Source of the DNA: a virus | UHGV virus genome: UHGV-1351408 | Length of the DNA stretch: 64,000 nt | Strand: one strand, 5' to 3' | Part shown: positions 1-64,000 of the stretch, piece after piece | Position numbering within the stretch: the first letter of the stretch is position 1 | Layout: every line of letters starts with the position of its first letter | Notes under the pieces: generated by a model | The model's input: only the letters and a program-made list of their open reading frames with translations | The model's database searches: none | Told to the model about the DNA's origin: nothing | Position numbers and translations under genes: made by a program

Positions 1-2
1 CG

Positions 3-191
3 GAAGGTCCATTCGTTATGTTCCTGATACAGAAATTCGCCCACGTAGTTGAAGCGGTCGTTTTAGATGTAAGTCCGGTACAATGGGAAGATATAGAGCA
101 GCAACGCAAGGAAGGACACGAGGTTTGTTTGGCGATTTTATTGCGCCGCACATATCCGTCGTGCGCATTGGAAGCGTGTATGGTGTGGTAA
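3..191 (+). CDS. 3' end of an unknown gene that starts upstream of the window (partial)
   Basis: Open frame 3 from the window edge to TAA at 189-191; looks GC-richer than the bulk of the window; not in the ORF track. Confidence 0.25.
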   Translation, partial: EGPFVMFLIQKFAHVVEAVVLDVSPVQWEDIEQQRKEGHEVCLAILLRRTYPSCALEACMVW

Positions 192-274
192 GATGTCAGA
201 AATGCGCTGGCGCGAATGGCGATGGATAGCGCCGAGTTACATTTCTGGATTTTATCGTGGGAAATAAATAGTTT

Positions 275-320
275 ACCCCTAGACCACACGGTCTAGGGGT
301 AACTTTACTTTTTATTTTTT
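275..320. terminator. Bidirectional intrinsic terminator between convergent genes
   Basis: Perfect inverted repeat ACCCCTAGACC-ACAC-GGTCTAGGGGT (275-300) followed by a T-run (301-320); sits between the plus-strand ORF ending at 191 and the minus-strand ORF ending at 312. Confidence 0.6.
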
Positions 321-1067
321 GTTTGCCTTAAGCGCTTTTAAGCGTTCGGCAGTAACGTTCAGGCATTCGATTAACTCGTTAACCTGTTTCATGAACAGAC
401 CAAACAGCTCCACCCAATCGGATGCAAAATCTAACATCATCGTCAGTTCTTTCGCTACATTCGGATGAATGTTTTGTTCGGACAAGATTTCTGACGTGGT
501 GCGAATGGACTCGATTGACTTGTCGATGTTCGTCCGTAAACGTTTCGTAATTTCAACGTTCAGTGCCTTAGCACGATTGAACGCAACGTCAATCTCAGAC
601 GCGCTGTGGTACGTCTTCTCAATTGGTCGCTGGTCAATAACGTTATTAGTGTACGATTTCGCTAATAAGTTAACCAGGTCTTTCGGGTTAACATTACGTA
701 ACGGTAAATTAACGTTTTTGTAACGGAAACCAATCGGTAATGACAGTACCCCCACATCATGTGTAAGGGCCGAAAGTTGTTTATCGACCGGTAGCAGAAT
801 ACCCGTATAGATGTTTTGTAGTGAACTCCATACAGATTCTAAGCGGTTCAAGTGATCCATCACGTAGGTATTAAACCCAGGTGGAACGATAACCAACATT
901 CCCGCAAAGTGTAGGAATTTTTCTTGTTGCATCCACTTGGAAACGTCCGACATCTCGTCATAAGTGGTTAATGCAATCTCTTGTTGAGGGCCACTAAACC
1001 CTTTCGGTAAGATTGCAGACGCTTTAGCGGCGAAGCTAGATAACGCTGCAAGTGGATTTACATTCAT
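312..1067 (-). CDS. Hypothetical protein (251 aa)
   Basis: Long ORF with ATG start; no motif recognised; codon usage looks GC-richer than the rest of the window. Confidence 0.55.
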   Translation of the reverse strand: MNVNPLAALSSFAAKASAILPKGFSGPQQEIALTTYDEMSDVSKWMQQEKFLHFAGMLVIVPPGFNTYVMDHLNRLESVWSSLQNIYTGILLPVDKQLSALTHDVGVLSLPIGFRYKNVNLPLRNVNPKDLVNLLAKSYTNNVIDQRPIEKTYHSASEIDVAFNRAKALNVEITKRLRTNIDKSIESIRTTSEILSEQNIHPNVAKELTMMLDFASDWVELFGLFMKQVNELIECLNVTAERLKALKANKK

Positions 1068-1165
1068 TCTAAAACCTCGGATTATAAGTCAGGGTTACAT
1101 AGTAAAGTCTTTTTACAGTTCACCCAAACCTTATGACCGAGACTCTTCCATAAAGGTAAAGCTCG

Positions 1166-1465
1166 ATGAAAATCAAATTACTGACTCGAAACACCACACC
1201 GCGTTTAGAACCGGAAATTTATCTGACCCCTGTTAAAAAAGGTCAGAACGGTAAACCTATTCAAGTTGGAAAAGTCTTGAGCGTAACGTCGTGCCCGAGC
1301 GGTAAACGTGTTATGGAACTGGAAATTGACGAGCGTAATAAACGCCGTTTCGAGTCTATTGAAAACCCTTATCCTGAAAATGCGGAAGAAGTTACTGAGT
1401 GGGTAGAGACCTACTTTGAATTCTGGCACAACCGCCGTCTTCTTCTTCCGACCAAGAATCGTTAA
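1166..1465 (+). CDS. Hypothetical protein (99 aa)
   Basis: ATG preceded by AAGGTAAAG; divergent to 312..1067. Confidence 0.45.
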   Translation: MKIKLLTRNTTPRLEPEIYLTPVKKGQNGKPIQVGKVLSVTSCPSGKRVMELEIDERNKRRFESIENPYPENAEEVTEWVETYFEFWHNRRLLLPTKNR

Positions 1466-1502
1466 TTATCGGAGCGCTAAATGGCAGGCCCAACTAAGCA
1501 AG

Positions 1503-1712
1503 TTATCGGTGAAGTAATTCGTCCACGTTTTTTACACCTTTAAAAAGGTTGTTTGAACTGCGTTTTAAAGTTAACTGCTTATCAACCTTCACGCCCCACC
1601 TTACAGCAGATTGTTTCCCGTTGTCAATCACTTTCCCGCATAACTTTTTAGCCATGTTGCGAGCGTCATCACGAGTCTTTGTAGTAATTACAACGTTTTT
1701 GATAATAGCCAT
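1503..1712 (-). CDS. Hypothetical small protein (69 aa)
   Basis: Track ORF 1503..1727 begins at a TTG; the first ATG is at 1712, with GGAGA 8 nt upstream. Confidence 0.4.
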   Translation of the reverse strand: MAIIKNVVITTKTRDDARNMAKKLCGKVIDNGKQSAVRWGVKVDKQLTLKRSSNNLFKGVKNVDELLHR

Positions 1713-1798
1713 TTTTAAGTTCTCCAATTTAGGATTGAGTGGTAAAGCTCTTTATCTGGGGCTTACTTTATCGAACTATAAGCCCCTTGTAAAGTACT

Positions 1799-2182
1799 TT
1801 ATTTGTTAATTTTGAAGATAGTTACATAACCATCGCTGCCGATGATTTGTGATGCTCCAGCTTTTTCTACTTGATAGCCCATATTTTCAAGATGATAAAC
1901 AGCATCATCATAACCATATGCGCCGCCTTGATAACGTCTCTTATCACATCTTACTAATACCTTTCCACGTCCAGCAAGTGCATTTAGTACAGCTTTTTCA
2001 CTTGAAAGTGTACCATCTAACATGGTTGCCGTGTAATGGTTGATTCTATTCCCGTTTACATCATACTTAAAATTGAATGCGTGAACAACGATAATGTTAC
2101 CTTTAAAATTTTCATCAAGTGACTTCTCCAGTGCGTTGCGAAAGTTGTCTTTGTTGATGAATTTAGGTGCACGGTATTTCAT
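1799..2182 (-). CDS. Hypothetical protein (127 aa)
   Basis: ATG start with GGAGA 8 nt upstream; no motif recognised. Confidence 0.55.
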   Translation of the reverse strand: MKYRAPKFINKDNFRNALEKSLDENFKGNIIVVHAFNFKYDVNGNRINHYTATMLDGTLSSEKAVLNALAGRGKVLVRCDKRRYQGGAYGYDDAVYHLENMGYQVEKAGASQIIGSDGYVTIFKINK

Positions 2183-2436
2183 TTTTGAATCTCCAGTTTA
2201 GGACTTTATTTAGTGGGGAAGGTTATTCCCTCCCCGTTGATGCAAATACTAGGTAACCACGTTCAAAGAGTCAAGAAAAATTTTAAAAATATTTTTAGCA
2301 AAACTGTAATGAAACGGGCGCACACGACTACCACAAAACAGAACTATAATCAAGAATTATTTTTCAATCCGCTACAAATTTTTCTGTTGACTTTTATTTC
2401 CAGATGTGGTAGCCTTGTGAGAAATGGCGACATCCC

Positions 2437-2655
2437 CACCTGCACCCACCTACCTGCACAATTCTAAAATGATTTTTCTTGCCCGACCTGAGCGGGGTCT
2501 GCACGTTTTGAAAATGAAAAAGCTCTTTGGAGATTACCTGCACAGTTTGAAAATGAATTTTCTCTTTGGAGTTCAAAATTTTCTCTACAGATTTCTGTCC
2601 AGAACTCTACCTGCACAATCCTGAAATGAAAAAGCCCTCCTTACCTGAAAATTTA
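2437..2655. repeat. Direct-repeat (iteron-like) array in a 520-bp intergenic region
   Basis: Copies of TACCTGCACA-N-TTTGAAAATGA at 2451-2472, 2498-2523, 2534-2557, 2607-2635 and a partial at 2641-2654; two ~34-bp near-tandem units (2499-2532, 2538-2571) also share CTCTTTGGAG. Confidence 0.6.
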
Positions 2656-2701
2656 CCAGATAAGAAAGGCTTAACCTATTGTGAATATTCTACAGAGTTT
2701 C

Positions 2702-3487
2702 TTAGTTCTTTGCGTCTAAGAAGGTTACTTCCGGTGAAGAGAAAATTTCCTCAACATCCTCATCAGTTCTTGCATAGATATATGTATCTGCATCACTGCC
2801 AAATGTTACTGCAATTCTGTGATTGCTCTTCGACAGGTGGGTAACTAGAGCGTTACTTAGAGACATCTTTTCAACCGGAGGGTTACTTTGATGTATCTTG
2901 CCTTTTCTTCGTCTGAAGAGGGTAACTGTATCATCAGTGAACACTACTACACCTGCAAAGTATTCTGGTTCACAGTAGTTCTTCCAACCTGAGCGTAACT
3001 TGTGGTACATCTCACCTTCGTAGACATACAGATACACATCTACATTCTTCATCACCTGATTAATGATAACAGTGACGGCTTGAGGGTCTAGTCCACCGAT
3101 ACCTGCACCAATCATAGGTAACCCAACTTTCTTCAACTGATTGACTTCACAGTATCTGTTAAGCTGTTTCAAAGATGACTCTAAAGCACTGTATCGGGCA
3201 TCTTTACCAGTCTTAAGCTGGGTGTAAAGGTTAGCTATACATCCTTGTCTTAAACGTGCTACAGAGAAATTGCCTAGTAAATTCTCACAGGGCTTGTGGC
3301 CTATGCCACCTGCATACAGATAAACTTCTGTATCAGTCTCGTATGCTTTTGGGTAAAATTTAGAAATCTTGTCAGCGATACCTGCACCCATTAAGTTCAT
3401 ACAGTTGCAACCGTGACCGATGACATCAAACTTACCTTTATCAAATGCTGCAAAGATATCACCGTTGATGATTTTTACAATACCCAT
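2702..3487 (-). CDS. Macro-domain-like (ADP-ribose binding/processing) protein with a ~90-aa C-terminal extension
   Basis: N-terminal pattern GDIF..DVIGHGCNCMNLMGAGIADKI aligns by eye with the macro-domain GDIT..DAIVNAAN..GGGVA region, and a second glycine-rich loop GLPMIGAGIGGLD follows; GGAGA RBS; ATG overlaps the upstream stop (TAAATG). Confidence 0.5.
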   Translation of the reverse strand: MGIVKIINGDIFAAFDKGKFDVIGHGCNCMNLMGAGIADKISKFYPKAYETDTEVYLYAGGIGHKPCENLLGNFSVARLRQGCIANLYTQLKTGKDARYSALESSLKQLNRYCEVNQLKKVGLPMIGAGIGGLDPQAVTVIINQVMKNVDVYLYVYEGEMYHKLRSGWKNYCEPEYFAGVVVFTDDTVTLFRRRKGKIHQSNPPVEKMSLSNALVTHLSKSNHRIAVTFGSDADTYIYARTDEDVEEIFSSPEVTFLDAKN

Positions 3488-3724
3488 TTAACATCTCTCC
3501 CAAGTTTCTTTATCTTCTGAAGGTTTTACACGTTGCCCTTCGTGGTCTACCCAGATACATCCACAACCTTCACAGATTACTGGCATTGCATAGCCAGCTT
3601 TAAAGTCGTCTTCAGTGATAAGACCTTTTAAGTCACCTGTATCACGTCCAAACATTTCAATAGAACAATCTTTGCAGAAATCAGCCATGAATAATTGCCT
3701 CTTGAATGATGATACCTTTACCAC
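3488..3724 (-). CDS. Small cysteine-rich (zinc-ribbon-like) protein
   Basis: 78 aa with CKDC ... CEGCGC cysteine pairs. Confidence 0.45.
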   Translation of the reverse strand: MVKVSSFKRQLFMADFCKDCSIEMFGRDTGDLKGLITEDDFKAGYAMPVICEGCGCIWVDHEGQRVKPSEDKETWERC

Positions 3725-3908
3725 AACGACTTTTAAAGTGTTCTAATGGTTCAGAGATGAAGCCACGTAAACAGTCAGTGAATACTAAGTTCTTCCGGTA
3801 AGCTATCACATCATTTGCTGTAAATGGTATGACCTCATTTCGTCCAATGAACACCGCTGACCTGATAAGTCTCCGTGTCTTTTTATCTCTGGCTAGTATT
3901 ACTTTCAT
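3681..3908 (-). CDS. Hypothetical protein (75 aa)
   Basis: ORF in an operon-like minus-strand array; overlaps neighbours by a few codons. Confidence 0.35.
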   Translation of the reverse strand: MKVILARDKKTRRLIRSAVFIGRNEVIPFTANDVIAYRKNLVFTDCLRGFISEPLEHFKSRCGKGIIIQEAIIHG

Positions 3909-4248
3909 AGTTTACCTTCTCAGTTAGCTCATACAAATCAACATGTTCAATGCTATCAATGTTGATACCAATCTTTTTGAAGCGTTCTATCACTTCGTTG
4001 TCAGTCATCCATATCAGACACCAATGATTGTGGATGGATTCTTCAAGGAGGTCAACACAATCTTTAAAAGTTTTTGTATCACTTCTTGTTCCGACTACTG
4101 CGATTGTTCCATATAGCCACTTACCATTGCCATAAGATACTTGTGCTACGCCAACTTCTTTATCTTTCTCATAGTAAACGGCTACAAAGTCTCTTCCATT
4201 AATCTGCATTTGTAAGTTCCTCTGTTGGTAACTCACCATTTTCAGCAA
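3883..4248 (-). CDS. Hypothetical protein (121 aa)
   Basis: ORF in a tightly packed minus-strand array. Confidence 0.45.
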   Translation of the reverse strand: MLKMVSYQQRNLQMQINGRDFVAVYYEKDKEVGVAQVSYGNGKWLYGTIAVVGTRSDTKTFKDCVDLLEESIHNHWCLIWMTDNEVIERFKKIGINIDSIEHVDLYELTEKVNYESNTSQR

Positions 4249-4513
4249 AGTATTGAAGGTACGGCAACAACTCTTTTACCTGTTCTTGATTGAGCTTCAT
4301 TCTTTGATTACCTACAAAATCTTTACCTACTAATGCTGGGATATCAAGTGTTTTCCAGCCATTATCTAGGTACTGAACAGAGACCTCTTTAGCACCTAAC
4401 CATATACATGGTTCATATGATGAACTCTCTTGTAAAGTACAAATTTCCCCTTTAGCATCTTTAAATTCTGCATAAGAAAATCCACGATTTGTTGGCTGGA
4501 ATTGCATAATCAT
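4199..4513 (-). CDS. Hypothetical protein (104 aa)
   Basis: ORF in a tightly packed minus-strand array. Confidence 0.45.
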   Translation of the reverse strand: MIMQFQPTNRGFSYAEFKDAKGEICTLQESSSYEPCIWLGAKEVSVQYLDNGWKTLDIPALVGKDFVGNQRMKLNQEQVKELLPYLQYFAENGELPTEELTNAD

Positions 4514-4779
4514 TTCCTCGTTTTAAGAACTGCTAAGATTTCTTTAGAATCTGGTAAGAACCATGTGTAGTGATTCTCTTTGATTTCTGGATGAGTGTCA
4601 ACCTTTATTTTGCAATCTTTACCAACATGCTTAAGCTGTGCTGTGACACCTTGCATAAAAATATGACACATCACATTATCCATAATGGTAGGTATGAAGT
4701 CAATTCGCATATAAGTTTCTTTTGGTCGTGGTAACAGTAAGTATCCTTCTACGTAAAAAGTATCTTCATTCTCTGTCAT
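4510..4779 (-). CDS. Hypothetical protein (89 aa)
   Basis: ORF; its stop overlaps the next start. Confidence 0.45.
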   Translation of the reverse strand: MTENEDTFYVEGYLLLPRPKETYMRIDFIPTIMDNVMCHIFMQGVTAQLKHVGKDCKIKVDTHPEIKENHYTWFLPDSKEILAVLKTRK

Positions 4780-5045
4780 TGCTGTTTATTTCCTAATAAA
4801 ATCATATCAATAAGGTTATTAGCTTTGATTGTACACTGGTAGAATTCATCACGATAAAACTCAAGGGCTGCTGCCACATCACTACCGGTATTACCTTTGA
4901 TAGTGAATCTTGAATCTTCTTGAGTGTACTTGTCACTCTCACTTACTTGGGAGTTTTTGAATGTACTGCTCACTTTGTTCGTTGAACACCCTGACATAAT
5001 TATCAGTAACACAAACATTATAAAACTCTGGCTTAGTTTTTTCAT
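4776..5045 (-). CDS. Putative outer-membrane lipoprotein, o-spanin-like (Rz1-like)
   Basis: Signal peptide ending in the lipobox IMSGC; own RBS AGAGGT; starts inside the preceding ORF in the +1 frame (overlapped architecture). Confidence 0.45.
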   Translation of the reverse strand: MKKLSQSFIMFVLLIIMSGCSTNKVSSTFKNSQVSESDKYTQEDSRFTIKGNTGSDVAAALEFYRDEFYQCTIKANNLIDMILLGNKQQ

Positions 5046-5286
5046 ATGTTAGTACCTCTTTTGTATGCTTATTCTTAGCAAGCACGTCTTTCAAATCATT
5101 TTTGTAATTGGTGCTCAGTGTAACTAATCCTTCCTGATAAGCATCTTTAGCAACACTTATCAGCTTCTCATTGTTTAACTCAGCTTCAGCAACTTGGTAG
5201 TCTCTGTAAGAGTATCCTCCCCAGACACCCGCCCCAACTAAGAAAACAATTATGAAAGTAGCTTGACAGAACTCTTTAAATGTCAT
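4939..5286 (-). CDS. Putative inner-membrane i-spanin-like protein (Rz-like)
   Basis: N-terminal transmembrane helix (FIIVFLVGAGVWGGY) then a charged, helix-prone periplasmic domain; 3' end overlaps the lipoprotein ORF; GGAGA RBS. Confidence 0.45.
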   Translation of the reverse strand: MTFKEFCQATFIIVFLVGAGVWGGYSYRDYQVAEAELNNEKLISVAKDAYQEGLVTLSTNYKNDLKDVLAKNKHTKEVLTYEKTKPEFYNVCVTDNYVRVFNEQSEQYIQKLPSK

Positions 5287-5299
5287 TTAACAATCTCCT

Positions 5300-5330
5300 G
5301 AAATGAAAAAGGCTCCCGAAGGAGCCTGTA
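5300..5330 (-). terminator. Intrinsic terminator (GGCTCC-CGAA-GGAGCC hairpin)
   Basis: Hairpin 5311-5326 followed on the minus-strand transcript by UUUUUCAUUU. Confidence 0.6.
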
Positions 5331-5338
5331 TCTTAACC

Positions 5339-5803
5339 TTAACCGAGGACTTTAGCAAGGATATTCGCAGCCATCGAAGAAGCTTTTGCAGCAGCAACTA
5401 CGCCAGCTTTGACAGTGCTATCCTTAATAGCAGATACCGTTGCAGCATCAGTAAAGAGATAAGTGATTGTTTTAGAACCACTTGTAAAGGAAAGCATAAG
5501 AGTAGTTTCCAGATTGAAAGAGCGATACGGAGCACCTTCTTTAACGATACCTTCAGCACCTAACTCTGAAGCCTTACCCATATCATAGATAGTCATCAGG
5601 TTTTCTTTGTGTGCAGTCGTTGAACCAGCACCTTTTACGTGCTTTTTAACATTCAACAATGCACGATATTCACGAATGCTGCCATCAGCTTTTACATTAA
5701 CAGCACGAAAAATTTTACCTTCAAAGTTACCTTGAATCATTTTACGAACTACTTCAGATTTGTTTGCCGTAACGTCCAGTGCTACCGTGATGATATTGTT
5801 CAT
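5339..5803 (-). CDS. Hypothetical protein (154 aa)
   Basis: Track ORF begins at a TTG; first ATG at 5803 with GAGAG upstream. Confidence 0.5.
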   Translation of the reverse strand: MNNIITVALDVTANKSEVVRKMIQGNFEGKIFRAVNVKADGSIREYRALLNVKKHVKGAGSTTAHKENLMTIYDMGKASELGAEGIVKEGAPYRSFNLETTLMLSFTSGSKTITYLFTDAATVSAIKDSTVKAGVVAAAKASSMAANILAKVLG

Positions 5804-5814
5804 AAGTTTTTCTC

Positions 5815-6510
5815 TCAATGTTTAACTAACATGGTTTTAATGTGTGGAAGGATTCTGTTTACCTTCTGAACATTCTTCTCTGTATCTTCTATAAAACATA
5901 CTATATTAAAGTAAGGCAGAATGCAAGACTGAATCATCCTCACTTTCAAACTTTCTGCACTTATAGAATTATTCCCAAAACCACGCATAAAAAGCATGTA
6001 GTCATGCTCTGTGTTATGCCTTAAAAACATCTCAGTAGGTATTCTCTGAGATTCACCTCTGGCTGTCAAGAGTCCAATGGCAGCATGATTAGCAATTGCA
6101 TCAATAATATTGAAAACATACGTTGGTTTTGCTCTTACAGAGTCAAGAAGATTAGTGTACTGTGAAAATGACCCATCAATCAATTCTGTTGAGCAATCTT
6201 CGTGATTAAAATTTGTAAGAACACCATCAATATCTGCTAAGATGAGGTTACCTTTTTCTACAAGGTCTTTATTGACTATGACTAAACTGTCACGTCTTAC
6301 ACCTATAGATTGTCCAGTCTCTTTGTCCACAACGTTCACAATTGATTCTGAAGTGTGGAACTCTTCAAGTGAACATACAACTTCTCTTGCAGTATCTTCA
6401 AAATCCCTGCACTGTTCTGAAGTCCATACACAGGAATCAAGACCTAACTCATGAGGGTGCAAGTCGTAAGCATGACACAGGACTTCATCAGACTTTCTTA
6501 ATTTTTTCAT
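5815..6510 (-). CDS. HAD-superfamily hydrolase/phosphatase-like protein
   Basis: LILADIDGVLTN matches HAD motif I (DxDGxL); ATG with AGGT upstream. Confidence 0.5.
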   Translation of the reverse strand: MKKLRKSDEVLCHAYDLHPHELGLDSCVWTSEQCRDFEDTAREVVCSLEEFHTSESIVNVVDKETGQSIGVRRDSLVIVNKDLVEKGNLILADIDGVLTNFNHEDCSTELIDGSFSQYTNLLDSVRAKPTYVFNIIDAIANHAAIGLLTARGESQRIPTEMFLRHNTEHDYMLFMRGFGNNSISAESLKVRMIQSCILPYFNIVCFIEDTEKNVQKVNRILPHIKTMLVKH

Positions 6511-7036
6511 GGTTTACCTTAGAAATGTTTGTTGCAAATTCACATTGAGCAATAACTTTCATGTTGTTATAGACATCTTGAGAATATTTCTTAGCTTTAG
6601 GAATTTTGTATGAATACCCAGCATTATAAGATGCTAAAACTTTTTGTAAAGTCTTCTTTGACTTTGGCTGACCATGTACCTTTGTCCAAAACTCAAGCTC
6701 TTTATGCGTTTCTTTTGCGGCATAATCAAAATCTTTTAAAAGTTTCTTTTTAGCCACATTAGGACTAATTTTGTTACGCTTTACAACAGTCTTCAAGTGA
6801 TTCTGGAAAATACCATAGTCATGTGTCTTTTTATTCTCTACCTTCAGACCTAACTCTGACTCTTGTAAGGCTATAGCAGCTAGAGTGATACCCCAACCTT
6901 TACCCATATTATTCTCACCATACTGGTAAGCTTTTAACATGTTTACTTTTTGGCTAATTGATAGCTCTGGGCAGTCAACTGCATAAGATAAGTGTGCTGT
7001 AAACATTAAGCACAAACCTAGAATCAATTTCTTCAT
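6488..7036 (-). CDS. Secreted lytic transglycosylase (SLT-domain) protein; candidate endolysin or periplasmic muralytic enzyme
   Basis: N-terminal signal peptide MKKLILGLCLMFTAHLSYA; SLT-like catalytic region ALQESELG ... YGIFQ; strong RBS GGAGAACCA. Confidence 0.55.
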   Translation of the reverse strand: MKKLILGLCLMFTAHLSYAVDCPELSISQKVNMLKAYQYGENNMGKGWGITLAAIALQESELGLKVENKKTHDYGIFQNHLKTVVKRNKISPNVAKKKLLKDFDYAAKETHKELEFWTKVHGQPKSKKTLQKVLASYNAGYSYKIPKAKKYSQDVYNNMKVIAQCEFATNISKVNHEKIKKV

Positions 7037-7059
7037 TGGTTCTCCTGTTTAGTTTATCG

Positions 7060-7100
7060 TGACAACAATTATACAGTACTCTGCACAAAATACAAATAAA
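7060..7100 (-). promoter_or_regulatory. Putative promoter upstream of the transglycosylase gene
   Basis: TATAAT on the minus strand (plus 7069-7074) immediately preceded by TG, downstream of the rIIB terminator; -35 not clear. Confidence 0.3.
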
Positions 7101-7131
7101 AAAGGCCGCCGAAGCAGCCTTTTAAGAAATT
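7101..7131 (-). terminator. Intrinsic terminator after rIIB
   Basis: Minus-strand RNA stem GGCUGC-UUCG-GCGGCC (one G-U wobble) followed by UUUUUUAUUU. Confidence 0.6.
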
Positions 7132-7136
7132 ACTTA

Positions 7137-8246
7137 TTAGATTTCACGTTTACGTTGAGAGATGAGTTCACCAGCAGTGCCAACGATGACATGCAAAGCT
7201 TCGGCCTTACCATCCCATGCTTTCAGCACTTTACGTTGATTATCAACGATTGCTGTAACTTCATAACGAGAGGAACGCATCTTCATATCGTTGTAATCAG
7301 TTGGGACAGACACAACATCTCGTGGATGGACACGAACCTTCAGGATTGTATCGCCTGAGAAGCAACGAACATAATCCCAAGCACCAACATGAAGACCTTG
7401 AGAGCAAGTCACGTTACGGTTATTATCAACCATCCAACGTGGCATTTCTACAATGTTACCCAAATCATTAGGTACTTTGTATGTGCGGGAGTCAACCAGC
7501 TTGCCTTCATGAGTAGAGACTTTCTTCCAACCAATGATGTAACCTTCTTCATCAATTTCAACATCAAGGTGAGATACGAAGCCCCAAAGTTGTTCTACAG
7601 AGTCTTTAGATGGGTTTTCCATCAGTTTTTCGAAGAACATTACAAGTCGTTCAAAGCCTTTATCACCAGTCTTCATCATGTGAAGAATACGGTCAACCAG
7701 AGTAGAACGCATCTCAACAGCACCGTAGAATAACTTGTCACCTTTGATTGTGATAGCACCCTGAGTGAAGTTTTCGATAGACTTACGAATGTTCATCAGT
7801 TCAAAGGCTTTCTTGAACTCACCTTTCACAACATGAACTACAATCTCTTGATAGTTCGGATGAGTAGACTCAACAATTTCAGATTCTGAACCGTAAGTCA
7901 TAATTACAGAGTCACCAGTAATCATGTACTCAATCTTGTCATCTTTCTGCATAGCTTCATGCAGTTTATTTACCGGAGCTTTCTGTACAGAATCTTTAAC
8001 AACCTTTTCAACTGGCTTGTCAGCTTTCTTTTTAAAGGTCTTAGCAACTTGTTTCAAAGTCTTTGTAGCTGGTGTAGAAGTTGCCTTCTTCTTCCCTTTT
8101 AAGGTTGCTTCATGACGCTCTACAGCACGACCGACTGAACGGGTTGAAGTATTGAATTTCTGTGCAATAGCTGTTTTGGTCAGCTTACCTTCTTTAACCA
8201 GTTTGTAAATTTCTGCGTCAATCTGTGCTTTAGTTTTAGTAGTCAT
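7137..8246 (-). CDS. rIIB: rIIB-like protein
   Basis: 369-aa protein immediately downstream of the GHKL-ATPase protein, the typical rIIA-rIIB arrangement; call rests on synteny and size. Confidence 0.45.
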   Translation of the reverse strand: MTTKTKAQIDAEIYKLVKEGKLTKTAIAQKFNTSTRSVGRAVERHEATLKGKKKATSTPATKTLKQVAKTFKKKADKPVEKVVKDSVQKAPVNKLHEAMQKDDKIEYMITGDSVIMTYGSESEIVESTHPNYQEIVVHVVKGEFKKAFELMNIRKSIENFTQGAITIKGDKLFYGAVEMRSTLVDRILHMMKTGDKGFERLVMFFEKLMENPSKDSVEQLWGFVSHLDVEIDEEGYIIGWKKVSTHEGKLVDSRTYKVPNDLGNIVEMPRWMVDNNRNVTCSQGLHVGAWDYVRCFSGDTILKVRVHPRDVVSVPTDYNDMKMRSSRYEVTAIVDNQRKVLKAWDGKAEALHVIVGTAGELISQRKREI

Positions 8247-8325
8247 CTTATTACTCTCTCTTGTTAGTTAATAAATCATTTTGTGAGGTTATTCTAAGGG
8301 GCTTTGAAGCCCCTTGTCAAACATT

Positions 8326-10692
8326 TTAATCGTAAATTGTAGTCCCTTCTGGAACACACTTCACATCAAAGCCTAAGAACTTACTCACTTCGATAGGTGA
8401 CACTTTATTCCAATCTAAATGAGAAAGCAAGAAGTTTTCTTGTTTTCTTTTTGAAAGATAGTTTGTCACCTTAATAACCATACGGTCACCAGCTTTCTTA
8501 ATTTTATTGTACAGCTTTGTATCGTTGTCAAGGCATTCTTTCAAAGTTTGCAATCTACTAACAGTGTAAGTGTATGCAAACGGTGCAGCAACGTATTGGA
8601 TTTTACCAAACATTGCCTCTACAGCCTCTTCATTACCTTCTAGGAAGATAGTTTTGTTTGTATCCCGTGAATAGCAATAACCACGAGAAATCTTCCTGTT
8701 ATTGAATGTAAAGTTTCTGGCAATAATCCAGCTACTTGTAAGGTCAAGAACACCATTCATATAGATACGTGTCATATACCTGTTATGATTAATCCAATGA
8801 ACATCAGTTAAGCTGTCGTTCAAGAGCTTCTCATCTACTTCAATCCAGTCTTCTGGTATCTTTTTCCAATTTGCTTTTCGGAAAACATATACTGTCTTTC
8901 CAATGACATTGGCAACTGACTTAGCTACATCTTCTGGAGATGAGCAAAAACATTCGCCATCAACTGTGTCGCCTACTGCCTTAATATAAAGCTGAGGCTC
9001 TTCAATCGTATCTAAGTCTTCTGACACCTCTTTGTATGAAGCTACACCTTCTGCTGGAACAGCTTTCCAGAGTTTTACAACACCTCTTACAGCTTCTTTA
9101 CGCTGATAATGGTGTTCCTTATCAGACATCTTCACAATCTTTAACAAGCTTTTATCAAGTTTGTGTAGATTGATTAAGTCATCTAACTCTTTTTCAGTAG
9201 AGAATACAAAGACAATACCATTGTATCTGTGAAACAGACTTGACTCACTGGCATAGTCTCGACATGCACCACGCAAGATTTGGTTGCGTCCTACAGTCTT
9301 CTCAGTACCGTTTTTATTGCGACGGTCATTTATAACAAACAAAAACTGTTCAATTTGGCTTTTACGCATTGCGCCAAAGATATTGAACATGCTTGCCTCT
9401 TGAGTGTAGGAAAGTGCTGTTGCACGAATCTTACTCTCTAAAGAGTTGAACTTGACATAAGCAACTGGTTCATAAAGGTAATCTACTTTAGGTATGTTGT
9501 TCCCTTTGCTGTCAACCTTAATATTACCTTTACCATCACGTTCATAAATGACTGAACCGTCTTCTGCGTAGATAATTCCACGACGAATGTTTAGTAATTC
9601 TTCTTCCAGAGAATCAAGCTTAACACCACCCCACTCTAGCTTTGGACACACAGCATTAAACATCTCTCGTGAGTTCAAACGTAACTCAGCATAAGCCTGT
9701 GCAGCATCCATGAGTGTAGGTTGGTTATTAACACCCTTAATAACGTCCCTTGTGATTGCTTCAGTTATCTTTTTAGTAGCCTCGATGATAACATTTTTTG
9801 TCGTGTCATTCATCTGCAATGCTTCACGAGAAGCTGCAATAGCAACTGAACCAATAGGCATGTAGATGTTTACAAGGTCTACGCTCCTACGGAAAAATTC
9901 TGGCAAGACTTTGAAGAAATCATCGCCAAGTAACGCTTCCATGTTAACTGGATAGGCAATATTACCCATCACCACATTAAACTCTGTCCTGTTATCGCTA
10001 GAGCGCCAACTTAGCTTATGAATCATGGCATCATAAACACCCTCTTCACGAGCAATGACGTTCATATCTGCTAATACATCGTCGTACACAATATTACTTT
10101 CTGGTTTTACAGCAAAGTATGAGTATACATTACCAGCTTCTTCAAAGAACTTTGAGATACGATGGTCAGCAACTGCTACACGTACAGCTAAACCATTAGG
10201 TTCTTTTGTTGGGTTAGTGGTCAGCTTGGTTACTTGAGGGATACCATTCTCAAGATAAACAGAGTATTTATTAACAACACCATCAACGTAGCTAGATACT
10301 GTGAATGACTGAGCAATCGCAAACGGTGACTTTGAACCGATACCCATTGCACCAATGTAGTCATTAGAGTCATTCTTTGTAGAAGCCCCGTAGTTTAGGT
10401 ACAAACTCATAACTTTATCATGAGTTAATCCAGTTCCAAAATCACGAACTTCAAAGTAAGGCTCAAAACGAGTAGGTAAATGCACATGGAACGGGATGTT
10501 CTCTTTTCCAGCTTCTTTCTGAGCATCTACTGCGTTACATGACAGTTCACGAATAACTGCCCTTTCTTTAAATGTGTATACACCAGAACTCAAAAGGCTG
10601 AACATTTCAGGTGTCATTGTAATCTGTGCTTGAGACGTCTCTAAAGAAGTTGAACTCTTAATCACTTCTGCGTGGTCGTTTACCATGCGCAT
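8326..10692 (-). CDS. rIIA: rIIA-like protein with N-terminal GHKL-type ATPase domain
   Basis: GHKL motifs ELSCNAVDA (N box), VRDFGTGL (G1), GAMGIGSKSPF (G2); 788 aa; strong RBS AAGAGGAAA. Confidence 0.65.
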   Translation of the reverse strand: MRMVNDHAEVIKSSTSLETSQAQITMTPEMFSLLSSGVYTFKERAVIRELSCNAVDAQKEAGKENIPFHVHLPTRFEPYFEVRDFGTGLTHDKVMSLYLNYGASTKNDSNDYIGAMGIGSKSPFAIAQSFTVSSYVDGVVNKYSVYLENGIPQVTKLTTNPTKEPNGLAVRVAVADHRISKFFEEAGNVYSYFAVKPESNIVYDDVLADMNVIAREEGVYDAMIHKLSWRSSDNRTEFNVVMGNIAYPVNMEALLGDDFFKVLPEFFRRSVDLVNIYMPIGSVAIAASREALQMNDTTKNVIIEATKKITEAITRDVIKGVNNQPTLMDAAQAYAELRLNSREMFNAVCPKLEWGGVKLDSLEEELLNIRRGIIYAEDGSVIYERDGKGNIKVDSKGNNIPKVDYLYEPVAYVKFNSLESKIRATALSYTQEASMFNIFGAMRKSQIEQFLFVINDRRNKNGTEKTVGRNQILRGACRDYASESSLFHRYNGIVFVFSTEKELDDLINLHKLDKSLLKIVKMSDKEHHYQRKEAVRGVVKLWKAVPAEGVASYKEVSEDLDTIEEPQLYIKAVGDTVDGECFCSSPEDVAKSVANVIGKTVYVFRKANWKKIPEDWIEVDEKLLNDSLTDVHWINHNRYMTRIYMNGVLDLTSSWIIARNFTFNNRKISRGYCYSRDTNKTIFLEGNEEAVEAMFGKIQYVAAPFAYTYTVSRLQTLKECLDNDTKLYNKIKKAGDRMVIKVTNYLSKRKQENFLLSHLDWNKVSPIEVSKFLGFDVKCVPEGTTIYD

Positions 10693-10720
10693 AATACTTT
10701 CCTCTTAGTTTACTGTTAAA

Positions 10721-10897
10721 TTACTTATTAAACATTTTACCAGAACCACCACACATAGGGCAACAACCTGCTCTTGTATAACCTTCTCCATTACAGAAGT
10801 CACATTTTTTGTGCTCTGCATAGTACTTGCAAAGAAGGTAAACAAACACTGCTACACTACCAAGTGACAGTAAGATTTCTATCCAATATGCTTGCAT
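10721..10897 (-). CDS. Unlisted small membrane protein with two CxxCxGxG (DnaJ-type zinc-finger-like) motifs
   Basis: 58-aa ORF below the track cutoff: MQAYWIEILLSLGSVAVFVYLLCKYYAEHKKCDFCNGEGYTRAGCCPMCGGSGKMFNK; RBS GAGAGGTGA; hydrophobic N-terminal helix. Confidence 0.4.
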   Translation of the reverse strand: MQAYWIEILLSLGSVAVFVYLLCKYYAEHKKCDFCNGEGYTRAGCCPMCGGSGKMFNK

Positions 10898-11214
10898 GAC
10901 TCACCTCTCATATTCTTGTAAAGGATAAAGCTTCTATCATGGACGATACTTGTAGATACTGCAAAGTTACTTTCAAGCATCTGTTTGTTTGGATTGTAGA
11001 AGCTTTCTTTAAACTCGTCAAGAGCAAACTGGTGATGTTGTGGAAGACCTTTTACACAAACCTTTATTGTGATTGCTGCTGCAACCTTTCCAGTCAGTTC
11101 TTCTTTAGCTGCTACTAAAATTTTGTTGAGGAACTTATGACCATCTTCAGGCTTCTTGATGTTCTCCCAACGTTCTTCTAAGACAATGTTGATGTTCATT
11201 TCTTTGATTTTCAT
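10879..11214 (-). CDS. Hypothetical protein
   Basis: Track ORF begins at a TTG; first ATG at 11214 with GGTGA upstream. Confidence 0.45.
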   Translation of the reverse strand: MKIKEMNINIVLEERWENIKKPEDGHKFLNKILVAAKEELTGKVAAAITIKVCVKGLPQHHQFALDEFKESFYNPNKQMLESNFAVSTSIVHDRSFILYKNMRGESCKHIG

Positions 11215-11219
11215 AATTT

Positions 11220-11564
11220 TCACCAAGTCCAGTTAACGAGTATACCATCAAAACCTTTTGCTAAAGGTACACCCTCATGCTCATAAAATTCAGGATTAAC
11301 TTCGAATCCACGATTTTCAATATACTCTATCATGTATTTCATTACAAAGCTAATCTCTTCGTAGTCCTCTGGGTCTCTGCCAAAGAACTGTTCTATGACA
11401 AACATACCTTCTTTTGTAGCAAATTGGCAGTGGTGATTGTAGATACCTTCACAAAACTTTTCAAACTTTTCTTTACCGAGAACTTCAAGGATGTCTGTAT
11501 AGGCAACTTGTAAGTATTTCGGTTGTACAGGTTTCTTGTTAAACCATATGGAAAGGTTGTCCAT
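11220..11564 (-). CDS. Hypothetical protein (114 aa)
   Basis: ATG with GGAGA upstream. Confidence 0.5.
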   Translation of the reverse strand: MDNLSIWFNKKPVQPKYLQVAYTDILEVLGKEKFEKFCEGIYNHHCQFATKEGMFVIEQFFGRDPEDYEEISFVMKYMIEYIENRGFEVNPEFYEHEGVPLAKGFDGILVNWTW

Positions 11565-11582
11565 AGCATTCTCCAGAAATTA

Positions 11583-11610
11583 AAAAGGCTCCCGTAGGAG
11601 CCTCTTATCA
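11583..11610 (-). terminator. Intrinsic terminator after the NAMPT gene
   Basis: GGCUCC-UACG-GGAGCC hairpin followed by UUUUUAAUUU on the minus-strand transcript. Confidence 0.65.
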
Positions 11611-11617
11611 TATACTT

Positions 11618-13399
11618 TTAAAGCTGCTTGTCAATATTATTTCGAATATCACCAAGAGATGTGTAACCATACTGCTCAGAATCACTAAAGACTAAGCGTA
11701 GAGCACAAGCTGGATGTTCAAGTGCATCTGCAAAGCTTTTGAATCCATAGCCATCTACAGCTTTCAGTTTATCACCATCCCACATAGGTGCTACACCACC
11801 AAAAGCAGACTTCTTAACACCACTATCTGTTTTAGGGTCTTTTGCAAGCATAATCTCTTTACCACCAATGCTTGCAAGAGTTGCTTTAACAGCAAATGCA
11901 AAGGTGTCACGAGTCATGTACTGGTAAGTGTAGGAGCCTACGCCAAACACTACGTTAGAGCTTGCAAAACCCATTTCATACATACGCTTCAGGATTTCGT
12001 TTGCACGTTCCAGTGTGATAGAGTCACCATAGATAAGGCCAATGTGCTCATCCAGTACCTTAAAACCTTTGGAGTTGATAGTCCCTCCGAAGATGTTATA
12101 CAGAGTCTTAATAGCTCCATCAATCTCTGCTACAGGGCGTGTTACAACGTTTGCAGAACCAACCATATAAGCATTTTTCAACATCACTGTATCAGCAACT
12201 TCAAAATCTTCTCTGTCAACAACCATTTCGTAGCCTTCTGACAGTAGCCATCCAGCAATACCATAGCTGATGTTTTCAAGCTTCATATTCATAACAGCAT
12301 TCAACATTGTGTCGCTGGCTTCAAGCTTACTAAGGTGCTCATAATAAGCCTTTTTAGCGCACTCTAAGTGGATTGCTTTATAACCTGTGACAATATGTAC
12401 AGGGTCTCCAGAGTCAGGACGAATTACCAGTTTACCGTCACGTTCCATAATCTCTTTGCGAAGTGCTGGTAAGATTTCTGACACAGTTCTCCAGAAGTTA
12501 TAAGTATCTGAAACAACACTTGCAATACCAGTCGGGTAAGTCTCTGTTAAGAAACGACGGAAGGTCTGCAACTCACCTTTAAAGCGTCTTTCCTCTTCAA
12601 TCAATTCATTACCACCTTCCCAAGCAATGTTTGCACACATTACAGAGTGTTCAGTGGCTGGTACAGAACCACCAATATCAGAGACTTGGTAAGACTGTCC
12701 GTAGATGCGTTTAGCTGTATATACAGCAGGGAAGCTATCAGTCCCTTTAAAGCTGGTCAAGTGACCTACAGCATTAAATGCGTCATCAGTAAAGCCTGAC
12801 ATACCACGCATAGCAAAGTCATGGCACTGATAGGGTAAATGTAAGTCATTGTCACAAGTAAGGTCAGCCCACTTCTTACAGATGCGTTTGTAGTGCAATG
12901 CAATAGTTGCAATGGTACAAGCCTTCCAAATCTCAGCAGAGAAAGCATCTTCCAGATAACCTGCTACCCAATGAAAACCTGAAACAGTGTTCTGGAAGAC
13001 AATCATTGGGACACGCATAGGGACAACTGTGCCTTCTTCTACAGCGTATACTTCAACTGGCAGATAACCTAAGTCGTGAAGTGCTTCCCAATGTTCTCGA
13101 CCAATAGCATCTTTACCCAGAACACCGTTCATGACTTCTAAGATTTCGTCAATTGCTTCTTTTTTGTCACGTTCAAAGAAAGTGGCATTCCAATGGTCTA
13201 TCAAGTAATCTTTAACAAAACGTTGAATACCAAAAGCTACTACACCGTCAATTGCTAAGGGGCTGTTAAACCATTTGTCGCTACGTGGTGTCAGGTTGAA
13301 CATCAAGTACTCTGTTGCGCTAGGATACTGGTAAACATGACCAGATTTGTAAGCATCTGCATTTAAACCTGCTGGTACTGCGTAAAGTGATTTAGTCAT
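11618..13399 (-). CDS. nadV: Nicotinamide phosphoribosyltransferase (NAMPT/NadV family; Namat-like)
   Basis: 593-aa protein of NAMPT size and overall character, paired directly downstream of a Prs-like gene as in known phage NAMPT modules; no individual motif was checked. Confidence 0.8.
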   Translation of the reverse strand: MTKSLYAVPAGLNADAYKSGHVYQYPSATEYLMFNLTPRSDKWFNSPLAIDGVVAFGIQRFVKDYLIDHWNATFFERDKKEAIDEILEVMNGVLGKDAIGREHWEALHDLGYLPVEVYAVEEGTVVPMRVPMIVFQNTVSGFHWVAGYLEDAFSAEIWKACTIATIALHYKRICKKWADLTCDNDLHLPYQCHDFAMRGMSGFTDDAFNAVGHLTSFKGTDSFPAVYTAKRIYGQSYQVSDIGGSVPATEHSVMCANIAWEGGNELIEEERRFKGELQTFRRFLTETYPTGIASVVSDTYNFWRTVSEILPALRKEIMERDGKLVIRPDSGDPVHIVTGYKAIHLECAKKAYYEHLSKLEASDTMLNAVMNMKLENISYGIAGWLLSEGYEMVVDREDFEVADTVMLKNAYMVGSANVVTRPVAEIDGAIKTLYNIFGGTINSKGFKVLDEHIGLIYGDSITLERANEILKRMYEMGFASSNVVFGVGSYTYQYMTRDTFAFAVKATLASIGGKEIMLAKDPKTDSGVKKSAFGGVAPMWDGDKLKAVDGYGFKSFADALEHPACALRLVFSDSEQYGYTSLGDIRNNIDKQL

Positions 13400-13444
13400 C
13401 TTTTAGTCTCTCTCAAAATGGGGCTATGAAGCCCCTATAAAGTT

Positions 13445-14326
13445 TTAATCAAGGTTTGCTACAGTAACTTGACCATAATGTGTTAACCCACGGTCTTTAG
13501 CTTCCCCTAAAGAGTTTGTAGTGTAGATATGGTCAATACCATTGTCAAGTAAGTTTTCAACACCTTTAGAGAAGATACCATGTGTTACATAGAGTTCCAC
13601 ACGTTTTGCACCTGCTTCACGAAGATGTTTAGCTGCCTCTATGAAGGTTCGGCCTCCATCACAAATATCATCAAGAATCATGACGGTTTTATCTGTCAAA
13701 TCAACATCATCAAGGATTCGCATACCAGTAATTTCACCAGTCTTAAGGTTACGCACTTTAGACATTGTGATATATGGTTTATCCACCTCTTTAGCAGTTT
13801 CTGCAATCTTCTTAGAAGCACCTGCATCTGGGGCTACTAAGTAATCAACCAGTGGGTCATTTGCATAGTGGACTGCAATTTCCTTTTGAGGAATACTCTG
13901 GAAGCAGTTAAACAGGTTATCTGGCACATAACTATGAGGGTCAACTGCACAGACTGCACCAAATCCCATTGCATTAACCTGTTTAGCAAAAACCTTTAAA
14001 GCTGCTGCATCACCTTTAAACATGTGACGGTCATATCGTGCATTTGGTAAGTAGTAGAAGATGACAGTCTTTAAAGCATAGTCGTGAGGAATTAAATTAT
14101 CAATTGCTTCTTTAGCAAGTGCCACAGCAAACAATGTGTCCTTATCATAACCTTTTACAATCATAATCACATTGTTGATGGATGATGCTGCATAAGCAGT
14201 AAAATCAACAAACTCTGGTGAAAAGTGCCCACCAATCTCACCAGAAGGGAATTGGATGATATTAAACTCTTCTTCATGAGTTCCTTTAGTTGGTGAATGG
14301 GCTATAACACGGATAGATGTTTTCAT
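13445..14326 (-). CDS. prs: Ribose-phosphate pyrophosphokinase (PRPP synthetase)-like protein; possibly an ADP-ribose pyrophosphokinase (Adps-like)
   Basis: PRPP-binding loop VMILDDICDGGRTF; track ORF begins at a TTG, first ATG at 14326 with GAGAGAG upstream; immediately upstream of NAMPT. Confidence 0.7.
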   Translation of the reverse strand: MKTSIRVIAHSPTKGTHEEEFNIIQFPSGEIGGHFSPEFVDFTAYAASSINNVIMIVKGYDKDTLFAVALAKEAIDNLIPHDYALKTVIFYYLPNARYDRHMFKGDAAALKVFAKQVNAMGFGAVCAVDPHSYVPDNLFNCFQSIPQKEIAVHYANDPLVDYLVAPDAGASKKIAETAKEVDKPYITMSKVRNLKTGEITGMRILDDVDLTDKTVMILDDICDGGRTFIEAAKHLREAGAKRVELYVTHGIFSKGVENLLDNGIDHIYTTNSLGEAKDRGLTHYGQVTVANLD

Positions 14327-14337
14327 AGTTTTCTCTC

Positions 14338-14616
14338 TCAATCAAAAGTTACGTTTGTTACTGCCATTGCAGATTTGCATTTTGCAGGGTCTACAATGTG
14401 ATAAAGTACACTACAGTTGCCTGTGCTGTCTGGTACAGGTTTAACCCATTGTTGCTTGACAGTTGGTTCTCCTAAGTCTTTGTAAGAACCATCTGTAAAA
14501 TTGTTTATCATCTCAAGTGCAATTGGTTCTGGAACATGACCTCGTATCATGTACATCTCACAACCATTACCCCCTTCGCTAACTAATGGTAAAATCTCCC
14601 ACTTTTCTTTAGCCAT
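14338..14616 (-). CDS. Hypothetical protein (92 aa)
   Basis: ORF with ATG start. Confidence 0.4.
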   Translation of the reverse strand: MAKEKWEILPLVSEGGNGCEMYMIRGHVPEPIALEMINNFTDGSYKDLGEPTVKQQWVKPVPDSTGNCSVLYHIVDPAKCKSAMAVTNVTFD

Positions 14617-15124
14617 TATAAGTTGCCCTATAAACTGTCTCGAACTTCAACAGGAGAGATATTGCCAAATCTGTATAGTTGTTGTCAAGCACATCTGGCA
14701 TATTATTTTTGATATATTTCTCTTGCTCTTCATAGGTCATCTTAGGTGTGCTTAGAAGGCTATCTCCTTGCTTCTGGTTGTCAAGTTTAGTCTGGATAAA
14801 CCAGTTTGCACAGTGATGTTCACCACCTTTTGTAACAGGTTTGTGGTGACCTAATGTGAAGGATTGGCTACCTGTGTATCTACAAAGCTTATTGAGCACT
14901 GCAATGGTGTTCTTCACAACAAGACACTCATACAGGTTATCTATGGTGTAATGTGGGTAATAGTGGAATAGTGCTCTTTCACGAGTACTATCACGATTCC
15001 AGAGAATCATGTGATTGGAGTTAGAAGGGTCGTATTGGTGGGAGTCAATGAACTCTTGACGTTCCTCAAAGCTGAGTCTTAGAACTGACATTGCAGCCGA
15101 ACGTTTCAGGTTTGACAGATACAT
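14609..15124 (-). CDS. HNH homing endonuclease-like protein
   Basis: HNH core GHHKPVTKGGEHHCANW; free-standing, next to the nucleotide-metabolism genes. Confidence 0.5.
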   Translation of the reverse strand: MYLSNLKRSAAMSVLRLSFEERQEFIDSHQYDPSNSNHMILWNRDSTRERALFHYYPHYTIDNLYECLVVKNTIAVLNKLCRYTGSQSFTLGHHKPVTKGGEHHCANWFIQTKLDNQKQGDSLLSTPKMTYEEQEKYIKNNMPDVLDNNYTDLAISLLLKFETVYRATYNG

Positions 15125-15134
15125 GTTGTCTCCA

Positions 15135-15165
15135 AAATAAAAAGGGAACCTTTACAGTTCCCTTA
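15135..15165 (-). terminator. Intrinsic terminator
   Basis: GGGAAC-loop-GUUCCC hairpin followed by UUUUUAUUUU on the minus-strand transcript. Confidence 0.65.
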
Positions 15166-15175
15166 TAGTATCTGT

Positions 15176-15496
15176 TTACTGAGCTACTTTCAAGATGCTT
15201 GTGAATGAAATCTCGCTCTCATCCATAAATTCTTTTGCTTCTCCAGTAACTTTTACAAAGTTATCTAGGCAGATAATTTTCTTATCTTTCTTGCTGTAGG
15301 TTAGCTTAACCTTTTCAATATCTTTCTTAGAGCTTTCCTCTTCATTAAAGAGTTTTACAGCTTCTTTGAATGGTAGATATGAGCCGTCATTATCGCTAAT
15401 GAATCCTGTACCACAATAGTAGTAGTTATACTCTTTAGCCATAAACTGGCACAGTACGAAAATCTGTAATTTACGAGTGTTATAAACTTTGCTCAT
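15176..15496 (-). CDS. Hypothetical protein (106 aa)
   Basis: ORF with ATG start. Confidence 0.5.
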   Translation of the reverse strand: MSKVYNTRKLQIFVLCQFMAKEYNYYYCGTGFISDNDGSYLPFKEAVKLFNEEESSKKDIEKVKLTYSKKDKKIICLDNFVKVTGEAKEFMDESEISFTSILKVAQ

Positions 15497-15498
15497 GA

Positions 15499-15765
15499 TT
15501 ATTTAGCCTTCTTGTTACGTTTACGGTTACGAGCTTTCTTAGCTGCTCGTTTAATAGCTGCTGCACCAGACTGGCGGTGTGCTTGTTTCTTACCACCTTT
15601 ACCACGTCCAACGTAGATGTAAGGCTGCTGTTCAATTTGGCTTGTAAGAACCTGTGCAACCGCTGAAGCATCTACACCGACCTGCTTTCCAGCCATAGAA
15701 ACAATTGCTGCTGCTTTTGCCAGCGCCTTCAAGAATCCAGCTTTCATATTACATAAAATTCCCAT
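15499..15765 (-). CDS. Small highly basic protein, possibly nucleic-acid binding
   Basis: C-terminus KRAAKKARNRKRNKKAK; the overlapping alternate-frame ORF 15480..15671 was not taken. Confidence 0.4.
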   Translation of the reverse strand: MGILCNMKAGFLKALAKAAAIVSMAGKQVGVDASAVAQVLTSQIEQQPYIYVGRGKGGKKQAHRQSGAAAIKRAAKKARNRKRNKKAK

Positions 15766-15780
15766 TTTTAGTCTCTCTCA

Positions 15781-16134
15781 TTAAAGTTTAATACAGAACT
15801 TATGAAGTTCTTCTTCAGTGATACCTATTGGAGTGATACCTTCTCTGATATTTTGAATCCTGTAGAAGTCTCCAAACTTGTCTGATTCATGAATGACAAA
15901 CGTGACATTCTTTACAATCGTTGCAAGAGCACATAATGAACGTGAACCAAATTTTTCTCTCGTATAAATCATCCAAGCATCTAACTTGTTGATGTCGTAA
16001 GTCCACTTACCAGAATAATCATTCTGCTCGCCATTGACAATCACCTTGCCATCCATACTCTTTTCTCCACAAATTTTGGTTGTCTGAACCACGATATGGT
16101 TTAACTGTTGGTTTAGAAGAATCATACTTACCAT
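15781..16134 (-). CDS. Hypothetical protein
   Basis: ORF overlapping the 3' end of nrdG in another frame; start uncertain (ATG at 16134 or 16125). Confidence 0.3.
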   Translation of the reverse strand: MVSMILLNQQLNHIVVQTTKICGEKSMDGKVIVNGEQNDYSGKWTYDINKLDAWMIYTREKFGSRSLCALATIVKNVTFVIHESDKFGDFYRIQNIREGITPIGITEEELHKFCIKL

Positions 16135-16504
16135 CAATCACCACGTCAACATATTTCATCACATCTAGATGAATTTTTTCGTGTAACTGAAAACCTGTCC
16201 AGAGCCAGATAGATTTTTCTGGGTAAACAGTTTTAATACGTTTACATATGTTGGTGACTTCTTGAATGTTTCTGTCATCAAGAGGCTCTCCACCAAGTAT
16301 TGACAACCCACTGATGGCCTCATCATCCATTAATTTAATGATGCCGTAGAGGTTTGCATAAGTAAACTCTTTACCAGCATTAAACTTCCAAGACTCCCTG
16401 TTAAAGCAGCCTTCACAGTGATGTTTACAGCCAGCTACGAAGAGGCTTATCCGAACCCCTTCACCATTAGCTGTGTCAAATGGTCGAATCTCCATGTAAT
16501 TCAT
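16019..16504 (-). CDS. nrdG: Anaerobic ribonucleotide reductase activating protein (radical SAM)
   Basis: Radical-SAM cysteine cluster CKHHCEGC near the N-terminus; ~160 aa; next to nrdD. Confidence 0.8.
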   Translation of the reverse strand: MNYMEIRPFDTANGEGVRISLFVAGCKHHCEGCFNRESWKFNAGKEFTYANLYGIIKLMDDEAISGLSILGGEPLDDRNIQEVTNICKRIKTVYPEKSIWLWTGFQLHEKIHLDVMKYVDVVIDGKYDSSKPTVKPYRGSDNQNLWRKEYGWQGDCQWRAE

Positions 16505-16539
16505 CTCGTTACCTCACCAATATTATTTAATTGTTTTAC

Positions 16540-16935
16540 TCATTCAAACACTACCTGACAAGGAACTTGTTTAGTAATAAATTCTTCACAGTGTTCTTTA
16601 ATGAAGTTTTGTAATGGCACACAGTCTTGTGCACACGTCATTAGCATAATGTACTCTGGATTCATAATATTTTCAATGGTGTAGAAGACAACATTGTCAA
16701 ATAATTCATGACCGTCTTCTTCAGACCAAGTTCCAGTGACTATAGCTAATTTGTCAAGCAATTCATTAGGCAACGCTACACCATCTTCTACGGAATCACT
16801 TAGAACGTTGTCACCTATGTACAATGTGAAGACCGTATGGAATGTTGAGTATCTTACGTGATTCTTTTCGCAAGAGCCACACTCTGAGGCGTAATCTTTA
16901 ATCCACTCTAACTGTTTTTTGTTCAACTTAATCAT
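16540..16935 (-). CDS. Hypothetical protein (131 aa)
   Basis: ATG start; CxxC pair (ECGSCE). Confidence 0.45.
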   Translation of the reverse strand: MIKLNKKQLEWIKDYASECGSCEKNHVRYSTFHTVFTLYIGDNVLSDSVEDGVALPNELLDKLAIVTGTWSEEDGHELFDNVVFYTIENIMNPEYIMLMTCAQDCVPLQNFIKEHCEEFITKQVPCQVVFE

Positions 16936-17132
16936 AATTTCACCTTAGTTGGTAATGCACTGAATGCTATAGCTAACCCTAAAAATGGTTTGAAGCATGA
17001 CCATAAATCCATCTGACCATGATATGCGAAACTCCATTGTGGGTCTGAAAAACCCCATACCATAACACTAACTCCAAAAAAGAAAATTAGAATGTGAAGT
17101 ATGTATATCAACGTTTTTGATATTTTAAACAT
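16932..17132 (-). CDS. Small membrane protein (66 aa)
   Basis: Two hydrophobic segments; ATGA start/stop overlap with the downstream gene. Confidence 0.4.
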   Translation of the reverse strand: MFKISKTLIYILHILIFFFGVSVMVWGFSDPQWSFAYHGQMDLWSCFKPFLGLAIAFSALPTKVKL

Positions 17133-17286
17133 TTTAACTTATCTCTCAACTCACAATAAGAGAGTCCTAAAAAGAACCCCAGTAAGACAGAACCTATGAA
17201 CAGGCCAATGATGCTCTCTGCCATATCTAACATCCAATAAAAAAGGTGATGTAAGCCTATCAAGACTCACACCACCTTGTCAAGTT

Positions 17287-19431
17287 TTACATAGAAACCC
17301 TGTCACGAATCTCAGCAATTTTTGCATCATTCATTCGGGATTCACCTTTAATCTTAGTCCACCCAAGATACCCACACACTCTGTTAATCACAGAGATGTC
17401 ATGTGAATGGCAAACCTCACATTCTTCAACATCAGCCTTTGGTCTGTTGCCACAATGTTCGCAGATTGCTAAGTCAAAGTTAAGTCCCTGATAAAAGCCT
17501 TTCAACAGCCCTCTTGTAATACAACTTTTAAGTGCTGGTAAGTTTTCTGGGTTAGCTACCCTCACATACTGGATTCTGCCGCCTCTACAGATATGGAAGA
17601 ATGGCTCTTCTAAGTCCTGCTTCTCAAATGGTGAGATATCTGCTGCAACATTCATATGGAAACTGTTTGTAAAATATTCCTTATCAGAAACGCCTTTGAT
17701 AACGCCAAACATATCTCTGAACTGTTTTAGCTGAGTTCCACACAATGACTCTGCTGGAGTGCCATATACTGCATACAGGAAGCCATCTTCATTCTTAAAC
17801 TCTTCAGTTTTCATGTTAATGTATGCCAGAACATCGTATGCAAAACTAGAACTTCCAACTTCATGAAGTCGTTTACCTTCAGCAAGAACAGATAGTTCAT
17901 CAAGCGCAGTAACCCCAAAAGAAGCTGTGAAGGACTTCACGATATCCCAACCAACCTTGTCAGTAGGTTTCTTAGTCCCTTTGTACAGACCACCTTGTGT
18001 GAATGCCAGAGGGTTAGAACTTGCTGGCATGTTAGCAATCATTTCGTAGCGTTTCTTGTGGAAGCTGCGAATCATCTCTAGGTACTTATCAAGCTCTTTC
18101 CAGAAATCTAAACCATTCTCTTTAGAATACTGGTAAATCATTGGTAAGTTCAAAGATACAGCACCAATGTTAGCACGACCAACATAGAACTCTTCCCCAT
18201 CCTCATTAAGATATGGAGATAAGAAGGCTCTGCAACCCATCGGTGAAATTACCTTGCCAGAACGCTCAAAAGCTTCTGCTACAGCACCATGACCAGAGAC
18301 GCTTAAGAAATCTGGATACATTGCTTTAGAGCAACACTCAATAGCTTTACTGTACAGTTGACCTTGACAGATATTCTCATCGTGTCTCTTCTGGTCATGA
18401 ATATAAACCAGTTTAGGGAATACAACAGGCTTCTTACTCTTACCTTGTCCATTCATGCGAACATCAAGAATAGTGTTTGCAATCATGTATTGTAGTCGGT
18501 TGTCTTCATTAGACATATCTGAGTCAAGTAAACCAAATGTTAAAGTTGTGAATGCGAAATCACCACGGCTACAAGGTACAGTATTTAGCTTCATCTCTAG
18601 TGACTGGAAGCCTTGAGTTAATTCAATCTGTAGCTGCTCCATGACATAGTTATGGTAATGTTCTTTAGGAATACCGTAAGATGCTGCTTTCTCAGCATGA
18701 TAGCGTAGAGACTTCTTAGCATACGGTACAAGCACCTTATCAATCTCTGCTAAAGTAAATCCACCAAATTGCTGTGCAGTTGCTGAAAGAACTACATCAC
18801 CAATAACCTGTAAGGCTGACAGCACAGACTTCGGTTCACAGTATTCGATGCCAGACATTTCAAAGCCACCTTTCAGTACTTTACCAATGTCAAACAGACA
18901 ACAGTTGATACCACCAAAAATTAGGTCTCTTAAGTCATGGATGTAGATAAACCCTTTTTCAATGGCTTCAAGTTCCTCTGGTGTTAAATGGTACTGTTTA
19001 AAGATTTCTTTAGTCAGATAACCACGAATAATTGAGCCTTTTGTAGAAATTAGACTGCTGTCGAAGTTAGCATTTTCACGGTCACCTAAGAAGAGTGTGT
19101 CTTTAGTCTTTTGGTAAAGCTCATCCCAATTTTGAGCAACCTCTTTACGGTAATTTCTATATGTTGAGTAAGACTCATAAATCTCGTGATTGACTTCTGC
19201 CAAAGCACCCTCAACAATACTGTGAATGTCATTTACCGAGATGAGCAAATTATTCTGCTTAGTGGACTTTACCAGAATCCTCATAAATGCTGACTCAAGA
19301 GCTTGGGTAACATCTGGTGGAAGTTCTTTATACCCAACCCTGTTAGCTGACTTAGTTACTGCTGCTAAAACTTTTTTGATATCAGGTTCTTCAAGTGAGC
19401 CATTCTTTTTAATAATCTGTACTTTGTTCAT
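17287..19431 (-). CDS. nrdD: Anaerobic ribonucleoside-triphosphate reductase (class III RNR)
   Basis: C-terminal glycyl-radical motif RVCGYLG and a Cys4 zinc ribbon (CEHCG ... CEVCH); 714 aa; RBS AGGGG. Confidence 0.9.
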   Translation of the reverse strand: MNKVQIIKKNGSLEEPDIKKVLAAVTKSANRVGYKELPPDVTQALESAFMRILVKSTKQNNLLISVNDIHSIVEGALAEVNHEIYESYSTYRNYRKEVAQNWDELYQKTKDTLFLGDRENANFDSSLISTKGSIIRGYLTKEIFKQYHLTPEELEAIEKGFIYIHDLRDLIFGGINCCLFDIGKVLKGGFEMSGIEYCEPKSVLSALQVIGDVVLSATAQQFGGFTLAEIDKVLVPYAKKSLRYHAEKAASYGIPKEHYHNYVMEQLQIELTQGFQSLEMKLNTVPCSRGDFAFTTLTFGLLDSDMSNEDNRLQYMIANTILDVRMNGQGKSKKPVVFPKLVYIHDQKRHDENICQGQLYSKAIECCSKAMYPDFLSVSGHGAVAEAFERSGKVISPMGCRAFLSPYLNEDGEEFYVGRANIGAVSLNLPMIYQYSKENGLDFWKELDKYLEMIRSFHKKRYEMIANMPASSNPLAFTQGGLYKGTKKPTDKVGWDIVKSFTASFGVTALDELSVLAEGKRLHEVGSSSFAYDVLAYINMKTEEFKNEDGFLYAVYGTPAESLCGTQLKQFRDMFGVIKGVSDKEYFTNSFHMNVAADISPFEKQDLEEPFFHICRGGRIQYVRVANPENLPALKSCITRGLLKGFYQGLNFDLAICEHCGNRPKADVEECEVCHSHDISVINRVCGYLGWTKIKGESRMNDAKIAEIRDRVSM

Positions 19432-19439
19432 TATTGCCC

Positions 19440-19475
19440 CTTTACATGCTAAAAAGGTCTCCGAAGAGACCCTTT
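19440..19475 (-). terminator. Intrinsic terminator
   Basis: GGUCUC-UUCG-GAGACC hairpin (19456-19471) followed by UUUUUAG on the minus-strand transcript. Confidence 0.6.
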
Positions 19476-19479
19476 CATT

Positions 19480-19686
19480 TTAAATCTTTTTAGAAAACTT
19501 TGAAACGAGTTTTCTTAGTTTTTCAGTGATACCTAGCTGTATCTCTAATATTTCAAAGATAACCCATAGTAACATGGCTCCAAACAATGAACCTTGTTCA
19601 AAATCAGTAAATAGGTTAACAATAAGCATACCAATCACAATGGCTGGTGCATCAACAACCAAGCCTTCCCAAAGGCGTTTAAGCAT
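19480..19686 (-). CDS. Small membrane protein (68 aa)
   Basis: Hydrophobic helices (IVIGMLIVNLF, LFGAMLLWVIF). Confidence 0.4.
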   Translation of the reverse strand: MLKRLWEGLVVDAPAIVIGMLIVNLFTDFEQGSLFGAMLLWVIFEILEIQLGITEKLRKLVSKFSKKI

Positions 19687-19921
19687 TATTCACCTCTGCC
19701 ATAAAATTCTGTAGCGTTCCAACAGGTTTTAGATTTTGACCATCAGTTTTCATGATGAATGGCATCTGACGAACTGGCATCTGTGCAATATCCATCAGGT
19801 CTGACAGTTCATAATCCTGCCCTAACATTCTCACAACATGGTCAATACCACGAGCTTTTGCAAAATTCTTTGCAGTCTCACACTGAGGGCATCCAGTTTT
19901 GGAGTAAATTACATAAGTCAT
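19679..19921 (-). CDS. nrdH: Glutaredoxin/NrdH-like redoxin
   Basis: CPQC active-site motif near the N-terminus; 80 aa; sits between nrdB and nrdD. Confidence 0.55.
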   Translation of the reverse strand: MTYVIYSKTGCPQCETAKNFAKARGIDHVVRMLGQDYELSDLMDIAQMPVRQMPFIMKTDGQNLKPVGTLQNFMAEVNNA

Positions 19922-20994
19922 TAAGGAACCTCTAAAAATCCACTATTCAAATCATCGACAACAGTATTCAATAAATACGCACCGTTCTGTTGCTCCTGAT
20001 TAGCATTCTGCTCTTTATCAATTTCCATCTTCTTAATCATATACTTCAAAGGTGGTTCTTTAGGAGCTACAAAATCTCTGGGAATGCCAAACATATCATA
20101 CAGTGGGGCAGCATTATAGTAAACCCACTCATGAAGAAGCTTTGTATTCAACCCAACTACAGCACGTCCTTCGGAGAAGATATAATACGACCATTTTTCT
20201 TCACTTTCAACTACTTCATCTAAGATTACTTTAATCTCTGGAAGAATTTGTTGGAAAGCTTTTTGCCACTCATCATCTCTTAGAGTTTCTTTTAAAACTT
20301 CAATATCAATTTTAGTGTGAAGGATTTCATCAAGCATAATTTTCTGTACAGCTTGAGCAATACCCTGAAATTTATCTTGAGCATCAAGTGCAAAAGTACA
20401 TGCAAAGGATGCCATAAAAGAAATACCTTCAAGTGCAGTCACTGCAAATAGACCTTTTAGAATCACTTTATGGAAGTGTAAAGGGTCTTTGTCCAGAAGT
20501 GAGTCACGGACATAACTCAGTCGATAGTTTATACCTTCGTCCAGCAATTCTTCAAGAACACGATTCACAGTTTTTAATCGGTCTTGCACAGCAATATTCT
20601 GGTTAATCTCATCTAAGATTGTTTCAGGGTTTTTAATACATTGCCTTACAATCTCCGAGTAAGTAAGAGCATGTAGGTTTTCAATCTCAGACTGCTTCAT
20701 AATTGCAGTTGCATAAATGTCATCAGAGATGAATGGTGCAAAGGCAAACGCTAAACTCTTAGCAACTTGAGTATCTGCTTCCCATTGCCACTTAAGAATC
20801 TCAAGCATTACACCTGACATTGATGCTGGTACACTCTCAAAATCAAGACGTGATTGTTCAAAAGGGAACTCATCTTCTGACCAGTCTTGTGCTTTTTGTT
20901 GTTTATATAGTTCAAAGATTTTTGGGTAGTGTTTATTAAGTGAGTCAAACGTCTTTCTCTCACCACCTAAAAAGATTGGGTGTTGGTTAATCAT
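19921..20994 (-). CDS. nrdB: Ribonucleotide reductase class Ia small subunit
   Basis: Size and position immediately downstream of nrdA; track ORF begins at a TTG, first ATG at 20994 with AGGAGA upstream and an ATGA overlap with the preceding gene. Confidence 0.8.
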   Translation of the reverse strand: MINQHPIFLGGERKTFDSLNKHYPKIFELYKQQKAQDWSEDEFPFEQSRLDFESVPASMSGVMLEILKWQWEADTQVAKSLAFAFAPFISDDIYATAIMKQSEIENLHALTYSEIVRQCIKNPETILDEINQNIAVQDRLKTVNRVLEELLDEGINYRLSYVRDSLLDKDPLHFHKVILKGLFAVTALEGISFMASFACTFALDAQDKFQGIAQAVQKIMLDEILHTKIDIEVLKETLRDDEWQKAFQQILPEIKVILDEVVESEEKWSYYIFSEGRAVVGLNTKLLHEWVYYNAAPLYDMFGIPRDFVAPKEPPLKYMIKKMEIDKEQNANQEQQNGAYLLNTVVDDLNSGFLEVP

Positions 20995-21248
20995 AGCGTG
21001 ATTTCTCCTTTCTTTATCATCTCTAAGGCTTGTTTTCTGTCTAAAACTTCCCAATTTTCTTCATTGAACATCTCATAAGGTCTTGCGTAGATTTTACCAT
21101 CTGCTGTAGAGATGTAAGAGGCTCCAGTGACCCATAAGTCATCATTCTGCTTTATCATGATGCCTGTGCTGCTCACGTAGTATAATGTTTTGCGGGGTTT
21201 GTAGAATAAGTATATTGGCCTCTCATGTTTTTCTATTAAGTCTTTCAT
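20991..21248 (-). CDS. Hypothetical protein (85 aa) between nrdA and nrdB
   Basis: First ATG at 21248 with GGAGA upstream; track ORF extends across an upstream hairpin. Confidence 0.4.
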   Translation of the reverse strand: MKDLIEKHERPIYLFYKPRKTLYYVSSTGIMIKQNDDLWVTGASYISTADGKIYARPYEMFNEENWEVLDRKQALEMIKKGEITL

Positions 21249-21303
21249 AGTTTCTCCAAAGTTAATTTTAGAGGGTCTTTTACGACCCTCATAGTTATTA
21301 AAA

Positions 21304-23538
21304 CTAAACACCACAACCCTCGCAATAAGCATCTTGCAGTGCAGATTTACCTACACCAATGCGGCTGTTGAGGTAGTACATGGTTTTCATACCTACTGAG
21401 TTGGCATAAATCATGTACTTCAAAGCTTGAGCCAATGATACCTTCTTCGCTTTTGCGTAGTCAACATAGAAATCTGAAGAGATAGCTTGACCAGTGAACT
21501 TTTGAACAATTGCATAACAATCAATCAGGTCAAAGGTGTCAATATCCCAAGCAATTTCATAGACATACTTCAACTCTTCATAATCTGGAACAATAAACAG
21601 TACGTTACCAGTTGCAGACTTTTTAGTTAAAATAAAGTCACGAATTGGATACAAGCCATTTGTCGTATTAGTTGCCAGTGAAGAACTCTCATTAGGCATG
21701 TAAGCTTCTAATACAGAGTTACGGATTCCACCATTTTCTTTAATACGTTGTGCTAAGTCATCCCAATCATAACGAAGTTTTGCATCATGCTTCTCATCAA
21801 TCTTCCTGTTAGCTGTCTTCGGAGGAACCCAACCTTCAGGATACTTAGTGAACTGCATATACTCAGGTACACCACGTTCTTTAGCAAGTCTTAAAGAAGC
21901 TTCATGTAAGTAGTAAGAGTGCATTTCAGCAAGCTCATGAAGCTTCGTCTTACCTGCTATTGAAGAGTAGTTCACGTAGTTTTTTGCAAGGTAATGAGCC
22001 ACATTTGTAAGGCCAATCCCAACAGAGCGACGCTTCTGAACATGGTTGCGCATCGACGGATACGGATAATCCATAAGGTCAATAACGGAGTCAACCATTG
22101 CAAGAGCATAATAAGCAACGTCAGCGTATTCATCTTCTGAAATTCTCCCTGCAACCAAACTAGCTAGGAAGCAAAGAGCTACCTCACCATCCTCTTTCAC
22201 AGCATCATCTCTGTAAAGGTCTGTCTCCTTCTCAAAGCCATATACTGGCAACACAATTTCCATACAAAGGTTTGACATCTTCAAAGGCTCTTTAAATGGT
22301 GTATGTGTGTTTGCATTATTTGTGAAGAATGGATACACACGACCTGTTGCATAACGCTGCTGGATAAACAGTTTAGCAATTTCACGAGCCTTTACTCGTC
22401 TGTGCTTAACACCAGAATGTACTGCGTGACCAACTGCCATAGCAAACTCATCAGCAGATGCGGTGTAGAACATATCATAAAGTTTTGGTGCATCCTTGTA
22501 AGAGAATAGCAACCAATCTGTATCATATTGAACACACTGCCAGAAATAATCATTTGTACCGAATGAGTAGTCCATCTCATTAATACGTTTAGAAGGAACC
22601 GTTGTAGGGTGCTTCAAACGCAGTAAATCTTCAATCTGCGGGTCTAGAGCAGTGTAGAAGTTGTTAGCTGAACCACCACGGCTCTTTTGTTTGTTTGCCT
22701 CTACAGATGAACGTACAAGCTTGTAATAAGGCAGTTTACCCATGTGCTCAATAGTGTTTTGACGGATACCATCGCCAATAGTGCGAGTCTCCATCAGCAT
22801 TCCAATACCAGCTTGCTTTGTAGTCATATCATAAGCAACCTTTGCAGCAATACCGAGTGATTCAGCAGTATCATTCGCCTTAATCAAACAGCATGACGCA
22901 TAACCTGATTTAGTAGCTCTTAAACCATTCAGATAAGGCGTAGGAGCATTAATCTTCAGGTCAGATAGGTAAGTGTACAGTTTGATAACATCTTGCAGTC
23001 TACGGTGCTTTGGTTGCTTCTCAAAGGCTTTCATAGCCATACCCATAAACATAAACTGTGGTGACTCAAACAATCTTCCAGTTTTAATATCACGGATACC
23101 ATACTTGTCTCTAAACTGTTTCAAGACTGCATAACCGTAAGAGATATCTTTTGAGTGCACAATGTACCCTTGCAGATATTCAAGCTCTTCCTGAGAATAG
23201 TCCATCTTCTCCCAAAGTCCTGCTCTCTCCATATTTTTAACGAAGGTAACCAGCGTAGGAACCTTAGTAAAGCCTCCAAAGGCTTCTTTGTAGATAATCC
23301 CTAGAAGTAGCCGTCCAGCCATGTCTGAGTACTCTTGAGTTTGTTTATCAACACAAACATCAATCATGGCTTGGTGCATCTCTTTTGTAGTGCAACCTTC
23401 ATAGACACGTTTCATGGCTTCCATAGTGACTTCTGACCAGATGATTCCACGCTTATCTGCCCATGATGCCCACTTATTCAGTCTTTCTGGGTCAAAACTT
23501 ACTACTGTGCCGTTTGATTTTTTAATTGTCTTAATCAT
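21304..23538 (-). CDS. nrdA: Ribonucleotide reductase class Ia large subunit
   Basis: 744 aa; C-terminal redox-active cysteine pair (CEGCGV). Confidence 0.9.
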   Translation of the reverse strand: MIKTIKKSNGTVVSFDPERLNKWASWADKRGIIWSEVTMEAMKRVYEGCTTKEMHQAMIDVCVDKQTQEYSDMAGRLLLGIIYKEAFGGFTKVPTLVTFVKNMERAGLWEKMDYSQEELEYLQGYIVHSKDISYGYAVLKQFRDKYGIRDIKTGRLFESPQFMFMGMAMKAFEKQPKHRRLQDVIKLYTYLSDLKINAPTPYLNGLRATKSGYASCCLIKANDTAESLGIAAKVAYDMTTKQAGIGMLMETRTIGDGIRQNTIEHMGKLPYYKLVRSSVEANKQKSRGGSANNFYTALDPQIEDLLRLKHPTTVPSKRINEMDYSFGTNDYFWQCVQYDTDWLLFSYKDAPKLYDMFYTASADEFAMAVGHAVHSGVKHRRVKAREIAKLFIQQRYATGRVYPFFTNNANTHTPFKEPLKMSNLCMEIVLPVYGFEKETDLYRDDAVKEDGEVALCFLASLVAGRISEDEYADVAYYALAMVDSVIDLMDYPYPSMRNHVQKRRSVGIGLTNVAHYLAKNYVNYSSIAGKTKLHELAEMHSYYLHEASLRLAKERGVPEYMQFTKYPEGWVPPKTANRKIDEKHDAKLRYDWDDLAQRIKENGGIRNSVLEAYMPNESSSLATNTTNGLYPIRDFILTKKSATGNVLFIVPDYEELKYVYEIAWDIDTFDLIDCYAIVQKFTGQAISSDFYVDYAKAKKVSLAQALKYMIYANSVGMKTMYYLNSRIGVGKSALQDAYCEGCGV

Positions 23539-23554
23539 TTTTGAATCCTACAGA

Positions 23555-23582
23555 TGAAAAGAGCCTCCGAAGAGGCTCCCTA
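23555..23582 (-). terminator. Intrinsic terminator
   Basis: GAGCCUC-UUCG-GAGGCUC hairpin followed by UUUUCAUCUG on the minus-strand transcript. Confidence 0.6.
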
Positions 23583-23584
23583 GT

Positions 23585-23920
23585 TTAAATCTTGAAAATT
23601 TGCTCATTCTGCCACATATCGTAAAACTTATCACTTACCTTTGTGACTGAAGAGGTGTGCATACAATTCAGGAACCATGACGGTGTACTAGCATCCATAA
23701 TTGTTTCAAGTTTTTGTGTGACATTCACATCCATGTCTGCAACAACGTAATTGCCTCGCATTTTGCAAACAATTCTTCCAAACAAGATTGCACTTCTACC
23801 TCTTCGGTCATCACAGTACATAACTGTGTCCCCGTGCTTAACATCTTGCCCGATGCTATCAACACCTAATTTAGCACCTGAGATAATGTCATCATAAGAT
23901 AGCTTTTTTGCTTTAGACAC
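23585..23920 (-). CDS. Hypothetical protein (111 aa)
   Basis: GTG start with GGAGA 6 nt upstream. Confidence 0.45.
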   Translation of the reverse strand: MSKAKKLSYDDIISGAKLGVDSIGQDVKHGDTVMYCDDRRGRSAILFGRIVCKMRGNYVVADMDVNVTQKLETIMDASTPSWFLNCMHTSSVTKVSDKFYDMWQNEQIFKI

Positions 23921-24236
23921 GGTATTTCTCCAAGTTTCTTTTCAGATATAGCCAACCATAGTCAGTCCTTTCTACACCCATAAAGAGTGGAGCCATCACA
24001 ACTTTACCAAAAGTATTTCTGTGTTGGCAGATTTCAAAAGAATACTCTTTCTCAATATCAATCCCGTATTTGTACAGGACTGCTTTTAAAACTTGTTCAT
24101 TGTCCAGAAGTGTATCTGGAGTCTCACCATATTTTTCTAGTAACGGGTCATTCATAAACACCGTCATAGAAATATTGTAGTTTGAGAAGTGGCTCTTCTG
24201 AGCCACGCCTTCTTTATTAATGTTCTGTGAATCCAT
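23913..24236 (-). CDS. Hypothetical protein
   Basis: First ATG at 24236. Confidence 0.4.
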   Translation of the reverse strand: MDSQNINKEGVAQKSHFSNYNISMTVFMNDPLLEKYGETPDTLLDNEQVLKAVLYKYGIDIEKEYSFEICQHRNTFGKVVMAPLFMGVERTDYGWLYLKRNLEKYRV

Positions 24237-24972
24237 TATAACCAACCCCTTTTAACCAGCACTTCAGGTTATTAGCATCATAATTCAGTTTCGGGTATGA
24301 GGTTACATGGAACTGCTCACCATCATAGTAGACAATATCTGCAATCCATAGTCCATTCTCTTTACAGAAATCTTTATCTGCTTTAGAGGTAATTGGATTA
24401 ACTTCTACAAAACCATCTACACCCAAATCCTTTAAGCTACATACAATACCTTTGCAGATAACGCATGTGTCAGATACTACCACAAAAAGTTCTTGGCTTT
24501 CAAGTTCTACAATGTATTCACCAAGCTGAACTTTAGGTAGATTAGATTGCTTCATAATCTTCCCATCGGATGCACGAACAATTGCATACCATTCTTTGCC
24601 ATCAACTACTGACATTCTGATGATACACTCTTGACCAGTACGCTTCTCAATATCTGCAAGACGTTTTAAAGCTTCTTCATAGTCATCTGTGTACTTCAGG
24701 TCATTATTATGGCAAACGGCTTTCATAGCACCGTTATGGTCATGTTGTGACAGATAAATCAGACCATCAAGAACATATTGCAAATCTGCCTGAGCATCCA
24801 GTGTCTCAATGGGGTCTTTCTCTTCAATTGCTTTTACAAGCTCTTTTGCTTCTTCAAGCATACACAGAGACTGGGATTTTAAAGATTCCCAATACTCATC
24901 ACTGTAAGGTTGCTTTTGAGTGTTTCCACAACGAAGATTCCAGTTTTTTACTGCTTCTCTTGAGTTAAACAT
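24217..24972 (-). CDS. Hypothetical protein; possible N-terminal MazG-like NTP pyrophosphohydrolase domain
   Basis: N-terminal LEEAKELVKAIEEKDP ... LDAQADLQYVLDGL resembles the MazG EExxEL / ELGDxL helices; weak. Confidence 0.3.
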   Translation of the reverse strand: MFNSREAVKNWNLRCGNTQKQPYSDEYWESLKSQSLCMLEEAKELVKAIEEKDPIETLDAQADLQYVLDGLIYLSQHDHNGAMKAVCHNNDLKYTDDYEEALKRLADIEKRTGQECIIRMSVVDGKEWYAIVRASDGKIMKQSNLPKVQLGEYIVELESQELFVVVSDTCVICKGIVCSLKDLGVDGFVEVNPITSKADKDFCKENGLWIADIVYYDGEQFHVTSYPKLNYDANNLKCWLKGVGYNGFTEH

Positions 24973-25195
24973 TCGGACTCCTTAAAAATCTGTTAACCTT
25001 TAGCTCTCGTGTTTCAATATATTCCAGATGCTCACGTAGCTCTTGACGTTTAAGCATTAGGTGCTGCATTTGAGATTCAACAGCTTCAACCTCTTTAATT
25101 ATTGACTCTCTGGCATTTGCAAGAATGCGCTCAAGTTCTTCAATCTTGCTGTCAACTTTTGCTACATGACTCACAGCTTTACTTTTGTTAAACAT
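24965..25195 (-). CDS. Small coiled-coil protein
   Basis: First ATG at 25195 with GAGAGAG upstream; heptad-like charged sequence. Confidence 0.4.
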   Translation of the reverse strand: MFNKSKAVSHVAKVDSKIEELERILANARESIIKEVEAVESQMQHLMLKRQELREHLEYIETRELKVNRFLRSPNV

Positions 25196-25216
25196 TTTAT
25201 TCTCTCTCAATAGTTA

Positions 25217-25714
25217 TCAAGCACAATTTGCTTTCATTACCTTATGGATTCTTTTTTCAGCATCTTCATAAGTTTCTTTAGTAATAAACTTAATTGCTGC
25301 AATATTGGCATTGTAGAAGAGTCTGAGCTTAGAGTCAATCCTTTTTGTCATTACATCGAATTTATGTTGAAGGTTTGCTTCACCATAAACTAGACCACCT
25401 TTTGTGTAGTAGGTTTGAATAATGTAAAAGTCAAAAAACTCTTTTCCAAAACTCTCAATATCTTTTTTAATATACTCAGAAGAAGTCTCATAAGTCATCC
25501 AATCACTTTCCTTAGTGACTACCTTCTTCCGAGTCTTGCCAGCAACTTTTCTTTTGGTCACACTATTAAGCTGTTTCTTTCCAATATAATATTGTCCGGT
25601 TTTCTTACAGTGTACTAAATAGACAAAACCAAAATGTTTAGTGGGGTCAACTTCCCCACATAAAGATACCCAATGACCATAGGTAGGACAATTGCCAAAT
25701 CCTTTAATCTTCAT
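25217..25714 (-). CDS. GIY-YIG-like endonuclease (putative homing endonuclease)
   Basis: N-terminal GFVYLVHCKKTGQYYIGKK resembles the GIY-(10-11)-YIG motif; ATGA overlap with the upstream HNH gene. Confidence 0.45.
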   Translation of the reverse strand: MKIKGFGNCPTYGHWVSLCGEVDPTKHFGFVYLVHCKKTGQYYIGKKQLNSVTKRKVAGKTRKKVVTKESDWMTYETSSEYIKKDIESFGKEFFDFYIIQTYYTKGGLVYGEANLQHKFDVMTKRIDSKLRLFYNANIAAIKFITKETYEDAEKRIHKVMKANCA

Positions 25715-26226
25715 TCATAAGCTTCTCCGTGATTTGAAAACTCTTTATGTAGTTCTTCTCTTTTCTTTGTGACTGCATCTTTGGCATCTTCAATACTGTC
25801 AAAATACCCCAGAAAGTGAGATACCCCGTGTGCCATAACTCTGGCCTTCCATTTTTGGTTAGCCTTATAGAAAGATACACCCTTAACTCCAGATGTGTTG
25901 TTGGAGTGTGTTCTTCTATTCCAAGAGTTTTCAGCTTGTGTGCAAACCCTTAGATTTAATCTACGATTATCATTCGTAATACCGTTGCGATGGTCTACTC
26001 TGTTAGGTAGGAAACCGTCTGTGTACAGGATTGCTAAATCATGAGCCATGTATAATTTTCTTTTAATTTTTATCCTAATATAACCTCGCTTATGTGGTGT
26101 ACCTGCAATGGAACCTATAACTGTTCTGTTAGCTGCTTTCTTTATCCACGTAAAAACCCCTGTTTCGGGGTCATAGTGTAGATATTCTTTAAGTATCTGC
26201 TGAGTCAACATTTGGAGTCCAACCAT
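25711..26226 (-). CDS. HNH homing endonuclease with C-terminal AP2-like DNA-binding domain
   Basis: HNH core VDHRNGITNDNRRLNLRVCTQAENSWN; AP2-like GVKGVSFYKANQKWKARV ... GYFDSIEDA; first ATG at 26226. Confidence 0.6.
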   Translation of the reverse strand: MVGLQMLTQQILKEYLHYDPETGVFTWIKKAANRTVIGSIAGTPHKRGYIRIKIKRKLYMAHDLAILYTDGFLPNRVDHRNGITNDNRRLNLRVCTQAENSWNRRTHSNNTSGVKGVSFYKANQKWKARVMAHGVSHFLGYFDSIEDAKDAVTKKREELHKEFSNHGEAYE

Positions 26227-27235
26227 ACTTTTCAAATGAAAAAATATCTGATTTATTTCGCTCTTGATAAGCTAGGAAGAAATGTTGTTCCATTAGTTCT
26301 AACGGTGTCTTTGTAACAGTCTGTCCATCCCATGACACATAGGTGTAAGAGTCTTTTTTAGCATAGAGTTCATAGATAGCATCAAGACACTCTTTGTAGG
26401 TTTCTTTACCATCTAAAGCATTCATCACAGCTACTTTTCCAGCACCTTTAAGGCCGAAGTAGTTGTCTGCATTATCCCCAGCAACAGCCTGATAACACAA
26501 GAATTTAAAACCTACACCGACTGTTTTTGCAGCTTTTGGCTTTGATTTAATAGGGCAATCCCAGATATCACCAACATTATTATCAGCAATAAAAATCAGT
26601 GGTGACTTTTCATAAGTCATATCAATACAATAAGTCCCTTCAGCTTGTCGAAGGTCTTTGTCAATACTCATAAGAGCAGCCTTCTTACCCATCTTTTCAG
26701 CTTTAGCAATTACGATGGAATCGGCTTCGAAGCCTCCCTTTAAGAGCTTGAACTCTGGCCTAGATAGGAGATATTCACGACAAGCAACTAAGTGTGTTGG
26801 TGTGACAGCATCTTTACGGTTACCTTGATATTGGTGCTCAAGACCTTTAATGTCTTTATGTTTATGTACACCCTTCTCTGTTAAATAACCTACCCAAGTT
26901 CTTTCTTTACCAACAACCTTAAGCCATTCCTGAAGAACCTGCTGAGTAGCCATGATAGCTTCTTTTTCACTCTTAGCTTCTTTCCAAGTCTGTCTTTCCC
27001 ATTCCTCTTCATCAAATGTTAGGCCAAGTTCTTCCACGAGGATTCTCTGGTCTGCTAACCATCTTGCGGCATCTTTTGCATTATCAAATGGCTCAGATTC
27101 TTCTGCTGTAAGTTTATTCACATATTTATACTTTGCCTTTTCAACTACACAAGCACCTTTATAGGCAATACTGTCAGAGTCAATAAAGACATGCGTAACT
27201 GAATCGGGGAGTTTTGTTAGTGTGTACTTCTCCAT
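26189..27235 (-). CDS. 5'-3' exonuclease / flap endonuclease (T7 gp6-like)
   Basis: Acidic clusters VFIDSDSIAYKGA and LMSIDKDL resemble the T7 gp6 DGD and CDKD sites. Confidence 0.55.
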   Translation of the reverse strand: MEKYTLTKLPDSVTHVFIDSDSIAYKGACVVEKAKYKYVNKLTAEESEPFDNAKDAARWLADQRILVEELGLTFDEEEWERQTWKEAKSEKEAIMATQQVLQEWLKVVGKERTWVGYLTEKGVHKHKDIKGLEHQYQGNRKDAVTPTHLVACREYLLSRPEFKLLKGGFEADSIVIAKAEKMGKKAALMSIDKDLRQAEGTYCIDMTYEKSPLIFIADNNVGDIWDCPIKSKPKAAKTVGVGFKFLCYQAVAGDNADNYFGLKGAGKVAVMNALDGKETYKECLDAIYELYAKKDSYTYVSWDGQTVTKTPLELMEQHFFLAYQERNKSDIFSFEKYGWTPNVDSADT

Positions 27236-27244
27236 TGTGACTCT

Positions 27245-27280
27245 CCATATGAAAAAGCCCCATACTAAGTACAGGGCTTT
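27245..27280 (-). terminator. Intrinsic terminator
   Basis: AAAGCCC-loop-GGGCUUU hairpin followed by UUUUUCAUAUGG on the minus-strand transcript. Confidence 0.5.
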
Positions 27281-27297
27281 AAAGTAACTTTTAGAGA

Positions 27298-28155
27298 TTA
27301 GTCTTCTGTATCGAAGTCTTCATCTTCTTCGTCATCTGGGTCTGGCAAGTCTTCATCGTCGCCGTCATCGGAATTATTCGAAGGTTTGTGGTCTGTTGCG
27401 TCTTCTTCAGTGATTTCACCATTATCTTCAACGCCATCAAGACCAAGCATAGCCAGTTCGTCTTCATCCAGTTCAGGTTCACCGTTAGCACCGTTACCAC
27501 CAGTGTAGGGTACAAGAGTATCAATGATAAACTGTTCCTGAATAGGCTTTGTCAGAACATTGTTCTCAAAAGTGTAGAAGTGAGTAGAAAGAATCACACT
27601 ACCAAAAGAACCGTTACCAACTGCAATGTCTGGATGAATTACATCATAGTTCTTGTCATCTTCATGTTTGTCAGATGCTTGAGCTTTGATTTTCTTCATC
27701 GGCTGTTTAACAGCTACACGCTTACCATTTACTTCTTCAATCAGCATTACAGGGAATGACTGTTTAGCTGTCCACACAGCACCATCTTTATAAGCTGCTG
27801 CACGACTTACTTTCAAGATGTAGTAAGTGTCTGCTTCAAATGGTGGTTTGCAACCAAACTTCTCTTCGAAGTCATCTGCATCAACCGCTTCAGTAGTAAC
27901 TTTATCCCAACCTTCTGGGTTTTTCTTAGACTTAGTGAACTCTTTAAACAGCTTGTTACCATCTTCTGCCAGAATTGAAACACTGTAGTTACAGTCTTTG
28001 CCTGGGAATTTCTTATCAATAGATTTACCTTTCCCCGGACGTGGTGAAGTGTTCAGGTAATAAAACCAGACATCTTTCAGCAGGTAACGCAAAGTTTGAC
28101 GTTCAGTACCGTTGTACTTCTCTACCGGAGCTTTCATTTTAACAACTTTAGACAT
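27298..28155 (-). CDS. Single-stranded DNA-binding protein (T7 gp2.5-like) with acidic C-terminal tail
   Basis: Acidic C-terminus DDGDDEDLPDPDDEEDEDFDTED, characteristic of gp2.5-type SSBs; sits next to the primase-helicase gene. Confidence 0.5.
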   Translation of the reverse strand: MSKVVKMKAPVEKYNGTERQTLRYLLKDVWFYYLNTSPRPGKGKSIDKKFPGKDCNYSVSILAEDGNKLFKEFTKSKKNPEGWDKVTTEAVDADDFEEKFGCKPPFEADTYYILKVSRAAAYKDGAVWTAKQSFPVMLIEEVNGKRVAVKQPMKKIKAQASDKHEDDKNYDVIHPDIAVGNGSFGSVILSTHFYTFENNVLTKPIQEQFIIDTLVPYTGGNGANGEPELDEDELAMLGLDGVEDNGEITEEDATDHKPSNNSDDGDDEDLPDPDDEEDEDFDTED

Positions 28156-28227
28156 TATTTAAACCTCTATCTCAATTTATGAAGAGTACCAATTCTAATT
28201 TGTTGATACTCTATTGTCAAACATTAA

Positions 28228-28377
28228 TTACTGGAAGTTGTGCTTATCTTTAGAAGCTGCTTTACGTGCAGTTTTTCCAGTTCTTACACGCTTCTCTTCA
28301 TAGTATTTCGCTGGTTTGCCAGCAGTGGCTTTTAAGGAATCCCCAAAAACTTTTTCAAATGCTTTAGAGTGTTTCAT
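28228..28377 (-). CDS. Unlisted small lysine-rich basic protein (49 aa)
   Basis: ORF below the track cutoff: MKHSKAFEKVFGDSLKATAGKPAKYYEEKRVRTGKTARKAASKDKHNFQ; ATGA overlap with the upstream gene. Confidence 0.3.
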   Translation of the reverse strand: MKHSKAFEKVFGDSLKATAGKPAKYYEEKRVRTGKTARKAASKDKHNFQ

Positions 28378-28667
28378 GATATTCTCCGATATACTTGATA
28401 TTCAAACACATTTTCTTTAATCATAAACAGCCAACCAATATTATGTCGAGGTATAGTAATAGTGACTGTTATCATACTGTGATGGAACTTTTCTTCTACC
28501 TCAACGCCTCCATCACATTTCATGTAGAGCATTCTATAGAACCTATCAACCTTTGTCAAACACTCTTCCTGAAATTCATTTAAACTTTTTTCTTCAAAGA
28601 AGGGTATGAACCCCTCTCTTTTATAACTATCACTCAGTTTCAAACGGGCAGTCATCTGCATCCTCAC
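28374..28667 (-). CDS. Hypothetical protein (97 aa)
   Basis: ORF directly downstream of the primase-helicase gene. Confidence 0.4.
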   Translation of the reverse strand: MRMQMTARLKLSDSYKREGFIPFFEEKSLNEFQEECLTKVDRFYRMLYMKCDGGVEVEEKFHHSMITVTITIPRHNIGWLFMIKENVFEYQVYRRIS

Positions 28668-30615
28668 TTAATACAGGTGGAATCGTTGAGCTTTGACGCT
28701 GTTCTTCAGTATAGACTTCACCAGTCTCACGGTCAAACACTTCATCTTCATAATGAGGTAGAGAGTCATCATAATGGTCTTCAGCTTCACCAATACCAAA
28801 CTGTTGACGAATATTTTCTGCTGCACCATCAATGTCAACACCACATCCAGAAGCTTTGATAAGACGTCCTGTGTCTGGATTGTACCAAGTATGACCAGCA
28901 ATACCTGTTGACTTACCATGACGACGACACTTAGTTAACTTGATTTTTGTCAAGTTTTTCTTAACAGGGTCTGGGTCAACCTTGTTACGCATTAACAGAA
29001 TATTGTTCATGGAAATCTGGAAATACGCACCAGAACCTTTAATGTCCTCTTCAGAGATATCTCCACCTTCAGAGTTAGCTTTCTGACCACCTGCACTCTT
29101 ACGAACGTGACAGACGTTTACCTGTGCATACTGGTAGCGTTTGCAGCGACGTAATAGCTCAGACAAAACTTCCTCTTCATCTGTATCTGAACGTGACAGA
29201 GCCAACGTAATAGGGTCAAGAATGATAATCTTACAGTCTAAACTATTAACAAGATAGTCAACAAACTCCAGCAGGTTATCTTGGTCAATTGCCCCTTGAT
29301 GGTCAACGATATGGATGCGACGACCTTTTGAAAGCTCGGCGTGTGCTCCCTTTAATTCATCCCAATCTCGTTCATCATAGGGAATCTCAGAAATCTGCTT
29401 GCTTAGGTGGATTGCACAGAGCATCTCCATCAACTCTTCATAGGTATCTTCTACAGGAATTACACCGATATTATAATCAGTTTCTTTCCAAGCTGAATAA
29501 ATCATCTCACGAGTGTAAGCTGATTTACCTACTGAAGATGGGGCTGCAATAGTCGTAATCTCACCTAAACCGTAACCACCATAAGTCAGTCTGTTCAAAT
29601 CCCCGAAAGATTCTGGGAAAGGAATCAATGGAATCTGACCACGATTCTTCATTGCCTCAAAACCATCTGCAAAGTTCTTAATACCAGCAGGACAGTAACG
29701 AGGTGCATTGTAGATACGCTGCTTAAATCCTTCCAGAACTGTATCTTTTTCTTTATAGAACTTTGTCCACCACTCGTTAAGGTCTTTTACACCCTCTGGG
29801 TACTGGAATAAACGAACCTTCTCAATAGGTAGGATACCAGCAGCCTCTTTGGTAGCTTTAGCACCTGCTTCATCGTTATCAAAGCACAAGTAAATCTCAT
29901 CAAATGATGTGATGTACTGATAGTTGTCTTTGATAGACTTAATGTTTGCACCTGATGGGACAGATACGTGACAGTAATTCTTACGACGAGACTTGTCCTT
30001 AATCGCAAGAGAAGTCATATAGATTGCTGTCGCACATTCCATCTCACCTTCCCAGATGAATAGACGGTTACCACCTTCTGGAGCAATCCATGAACCGAAC
30101 ATTGCCAGTTCACCTTTAATGTCTCCAACACCACCTGAAAAGTCTTTTAACTTACCACGTAGGTGTTCTTTTGGATGGTCTTCTGGGTAACGGTGACGAA
30201 CACGGTAGCCAACATGTTCTAGCTTACCATCTTCATTACGTTTGTAAGTCGGATAGAAATGTGCATCAATTTCACCGTCACTGTCAATGTCAACCTTGAT
30301 ACCTAGACGTTCAAGAACTTTTGCAGGAATCTTCCTGTCTTTCAAGTCCATTGCTTCTAGGTTTTCTTTTACATCGTCTAAATCCATTCCACGGAAAGTA
30401 CGGTTTTTGTTATCTGAACCAGTAGAATAAGTGCTCACGATTTGTCCTTTATCAAAATCCCACTCTGGGAAACCTTTGTTACAGCTAAAGCAAGTCATCG
30501 AATAAGAATCATCGTCATGATGATAGATTGAACCAGCATCTGATGAACCACAACGTGGACATGCACAATGACCAATAAACTGACCAGCCTCTTTCAATTT
30601 ACGACCTTTAGACAT
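28630..30615 (-). CDS. Bifunctional DNA primase/helicase (T7 gp4-like)
   Basis: N-terminal zinc finger CPRCGS ... CFSCNKGF; Walker A AAPSSVGKSAYT in the helicase domain; track ORF begins at a GTG, first ATG at 30615. Confidence 0.85.
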   Translation of the reverse strand: MSKGRKLKEAGQFIGHCACPRCGSSDAGSIYHHDDDSYSMTCFSCNKGFPEWDFDKGQIVSTYSTGSDNKNRTFRGMDLDDVKENLEAMDLKDRKIPAKVLERLGIKVDIDSDGEIDAHFYPTYKRNEDGKLEHVGYRVRHRYPEDHPKEHLRGKLKDFSGGVGDIKGELAMFGSWIAPEGGNRLFIWEGEMECATAIYMTSLAIKDKSRRKNYCHVSVPSGANIKSIKDNYQYITSFDEIYLCFDNDEAGAKATKEAAGILPIEKVRLFQYPEGVKDLNEWWTKFYKEKDTVLEGFKQRIYNAPRYCPAGIKNFADGFEAMKNRGQIPLIPFPESFGDLNRLTYGGYGLGEITTIAAPSSVGKSAYTREMIYSAWKETDYNIGVIPVEDTYEELMEMLCAIHLSKQISEIPYDERDWDELKGAHAELSKGRRIHIVDHQGAIDQDNLLEFVDYLVNSLDCKIIILDPITLALSRSDTDEEEVLSELLRRCKRYQYAQVNVCHVRKSAGGQKANSEGGDISEEDIKGSGAYFQISMNNILLMRNKVDPDPVKKNLTKIKLTKCRRHGKSTGIAGHTWYNPDTGRLIKASGCGVDIDGAAENIRQQFGIGEAEDHYDDSLPHYEDEVFDRETGEVYTEEQRQSSTIPPVLSEDADDCPFETE

Positions 30616-30808
30616 TAGCACCTCTTCGTTGTAGTTCTGCCTTCAATCCATTTTCAATCTTGTCCAGTTCATGAATCTCATCTGCAATCTCTTTCCTTCG
30701 TGATTCAACTCTCTTAAGACGTTCAATCATTACCTCATTGGAAAGAGATGAGAGTTCCACTAAACGGTGGTCAATAACTTTAAAATTGTCTTTTACTCTC
30801 ATCTTCAT
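30608..30808 (-). CDS. Small coiled-coil protein (66 aa)
   Basis: ORF with charged, helix-prone sequence. Confidence 0.4.
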   Translation of the reverse strand: MKMRVKDNFKVIDHRLVELSSLSNEVMIERLKRVESRRKEIADEIHELDKIENGLKAELQRRGANV

Positions 30809-30816
30809 TCTCTCTT

Positions 30817-31560
30817 TTAAATCTTCAGGATAGCTCTTAGCTTGCTCTCAAGGTCTGCAAGAGTACCATTATTATGAATAATGTCACGCTCATATTTTGT
30901 AGAAATACCATTTTCTGAAACATGTGATGAAACTTTGTCCACATTGTCTCTTTTTACTTCAATGGTTTGGTGTGCAAATCTACTCAGCCACTCAGCTTCA
31001 GAGTCAAATCTTAAATCACTGATTAAAACAACACCTTCTTGATTTCTAAGTGAGCAAACATCAAAGAAATTTACCATTCGTTTTTCGAGGTCTTTAGCCC
31101 AGAACTTGTCACCCAGAACTTTACGGATAACTTCAGTGCCCCAAATCTGTTGAATTTGTCTTGATGAGAATTTATACTTTTTACTAAATCCCAGACGTGT
31201 TAATAGAGTCGGTTTAGCAACCTTCTTCAGTTCCATAATTAATCGTCCGGTTAACTCTGACATGAGTTTGAAGTCCGTATGATAACGTTCACCTCTGAAG
31301 GTAAACTCCATAGCTTCTGTGACCTTGAACATCAGTTCAGAGTATGATAAATCAAAAACCTGTGGAGTCTCTTTAGTTTCACCGTACAGGTCATTCCAAG
31401 TTAAGTCAAATATCCTTGATGCAGAGAGTTTAAGGTTGTCTGCATAGGCCATTACTGCAACATTGTAGCCATACTCATCTTCTAGGATATTCTTCACAAT
31501 AGAACATGAGGTGTCTTTTCCAGAACGTGCCTTTCCAGTAAATGCGATAATATTACTCAT
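30817..31560 (-). CDS. Deoxynucleoside monophosphate kinase-like P-loop kinase
   Basis: N-terminal P-loop FTGKARSGKDT, matching the T4 gp1-type GxxRSGKDT signature. Confidence 0.6.
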   Translation of the reverse strand: MSNIIAFTGKARSGKDTSCSIVKNILEDEYGYNVAVMAYADNLKLSASRIFDLTWNDLYGETKETPQVFDLSYSELMFKVTEAMEFTFRGERYHTDFKLMSELTGRLIMELKKVAKPTLLTRLGFSKKYKFSSRQIQQIWGTEVIRKVLGDKFWAKDLEKRMVNFFDVCSLRNQEGVVLISDLRFDSEAEWLSRFAHQTIEVKRDNVDKVSSHVSENGISTKYERDIIHNNGTLADLESKLRAILKI

Positions 31561-31621
31561 TCTATCTCCCTTAATTACTAAAAAGCCCCCAACTAAGGAG
31601 GCTTGTAAGATTTATAAATGC

Positions 31622-32434
31622 TTAGTGAAGTTGTTCACTAGTAATTTGTGAGTGCTCTTTTTCAGCCATAGCTGAGACTTGCTTCACAAAATCGTCACCA
31701 AAGTGAATGCGAAGCTTCTCTTCAATGATTGAAGCACCAATGTTTACCAAAACATCATTGATTGCTTGCATACTGACACCACCAGTCATCTCCTCAACGA
31801 ACTCAATGGTTACACCCAACATCTGAGCAAGTTGGATTAGTGCAACGATATTCATCATTGTAGAAATAGCTGGAATCATCAGAGCGACCTTCACCTGTAG
31901 TGGTTCTACATCAGCTACAGAATCATCTTTCACAGCTTCTGCTAAAGACTCTTTAGTTTGCTGGATAATCTCTCTGATTCGTGGGGTTAACTCTTCTACA
32001 CCCCAATCAAACTTTTCATATCGTGAAAGCTTCTCTTCCATGCGCTTCTCAAGAGCAGCCATAACAGCACTTGTTGATGCAATGATTGTATCAATAAGGG
32101 AATCATTATCCTGAGTCAGCAACAGTTCTTTATTTTCGTCTGACATCCTGATATAGTCATTCTTTTGCATTTCATAAAAAATGAACTCAGCAAGTGCGTC
32201 AACACCAACAGCGATAGATGCCAGAGCTAGTGGAGTGTCTGTCAACATCATGTTAACCTGTTCTGCAAAAGCACCGTTATCAGACTTGTCTTTAGGCAAG
32301 TTATAGCTTGCAGGCATAAACCGTTCTGTGTAGTTGTTTCCACGAAGAATCATAGCCATGCTTTCTACGGCATTGATTAAGAATGCTTCGTCAATACCTT
32401 TTTCTTTAAGCATTTGGTCTACAGTAGTATTCAT
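31622..32434 (-). CDS. Hypothetical protein (270 aa)
   Basis: ORF with ATG start. Confidence 0.5.
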   Translation of the reverse strand: MNTTVDQMLKEKGIDEAFLINAVESMAMILRGNNYTERFMPASYNLPKDKSDNGAFAEQVNMMLTDTPLALASIAVGVDALAEFIFYEMQKNDYIRMSDENKELLLTQDNDSLIDTIIASTSAVMAALEKRMEEKLSRYEKFDWGVEELTPRIREIIQQTKESLAEAVKDDSVADVEPLQVKVALMIPAISTMMNIVALIQLAQMLGVTIEFVEEMTGGVSMQAINDVLVNIGASIIEEKLRIHFGDDFVKQVSAMAEKEHSQITSEQLH

Positions 32435-32435
32435 A

Positions 32436-32858
32436 TTATTTCTCTCTCAGTTGGTTAAGTTTCTTTCTAGAGCATTTTAAGTTTTCTGATGAAGAAAAGT
32501 CAAGTGTCTTTTCAGAACGTGGATAGTAATGTCTATCCCAAGAAGTTTCAACATCGTTAATCAGTGACGCTAGATTACACAGGTCTGTACCACTTTGCAA
32601 CCTCTTTTTAAGAGAATCTAGTAAAGCAACTGTGTCTTTAGCTTTACGTCTCGCTGTAGCAACATCTTTCATATGCTCAAATACAGAGCATTTTAAGTCA
32701 TCTTCATAGTTTTCAGACAACTCTATTTCATGTTGTATATCAACCATTCTCCTGTGATGGTGAGCATATTCCCGTTGAGCAGCAATGTCAAGTTCTTCCA
32801 ACTTCTGCAAAGCCCTAACAAAGTCAGCTATGTCTGGGTGAACAAACATTTTCTGCAT
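32436..32858 (-). CDS. Hypothetical protein (140 aa)
   Basis: First gene of the minus-strand block, next to the divergent intergenic region. Confidence 0.5.
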   Translation of the reverse strand: MQKMFVHPDIADFVRALQKLEELDIAAQREYAHHHRRMVDIQHEIELSENYEDDLKCSVFEHMKDVATARRKAKDTVALLDSLKKRLQSGTDLCNLASLINDVETSWDRHYYPRSEKTLDFSSSENLKCSRKKLNQLREK

Positions 32859-33115
32859 GTAAGCCTCTTTTAAGTAACTATTAAGTTTTAATCTTTTATC
32901 TTAACGTATTCTATACGTTATACTTTAAAGCTTTTTAAAAGCTATTAAATAATCTTTTAAGAGTTTTAAAGTATCTGTATAGTTAAACTGTTAAGTAACC
33001 TTTTAAGTAAAAACCCACTTCGCAAAGATTAACACCTTGTCAAGTACATTGTCAACTTGCTTTTTATAATTTTTTGCAGTAATGTATGAGGTTAATGATT
33101 TTAGAGGGAGTAAAA
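32859..33115. promoter_or_regulatory. Divergent AT-rich control region between the two early blocks
   Basis: Palindrome TAACGTAT-TCT-ATACGTTA (32902-32920); three CTTTTAAG copies (32867, 32953, 33000); TTGTCAA direct repeat (33038, 33049); TATAAT at 33066-33071. Confidence 0.5.
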
Positions 33116-35815
33116 ATGGAAAACGTAGATTTTAAAAACTTACATTTAGTTGGTGATACAGAAACTGATGGTTTACTCCTTGAGTTCACTAAAGTGCACG
33201 TAATGGCTTTCGCAGACTATAAATCTGACGATGAAGAGCCACCTGTATGGGTCTTTACAGATGAGCCTATCCTCGGTCACAAGTATACCAAGTACATTAA
33301 GGGTGGTTTGCGTGAAGGTATTGAGTTTGCGTTAAAGGCAAAACGACTTTGCATCCATAATGGTTTAGGGTATGACTGGTGGGTTTTCAATCACATTGCA
33401 CCTGATTTGTGGAACTTTGATAATCCAAAGTGTAAGCCGTGGAGTAATTTCTTTCAGGATTCTCTTATCCAGTCTCGTGTTCAGTGGATGGATAGACCAA
33501 CTCCAAAAGGCTATAAAGGTGCTCATGGCTTGGCAGCATGGGGTGCTCGTGTTGGTGTCCGTAAACCAGAGATTGAACATTGGGGTGTGTGGAATGCAGA
33601 AATCTTCACTCGTGTTGTGGAAGATATCCGTATTAACGCCAAAACTAAACGTGCATTGGATAATGAATATCTGAAGCTAAAGAAGTGTGGCATAGACACC
33701 TATGAAACCTACATGCGAGCTAAAGAAACATCTTTCTGGATGAGTCAACAAGCTATCAATGGTTGGAAAGCTGATAAAGAGCTTATGGAGTTCCATGTAA
33801 AGGAACTTGACAAATTGACTAATGAGCTTGCTTCAGAAGTTGAACCACATCTTCCTCCAACTATTAAGACCAAAGGTAAAGTCACTGGAGAAGAGTTTGC
33901 AAAAGCTTGGAATGAGTATGTTGAAGCATTTGGTCATGCAGATGGACTGAAGAGAATTACCAAGTACCCTAAGACAAAGTATCGTCAACAGGTACGTAAC
34001 GGTGAGATGCAGACATATGAAATCAAGCCATTTGGTAAGCCAACTACAAAGATTTTTAACATTGAAAAGAGAAATTGCTATACACCAACCAACTCTGTAA
34101 CTGGTGAAGAGTACAAGGAAGGTTTTGTAGCAATGAAGGATGCTCGTGCAATTTGCAATGAGTTGAACGCAAAGATTGGTAAGAAATGCAAAGACTGGAA
34201 GCCAGTAAAAACAGTTAAAACTGTGAAGTACTATAACAGTCATGTTGTTAACCACTTTGAACTTGAGTCAAGTCGCTACACAGGTTTGATTGATGCACCA
34301 TATACACCAATTGAGTTCGAAGTTTCTCGTATGACTCAGGTAGCAGTTGTTAAAGACTACTTGAAATCAGTTGGTTGGATTCCAGATGACTGGAACTACA
34401 AGAAAGATTCAGATGGTCGTCCTGTTAAGGTTTGTCGCTTCAAAGACAACAAAAAGATGATTACAAAGCATCCTAAATGGCAGGAGATGGTTGAACGGTG
34501 CGGCTTGAGTTATGTTGAACATGAAGGTGTCCAGTACATTGAACATAACTGGTCTGTGAAGAAGTACACAGATTTGCTTGAACCTTGTTTAATCCGTACT
34601 TCACCAAAACTTACTGAATCATCTTATGATACGATTGAAGGTGAGCTTGGACAGAAGATTGCTAAGTACTATACTTTGATGCACCGACGCAGAACTATTG
34701 AGAACTCAAAGGATGATGAAAAAGGTTGGTTGAACCAGATTCGTCCAGATGGTCGCCTTAGTGCTGGCGCAATGGTGTTTGGTACTTCAACTGGACGTAT
34801 GACACAATATGGTATTGTAAACGTACCGTCTGGTGCTGCTGTCTATGGGGAACCAATGAGGGCAGTGTGGATTTGTGAAGAAGGTACTAACGTTGTCTCT
34901 GTAGACATGAACTCAGCCCAGCTAGTTCTTCTTTGCAACTTTATGGGTGACAAAGACTTCACCAAAGCGGTAACGCAAGGTAAAGAAGAGATTGAGTTTA
35001 TTCGTCAAGAAGATGGACGCTATTACTGCAAACACTTTGATGAGTACCTCAACCCAGAGATTGATAAGTACCTGCGCTATGACTCTGAGAATGACCTGTA
35101 CGTTGTCTATTCAGGGACTGATGCACATACACTGAACAGTATTTACTTTAGCTTGAATGATGAGCAGGATATCTTGACTTGTCGTGCAACGCAGGATGAG
35201 AATCTTCTTCATGAGATTAGTAAAGGTCGTAAGAAAGCTAAGAATGGTATCTATGCACTGCTGTTTGGTGCAGGTGATGAGAAGTTTGCTAAAACTATTA
35301 AGGCAGCCACTACTCAGGAAGGTGCATTAACTAAACAGACTTACTTTGTGCGTTTGCCAAAGATTAAGAAATTATTAGATAACTTGGAAGCTGACTACAA
35401 AGCAACTAAAAAGGCACTTGAAGAGGTGTTTGGTAAGACTGCTGCAATCTCTAAAGGGGGTTTTGTAAAGGTTGCTGGAGCTTGGTTGTGGTGTAAATCT
35501 CCACATAAGTTATTGAATTATTTGCTCATGGGTTCGGAGGCTCAGATTCAAAATGAGGCAATTAACCTGGCTTGTCGTCGTATGATTGACGAAGGCTTGA
35601 TGAAGTTGAATGGTCGTAAACCAGCTATTGGTGCTCGCTTACTCTGCGCATATCACGATGAAACGAGTTGGGAATGCCCAGAAAGTATGACGGCAGAGGT
35701 GAAAGCAGTCACTGACTGGTATTATGGGCAAGCTTCTAAGAACTTAGGTCTTAAGAAAGAAACACTTGTAACAGGTACTGGTAAGGTTGGTAAAAGCTGG
35801 CTTGAGGTTCACTAA
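33116..35815 (+). CDS. DNA polymerase, family A (T7-like), with 3'-5' exonuclease domain
   Basis: Exo I motif LVGDTETDGL; T7 gp5-like LCIHNGLGYDWWVF and AHGLAAWGARVG; ATG at 33116 with GAGGGAG upstream (track ORF starts at 33086). Confidence 0.9.
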   Translation: MENVDFKNLHLVGDTETDGLLLEFTKVHVMAFADYKSDDEEPPVWVFTDEPILGHKYTKYIKGGLREGIEFALKAKRLCIHNGLGYDWWVFNHIAPDLWNFDNPKCKPWSNFFQDSLIQSRVQWMDRPTPKGYKGAHGLAAWGARVGVRKPEIEHWGVWNAEIFTRVVEDIRINAKTKRALDNEYLKLKKCGIDTYETYMRAKETSFWMSQQAINGWKADKELMEFHVKELDKLTNELASEVEPHLPPTIKTKGKVTGEEFAKAWNEYVEAFGHADGLKRITKYPKTKYRQQVRNGEMQTYEIKPFGKPTTKIFNIEKRNCYTPTNSVTGEEYKEGFVAMKDARAICNELNAKIGKKCKDWKPVKTVKTVKYYNSHVVNHFELESSRYTGLIDAPYTPIEFEVSRMTQVAVVKDYLKSVGWIPDDWNYKKDSDGRPVKVCRFKDNKKMITKHPKWQEMVERCGLSYVEHEGVQYIEHNWSVKKYTDLLEPCLIRTSPKLTESSYDTIEGELGQKIAKYYTLMHRRRTIENSKDDEKGWLNQIRPDGRLSAGAMVFGTSTGRMTQYGIVNVPSGAAVYGEPMRAVWICEEGTNVVSVDMNSAQLVLLCNFMGDKDFTKAVTQGKEEIEFIRQEDGRYYCKHFDEYLNPEIDKYLRYDSENDLYVVYSGTDAHTLNSIYFSLNDEQDILTCRATQDENLLHEISKGRKKAKNGIYALLFGAGDEKFAKTIKAATTQEGALTKQTYFVRLPKIKKLLDNLEADYKATKKALEEVFGKTAAISKGGFVKVAGAWLWCKSPHKLLNYLLMGSEAQIQNEAINLACRRMIDEGLMKLNGRKPAIGARLLCAYHDETSWECPESMTAEVKAVTDWYYGQASKNLGLKKETLVTGTGKVGKSWLEVH

Positions 35816-35876
35816 TTAGTGTTGACAAGGTGCTCAGGGAAGAGTACCTTATACTGTATCTTGTATAGGAGGGCTT

Positions 35877-36086
35877 ATGAGCCACCGTGGAAGAACCCAT
35901 GCAGCGATGATGAAAGGTGCTTCAAAGGAAACTATCAAGAACCGTAAGCAGAAGTTGTTTGAGAGAATGAACAGGTTGATTGACAATTCATCTCTTTCAG
36001 GTTCTGAGAAGGTTTTCTTGAAAGGTAATCTGAAAAGCATTGCACAAGAACTTATTGACATTGAGTATTGGAGACACCAAAAATGA
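35877..36086 (+). CDS. Hypothetical early protein (69 aa)
   Basis: GGAGGG RBS; ATGA overlap with the next gene. Confidence 0.45.
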   Translation: MSHRGRTHAAMMKGASKETIKNRKQKLFERMNRLIDNSSLSGSEKVFLKGNLKSIAQELIDIEYWRHQK

Positions 36087-36295
36087 CACTTGCAGACGTT
36101 ATTCAGCAACTTCACGACAATTGCTATACTCCAGAGTTGATTCAGGAGATGCTTATTGTAGTGATGCCTAGTAAGTTCGTAAAAGGTTTTAATAGTGAAT
36201 CTTTAAAGTCTGCACATATCCTTATTGTTGACGGTAAGATTGCAAGAGACCGCACAGGAGTCCTTAAAGGTGAACGTATTAGTATTAACCTCTGA
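36083..36295 (+). CDS. Hypothetical early protein (70 aa)
   Basis: ATG at 36083 with GGAGA 8 nt upstream (track ORF begins at a TTG, 36068). Confidence 0.45.
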   Translation: MTLADVIQQLHDNCYTPELIQEMLIVVMPSKFVKGFNSESLKSAHILIVDGKIARDRTGVLKGERISINL

Positions 36296-36312
36296 ATATT
36301 GTGGATACCAAA

Positions 36313-36468
36313 ATGAAACGTAAAGTAAAATTCTTCAGTTTATATGGAAGAGTCGGTAAAGGTTTTGATTGGCAACTTCTACGTTCAGATGTTAAAAGCA
36401 ATGAGTTAGCACAGCTCATCATAAACTACAGACGAACGTACAGAGAGGTAGAACATCGTGAACAGTAA
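36313..36468 (+). CDS. Unlisted small ORF (51 aa)
   Basis: ATG..TAA; fills the gap between neighbouring genes; weak RBS. Confidence 0.25.
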   Translation: MKRKVKFFSLYGRVGKGFDWQLLRSDVKSNELAQLIINYRRTYREVEHREQ

Positions 36469-36712
36469 AATTGAAAAGTCTGATGAAGTTATCAGAAGCA
36501 AAGACAAAGCTACAGCCCTAATCGCTGACGCTTGGAGCAGAGGCTTAGATTACGAATGGTATCTTAGTGTATGTCAAGAGTTATCAGTCTCCCCAGTATC
36601 AAAAGAAACTTTCGATAAACTCTACGCAGTTTGTCAAGAGGGATACAATGAAGCCATGCTTCAAAACTGCATGAGTTTAACCAACCCAAAAGCATCTGAC
36701 TTATTCTTTTAA
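36458..36712 (+). CDS. Hypothetical early protein (84 aa)
   Basis: GTG start with GAGGTAG upstream. Confidence 0.4.
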   Translation: MNSKIEKSDEVIRSKDKATALIADAWSRGLDYEWYLSVCQELSVSPVSKETFDKLYAVCQEGYNEAMLQNCMSLTNPKASDLFF

Positions 36713-36721
36713 GGTGAAGAT

Positions 36722-36928
36722 ATGCAAGTTCTAGTAAACTACATCTACTGTTATGATACTGTTCACTCCACTACAACGGTAGCCCAACGTAACCCAATCG
36801 TCCCACGGGAAGGTGAGTTGGTTAGAATCGAGGGTTGGACTTACACTGTGGAAAGCATCACCCATAAGTTTGATGTTGCTGGTGATGTTCAAGTTATTGA
36901 CGTAGAAATTGGTGGTAAGAGAAAATGA
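36722..36928 (+). CDS. Hypothetical early protein (68 aa)
   Basis: AAGGTGAAG RBS. Confidence 0.45.
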   Translation: MQVLVNYIYCYDTVHSTTTVAQRNPIVPREGELVRIEGWTYTVESITHKFDVAGDVQVIDVEIGGKRK

Positions 36929-37086
36929 AATCTAAGCAAACAATGACAGATGCAATCTTCACAGTACACAGTTTCGAAAGGTTGTGCATCAAAGATGCAA
37001 AGGATACCCCAAAATGCGTTGTGCATTTCATTAAAAGATGTAGCAACAGGTCTTATATGAAATCTGAAAAGGAAAGAGCAGAATGA
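36925..37086 (+). CDS. Unlisted small ORF (53 aa)
   Basis: ATGA overlaps at both ends link it translationally to its neighbours; RBS GGTAAGAG. Confidence 0.3.
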   Translation: MKSKQTMTDAIFTVHSFERLCIKDAKDTPKCVVHFIKRCSNRSYMKSEKERAE

Positions 37087-37274
37087 ATAAAGAAGGTAAG
37101 AATAAGAATGCTGTACTTACTCCTGATGGGAAGGTTCAATCCTTCATCCTGACAGTTGGTGGAAAACCTTTTCGTTGCCACTGCGGAGCAAACTGCTTTC
37201 ATAAACCGGATAAAAATGACTTAGAGCTTTACGCATGTAATGCTTGCAATACTTGGTATCACTCAGAGGAATAA
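37083..37274 (+). CDS. Small cysteine/histidine-rich (zinc-binding) protein
   Basis: CHC ... C ... H ... C ... CNAC pattern in 63 aa. Confidence 0.45.
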   Translation: MNKEGKNKNAVLTPDGKVQSFILTVGGKPFRCHCGANCFHKPDKNDLELYACNACNTWYHSEE

Positions 37275-37275
37275 A

Positions 37276-38379
37276 ATGACAATACTGTACAAACAAAATA
37301 AAGACGGCTCTTTTAACGTCTGGTCGTGTGTTGCTGTAGGTGACAAAGTTATTACAACCTACGGTAAAGAAAATGGCAAGATGATGTTTGAAGAGTATAC
37401 AGCAGAACCTAAAAACATCGGTAAAAAGAATGAGCGTAACGCTGAACAGCAAGCTCTCTTTGAAGTTGCTGCAAAGTATAAAAAGCAAGTTGACCGTAAA
37501 GGTTATGCTTACACAAAAGAGTCTGCACAGAATACTGAGAAGGTAGGTGTACAGCTTGCTCATGATGCTGCAAAGGTTAGCCATGCAAAGTATCTGAAGT
37601 TCCCTGCTGATGCTCAACCGAAACTTGATGGTGTCCGTTGTAGGATTTCAAGGCACTTGAGTATTGGCAGTGTATTTACAGCATATTCTCGTGAGAATAC
37701 TGTTTACAAAATCCCTACTGAACTAATACCTGACATTATGGCAATGTTAAGGCTCCACAAAGATGTTGATGAATTTGATGGAGAGATTTATGCTCATGGG
37801 TGGGACTTAGAAGATATCGTCTCCATGATTAAAAATGAAGATAATCCTGACAGACACTTGCTCAAGTTTTACTGGTACGATATCTGTGACAGTACTAAGA
37901 CGTGGCCTGAGCGTAGAGATATTATTGAGACTTCACCATTGAATGACTTCAGAGACGGCTGTAAAGTTGTACCTGTTAAGTCTCGTCGTGTGAACTCTTG
38001 GGAAGAGTTTGATGAAGCTCATGATAAGTGGGTTGAAGCTAAGTTTGAAGGTGCAATGTACCGTTCAATCTCTGAAGAATCTTTCTACGAGTGTTGTCAC
38101 CGTTCATACTTCTTGATTAAACACAAGAAGATGCACACTGAAGAGTTTAAAGTGACTGGTGTCAAGACCGATAAACGTGGTCATGGCAAGTTCGTTGTAG
38201 AGACTCTTCCTAACGTCTTTGTAGATGTCTCATGGAAGACTACTCATGAGAAGAAACAGTATCTTGCTGAGCATCCTGAAGAGTTTATCGGGAAACCTTT
38301 AACGGTACAGTTCCAGAAGATGACTCGTAAGGGTTCTTTACAGTTCCCTGTCGGACTAGTTATTAGGGATTATGAATAA
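37276..38379 (+). CDS. ATP-dependent DNA ligase
   Basis: Adenylation motif I KLDGVRC; ~368 aa; ATG at 37276 with GAGGAA upstream (track ORF starts at 37240). Confidence 0.85.
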   Translation: MTILYKQNKDGSFNVWSCVAVGDKVITTYGKENGKMMFEEYTAEPKNIGKKNERNAEQQALFEVAAKYKKQVDRKGYAYTKESAQNTEKVGVQLAHDAAKVSHAKYLKFPADAQPKLDGVRCRISRHLSIGSVFTAYSRENTVYKIPTELIPDIMAMLRLHKDVDEFDGEIYAHGWDLEDIVSMIKNEDNPDRHLLKFYWYDICDSTKTWPERRDIIETSPLNDFRDGCKVVPVKSRRVNSWEEFDEAHDKWVEAKFEGAMYRSISEESFYECCHRSYFLIKHKKMHTEEFKVTGVKTDKRGHGKFVVETLPNVFVDVSWKTTHEKKQYLAEHPEEFIGKPLTVQFQKMTRKGSLQFPVGLVIRDYE

Positions 38380-38385
38380 AAGTTG

Positions 38386-38441
38386 TTGACATAGAAAATT
38401 TGGTGAGTATACTGAGCAGCATAAACCGACGGGTACTCACC
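38386..38441 (+). promoter_or_regulatory. Sigma70-like promoter plus stem-loop
   Basis: TTGACA (38386-38391), 16-nt spacer, TATACT (38408-38413); an 8-bp stem GGTGAGTA/TACTCACC (38402-38441) spans the -10 and the predicted start. Confidence 0.5.
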
Positions 38442-38443
38442 AG

Positions 38444-38712
38444 CATCACTTAAGAGTCTTTTAAAAGGGTTTTTAAGTGATGTCTGGTAAAGTATGGTTC
38501 TGTCCGGTAATGCGATGTATGCTATGGTTTGGTGTGGGTAGTTAGTCTCAGCTACATTAAAATGAGACTTACCTTTTTAAAAGGTCTTTAAGAGGGTCTT
38601 TTAATGAGGTGGGGTCTGGTTTGGTATGGTAATGCGAGGTATGGGTCAGGTGGGGTGAGGTGTAGTTAGGTCTGGTATGGGTGGATGGTAGTAGCCACAT
38701 TAAAAATCTACC
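38444..38712. repeat. Two tandem ~130-nt G/T-rich hairpin-bounded elements (units A and B)
   Basis: A 38444-38573: CATCACTTAA/TTAAGTGATG hairpin, C-poor GGTATGG-type run, terminal hairpin AGTCTCA/TGAGACT. B 38574-38712: CTTTTTAAAAGGTCTTTAAGAGGGTCTTTTAATGAGG head, G/T run, terminal hairpin GGTAG/CTACC. Paralogous to 39849-40114. Confidence 0.6.
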
Positions 38713-38770
38713 AAGTTTCTAAAGAGTCTTCTGTTGAGGGTTCTTTACAAACAACTTAACAATCAACTAA

Positions 38771-39376
<606 letters not shown>

Positions 39377-39378
39377 TT

Positions 39379-39819
39379 ATGAATACAAAAGCATTAGCAG
39401 CAAAGTTTAGTTACGGTGACACTGTATCACATTCTGAGATGGACACCTTCTTAGGTATTGTGAAGCCAACTTATCAAGGTGACATTGTTAAGTACGAAGA
39501 TGAAATGAAGGCTTATGCACTTACACGTCTAAACCGACTTGAGAAGTTTATTGAGAAACTTCTTAAAGAAGAGAAGATTTATCTGGTTGCTTCAATGGGT
39601 GTTGGTTATCGTGTGGTTGAACCTAAACATCAAGCAACTATTGCAAAACGTAAAATGTCTGGTAAGATTGGTCGTGCTTTAAAACAAGCCACTCAAGCAA
39701 TTGAGAATGTGAACACTATGGCACTTAGTCATCAAGAACGTTCACGACTGATTGAACAGCAAAACCATTTAGCTGCTATGAAAGCTAACATTAACAAGCA
39801 ACGTAGAAAACCTTTCTAA
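39379..39819 (+). CDS. Hypothetical protein (146 aa), second gene of the repeat-flanked cassette
   Basis: ATG 2 nt after the upstream stop; basic C-terminus (KQRRKPF); no motif recognised. Confidence 0.55.
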   Translation: MNTKALAAKFSYGDTVSHSEMDTFLGIVKPTYQGDIVKYEDEMKAYALTRLNRLEKFIEKLLKEEKIYLVASMGVGYRVVEPKHQATIAKRKMSGKIGRALKQATQAIENVNTMALSHQERSRLIEQQNHLAAMKANINKQRRKPF

Positions 39820-39828
39820 GTTGACTAG

Positions 39829-39855
39829 GTAGCCTCTTCGGAGGCTCCTTTTTAA
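39829..39855 (+). terminator. Intrinsic terminator
   Basis: AGCCUC-UUCG-GAGGCU hairpin followed by UUUUU. Confidence 0.65.
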
Positions 39856-40114
39856 AAGGTCTTTAAACAGGGTCTTTTAATGAGGTTTGTTATGGTCAGG
39901 TATGGTGTGGTGTTGTAAAGTTTGGTGCGGTCAGGTTAGGCTTGGTATGGGTAGTTAATCGAAACTACATAAAAATTCGATTACATCACTTAAGAGTCTT
40001 CTAAGAGGATTTTTAAGTGATGTCTAGTCAGGTATTGTCCGGTATGGCAAAGCATGGTTCGGTTCGGCAGGGCTTGGTATGGAAGGATGGTAGTAGCCTT
40101 ATAAAAAATCTGCC
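39849..40114. repeat. Two tandem ~130-nt G/T-rich hairpin-bounded elements (units B' and A')
   Basis: B' 39849-39982 shares the unit-B head and ends in hairpin AATCGAA/TTCGATT. A' 39983-40114 shares the ACATCACTTAA/TTAAGTGATGT hairpin and ends in hairpin GGTAG/CTGCC. Confidence 0.6.
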
Positions 40115-40133
40115 AAATAAGCTATAAAATCTG

Positions 40134-40162
40134 TTGACAAGTCAGGTGTTATAGCTTATTTT
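40134..40162 (+). promoter_or_regulatory. Putative sigma70-like promoter
   Basis: TTGACA (40134-40139), 17-nt spacer, TATTTT (40157-40162); upstream of the 40207 gene. Confidence 0.35.
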
Positions 40163-40206
40163 TATACTCAATGTAATACAAAATTTAATATAACTTTGAG
40201 GTCATT

Positions 40207-40590
40207 ATGAAAAAGATTTTATTAGCTGCTGCAATGGTTATGGCAATGAATTTACCAGTCAATGCAACAGAACTCCCAAATGTGGACTTATCAGGTGTTT
40301 CAGAAGACACTTGCCAGATTGTTAAAGGTGTTGCTCTAGCTAATGGTGAGCTACTTAAACCAATCTCTGAAGAGTCTTTGACAGAGATGACTGATAAGGT
40401 AACTGACTATCAATATCGCGTTCTTGCAGAGTATTTCCTGCAATCTGCAAATATTAAAGAGAAGCACCATGATGATATTGATGTACAGGCTATGCTCAAT
40501 CATCGTATTCAGTTTAAAGAAGATTTGATGCAAAAAGCTATGTATGGTGTTGAGTATTTCTTAGAAAACAGAAGCTGCACAGGTATTTGA
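40207..40590 (+). CDS. Secreted/periplasmic protein with signal peptide
   Basis: N-terminal MKKILLAAAMVMAMNLPVNA then TE; TGAGGT RBS. Confidence 0.5.
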   Translation: MKKILLAAAMVMAMNLPVNATELPNVDLSGVSEDTCQIVKGVALANGELLKPISEESLTEMTDKVTDYQYRVLAEYFLQSANIKEKHHDDIDVQAMLNHRIQFKEDLMQKAMYGVEYFLENRSCTGI

Positions 40591-40591
40591 T

Positions 40592-40804
40592 ATGGCTCTT
40601 AAAAAGTTACATCCCCGAAGCGGTTATGGTAAGATAATTGACGATACAGATGGCTTTACAGTCTTTACAGTTATCTGTCAAGATGATTCACAGATTGAAA
40701 AGGCTCTTGATGATTACCTTAACGATGAACGTGAAAAGGTTAGAGCTACAAACATAGATTCATTGATTGACACTTCACGTAAACGGAAGAAGAAAGATGA
40801 ATGA
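40592..40804 (+). CDS. Hypothetical early protein (70 aa)
   Basis: AGGTA RBS; lysine-rich C-terminus. Confidence 0.45.
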   Translation: MALKKLHPRSGYGKIIDDTDGFTVFTVICQDDSQIEKALDDYLNDEREKVRATNIDSLIDTSRKRKKKDE

Positions 40805-41096
40805 AGTTTTTGACCCTTATGCTCCACAAGATGATTGGGAGGCTGACAGAGAGGCTGAAATGGAGAGTTATGTTTGTCCAATGGATGTAGACGAAATGAG
40901 AGACTTCGTTGCACACCGTTTTAAGAAAGAGATTAAATCCAGAGGTCTTTCTCAAGAGCAAGTTGCTAAAATTTGTGGTATCTCTCAGGCTCGCGTATCC
41001 AACATAATTAATCTCACTGGTAATGTCTCTCTTGAGTTTATGTTGGAAGTATGTGAAAAATTTGGTGTTAATTTTAATTTAAGGCTGGCAGATTAA
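40797..41096 (+). CDS. Helix-turn-helix (XRE-like) DNA-binding protein
   Basis: HTH signature LSQEQVAKICGISQARVSNIIN; ATG at 40797 overlaps the upstream stop (track ORF starts at 40767). Confidence 0.55.
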   Translation: MNEVFDPYAPQDDWEADREAEMESYVCPMDVDEMRDFVAHRFKKEIKSRGLSQEQVAKICGISQARVSNIINLTGNVSLEFMLEVCEKFGVNFNLRLAD

Positions 41097-41097
41097 T

Positions 41098-41457
41098 ATG
41101 AAACGTGAAAACATTATCCACTCTGAAAACTTCGCATTAGGTTTTTATGGTGTACCGACTCACCTTGAAAAGTATTATGGTGTGAAGATTCTTTCCAATC
41201 TCATTATGGCTTACAAAGATGGTAAGATTAAGCATACTGAGAAGAAACGTGTCATGGGTTATATGGCTGTAGGTTCAGCAATCTCAAACATTAAGCTGGA
41301 AACAACTAGCAGCCAGATTGTGAAAGACCACTTCATCAAAGAGCTTTACCAGAATCTTGACGGTGTAGATGTTCAGGCTGTTTGGTTGGATGTTGATGGT
41401 CACAACTACACAAGTTTTGTTTTCAAAAATGATGACATTAAGTGTCTGTTCCCATAA
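41098..41457 (+). CDS. Hypothetical protein (119 aa)
   Basis: ORF with ATG start. Confidence 0.45.
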   Translation: MKRENIIHSENFALGFYGVPTHLEKYYGVKILSNLIMAYKDGKIKHTEKKRVMGYMAVGSAISNIKLETTSSQIVKDHFIKELYQNLDGVDVQAVWLDVDGHNYTSFVFKNDDIKCLFP

Positions 41458-41470
41458 TAGGTGATTAACT

Positions 41471-41986
41471 ATGATTGATATCTACTTACAAGATGCTCAT
41501 GCAGACTTCCTTAAAGTGATGCTTAAAAAGTTTATGGCTTCACAGTATGAGAATGAAGCATCTTTTAAAATAGTTACATGTGGCGACGAAGCTGGTTTTG
41601 TTGAGATTGAACATGAAGGTACTGGAAAGACTGTTTGTAAGTTACCTGATAGCATGTTCTCTCCTGTGTTCTTAACAAAGACTAGTATAAATGTTAAGCT
41701 TGTACCTCAGATTGAAACATACTCTGGTACAGATTACCCTAAAGGCTTTAAGTCACTGATGAAGTACTTCTTAGATGACTTTGTGAGTAATCTTCTGAGA
41801 GAGGTAAAAGAAAGCCGCACAGTGTTGACTGTAGAGAATATGGGTGGCGCTATTAGAGTTACTTCTGACTGCTTTGTTATGAGCCTCTTCGACTTCGTTC
41901 CTAAGAACTTTGATGGTATTCTGGATGAAGAAGATGATTGTGTAGACTTTATATTGGTTCTTGAACCAGTTTTTGAGGTTAAATAA
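41471..41986 (+). CDS. Hypothetical protein (171 aa)
   Basis: AGGTGA RBS. Confidence 0.5.
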   Translation: MIDIYLQDAHADFLKVMLKKFMASQYENEASFKIVTCGDEAGFVEIEHEGTGKTVCKLPDSMFSPVFLTKTSINVKLVPQIETYSGTDYPKGFKSLMKYFLDDFVSNLLREVKESRTVLTVENMGGAIRVTSDCFVMSLFDFVPKNFDGILDEEDDCVDFILVLEPVFEVK

Positions 41987-42247
41987 ATGAAAATTGAACA
42001 CTGTTATGAGTCTGATGGGACACCTATCCGATGCCCACATTGTGGATGTACAGACTTGCAAGGTGAAGTTCATGTGATTGTTAATGGTAACATAGCTGAA
42101 GAGAGTACTACATGTGTTGGTTGCGGTGAGCATCTATCATTCTGGGCTTATGGTTCATACCAACCTACACCACACTTAATCTACCACAGCAATAAAGCTG
42201 TGAAGAGTGTTATCAACTGGTTCATTAATAAAGGGTTTATAAAATGA
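41987..42247 (+). CDS. Small zinc-ribbon protein
   Basis: CPHCGC ... CVGCGEH cysteine pairs. Confidence 0.45.
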   Translation: MKIEHCYESDGTPIRCPHCGCTDLQGEVHVIVNGNIAEESTTCVGCGEHLSFWAYGSYQPTPHLIYHSNKAVKSVINWFINKGFIK

Positions 42248-42789
42248 TTAAATTAATCTTCGCAAGTGGTGAAAATGGTGAATTTGGTACTCCAACTGGT
42301 ATGCCGTGGCCTCGACATAAACAGGATATGCAAGAGTTTAAGAGGCTCACTAAAAACAACTTAGTAGTGATGGGTAATGAGACTTTTAAGACTCTGGGGA
42401 GTAAACCTTTACCAGAACGTGCAAACCTAATCTTAACAAATTCTGTACCATATTTAGGCATAGACTTTGGCAAAGATGATATAATGTATGCTAAGGCCAC
42501 TAAAGAGTCATTTGGAGCATTTTTGAAGTATCTTGATAGCTCTATTGATGAAGATGTCTTTGTAATTGGTGGTGCAGGTGTTCTTGTTAATGCTTTACCG
42601 TATGCTGATGTAGTGTTCCATACAGTTTTCCATAAAGTTACTGAAGAGGTCACTGTGTATTTACCTTTTGAAAACTTCTTCGATAAACTGTATGATAACC
42701 GTGTATTTGCAAAGGTGCAGTCAAGACCCTCAGATGATGGTAAAGCAACCTTTGAAATCTATGTTCCACAAGTAAAAGGCCACTTTTGA
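42244..42789 (+). CDS. frd: Dihydrofolate reductase
   Basis: N-terminal MIKLIFA ... GMPWP ... and LVVMGNETFKTLG match DHFR signatures; immediately upstream of thymidylate synthase. Confidence 0.8.
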   Translation: MIKLIFASGENGEFGTPTGMPWPRHKQDMQEFKRLTKNNLVVMGNETFKTLGSKPLPERANLILTNSVPYLGIDFGKDDIMYAKATKESFGAFLKYLDSSIDEDVFVIGGAGVLVNALPYADVVFHTVFHKVTEEVTVYLPFENFFDKLYDNRVFAKVQSRPSDDGKATFEIYVPQVKGHF

Positions 42790-42790
42790 T

Positions 42791-43690
42791 ATGTCACAAG
42801 CTGATTTGAGTTACAAAAATATCCTGAACCATGTTTTATCCGTTGGTGAACTGCGTACTACACGAACTGGAGATGTTATCTCTGCATTTGCTCCACCACA
42901 ATTTCGTTTTGATATGCGTACTGGTTTCCCACTCTTAACATCTAAACAGGTGTTTACACGGCAAGTTATTGGGGAAGCTTTATGGTTCCTGAATGGTGAG
43001 AATAAACTTGGTGAACTTCGTTACCGTACTTGGGGTGAAAATGATGGGGAACGCTGGACTATCTGGTCAGATGATTTTAAACGCTGGTTGAGTTCTAATT
43101 ATTCTTCTGAACAAGACTGGTTAGAGGATGCAGGTGGGAGAATCTACGGAGTTCAGTGGAGAAACTTTGAAGGTCATAATGGTTGTGTTGTAGACCAGTT
43201 AGAAACCTTAGTAACGAAGATGAAGGGTGATATCACAGACCGTTACATGCTTGTTAATGCTTGGAATGCAGCAGATATTGCAGCAAACTCAATGGCTCTA
43301 GCACCTTGTCATGTTCTGTTTCAGATTTATATTACTAACGAGGGTGAAGTTGACTTACAATGGTATCAGCGTTCAGTAGACACCTTTTTAGGACTTCCGT
43401 TTAATATTGCATCTTATGGTTTTATTCTGGAAGTTCTTTGTAAGATGACTGGATACACTCCACGGTACTTGATAGGTGTCTTTGGGGATACTCAGATTTA
43501 TCAGAATCATATGAAGCAGGTTTATGAACTGATGAACAATGAAGAGTTCCATGCACCAACTTTTGAGATTGGTATCCCACTTAACACTTTAAGTGACTTA
43601 AAACACCTCACTGCAAGTGACTTTATCGGTGGTATTAACAATTACCAACATGCAGGAAAGATTGAAGCACCTTTGTCAGTAGGTAAATAA
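42791..43690 (+). CDS. thyA: Thymidylate synthase (ThyA family)
   Basis: Catalytic LAPCH, then QWYQRSVDTFLGLPFNIASY and GDTQIYQNH. Confidence 0.8.
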   Translation: MSQADLSYKNILNHVLSVGELRTTRTGDVISAFAPPQFRFDMRTGFPLLTSKQVFTRQVIGEALWFLNGENKLGELRYRTWGENDGERWTIWSDDFKRWLSSNYSSEQDWLEDAGGRIYGVQWRNFEGHNGCVVDQLETLVTKMKGDITDRYMLVNAWNAADIAANSMALAPCHVLFQIYITNEGEVDLQWYQRSVDTFLGLPFNIASYGFILEVLCKMTGYTPRYLIGVFGDTQIYQNHMKQVYELMNNEEFHAPTFEIGIPLNTLSDLKHLTASDFIGGINNYQHAGKIEAPLSVGK

Positions 43691-43694
43691 AACA

Positions 43695-43725
43695 AAAAAG
43701 GCTCCCGTAAAAAGGAGCCTTAAAC
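43695..43725. terminator. Bidirectional intrinsic terminator at the convergence of the plus and minus blocks
   Basis: GGCTCC-CGTAAAAA-GGAGCC hairpin (43700-43719) flanked by an A-run on one side and T-rich sequence on the other. Confidence 0.65.
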
Positions 43726-43726
43726 T

Positions 43727-44098
43727 TTACTTTTCAGTATTCTTTGTGTTCTTTTCAGTAATAGCTTGGAGGGCTGATACTGATTGAGCCAGATTGTTCA
43801 CACTATCAGAGAATTTATCAAGAGTCTTAGTAAGTTTTGCGTTCTCACCCTTAACATTCTCTAACTGGACTTTCTGGTTCTCCATCCCTAGCTGAAGCAG
43901 CCTCATATCAGACTGTAAATCACGAATAGCTGAATAATTACTTTTGGAATAATTATCTAACTGCTGTAACTTTGTTGTGATAGACACTTCTTGCTTACCA
44001 TCCGAGACTTGCATGGTGGTATACATACCAATAACACTAAAAATACCAACTACAATTGCACCAATATTATTTTTAAAAGCTTCCTCTAGCCACTTCAT
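43727..44098 (-). CDS. Membrane-anchored coiled-coil protein
   Basis: One N-terminal transmembrane helix (IGAIVVGIFSVIGMY), then a long helix-prone domain. Confidence 0.4.
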   Translation of the reverse strand: MKWLEEAFKNNIGAIVVGIFSVIGMYTTMQVSDGKQEVSITTKLQQLDNYSKSNYSAIRDLQSDMRLLQLGMENQKVQLENVKGENAKLTKTLDKFSDSVNNLAQSVSALQAITEKNTKNTEK

Positions 44099-44292
44099 TT
44101 ATTCTCCCCCTTAAAAGCTTTTTCTAAGTTATCTACGAACTCATCATCAATAGGTGTGTCTGTTTTACTCGCAAGGTATCTTGCAAGCCTAAAGAACACT
44201 TTCTCAATCATGTATTCACTTAGAAGGGATAAAATGAGTTTCCAGAAGAAGCTACCTAGATTTTTTAGAAGAATTGCTAGGATTGTAGGCAT
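44095..44292 (-). CDS. Small membrane protein (holin-like, speculative)
   Basis: 65 aa, one hydrophobic helix, charged C-terminus; overlaps the downstream gene. Confidence 0.35.
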   Translation of the reverse strand: MPTILAILLKNLGSFFWKLILSLLSEYMIEKVFFRLARYLASKTDTPIDDEFVDNLEKAFKGENK

Positions 44293-44371
44293 TTAATCAC
44301 CTCATCAGCCAAGATGGTGAGAATACCCATAAAAAATATTAACACCATCTTAACAATCAGTCAACAAGGGA

Positions 44372-46756
44372 TTAAGCAGTTCTTACCCAAGCCATTAACT
44401 TGTAGAACTGGTTAGTAACACTAAATGCCGAACCAGAACCTGTACTACCAGTATTACCACTAACTGTGTGGCTGTGAGCACCAATGCCTACAGAGTGGGA
44501 ATGGTTACCAGCACCACTTGTAGTACCAGACCATGTGTGTGTATGGTTACCAGTTGTGTTAGTGTTAGGGAACTTGTTATCAGTTCTGTCAAGCCAGTCA
44601 AGAGTTCTTGTCTTATTGTTACCAATAGTGGTATATCCGTACTGAGCATCACCACCATTAACCAATAGCAGACCTAAGTGGTGAGCGTGGTTACCAGCAG
44701 CACTTGTTGTACCACTTACAGAGTGAGTATGACCACCAGTGCTATTAGTACCCTTCGTACCATAATCAAAAGATGAAGTGGTAGCAGAGAAACTGTGAGT
44801 GTGTGATGGTAAGTTACCAACAGCTAACGTTACAGAATCTGAACCACCAGTTGTAGCAACATCTGAACCATTTGCTGCTGCGATTCTGATAGTTCTACCA
44901 ACACCATTGTTCAGGTATGTCCAAGTTAGACCAGGAAGTGCTGTATTAGGGTTAACATTACTGTTAAACCACGTTACAATACCAACTGGGTAGATTTTAT
45001 TAAGGTCTGTAGAGTCACTTACTGCCTGTGCAATCTTCTGGTCAGTCTCAGCTTTAGTGTATGCACCGATATCTGAAGGGGTTGGTTTAAAATCAGTTGT
45101 GTAAAGCTGTGCCTCTCCGGCATAGTCACCATTTTTGTCATAGGCATAGGTGAATGTTGCCAAACCATTTGAACCGTATACAAAAGAGATACCCCTTGCA
45201 TGTGCAGCAGACTTATTAGAGTGAGCAACATGAATTGCCAACTCTTTCAGACCACTAGTCACACTGTTGTTTCTGACAAAACCTGAATACCCAAGATTAA
45301 ATGCTGAAGGGTTTTCAAGATTATCTACAGATACAGTCATCAAGGATTGATTTAATAACTGAGTCTTAACAAAGTATCTAGCATCTAAGTTAGACCAATC
45401 AGATGGCTGAACTTGACCAGTAATGGTTAGATTCTTATTAGCCTTAATCACTGAAGTCCCAAGAGTAATTTGAGTGCCAGAGAAACTATTGTTTAAGGCT
45501 ACATCAGTAGAATTTGTGCCACCCACACCTACCCACCATCTAGATACATTCGCAGTATCAACACCACGGATATATTGTGGCTGCCCCTGTGTTAAGTTCC
45601 TTAATACTACGCCTTCATTATTTGATACAATAGTTTGCACATTCACAAATGTGTTAGCAACATTAAGTTTAGGTAGGTTACTCAAAGTTGCGGCTGGGAT
45701 GTATCTAGAGTCAATGTTAGCCCAATCTGAAGGTTGAACTTGACCACCAATTTGGACTGTTCTGCTCATGGTAATGGTGTTACCTAGTGAGATTTGTGTT
45801 CTTGCTAAATAGTTATAGATGTTTACAATGTTCTCATCACCGTCATTACCAATGTACCACTTATTAGTTCCATCTGATTTTCTTGCTTGGATATACAAAG
45901 CAGCAGTTGTATCTACATTTTGCAGAGTAATAGCATTAGCATTCTTCTTAACAACAAAATTAGTGAAAATATTAGAGCCACTAAATGTGTTATTACCAGC
46001 TAACTGTGCAAATCTCTGGTTAGCTTCTGTTTGAGTAAAATATCTAGCATCCAAGTTAGCAAAACTTGATGGCTGAACTTGACCAGCAATTTGAAGAGTC
46101 CTGTTGACTGTTACTAAATTTCCCAAAATAGCAATTGAAACGTCAGTCTTGACATTCTTTAACACAAGGTTGTCTGTGCCTTTATTATCATTACCTAGAT
46201 ACCACCTGTTAGTACCGTCTGCATCTTGACCACGAATATATAGCGGCATTCCTTGTGTAATGTTCTTAACAATAAGAGCTTCATTATCAGAGAGGATAGC
46301 TTGAGTACCTCTAAATGTGTTATTTACAGCTAATCTTGCATATCTTGCATCATTCTCTTCATTAGTTCTCATCCCAAGTTCATTAGGACTTGGTTTATTC
46401 AGAGTATGGTAAACAGTTGCTGACCTTGAAGCATCTGCAATAGTTAGCTTAAGACCATTTGAGTTGATTTTAAAAGACTTTAAAACATCTCCGATATTAA
46501 TCTCAGAAGAGCCTGTTGGGTCAAATACTGTCTTACCACCATAAAGTAACTTAACAATTCCTAAGTCACCTGCCATAGTGCTACCAGCAATCTGAACAAA
46601 TCTCTCAAGTTTAAAAGATGCTAAGAAGTCTTGATAGGTCATTCGACGGTCTTCATCACCCAGCATTTCAGGTCTCTTTTTAACTCTGACATGAAGAAGG
46701 TCATCTGAACGGATTGTGTCGATTGAGTTTAATTCACTCAACTTGTAATCTGCCAT
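44372..46756 (-). CDS. Tail fiber protein (long) with His-rich HxH-repeat C-terminal tip
   Basis: 794 aa, Thr/Asn/Gly-rich; C-terminal [44 protein letters not shown] repeats; follows the baseplate genes. Confidence 0.7.
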
Positions 46757-46769
46757 TATAAATTTTCCT

Positions 46770-46800
46770 CTTAAAAGGGGCTATAAAGCCCCTGTAAAGA
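46770..46800 (-). terminator. Stem-loop between the two tail-fiber genes
   Basis: GGGGCT-loop-AGCCCC hairpin followed by UUUU and the RBS AAGAGGAAAA. Confidence 0.4.
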
Positions 46801-46802
46801 AA

Positions 46803-47990
46803 TTAAGCTGTTCTCTGCCATACATACAGTACGAATGATGGCTGCTCAATGTTGAAAGCTTGTCCACCACCAACACTGTTAGTGTTTCCGCTATGTGTAT
46901 GCTCAGAAGAAGAAACTGTCACAGTACCGTTGTGTGTATGTGAACCAATACCAACTGTATGGCTATGAGCACCAATACCCACTGTGTGATTGTGGTTACC
47001 GGTTGTGTTAGTGGTAACGCTAAAAGAGTGGGTGTGCGAACCAGCGACTTCGCAGACAGCATCTGCTGAGTACCACGATTGGTCATTCCTTGTAGACCAA
47101 ACCATTGCAGGTCTTTCCGACAGACCACCACCTGCTTCATAAGTCAATCTGTGGTTGTGAGCACCAGCAGCACTTGTTGACCCACTACCAACGTGATTGT
47201 GGTTACCAGTTGTGTTAGTGGTCTTTGTTCCATAGTCAAAAGAGTTGGTAGTCTTAGTTCCATAGTCAAAAGCTGAGATTGAAACAGTTGCATTATGAGT
47301 GTGACCACCACCACTGAGAGACACAGAGTGTGAGTGTTGAGGCATATTATTAACTGACAAAGTGACAGTTGAAGCACCAAATACAGAACCTGCTGGCCTT
47401 GTATCAGAGTCATAACCAACCAATGCCCTACCTTTTGAAACTAACTCCCAAGTACCTCCACAAATTAAGTATGTAGAAGGATTTGCAGAGTTCATAGAAA
47501 GATGGATAGTACCTACTGGATAAGAAGCCTGAACAGCCTTGTACAAGTTATTTACTGCTCTTGCTGTAGCATACTTATCTGCATCTTCGTTATACAGATT
47601 AGATGTTGTCCAGTTCTGGACATTACTTAAACCAACCTGTGCCTTAGTTGTATTGTGTGGGTTACTCTTGTCCTTAATATGTTGCTGAACAAGGTTATTA
47701 ACCTCTTCTGAAGACATAATCTGTAGATTTGCTCTTGCCTCAGCTACATTAACAATATCTGATAAGTTATTTGCAGCAACTAACTGAAGAGCATTAATAA
47801 CATTATCTAAACCAATTTGTGTCTTAGTAACACCATGAGGGTTATTTTTTAGGCTTGAGTGTGGAGCAAGTAATTGCTCAAGAGTACATCTCTTATCCTC
47901 AATACCCTGCTTAAGATGGAAGATATCACTAAGGTCAATTGGTAAGGCTGCTTGAGGCAAGGCACTAATTTGAATTTCACCTACTGCCAT
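46803..47990 (-). CDS. Tail fiber protein (short paralogue) with HxH-repeat C-terminus
   Basis: 395 aa; C-terminal [42 protein letters not shown] and an ending (FVLYVWQRTA) similar to the long fiber ([11 protein letters not shown]). Confidence 0.65.
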   Translation of the reverse strand: MAVGEIQISALPQAALPIDLSDIFHLKQGIEDKRCTLEQLLAPHSSLKNNPHGVTKTQIGLDNVINALQLVAANNLSDIVNVAEARANLQIMSSEEVNNLVQQHIKDKSNPHNTTKAQVGLSNVQNWTTSNLYNEDADKYATARAVNNLYKAVQASYPVGTIHLSMNSANPSTYLICGGTWELVSKGRALVGYDSDTRPAGSVFGASTVTLSVNNMPQHSHSVSLSGGGHTHNATVSISAFDYGTKTTNSFDYGTKTTNTTGNHNHVGSGSTSAAGAHNHRLTYEAGGGLSERPAMVWSTRNDQSWYSADAVCEVAGSHTHSFSVTTNTTGNHNHTVGIGAHSHTVGIGSHTHNGTVTVSSSEHTHSGNTNSVGGGQAFNIEQPSFVLYVWQRTA

Positions 47991-47992
47991 TA

Positions 47993-56008
<8,016 letters not shown>

Positions 56009-56009
<1 letters not shown>

Positions 56010-56248
56010 TACATTTTTCCTGCTCTTCTAAGTTCGTTGTAAGCAATTTCCTCTTTATACGACCTCTGAATTTCAAGAAATTGTCTCAATGATAATAAAT
56101 CAGAGAATGTCATAGCAAAGAGTTGGTCAAGTGTTTCTTTACACCCTTCCATACCATAAATAGCAAGCACAAATTTCATCTCGTCTGCTTCTTCATAGGT
56201 TGCCTCTACAGCAGCATCAGTCAGTGGTGTCTGTAGAGTGTTACCCAT
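56009..56248 (-). CDS. Tail assembly chaperone, frameshift-extension (T-like) segment
   Basis: In the -1 frame relative to 56251..56649; open from the slippery site through this ORF. Confidence 0.5.
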
Positions 56249-56250
56249 GT

Positions 56251-56649
56251 TTACTGAGAAGTTAGGCTTTTGAAAATGCTTGCTTCGAAAAAACTTCCGA
56301 AATTTGCCTCCAGCGCAAATGCTAAGTAATCAATAAATTCACCATAGTTTGCTTGGAAGTATGTATCAATATTAAGTGGGAAGTCATCAACAGTTGCCCC
56401 TTGAAATAATAGGGTAGCCATTTCTTCAAGGTTAATTTCTTCAATTCTGTCAAAACAAGCTTCAACAAGTTCTTTAAATGGAACCATTGGAGCTTCTTTC
56501 TTATCTTTATCAGTCAGACTTGATAGCATCTGTGCAAAAGTTGGAACAACAATTTTACCCAACTTCATAGACATCTTAATACCATCTCTTGCCCCAAGCA
56601 GAACGATATTTACTTTCTTACCATTAATTACTCTAGATTCTGTTTTCAT
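56251..56649 (-). CDS. Tail assembly chaperone (G-like)
   Basis: 132 aa between the tube and tape measure genes; contains a slippery site near its 3' end. Confidence 0.55.
   Translation of the reverse strand: MKTESRVINGKKVNIVLLGARDGIKMSMKLGKIVVPTFAQMLSSLTDKDKKEAPMVPFKELVEACFDRIEEINLEEMATLLFQGATVDDFPLNIDTYFQANYGEFIDYLAFALEANFGSFFEASIFKSLTSQ
56287..56293 (-). other. Candidate -1 programmed ribosomal frameshift slippery site (T_TTT_TTC)
   Basis: In-frame AGT TTT TTC (S F F) about 12 codons before the stop; a -1 shift continues R S K H F Q K P N F S V N M G into ORF 56009..56248 with no stop. Confidence 0.5.
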
Positions 56650-56674
56650 TGTGATTCCTTAATACTTTTAAAAG

Positions 56675-56712
56675 AAACAAAAAAGGGGAAGACCTTTTAA
56701 AGTCTCCCCCTT
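56675..56712 (-). terminator. Intrinsic terminator after the tail tube gene
   Basis: Imperfect GC-rich hairpin followed by UUUUUUGUUUCUUUU on the minus-strand transcript. Confidence 0.6.
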
Positions 56713-56722
56713 ATAGGATTTA

Positions 56723-57169
56723 TTAAACACTTGACGCTGGAATTGTAGAAGTGTAGTCTAGCTTCTCACAACCAAAAATCCAAGTTTTAGAGTTCTGGTC
56801 ACGACCAAGTTCAATCTGCGGTAATTCCTGCAACCAAGCATTAATACCAGTTGCCAGAACAGAGCCTGATGGGTCGTAGATTACGAAGTTAGAAGAGATA
56901 TCTTCTTCAAGTTCCATATTGTCTTGTTTAGCTTGAATTGCAGAAAGCATCTGATTAGAGAGAGAAGTCTGCATTAGCTCAATCTCAATAGTACCTGTCT
57001 TGTCTGCATTTCTTGTCAGAGCAACCTGACCACCTGCACCTACAACTGGTGTAATAAGTGGTGATGTTCTCTGTAGACGTAAGAATGAATCTGGAGCAAA
57101 GCCTTCAATAGCAATGCCGTTCCAGCTACACACAACGTCTTTAGGGGAATATTGCTGATACATAGCCAT
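56723..57169 (-). CDS. Tail tube protein
   Basis: 148 aa directly downstream of the sheath gene. Confidence 0.6.
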   Translation of the reverse strand: MAMYQQYSPKDVVCSWNGIAIEGFAPDSFLRLQRTSPLITPVVGAGGQVALTRNADKTGTIEIELMQTSLSNQMLSAIQAKQDNMELEEDISSNFVIYDPSGSVLATGINAWLQELPQIELGRDQNSKTWIFGCEKLDYTSTIPASSV

Positions 57170-57184
57170 TCCAATTTACCTCTA

Positions 57185-58537
57185 TTATTCGTAAGCCACT
57201 GTACCTTTCAAGTCAACATCCAAGATAGCCCCTGCTAAGATACCTGCGAAGGTAACATCTTTCAGGATACGAGCTTTCTTGTCTGCCAAAGCAACTTGAG
57301 AGGCTTTAGGAACATTAACTGTGTAAGATGACAGGAAGTTTCTGTTGACTGCTCTTTGTAGAGAGGTTTCAATGACTTGACGAATACGGGTAATACCAGT
57401 ATCATCATAAGTAATCTTACCACCCTTCTGGTTAATTAGCAAGTCTCTCAGAGAAGTTTTCAGGTCTGATTCCAACCAGTCAACGCCACGGATGATATCA
57501 ATCCATTCCCCACCAGAAGTAATCCCTCTACGAACCACTGGAACACCACCATCAAGGTCAATAAAGTTACAGTGACGTGCATCTAAAGCTGACTTCTGAA
57601 TACTTGTCAGAGGTCTCTTATTAGCTGGCTGTAGAGAAGCAGCTACACCAGTCAACTGAGCATTACCCCAAGCAATTGACCCTGCATCGTATGGAGCACC
57701 GTAAGCAATGTATGCCATCTCTGGATAGTCTTCTGCTGCTGTGTGATGCCACAAGCAAACTGTGCGGGTATACATACTCTTAGCAAGCTGTGCTGGAACA
57801 TCGTTTGCACTGTTTAATTCTGTACCTTGTAGTGCTGATACATCAGAGTTAGCAGTGAAGAAGATTTTCTTACGAGCCTGAATCTCAGAAGCCATTGCTA
57901 AGACAAACTGTTGAGTTCTGTCTTCTGCTGCAATGAAATACCAGTCAGTTGAATAAGCTTCAATAGCTGCTAGAGCAGTTGATGCTGTATCGGCAGTTGT
58001 GCTTGCAATAGATACAGTCTGTGCTGTAGTTGTTACTTTCACAAAGTCATTATCACCAGCTTTAGTGATAATCATTGTGGCAGAACCACCGCTACCAGTT
58101 ACGTTCACAGAAACCTTATCTTTAATTGTTGGGTCAGCTTCAATCTGTGTTTTGAACTGTTGCAAAACTTTCTCAGCAGTATCTGATTCCACTGCTGTAT
58201 ACTGATATGGTTGAGAAATTCCACCGCCAGCAGCTACAGTAATTGAGTAGTCTGTACTTTCGGTAACAGCATCAGGAATTGATACAGTATACTGCATAGC
58301 ACGTCTACCAATATAAAGCTGAGTTACTTTAGGAGTCTGACTCCAAAGTTGTTTAGCAGCCTTATATGCAGCAGAGTTTTCATCGAAATCTTCAGCAACT
58401 TCAGTTAAGGAAGTGTAACCACGCACTCTTTCTTCAAAGTTATCTGTTGAAGCTAAGAATAGTGGCAGCCCAAAACCTTCTCTTGTAGTTCCTGCGGTGT
58501 TCAATGTAATATCTACATTAACAATTGGATTCCACAT
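57185..58537 (-). CDS. Tail sheath protein
   Basis: 450 aa immediately upstream of the tube gene; canonical sheath-tube-chaperone-tape measure order. Confidence 0.7.
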   Translation of the reverse strand: MWNPIVNVDITLNTAGTTREGFGLPLFLASTDNFEERVRGYTSLTEVAEDFDENSAAYKAAKQLWSQTPKVTQLYIGRRAMQYTVSIPDAVTESTDYSITVAAGGGISQPYQYTAVESDTAEKVLQQFKTQIEADPTIKDKVSVNVTGSGGSATMIITKAGDNDFVKVTTTAQTVSIASTTADTASTALAAIEAYSTDWYFIAAEDRTQQFVLAMASEIQARKKIFFTANSDVSALQGTELNSANDVPAQLAKSMYTRTVCLWHHTAAEDYPEMAYIAYGAPYDAGSIAWGNAQLTGVAASLQPANKRPLTSIQKSALDARHCNFIDLDGGVPVVRRGITSGGEWIDIIRGVDWLESDLKTSLRDLLINQKGGKITYDDTGITRIRQVIETSLQRAVNRNFLSSYTVNVPKASQVALADKKARILKDVTFAGILAGAILDVDLKGTVAYE

Positions 58538-59137
58538 TTATTTTACCCCTTTGGAGTCTACATCTAGATGGATAGTATATTCTGGCGGCTCTTGTCCTTC
58601 TTCGTAAACTAATTCACCATCCACAATGACACGCTCAATAATACTTCCACGTTCATCTTTCAGGACTGAATTTTTTACAAGAGTTACAACAAGAGGTGCA
58701 GAATTTTCGAAATCTGTATTGAGATAAGTATAGTCATTCGGGATTGCTCCAGTATCTAGTACTGTAGCCCCTGTTTCTTCAAGGATTAAATCTCTGACTG
58801 AACTCATCTCTAATCGTTGTTTAAGCTCAAGCATGATGCTGTGAGCACCCTTACCATTTACCGTAATCAATACAGGAATCTGAAAAGCAATTCTGTAGCA
58901 AACTACATCATCTTCAACAAATTTATCAAGAACCCAACCATAAGGTGTTGCAGCATCTTGACAATATACGGTAATGAATGGCTGGTCAGGTTTTAAACCT
59001 TTGTCATTTGAGTTATCAGAAGGGTAAGCTCTAATTACATTTGGTCTATTATTTTTATCACGAGCTAGTCTGTGACCAATAACATCCACTAAGGTTCTAA
59101 CTAGACCTTTTTCAAGTTCTGCTGTTTCTAACTGCAT
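58538..59137 (-). CDS. Head-tail joining / tail completion protein
   Basis: Position between the capsid and sheath genes. Confidence 0.35.
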   Translation of the reverse strand: MQLETAELEKGLVRTLVDVIGHRLARDKNNRPNVIRAYPSDNSNDKGLKPDQPFITVYCQDAATPYGWVLDKFVEDDVVCYRIAFQIPVLITVNGKGAHSIMLELKQRLEMSSVRDLILEETGATVLDTGAIPNDYTYLNTDFENSAPLVVTLVKNSVLKDERGSIIERVIVDGELVYEEGQEPPEYTIHLDVDSKGVK

Positions 59138-59513
59138 TCATTTTATCCCTTCTAATAATGATATATTCATAATGGGACGTATGGGCTAATTGCTGTGACC
59201 AATCCATAGTCATAAATACTTCATACTCATGACCATCAATCATAACAATATCAGACTCATTCCACTCTACATCATCTGAAGTTCTAAGTTTATATGTGGT
59301 ATACAGGATTCTTGTATCGGTAAGCCTAATACCTTCCGGTAAAGCAATCTGTGTACCATTCTTTACAGAACCTTTGATATATGGCTGGATATTACCTTTG
59401 CAGTTAACCTCTACAATATCTTGTGAAGCTACCCAATCACCATCATCATTATAATAACCATCTTCAGAGACTTTACGCTTTACTACAAAGCTGTGTCTGT
59501 TTAAGAGTCTCAT
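59112..59513 (-). CDS. Head-tail connector protein
   Basis: Position. Confidence 0.35.
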   Translation of the reverse strand: MRLLNRHSFVVKRKVSEDGYYNDDGDWVASQDIVEVNCKGNIQPYIKGSVKNGTQIALPEGIRLTDTRILYTTYKLRTSDDVEWNESDIVMIDGHEYEVFMTMDWSQQLAHTSHYEYIIIRRDKMNAVRNSRT

Positions 59514-59992
59514 TTTTTAATACCCTTCTTAGTAGAAATTTTATAAGCAAGGTTGTCTCTTAAGTCACCTGTCTCAACAAGAGGTGCATTAAAGCCTTTT
59601 TTCTTGACTGTGGAAGGTGCGTTAGGAGGGAGGATAGCAGAATTACCAAAACCTCTTTTAATTGCCTTTTGAGCATTCTTTGCAAATGCTTCTAAGGTAT
59701 TTGAAGGGTCTGTGTTGAGACTGCTAAGTTGCTTATATAGATTCTTCTTAGTCTGCTCTAACAAGGTCTGTTTGTTTAGCATCATAGTGATTTCAAACAA
59801 CCTACGATATACTTTACCAGAAGCTGAGGGAACCCCAATAACTTCTTGTAAATACATTAAAGCAGGATAAGAAAAACCAGAGCTATGTTGACCTTGTTCT
59901 TGAAAATACCCAACTTGAGCATTAGCCGTTTGCAAGTTCTTCATAGCCCCGACTAATTTTGCTCTAGCGGGGTGAATAACCCTTTTAACCAT
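59510..59992 (-). CDS. Head-tail connector protein
   Basis: Position; stop/start overlap with neighbours. Confidence 0.35.
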   Translation of the reverse strand: MVKRVIHPARAKLVGAMKNLQTANAQVGYFQEQGQHSSGFSYPALMYLQEVIGVPSASGKVYRRLFEITMMLNKQTLLEQTKKNLYKQLSSLNTDPSNTLEAFAKNAQKAIKRGFGNSAILPPNAPSTVKKKGFNAPLVETGDLRDNLAYKISTKKGIKK

Positions 59993-60441
59993 TATTCATC
60001 TCGCTCGATAATAAATACGCCATTAACACGGTTGCAGTAATCTCTGCCTTCGTATCTGGCAGCATCACCATATTCTGTGTATTTCTTGACAGAGCAAGGA
60101 TTCTGACGACGCATATCAATGTCGCACTGATTAATACCACCTGCATAGGGTAGTCCTGAAACAGAGCTTTTAACAAGGTCGTCATAAACAGCTTTCAGAG
60201 ATTTGAATCTGGAAGAGTTACGTAAATAAACACCACCAACCTTCTCATCTCCCATCTTGGCTACTTGAAAGAGTAAATATTTAAGAGCTTTGATGGCTGC
60301 TTTCTTTTCATCCTTTCCAGATTCTAGATAGAACCACTCTAGCACAGACTGCTCAATAAGAATTTCATCATTATTAGTGTCTGTGCAGAGGATTCTTACT
60401 CTATCAAGAGGGTTATTGGCTGGGTCGCCTGTATAACACAT
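59992..60441 (-). CDS. Head completion / adaptor protein
   Basis: Position directly downstream of the major capsid gene. Confidence 0.35.
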   Translation of the reverse strand: MCYTGDPANNPLDRVRILCTDTNNDEILIEQSVLEWFYLESGKDEKKAAIKALKYLLFQVAKMGDEKVGGVYLRNSSRFKSLKAVYDDLVKSSVSGLPYAGGINQCDIDMRRQNPCSVKKYTEYGDAARYEGRDYCNRVNGVFIIERDE

Positions 60442-60462
60442 TAATAACCCTCCTTAAGAATA

Positions 60463-61566
60463 TTAGTCTTTGGCGTCAGCACGAACATCTACCAGCAACT
60501 GAGGACGAGTACAGTATGGCAGCATGTAAGAGTGAGCTTCAAAGTCAATACCTTCGTCACGGTCTTTTTCGTATTCGAATACGTACAGTTCCTGACCAAG
60601 TGTATTTGCGTAACCCATCTTAGGACATGGACCATAAGCCACTTCGAAGATGTTGTTTGCTTCACCCAGCATAGAAACGTTAGGGAAGGCATGACCAACA
60701 CCAACAGTTGCTGCTGCACCATCAATGCTCACCAGAGTGTGAACCTTACCGCGCTTGTCTTTGAACTTACCGTTGTACTGGACAAACTTAACACCACCGT
60801 AGTAGAAGGTGTTCATATGAGCCTGAACGCCGTCAGTACCACCAGTTCTCAGAGAACCAGTAATCTGTTGCCAAGCCAGCGGAGTCTGCTGTGCAAGATA
60901 AGCGTCACGAATCTTAGGATGTTTAGTCAGCTTGCTGAAGAACACACGGTCAACAACTACGTGAATTTCTTCACCGTTGATTACAGTGCCAGTCTTAGCT
61001 TCATCTTCCATGTGCATACGCAGTTCTTCAATAGAAGCGTCGATATCCGCATTAGGGTTGTCAAGGTCGAAGTAAACAGTCTTCTTCTCAACATCGAACT
61101 GCTTGTACAGGTCAGCGTACAGAGTACCACGAGCATCGACAACTTTACCCTTCAGAGCTTGCATAAACAGGAACTCACGAGTAATATCGAACTTGGTACG
61201 AATCTTCATCAGCTTCTTAGCACGTACTACAGCTTCAGTAGTAAGCTCGTTTGCAGTGCCTGGCTGACGTACACCCTGAATTTCATCAGGAGTGATGCTT
61301 TCAACTTCTTTGAAGTACATCATTGGGAAGCTGATTTGACGAACACGCTCAGGTGCGCTAGTCTCTGCTTTACGGCTATCACGGTCTACCGCATCAAGCA
61401 AGCTAACATCCCAATCAGTCAAGTCCATAAGGAAAGTAGTTTGGGTGATTGGTGCTGAACGGAACAGACCTAAGTTGGAAATATACCCATAAGTATTTGG
61501 GATAGACTGGACTTCACCAGTCAGGTCAGCAAGGAAAAATCTGCTTTTTTCAGAATTAGTCAACAT
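60463..61566 (-). CDS. Major capsid protein
   Basis: 367 aa following the protease/scaffold and decoration genes; RBS GGAGAA. Confidence 0.7.
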   Translation of the reverse strand: MLTNSEKSRFFLADLTGEVQSIPNTYGYISNLGLFRSAPITQTTFLMDLTDWDVSLLDAVDRDSRKAETSAPERVRQISFPMMYFKEVESITPDEIQGVRQPGTANELTTEAVVRAKKLMKIRTKFDITREFLFMQALKGKVVDARGTLYADLYKQFDVEKKTVYFDLDNPNADIDASIEELRMHMEDEAKTGTVINGEEIHVVVDRVFFSKLTKHPKIRDAYLAQQTPLAWQQITGSLRTGGTDGVQAHMNTFYYGGVKFVQYNGKFKDKRGKVHTLVSIDGAAATVGVGHAFPNVSMLGEANNIFEVAYGPCPKMGYANTLGQELYVFEYEKDRDEGIDFEAHSYMLPYCTRPQLLVDVRADAKD

Positions 61567-61599
61567 TGTAAAATTCTCCAGAATGTCTTATTATTGTTA

Positions 61600-61977
61600 T
61601 TACAGGCCAGTTGGTACGAAATCAATACCTTTAGCAGCCAGAGCTTTCTTGACGTTCTCAGCATTAACACCAGACTCAAGAGTAAGCATGTCTTTCAGTT
61701 CTGCATCACGGTAAATACCAACAACTTTCAACTGACCGTGGTAAGACAGTTGCAGGTCTGCATAAAAGTTAACGATACATACAGAATCAGCCTGAGTTTC
61801 TTCCCCTGCTGCAACTTTAGTACCATCTGCTTTCAGAACTTCACCTACACGGTATTCTGTTGAAGCAACTGGAGTGTACTCTTTACGAGAGTGGCCTGTT
61901 GGGGTAATCTGTTCCCAAAGAATGATATCATTCAGAGGTTCTCTTTTACCTAGCTTAGTAAAACCTTCATATGCCAT
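61600..61977 (-). CDS. Head decoration protein (lambda gpD-like by position)
   Basis: 125 aa between the protease/scaffold and capsid genes. Confidence 0.4.
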   Translation of the reverse strand: MAYEGFTKLGKREPLNDIILWEQITPTGHSRKEYTPVASTEYRVGEVLKADGTKVAAGEETQADSVCIVNFYADLQLSYHGQLKVVGIYRDAELKDMLTLESGVNAENVKKALAAKGIDFVPTGL

Positions 61978-61988
61978 TATTGTGTTCC

Positions 61989-63335
61989 TTATTTAATAAG
62001 AGATTTTAGAGCATTCTGGAGAGCCAGTTTGCGTTGTTCAGCGGTGTCTTCGGAAGCATTCTTAGCTGGTTCGTTTTCTTCTTCAACCAAATCAGCTTCG
62101 CCGTCATTACCCATTTCTTCCATAGCGTTGGAATGTTCAAGAACAGCACCAGCAGTTTCTTTCAGCTTGGTAATTTCTGATTCTTTTTCTTCCATTGCAG
62201 AAGCGTGGGACGCGATAGTTTCATTAAGTTTCTGGTTAGCACCTTCCATAGCATTCATAAACAGAACACTCAGAGGGTTATCAAGACCAGCACCTAAAAT
62301 AGTTGTTGCAGCTTCTTTTGCATCAAATCCAAAAGCTTCAGCAGAAGCAGAAATCTTATTAGTCAAATCTGACAAAGCAGCTTCCTGTTCTTTGGCTTTC
62401 ATTTGAGCAACCTGAAGACGCAAAGCTTCTAGTTCTTGCTTTTCTTGTTCAGTCATTTCTTCACCTGAATTGTTAACGTTTAAACTTACAGGAGCCTCTT
62501 CAGAACCTTGTAAGTAATTTAAGAAATCATCTTGAGACATGATTGAGTTAATTAAACCAAGTTCAAGAGCTTCCTGAGCAGAATAAACATTCGCCTCAGT
62601 ATTCTTTACAGCTTCTTCAGAGAGATTACGAGATTCAGCTACAAAACCTGTAAAGGTTGCGTAGGTATCATTAATTCTCTTTTGAAGTCTTTCTTTGCTT
62701 TCTTCTGAAAGTGCTTGGAATGGTGAACCCATACCTTTAAACTCACCAGCTTTGATGACGTTAATTGTTACGCCATTCTTTTCAAATGCCTTAGTTAATT
62801 CCTGATGAACCATGATTACACCAATAGAACCAACATCTGCATCTGGTGATGCAATAATTTCTTCAGCAGAAGATGCAAGAGCGTATGCAGCGGAACAAGC
62901 GAACTCATCTACATAAGCAATAATTTTCTTTTGGCCTCTTGAAGCCATAATGTGACGTGCTAATTCAAAGCAACCTGAAGCTTCACCACCACCGGAATCA
63001 ATATGCAGAACAATAGTCTTAATTGACTCATCTGCTAAAGCTTCGTCAAAGCCTCTGCGTAAACCTTCATAAGAGCTTAAACCACCTGTACACATTGCAT
63101 CAATGAATGTCATACGATGAGTTAAGCCACCCATAATAGGGATAATAGCAATATCATCTTTTACTTTTAAAAGACTTCTTGCTTCACCTTTGGGTTTATC
63201 AAAGTTTACTGCTGCTTGGACATCACCCAGCAATCTGTTATTCACATAAGTTGCTGCTGAGTGAGCTAATGATTCAGTGGCTAGTAAAGGTTGGTTGAAT
63301 AATCTATCAGCAAGTCTGAAGATATTCGAACTCAT
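61989..63335 (-). CDS. Prohead protease (S49/ClpP-like) fused to a scaffold domain
   Basis: N-terminal peptidase region IVLHIDSGGGEASGCFE ... AYVDEFACSAAYALA; C-terminal ~200 aa Ala/Glu/Lys-rich coiled coil. Confidence 0.7.
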   Translation of the reverse strand: MSSNIFRLADRLFNQPLLATESLAHSAATYVNNRLLGDVQAAVNFDKPKGEARSLLKVKDDIAIIPIMGGLTHRMTFIDAMCTGGLSSYEGLRRGFDEALADESIKTIVLHIDSGGGEASGCFELARHIMASRGQKKIIAYVDEFACSAAYALASSAEEIIASPDADVGSIGVIMVHQELTKAFEKNGVTINVIKAGEFKGMGSPFQALSEESKERLQKRINDTYATFTGFVAESRNLSEEAVKNTEANVYSAQEALELGLINSIMSQDDFLNYLQGSEEAPVSLNVNNSGEEMTEQEKQELEALRLQVAQMKAKEQEAALSDLTNKISASAEAFGFDAKEAATTILGAGLDNPLSVLFMNAMEGANQKLNETIASHASAMEEKESEITKLKETAGAVLEHSNAMEEMGNDGEADLVEEENEPAKNASEDTAEQRKLALQNALKSLIK

Positions 63336-63346
63336 TTTTACTCACC

Positions 63347-63679
63347 CTATTTGTTTAAATCTACAGAGACTGAAGAGATAACATAGATACCTTCTTCAGC
63401 AAAGAATTGAGGTTTGCTAAGAGCACCAGTTGCCACGCATTTATCGTTGGCATCCCACAAGCTATAGTGTGAGACCGTTGCAGAAGCTGGGACAGTAATA
63501 TTAACTGTGTCTTCTGAGGCAATTAAGCCATTATCCGGTTCAGAAAAATAAATAGCCACTGGATGAGTAACCTTATTTGCTGTAGGGTCTGCCGTTGGGT
63601 CTACATTGTGTAAAATAATAGTCGTTGGGGTTAGCGTGGCGAGGATTTTATTCTTACCATCAATAGTTAATGTTCCCAT
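63347..63679 (-). CDS. Hypothetical protein (110 aa)
   Basis: ORF upstream of the protease/scaffold gene. Confidence 0.4.
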   Translation of the reverse strand: MGTLTIDGKNKILATLTPTTIILHNVDPTADPTANKVTHPVAIYFSEPDNGLIASEDTVNITVPASATVSHYSLWDANDKCVATGALSKPQFFAEEGIYVISSVSVDLNK

Positions 63680-63933
63680 TAATTAAACCTTACTTTTTGT
63701 TTAAGGACTGTTGAATGGTTACCAGATTCATCTACCACATTTACAATCATATCATATACTTTACCTTTGACAAGTACTTTGTAATCATTTTGTGAAAAAA
63801 TGTATTCAAGTCTGTTTGTTTCTTTATTAACTATCATTGGAGATTGAAATGCAGTGTCGAGGGTAATGAAAGAGGCTTCAATGCTATTAACATTGATACG
63901 TTTATTCTCGCAGTTATATAACTTTACACCCAA
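63679..63933 (-). CDS. Hypothetical protein (84 aa)
   Basis: ORF; stop/start overlap with the downstream gene. Confidence 0.4.
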   Translation of the reverse strand: MGVKLYNCENKRINVNSIEASFITLDTAFQSPMIVNKETNRLEYIFSQNDYKVLVKGKVYDMIVNVVDESGNHSTVLKQKVRFN

Positions 63934-64000
63934 AAGGCATGAACTGTCAAATGGAATTTTAACAATTTCACTACAATTTCCTGAAATAAACGATTTTCCA

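Follow-up and report, generated by a model that had tools for sequence, protein, structure and literature searches.

The presence of two neighboring tail fiber genes whose products share a histidine-rich C-terminal module raises the question of what this module is, and whether two such tips reflect dual receptor specificity or a recent duplication. In this study, we show that the locus, within the window (the whole 64-kb stretch of viral DNA analyzed here), consists of exactly two minus-strand ORFs, adjacent and co-oriented: a short tail fiber (STF) gene at 46803..47990 encoding 395 aa (phrog_2097 tail fiber, E = 2.3e-137), and a long tail fiber (LTF) gene at 44372..46756 encoding 794 aa (phrog_4277 over its full length). 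They are very likely short and long tail fibers with the published T4 gp37-type histidine-studded tip; the observation made in the original prediction is confirmed, and is correct but ordinary.

The phage is a Felix O1-like myovirus of the genus Felixounavirus. The window shares 93-96% nucleotide identity with E. coli felixounaviruses, and a tRNA scan of the whole window found none. The STF is orthologous to Bas63 gp26 (75% identity over the full length), Felix O1 gp76, and VpaE1 gp74, and the LTF to Bas63 gp27 (62% identity over the full length), Felix O1 gp77, and VpaE1 gp75. The gene order is the same in the window and in Bas63 (reference record MZ501086), running from wedge 2 and wedge 1 through the LTF platform, STF, LTF, a 65-aa ORF, and a 123-aa ORF to thyA and DHFR. 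Felix O1 has the identical order too, its STF and LTF genes being flanked by the LTF-platform gene on one side and the thyA/DHFR block on the other. The 100-aa protein next to the STF (47993..48295, minus strand; phrog_4141) is the positional ortholog of the Bas63 LTF platform gp25, agreeing in position and length with bas63_0025, the platform role being that described for Bas63 (PMC12609058). The feature was already known, having been published for Felix O1 in 2010, for VpaE1 in 2015, and for Bas63 (Escherichia phage JohannRWettstein) by cryo-EM in Science Advances in 2025 (PMC12609058). The Felix O1 (PMC3185647) and VpaE1 (PMC4690856) papers state that the C-termini of both fibers resemble T4 gp37, and the Felix O1 GenBank record names both fibers "putative tail fiber protein GP37".

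The common module is real and far above chance. BLASTP aligned LTF 562-794 with STF 136-395 at 34% identity (E = 2e-24), the homologous portion amounting to about 235-260 C-terminal residues of each fiber; the N-terminal and central parts gave no significant alignment, in agreement with the claim that they differ. There are six HxH motifs in the LTF (aa 652, 676, 690, 738, 752, and 761) and nine in the STF (aa 219, 230, 264, 278, 319, 333, 342, 351, and 364), compared with means of 0.38 and 1.38, respectively, in shuffled proteins; the observed counts were reached in none of 20,000 shuffles. The HxH strings quoted in the original prediction were located at LTF aa 736-742 (GNHTHTW), LTF 759-767 (GAHSHTVSG), and STF 331-355 (a string of 25 residues). 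The similar endings are likewise confirmed, the LTF finishing in LMAWVRTA and the STF in LYVWQRTA, both of the form W-x-R-T-A.

Both modules are homologous to the tip of T4 gp37. Searches of the PDB with phmmer matched the STF (aa 146-367, E = 2.6e-26) and the LTF (aa 650-774, E = 5.2e-22) to 2XGF, the crystal structure of the mature T4 gp37 tip comprising residues 785-1026, which bears out the proposal of tail fibers with a T4-type receptor-binding tip; full-length T4 gp37 gave E = 1.6e-27 (STF) and 8.4e-23 (LTF). The HxH motifs are in register with those of T4 gp37 at 883, 915, 929, 966, 980, 989, and 998: LTF motifs 652, 676, 690, 738, 752, and 761 correspond to T4 motifs 1-6, and STF motifs 219, 264, 278, 319, 333, 342, and 351 to T4 motifs 1-7, with 230 and 364 as extras. 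According to the summary of Bartual 2010 given in the Bas63 report, the T4 motifs coordinate Fe (PMC12609058). The suggestion that the HxH repeats are T4-type metal motifs agrees with their alignment to the seven iron-coordinating motifs of T4; metal occupancy and the trimeric state of both tips would follow by homology, with six candidate metal sites in the LTF and nine in the STF (the seven of T4 plus two collar-proximal extras). The fiber density in the Bas63 cryo-EM maps is too weak for side chains (PMC12609058), and our PDB searches with the STF and LTF found no Bas63 fiber-tip chain.

The domain organization of the STF (minus strand throughout) begins with an N-terminal baseplate-binding region and helix-turn motifs (aa 1-153; 47532..47990), containing the repeated NPHxxTKxQ[IV]GLxNV; compared in bins of 20 aa, this region is at least 90% identical to its counterparts in Bas63 and Felix O1, and it forms helices in the AlphaFold2 (AF2) model. 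It is followed by a collar domain of Gp10_C type (aa 154-218; 47337..47531), for which the match to Pfam PF21939 (E = 1.4e-18, aa 154-261) is above the cutoff and which can be aligned with the collar of T4 gp37 and with the C-terminal domain of T4 gp10. A descending needle strand with HxH 219, 230, 264, and 278 (aa 219-280; 47151..47336) leads to the predicted distal, receptor-contacting head, a hypervariable cassette lacking HxH (aa 281-318; 47037..47150) whose counterpart in the alignment with T4 gp37 is the head segment flanked by HxH 929 and 966. The ascending needle strands (aa 319-395; 46806..47036) carry HxH 319, 333, 342, 351, and 364 and finish in the C-terminal strand FVLYVWQRTA. Among 72 STF orthologs, HxH 219, 230, and 351 never vary, conservation is at least 96% for 278 and 319 (96-97% at 278/280) and about 0.8 for the last 15 aa, and the head is the least conserved block, with an identity to the query of 0.22-0.44. 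The head falls below 50% identity in 11 of the 23 orthologs whose N-termini are at least 95% identical. The AF2 monomer model (mean pLDDT 67.7) comprises the collar (pLDDT about 80-89) and two sets of long strands, aa 222-272 and aa 321-369, that run antiparallel to each other; the C-terminal strand is modelled with confidence (74-91 over aa 319-395), and the head is below 50. A Foldseek search of this model against the PDB did not recover 2XGF and gave no match at E <= 1e-3, its output being limited to the collar (C-terminal) domain of T4 gp10, at a probability of 0.8-0.9, and generic long beta-hairpin pore proteins. A monomer model of an intertwined trimer would be expected to give such an outcome, and we therefore counted it neither for nor against homology.

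The LTF, on the same strand, starts with a conserved N-terminal baseplate/platform-binding region (aa 1-140; 46337..46756) with an identity of 0.93-1.0 in 120 orthologs, nearly unchanged in Felix O1 and Bas63. Three shaft repeats of about 110 aa, of gp37_trimer/beta-helix type, occupy aa 141-470 (45347..46336; PF20744, E = 3.8e-59 in three stretches); they are visible in the DNA as repeat family D4 with spacings of 327 and 339 nt, and are variable, with identities of 0.6-0.7 among close orthologs. An additional shaft domain ahead of the collar (aa 471-585; 45002..45346) has weak gp37_C similarity (PF12604, E = 0.0029, under the curated cutoff), and phmmer aligned T4 gp37 750-1002 with the LTF from this region onward. 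The collar domain (aa 586-650; 44807..45001) matches PF21939 below the curated cutoff (E = 7.5e-5, 24.1 bits vs. 27 bits); it aligns with the T4 gp37 collar, is 0.99 conserved among orthologs, and many of these have a precomputed PF21939 match. The descending needle strand with HxH 652, 676, and 690 (aa 651-692; 44681..44806), the variable cassette forming the predicted receptor-contacting head (aa 693-737; 44546..44680), and the ascending needle strands with HxH 738, 752, and 761 and the invariant C-terminal strand (aa 738-794; 44375..44545) complete the tip. All six HxH motifs and the last 14 aa are invariant in the 120 orthologs, and the conservation minimum of the tip, 0.76, lies in aa 701-720; aa 701-740 are only 0.15-0.2 identical to Felix O1 and Bas63. 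In the AF2 monomer built with 33 close orthologs (mean pLDDT 41.6), only the shaft at aa 141-470 reaches about 70-80 and the tip is unusable.

Within the tips of both fibers, the collar and the C-terminal strand are conserved and conservation is at its minimum in the head segment, and the order of the elements, in which the HxH clusters of the descending and ascending strands flank a head free of HxH, matches a fold-back layout. Such a layout has been seen by others in the orthologs: in Bas63 virions both fibers are present with a collar, an HxH needle, and a head, and the chain doubles back to the collar, as resolved by cryo-EM at the domain level (PMC12609058). Virion proteomics also listed both fibers for VpaE1 (PMC4690856) and Felix O1 (PMC3185647), with a coverage of only 9% for Felix O1 gp76. 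By analogy, each fiber of the window phage would be a homotrimer present in virions, with its conserved N-terminus on the baseplate and the T4 gp37-type tip at the other end. The tip chain would run from the small collar down a thin beta-barrel needle to a small distal head and back up the needle, so that the C-terminal W-x-R-T-A strand ends close to the collar. The HxH motifs would face the needle core, where in T4 three chains give six histidines per Fe site, and their role would be structural (rigidity, register, stability) rather than receptor contact. The notion that the His-rich C-terminal end is the receptor-binding surface is consequently not borne out; because the chain is predicted to fold back on itself, the heads are expected in the HxH-free middle of each tip, between the HxH clusters and not at the C-terminus, which by homology is a conserved structural strand in both fibers. 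Specificity would reside in these heads, which are hypervariable and are swapped as cassettes among felixounaviruses.

Compared with Bas63 gp26 and gp27, the N-termini, collars, and C-terminal strands are near-identical and the collar, needle, head, and fold-back plan described for Bas63 would be the same, but the head segments are other cassettes, the window STF has nine HxH motifs instead of seven (Bas63 lacks equivalents of 264 and 278), and the LTF head of the window phage exceeds that of Bas63 by about 14 aa. With T4 gp37 the two fibers have in common the collar, needle, and head, the HxH register (six of seven positions in the LTF, all seven in the STF), the FDYGTK motif, and the terminal AF...R.A strand. 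They differ from it in that the module is placed on two much shorter fibers attached directly to the baseplate, where T4 has a four-protein jointed fiber. The heads are also others, two HxH motifs of the STF are additional to those of T4, and the seventh T4 motif is missing from the LTF. A locus of VpaE1 length (L014) has a T4-like LTF head (containing KMSSY). T4 gp12, the short tail fiber of that phage, has a single Zn site coordinated by HxH. Its likeness to the window STF is a functional analogy as a shorter, second-stage fiber with a collar-type domain and a histidine-held metal (that of the STF being predicted by homology); when the PDB was searched with the STF at E <= 1, the matches were to gp37 and gp10 chains only, with none to gp12. 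The Bas63 authors describe their STF as structurally unlike T4 STFs and resembling a truncated LTF (PMC12609058).

Several other explanations of the histidine-rich endings can be weighed against this reading. The region is repetitive and rich in Gly, Ser, Thr, and His, and the HxH motifs could in principle be a product of chance or compositional low complexity devoid of structural meaning; given the shuffling results, the register with T4 gp37, and the invariance of motifs among orthologs while their neighbors vary, we regard this as vanishingly improbable. A self-cleaving S74 intramolecular chaperone domain forms the end of many phage fibers and spikes, endosialidases and the T5 L-shaped fiber among them. 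In having a conserved module at the C-terminus and being predicted to form trimers, the window fibers resemble these. A C-terminal region that is cleaved after trimerization and missing from virions would fit with the finding that none of the window ORFs of at least 40 aa is a homolog of T4 gp38 or gp57A at E <= 10, which leaves some folding aid unaccounted for within this 64-kb part of the genome. However, neither protein matches Peptidase_S74 (PF13884) at E <= 0.01, the terminal strand aligns with the gp37 C-terminus that is part of the mature 2XGF tip, the Bas63 chain has been traced back to the collar in virions (PMC12609058), and the invariance of the last 14 LTF residues is as expected of a packed structural strand. 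We therefore rejected a cleaved chaperone, which the original prediction had named as its own refutation, as very unlikely, the C-terminus being part of the mature fold by homology. It is similarly hard to credit that a recent tandem duplication with domain swapping in the window genome made both tips. The two genes lie side by side in one orientation and encode homologous C-terminal modules, and paralog exchange within one genome evidently happens in the Felix O1 clade, but the best DNA matches between the two window genes reach 75-78% over at most 81 nt (75% for the 81-nt match), with no long near-identical block. Over 199 common columns, the tips are nearly equidistant (STF-LTF 48%, LTF-T4 gp37 46%, STF-T4 gp37 40%), and separate STF and LTF orthologs are present in Felix O1, Bas63, and about 29 surveyed Felixounavirus-type genomes. 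The STF orthologs reach further, to more distant phages of Erwinia, Hafnia, Pectobacterium, and Citrobacter; parsing of the loci furthest removed (L038-L041) yielded no LTF partner of gp37 type. Judged from the sequences, the duplication is old, the STF and LTF tips being about as distant from each other as from T4 gp37.

Whether the two tips serve two ligands depends on the heads. Felixounaviruses use LPS or other glycans as receptors rather than proteins. In the window phage the STF and LTF heads (38 vs. 45 aa) are unrelated, sharing only 18% identity, which makes the proposed dual receptor specificity plausible here. The fibers most likely recognize two different surface-glycan (LPS) features, a reading for which the dissimilarity of the heads is the sole basis; the LTF would probably sample first and the STF second, an order that, like the identity of the ligands, we infer. 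The alternative is that both fibers bind a single LPS epitope, the two lengths giving reversible and then irreversible binding. That a one-head state is viable in the genus is apparent from Felix O1, L021, L022, and L028, in which the head of the STF is 81-100% identical to that of the LTF (94% in Felix O1, as against the 18% of the window phage) and a DNA block of 200-270 nt with 81-91% identity is common to both genes. Since these Felix O1-like Salmonella phages carry one head type on both fibers, dual specificity is not a general property of the fiber pair. For the window phage, though, redundant tips are unlikely in view of the different sequences and lengths of its heads, and of the pairing of the STF head of the window type with one LTF head in L009, L011, and L012 and with another in L010, which indicates that the heads evolve independently. 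Another STF head pairs with either a "RISQGDNANV" LTF head or a T4 gp37-like LTF head, and across the 29 genomes the head cassettes assort independently between STF and LTF. In this survey, the head was defined as the longest HxH-free gap, which misplaces it in Bas63-type STFs and in L032, L035, and L037, whose low identities are not meaningful; six loci had no parsable STF and LTF pair. It is possible, and we propose it tentatively, that the two fibers are a two-slot system for interchangeable heads that reassort independently, and that in the Felix O1-like Salmonella clade paralog exchange put the same head on both (81-100% aa identity; up to 91% DNA identity over about 200 nt). Within a limited search, no statement of this idea was found in the literature.

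For the window itself these findings mean little, as they re-identify a published Felixounavirus virion feature. For annotation and engineering, their value is that short head cassettes (STF aa 281-318 and LTF aa 693-737) are predicted to carry specificity, with a conserved HxH needle on both sides; these needle flanks would be natural recombination and engineering junctions for retargeting the host range of Felix O1-like therapeutic or diagnostic phages. Should the two-slot arrangement be real and have a function, carrying one head type or two could account for the unequal host breadth of these phages: the near-universal Salmonella range of Felix O1 would reflect one conserved LPS-core ligand, and the coliphages would have dual specificity. 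The survey offers a modest lead, open to testing, on the makeup of host range in Felixounavirus.

The span 44372-47990 consists of exactly two neighbouring open reading frames on the minus strand, a short tail fiber of 395 aa (STF, 46803..47990) and a long tail fiber of 794 aa (LTF, 44372..46756). Both belong to tail fiber families and carry a Gp10_C collar domain (PHROGs, Pfam), and the LTF contains three gp37_trimer shaft repeats (Pfam). The original prediction, that both proteins end in HxH-rich tips with similar final residues and differ in their N-terminal and central parts, is borne out: the quoted motif strings are present, and HxH motifs number nine in STF (aa 219-366) and six in LTF (aa 652-763) against 1.4 and 0.4 expected from the shuffled proteins, the observed counts being reached in 0 of 20,000 shuffles. 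The C-terminal 233 aa of LTF align with the C-terminal 260 aa of STF at 34% identity (BLASTP, E 2e-24), both chains terminate in W-x-R-T-A, and no significant BLASTP alignment was found between the two proteins outside this module. The presence of two gp37-type fiber tips is an already known, ordinary published feature, since the C-termini of Felix O1 gp76 and gp77 were both reported to resemble T4 gp37 in the 2010 genome paper, which found both in the proteome (PMC3185647), VpaE1 gp74 (aa 146-362) and gp75 (aa 584-780) were described in 2015 as homologous to the T4 adhesin (PMC4690856), and the 2025 cryo-EM study of Bas63 located both fibers on the virion, described their shared tip of collar, HxH needle and head, counted its di-histidine motifs and noted its variability (PMC12609058). 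Both fibers are likewise annotated as 'putative tail fiber protein GP37' in the Felix O1 GenBank record. The observation was correct, and the interpretation placed on it was partly right.

The window shares 93-96% nucleotide identity with E. coli felixounaviruses, among them LF82P9, ECML-1 and ECP2307. Its gene order (wedge 2, 489 aa; wedge 1, 287 aa; a 100-aa protein; STF; LTF; two small ORFs; thymidylate synthase; DHFR) is the same in the fiber region of Felix O1 and in genes 23-31 of Bas63 (MZ501086), whose gp26 and gp27, named short and long tail fibers in the cryo-EM paper (PMC12609058), are 75% and 62% identical over full length to the 395-aa and 794-aa fibers, respectively. Next to the fiber module, on the strand opposite to it, are the genes for DHFR (42244-42789) and thymidylate synthase (42791-43690). 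The GC skew of the window reverses at about 32 kb and 44 kb, in step with the gene-strand switch. Felix O1 encodes 22 tRNA genes and none was detected in the 64-kb window, which thus excludes the tRNA cluster. Directly downstream of LTF lie ORFs of 65 aa (phrog_402, 44095-44292, minus strand) and 123 aa (phrog_4038, 43727-44098, minus strand), conserved in Bas63 (gp28, gp29) and Felix O1; they belong to families of unknown function, a hydrophobic stretch lies at the N-terminus of each, and a coiled-coil-like region with a weak DivIC match occurs in the 123-aa protein. They occupy the position of gp38 and holin in T4. The gp37-type tip of T4 needs both gp38 and gp57A, and a phmmer search (E <= 10) of ORFs of 40 aa or more in the 64-kb window, which is part of the genome, turned up no homolog of either chaperone. 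As a recognisable holin-lysin cassette is absent according to the Felix O1 genome paper (PMC3185647), a role of the two small ORFs in lysis or fiber assembly is possible.

Both fibers match the crystal structure of the T4 gp37 receptor-binding tip (PDB 2XGF; STF E 2.6e-26, LTF E 5.2e-22). In the register read from their alignment with T4 gp37 residues 785-1026, the first six of the seven T4 HxH motifs (883, 915, 929, 966, 980, 989 and 998) correspond to the six of LTF, and all seven to seven of the nine in STF, which agrees with the proposed T4-type metal-binding tip; the FDYGTK motif and the terminal AF...R.A strand of T4 gp37 are also common to both tips. The two extra STF motifs, 230 on the descending and 364 on the ascending strand, adjoin the collar-proximal motifs, and a longer STF needle is therefore predicted. 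STF needle length appears polymorphic; the STF tip carries 6 to 11 HxH motifs in 72 orthologs (mode 9; Bas63 7), and the LTF tip six in 120 of 120. According to the summary of the T4 structure in the Bas63 paper, the chain turns round in a small head domain and runs back, so that the needle is a six-stranded barrel, its HxH motifs coordinate Fe ions, and the head makes the receptor contact (PMC12609058). By homology, the HxH motifs of STF and LTF would therefore form a structural metal-binding core, and the spatial tip of the fiber would be the HxH-free segment in the middle of the module (STF aa 281-318, LTF aa 693-737), not the C-terminus. The His-rich end had been taken for the binding surface, a role that would pass to the distal head. 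Structure prediction, done on monomers only, contributed little: the STF model (mean pLDDT 67.7) gave a collar, a confident C-terminal strand, a low-confidence head and two long sets of antiparallel strands at aa 222-272 and 321-369, the LTF model (pLDDT 41.6) was unusable, and Foldseek against the PDB gave only a statistically weak match to the collar-type domain of T4 gp10.

The pattern of conservation supports placing the head at the tip. Conservation across 72 STF orthologs is lowest in aa 281-318 (identity to the query 0.22-0.44) and about 0.8 in the collar and last 15 residues, with HxH motifs 219, 230 and 351 invariant. In 120 close LTF orthologs the collar, all six HxH motifs and the last 14 residues show next to no variation, and the variable parts are the head (0.76 over aa 701-720) and the first two shaft repeats (0.6-0.7). 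These repeats (within 45347-46336, aa 141-470) are more variable among close relatives than the receptor-binding head; the Bas63 authors reported variability of both tip and shaft, that of the shaft being unexpected to them (PMC12609058). Against Felix O1 and Bas63, identity is 0.95-1.0 in both the collar and the last 35 residues and only 0.15-0.2 in the head between them, making the head a sharply bounded cassette. Fiber variation is mosaic: heads are less than 50% identical in 11 of 23 STF orthologs whose N-termini are at least 95% identical. Shaft and tip identities of LTF are uncorrelated or anticorrelated (r -0.3 to -0.46), which indicates that the two are separate recombination modules.

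Two other readings of the paired tips fare poorly. A recent duplication had been proposed, but the best STF-LTF DNA match in the window is 81 nt at 75%, and STF orthologs occur across the Ounavirinae, including phages of Erwinia, Hafnia, Pectobacterium and Citrobacter. On the 199 columns common to all three proteins, the STF and LTF tips (48% identity) are about as distant from each other as from T4 gp37 (LTF 46%, STF 40%). Nor do the C-termini resemble chaperone modules that are cleaved off and absent from mature virions: neither fiber has a Peptidase_S74 domain (Pfam), the terminal strand of both aligns with the T4 gp37 C-terminus, itself included in the mature tip that was crystallised, and in virions the Bas63 fiber chain could be followed back to the collar (PMC12609058).

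The STF + LTF pair could be parsed in 29 Felixounavirus-type genomes (the window, Bas63, Felix O1 and 26 IMG/VR loci), and the two heads were compared within each. They are unrelated in most, including Bas63 and the window (18% identity). In Felix O1 and three surveyed loci (L021, L022, L028) a single type of head, GG[RH]YGGDSIGGK.RVQ.SGT.Q.SS.AG, occurs on both fibers at 81-100% amino acid identity, together with a shared DNA block of 195-270 nt at 80-91% (blastn), whose gap-free core in Felix O1 (L008, AF320576) is 207 nt at 87% (1845-2051 vs 4304-4510); in L028 the block is 200 nt at 91%. In Felix O1-like Salmonella phages, the presence of one head and a common DNA block on both fibers implies that the paralogous tips of a single genome have exchanged sequence. 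A further locus, L036, has the Felix O1-type head on STF only, the window-type STF head is paired with two different LTF heads, and another STF head is paired either with a 'RISQGDNANV' LTF head or with a T4 gp37-like one (L014, L015). The latter, YIEAWNGTG(R/A)GG(D/S)KMSSYAV(S/A)YR(T/A)[10 protein letters not shown], and the T4 gp37 head ([34 protein letters not shown]) are about 88% identical, which indicates that head cassettes have been exchanged between T-even phages and felixounaviruses. Heads thus reassort between STF and LTF, and the domain swapping envisaged earlier, judged from this 29-genome comparison, fits the genus but not the genome at hand. Felixounavirus receptors are established in the literature only as LPS or other glycans. 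Judged from the heads, the dual receptor specificity also suggested is plausible for the window phage, with its dissimilar pair, and unlikely for Felix O1, with one head type on both fibers. This within-genome comparison of heads goes beyond the published description and provides a small lead for a genus-wide analysis.

Follow-up and report, generated by a model that had tools for sequence, protein, structure and literature searches.

A probable programmed -1 frameshift in the gene for the tail assembly chaperone of a Felix O1-like myophage

The virus genome UHGV-1351408 was analysed here as one stretch of 64,000 nucleotides, which we call the window. Our analysis indicates that its tail assembly chaperone gene very probably undergoes programmed -1 ribosomal frameshifting as in the G/GT system of lambda, by which a short frame-0 product (G, 132 aa) would be accompanied by a longer fusion (GT, 213 aa). 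As read from the sequence, the case for the frameshift rests on the position of a slippery heptamer, on the long open -1 frame that follows it and, above all, on the conservation of both in relatives. The feature is real and ordinary, and it is already known and annotated in close relatives.

The chaperone gene and its reading frames

On sequence identity, the window is assigned to a Felix O1-like myophage of the genus Felixounavirus. Many deposited phages share 96-98% identity with its 4.8-kb tail segment, and the chaperone region is 100% identical to that of phage ECP2307. The host given for GenBank entry MG065664 ('Campylobacter phage A132'), Campylobacter jejuni, looks doubtful; over the region, the entry matches Felixounavirus at 98% identity.

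The tail genes lie on the minus strand and begin with the tail sheath gene (58537..57185, 450 aa), which matches phrog_205 tail sheath (E = 1.5e-124) and PF11863 and is annotated as tail sheath in NC_028825. It is followed by the gene of a 148-aa virion structural protein (57169..56723; PF11681 and phrog_280), which occupies the position of the tail tube gene, between the sheath and chaperone genes. The two chaperone reading frames, G (56649..56251) and T (56248..56009), are consecutive ORFs between the tube gene and the 742-aa tail tape measure protein gene (56009..53781; PF20155 TMP_3, E = 2e-17; phrog_4036, E = 0), and the -1 frame overlaps the last part of G. Between the tube and chaperone genes there is also a terminator-like hairpin (56683..56712, minus strand) of 13 pairs, 6 of them G-C, followed by the T tract TTTTTG; AYO145A carries an annotated rho-independent terminator at this site. 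Owing to the hairpin, the chaperone and tape measure genes may be transcribed less than the sheath and tube genes.

The G ORF begins with the ATG at 56649 and ends with the TAA at 56253..56251. Its translated product matches the Pfam family PF21822 (Phage_TAC_15) over profile positions 1-124 of 127 with an E-value of 1.2e-19 and 71.5 bits, against a curated gathering cut-off of 22 bits, and it matches phrog_1613, tail assembly chaperone, with an E-value of 8e-49. The preliminary description of this locus had called the 132-aa protein a tail assembly chaperone, and these matches bear out that assignment. The PF21822 profile ends at about residue 124 of G, which is where the shift would occur. 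A profile of six fusion proteins gave no match to PDB sequences of solved structures at E ≤ 1, and the NCBIfam search likewise returned no match.

Read directly from the sequence, codons 119-121 of G are AGT TTT TTC (56295..56287), and they contain the slippery heptamer T_TTT_TTC (56293..56287, minus strand) in the X_XXY_YYZ register. Past the heptamer, frame 0 continues for 11 sense codons (EASIFKSLTSQ) before the TAA. From the C at 56287, the -1 frame reads CGA AGC AAG and onward (RSKHFQKPNFSVN) and runs into the ATG of the annotated 79-aa ORF (56248..56009), which matches phrog_4963. This extension, the T part (56287..56009, minus strand), is open for 92 codons up to the TAA at 56011..56009, and its stop overlaps the ATG of the tape measure gene by 1 nt. 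The predicted GT fusion is thus join(56649..56287, 56287..56009), with 213 aa. The same heptamer had been placed in the preliminary description about twelve codons before the stop of G, with an open -1 frame through the 79-aa ORF and a fusion directly upstream of the tape measure gene; its coordinates are correct, and the reading of the -1 frame and the 1-nt overlap agree with the other two statements.

Among the 19,484 codon positions in the 88 putative genes of the window, a scan found 69 in-frame heptamers of the X_XXY_YYZ type, or about one per 280 codons, and the heptamer alone is therefore weak evidence. For only three of the 69 does the -1 frame continue for over 90 codons beyond the stop of the gene that holds the heptamer, and the chaperone gene accounts for two of these three. 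The third, A_AAG_GGG (52999..52993, minus strand), lies two codons before the stop of a Dit-like gene (52984..53781), and the -1 frame that starts from it covers the following gene entirely (52643..52984), whose product is similar to the Pam3 gp18 plug. Since this heptamer coincides with the Shine-Dalgarno sequence of that following gene, it is probably incidental.

The other formal heptamer within the chaperone gene, A_AAT_TTC (56299..56305, minus strand), is not conserved. It leads into the same -1 frame from a position 12 nt 5' of the conserved heptamer, and its product would differ from the 213-aa fusion only by GS to RK. It arises by a synonymous AAC to AAT change and is rare, occurring in one of the 21 IMG/VR Felixounavirus contigs that carry this block of sequence. 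Because A_AA.U_UU.C belongs to a heptamer class rated as efficient in E. coli (PMC4066793), the window phage might make more GT than its relatives; that is, the second heptamer could lift the GT:G ratio above theirs.

Conservation of the slip site and of the -1 frame

For comparison we used the 57 related loci first fetched, namely 12 from GenBank, 43 from IMG/VR and 2 from Vequintavirinae. One of the two peptide patterns in the IMG/VR scan contained SFF, which favours loci with that peptide but no specific choice of codons; BLAST supplied the GenBank and Vequintavirinae loci, which are free of this bias. The loci span Felixounavirus, Mooglevirus, Suspvirus, Kolesnikvirus, unclassified Hafnia and Pectobacterium phages, uncultured IMG/VR contigs and the Vequintavirinae phages CR8 and Av-05. 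Their G proteins are in part strongly diverged, with 28-50% identity to that of the window in the uncultured contigs and 26-28% in the rV5-like CR8 and Av-05. The relatives tested against PF21822 (CR8, Av-05, Tian and Wc4-1) are all members of the family.

A T-run at the homologous position, together with a long open T frame, was found in all 57 loci, and the exact T_TTT_TTC in 56 of them, the exception being Escherichia phage CL1. The heptamer falls at the same peptide in the relatives, N-[FY]-[GS]-[SC]-F-F. In every locus with the exact heptamer (56/56) the -1 frame is open for 79-124 codons. Where annotated coordinates were available for comparison, it extends up to the tape measure gene or stops a few bases short of it, except in CR8 and Av-05, in which about 50-65 nt separate the two. 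These counts uphold the earlier claim that the recoding is conserved. A stop codon in the -1 frame of close relatives had been named as the observation that would speak against the fusion, and comparison with the chaperone pairs of related phages revealed no such stop in the relatives examined.

The codons of the slip site are more informative than the peptide. Among 16 representative lineages, the two slip-site Phe codons are TTT and then TTC in 16 of 16, whereas Phe elsewhere in the same genes is encoded by TTT 69 times and by TTC 71 times, close to 50:50. The neighbouring Phe and Asn codons vary freely as well. The codon before the T-run is AGT, TCT or TGT; it differs in codon family and in the residue that it encodes (Ser or Cys), yet its 3' T is always kept. 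This fixation of the slip-site codons, while the preceding codon changes and other Phe codons vary, leads us to conclude that selection acts on the nucleotide heptamer and not on the peptide.

At the protein level, six aligned fusion products, from the window and five other Ounavirinae lineages, are homologous over their whole length. In Erwinia, Hafnia and Pectobacterium phages, the homology also covers residues of the T extension that are encoded upstream of every potential start codon. We regard the frameshift as functionally important for the phage.

Two of the compared groups deserve a separate description. In the rV5-like phages CR8 (Cronobacter phage, locus L056, 1248-1254) and Av-05 (Escherichia phage, locus L057, 1173-1179), both with a PF21822 chaperone, T_TTT_TTC is located at N-Y-G-C-F-F and the open -1 frame spans 123-124 codons; in these records, an unrelated 'hypothetical protein' is annotated for the downstream part. 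In CL1 (locus L008, OK040806), positions 657-663, homologous to 56293..56287 of the window, hold seven T's instead of six. There, G and T form one continuous 213-aa ORF, which is annotated as a single 'tape measure chaperone'. Either the seventh T is an error in sequencing the homopolymer, or CL1 is a natural variant that makes only GT.

Proposed mechanism, stimulatory signals and alternatives

In the proposed mechanism, most ribosomes would make the 132-aa G protein and stop at its TAA. A minority would slip back by one base with the P and A sites on UUU and UUC of U_UUU_UUC, both tRNA-Phe re-pairing from UUU UUC to UUU UUU in a tandem -1 slippage, and would then translate 92 more codons in the -1 frame to give the 213-aa GT fusion. 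By analogy with lambda, the shared G part would bind the tape measure protein and the T part would recruit the tube subunit. A fixed slip rate would set the G:GT ratio needed for correct tail assembly, and neither G nor GT would end up in the virion. Our analysis establishes the anatomy of the sequence, the family membership, the synteny, the nucleotide-level conservation of the heptamer and the absence of an independent start signal for T; the slipping itself, its frequency and the roles of G and T are inferred.

The heptamer appears well suited to this function. In E. coli, the class H_HH.U_UU.Y ranks with the most efficient heptamers for -1 shifting. IS elements use U_UU.U_UU.C, whose shift rate exceeds 0.1% even when a stimulator is missing (PMC4066793). 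Nevertheless, because no downstream RNA stimulator is evident, the slip efficiency is expected to be low, a few percent or less, and driven by the heptamer, possibly with the help of a GGAGG sequence 13 nt upstream.

Folds of the window, a consensus fold of 8 lineages and separate folds of 15 lineages revealed no significant or conserved RNA structure downstream of the heptamer, with the exception of one uncultured contig. In the window, the 80 nt 3' of the heptamer give a folding z of +0.37, and a 107-nt fold gives z = -1.56, with a hairpin that starts about 37 nt downstream of the heptamer. The consensus fold of the 8 lineages has an energy of -3.9 kcal/mol, and a single pair in it is compensatory. 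Stimulated -1 frameshift cassettes of the dnaX or IS3 type have a stable hairpin or pseudoknot that starts 5-9 nt downstream of the slip site; the folds of the window reveal no such structure. The exceptional contig is IMGVR_UViG_3300034983_000081 (locus L054, 1681-1739), the only lineage with a strong hairpin, which starts 6 nt downstream of the heptamer and has an energy of -27.9 kcal/mol and a z of -5.8; this lineage may have acquired a classical stimulator.

The Shine-Dalgarno-like GGAGG (56307..56311, minus strand) is a putative upstream stimulator, and its spacing of 13 nt falls inside the range of 6-17 nt that was searched for such elements in PMC4066793. GGAG or GAGG occurs 11-13 nt upstream in about 10 of the 16 lineages; the Hafnia and Erwinia phages lack it. 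Since the element has this limited distribution and coincides with conserved Leu-Glu-Ala codons, its role is uncertain.

Directly 3' of the heptamer, a block of 19 nt (56268..56286, minus strand; GAAGCAAGCAUUUUCAAAA; GAAGCAAGCATTTTCAAAA) is identical or differs by one base across five lineages, being shared by Felixounavirus, Mooglevirus, Suspvirus, Kolesnikvirus and a Hafnia phage (the window and loci L004, L007, L009, L010 and L011). The G proteins of the lineages that share it are, in the most distant cases, only 40-48% identical to that of the window. No RNA fold is predicted in the block. Its conservation likely reflects dual coding in two conserved frames.

We considered whether the frameshift is tuned by an unconventional signal other than RNA structure, with A_AAT_TTC possibly raising the GT:G ratio in the window phage. 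This reading is prompted by the near-invariance of the 19-nt block, which lacks a predicted fold, and by the invariance of the nascent peptide N-F-[GS]-S-F-F; the block could act in the mRNA channel, or the peptide in the exit tunnel. We consider such tuning unlikely.

A different origin of the fusion, which we judge to be quite improbable, would be transcriptional slippage. RNA polymerase would add an extra U on the T6 run, and some of the mRNAs would then encode G-T in one frame, to be read by standard translation. The slip site is indeed a homopolymer run in which one extra T gives the exact fused frame, as in the deposited T7 of CL1, and the failure to find an RNA structure that would stimulate ribosomal slipping is compatible with it. 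However, productive transcriptional slippage in bacteria has been described for runs of about 9 A or T (PMC5009743), whereas the run here comprises six T's and a conserved C. Polymerase slippage is independent of the reading frame, whereas ribosomal tandem slippage predicts what is observed in 16 of 16 lineages, namely a frame register that is never shifted and a C at position 7.

The model implicit in most GenBank records involves no recoding, G (132 aa) and T (79 aa) being separate proteins and T being made from the ATG at 56248 by termination-reinitiation. The spacing is suitable for this in the window phage, in which the ATG lies 2 nt after the TAA of G; Mooglevirus and Suspvirus likewise have an ATG shortly after the G stop, and many records annotate two genes. 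The start signals of T, however, do not support the model. The ATG at 56248 lacks a Shine-Dalgarno sequence, with a pairing energy of -0.1 kcal/mol compared with -3.9 to -12.6 kcal/mol for 18 neighbouring genes, and it is the weakest of the 19 tail-module genes; the start of the G gene has -6.1 kcal/mol. No T start codon is conserved in the relatives. Kolesnikvirus, the Hafnia and Pectobacterium phages and uncultured relatives have no equivalent start, and conserved residues such as CP.T[DE].AV are found upstream of the first Met. In the Erwinia and Pectobacterium records, no second ORF is annotated.

Moreover, two separate genes can explain neither the invariance of the heptamer at synonymous positions nor a -1 frame that is open across an overlap of 11-33 codons in every lineage. 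Reinitiation at the ATG at 56248 could yield a separate T as a minor product in the window phage, but it cannot be the conserved mode of expression. As an account of the locus without any recoding, the two-gene model therefore seems to have very little chance of being correct.

Finally, the view of the heptamer as a chance by-product of a conserved Ser-Phe-Phe peptide, without a role in expression, was rejected on the codon-level evidence from the 16 lineages and is extremely improbable: in-frame heptamers are common in the window and the SFF residues are invariant in the protein alignment, but conservation of a peptide does not fix codon choice, the T is kept where the position-0 residue becomes Cys in Vequintavirinae, and the -1 frame is open in all lineages.

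Annotation and comparison with known systems

Programmed -1 frameshifting of the chaperone gene already appears in the records of some close relatives. A joined CDS is present in Citrobacter phage Moogle (KM236239) and in the Felixounavirus Salmonella phage Meda (MH586731), the latter with the note 'Tape measure chaperone frameshift product'. The frameshift has also been stated in print for the Citrobacter phages Moogle, Michonne and Mijalis (PMC4319497, PMC4591319, PMC5543628), and these statements are annotation calls. Our literature searches found no direct evidence, such as a junction peptide, a reporter assay or mutagenesis, for any phage of the Ounavirinae or Vequintavirinae, nor, for Felix O1-like phages, data on a fixed G:GT ratio, on a need for both proteins in tail assembly or on their absence from virions.

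The remark in the preliminary description that such recoding is often missed in annotation applies well to this group. Two separate genes are given in RefSeq NC_028825 and in BPS17W1, JLBYU32, Sf17, SUSP2 and SarahDanielle, and from three Erwinia or Pectobacterium records the second part is missing. The Felix O1-like records thus fit the general under-annotation of frameshifts reported by the PRFect authors.

The correct gene model for the window is a 132-aa chaperone together with the 213-aa joined product, instead of a pair of small genes independent of each other. In the majority of deposited genomes of Felix O1-like and rV5-like phages, RefSeq included, the two-gene model persists or the second part is lacking. 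One invariant T_TTT_TTC site in the PF21822 chaperones of Ounavirinae, of the two Vequintavirinae checked and of uncultured relatives could provide a simple rule for correcting such records. The practical value of our finding lies in annotation, and no concept is changed by it.

Xu, Hendrix and Duda (2004) reportedly described a conserved tail chaperone frameshift of the G/GT type. Four of its defining features are found at the present locus as well, namely the placement of the ORFs, an in-register slip site, conservation in diverged relatives and the lack of start signals for T.

In tail type and motif, the closest analogue of the window appears to be the E/E+E' pair of phage P2 (Christie et al. 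2002), a myophage chaperone pair that is said to lie between the tube and tape measure genes. Its -1 shift reportedly takes place on the T-rich heptamer T_TTT_TTG and has reportedly been proven by experiment. The P2 pair differs from that of the window in protein family and in genome type, P2 being a temperate phage of the P2-like type.

The gpG/gpGT system of phage lambda, reportedly the subject of studies by Levin, Hendrix & Casjens (1993) and by Xu, Hendrix & Duda (2004, 2013, 2014) and summarised in PMC5009743, shares with the window two overlapping ORFs between the major tail and tape measure genes, as well as an in-frame heptamer near the end of the first ORF at which a -1 shift leads to a longer fusion. 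The heptamers are different, G_GGA_AAG in lambda and T_TTT_TTC in the window. Lambda is a siphophage, whereas the window represents a contractile-tailed phage with a chaperone of family PF21822. The lambda shift is low-level and takes place without a strong RNA stimulator, and the window is likewise without an evident one. Lambda tails assemble correctly only with G and GT at a ratio of about 30:1, G binding the tape measure protein and the T part recruiting the tail tube subunit (PMC5009743).

Moogle, Michonne, Mijalis and Meda carry orthologues of these genes and share with the window both the heptamer and the -1 extension. The G protein of Meda differs from that of the window at 3 of 132 residues, and the fusion product of Moogle is 76% identical to that of the window. 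Relative to these four phages, the only addition in the window is the rare second heptamer, A_AAT_TTC, 12 nt upstream.

The tail assembly chaperones of T4-like phages have the same role as that of the window, serving as chaperones of the tape measure protein in contractile-tailed phages. To judge from the title of Vladimirov, Gautam & Davidson (2022), as cited in PMC10885494, they use a non-frameshift mechanism; by that title, the window differs from the T4-like chaperones in keeping the classic frameshift architecture intact.
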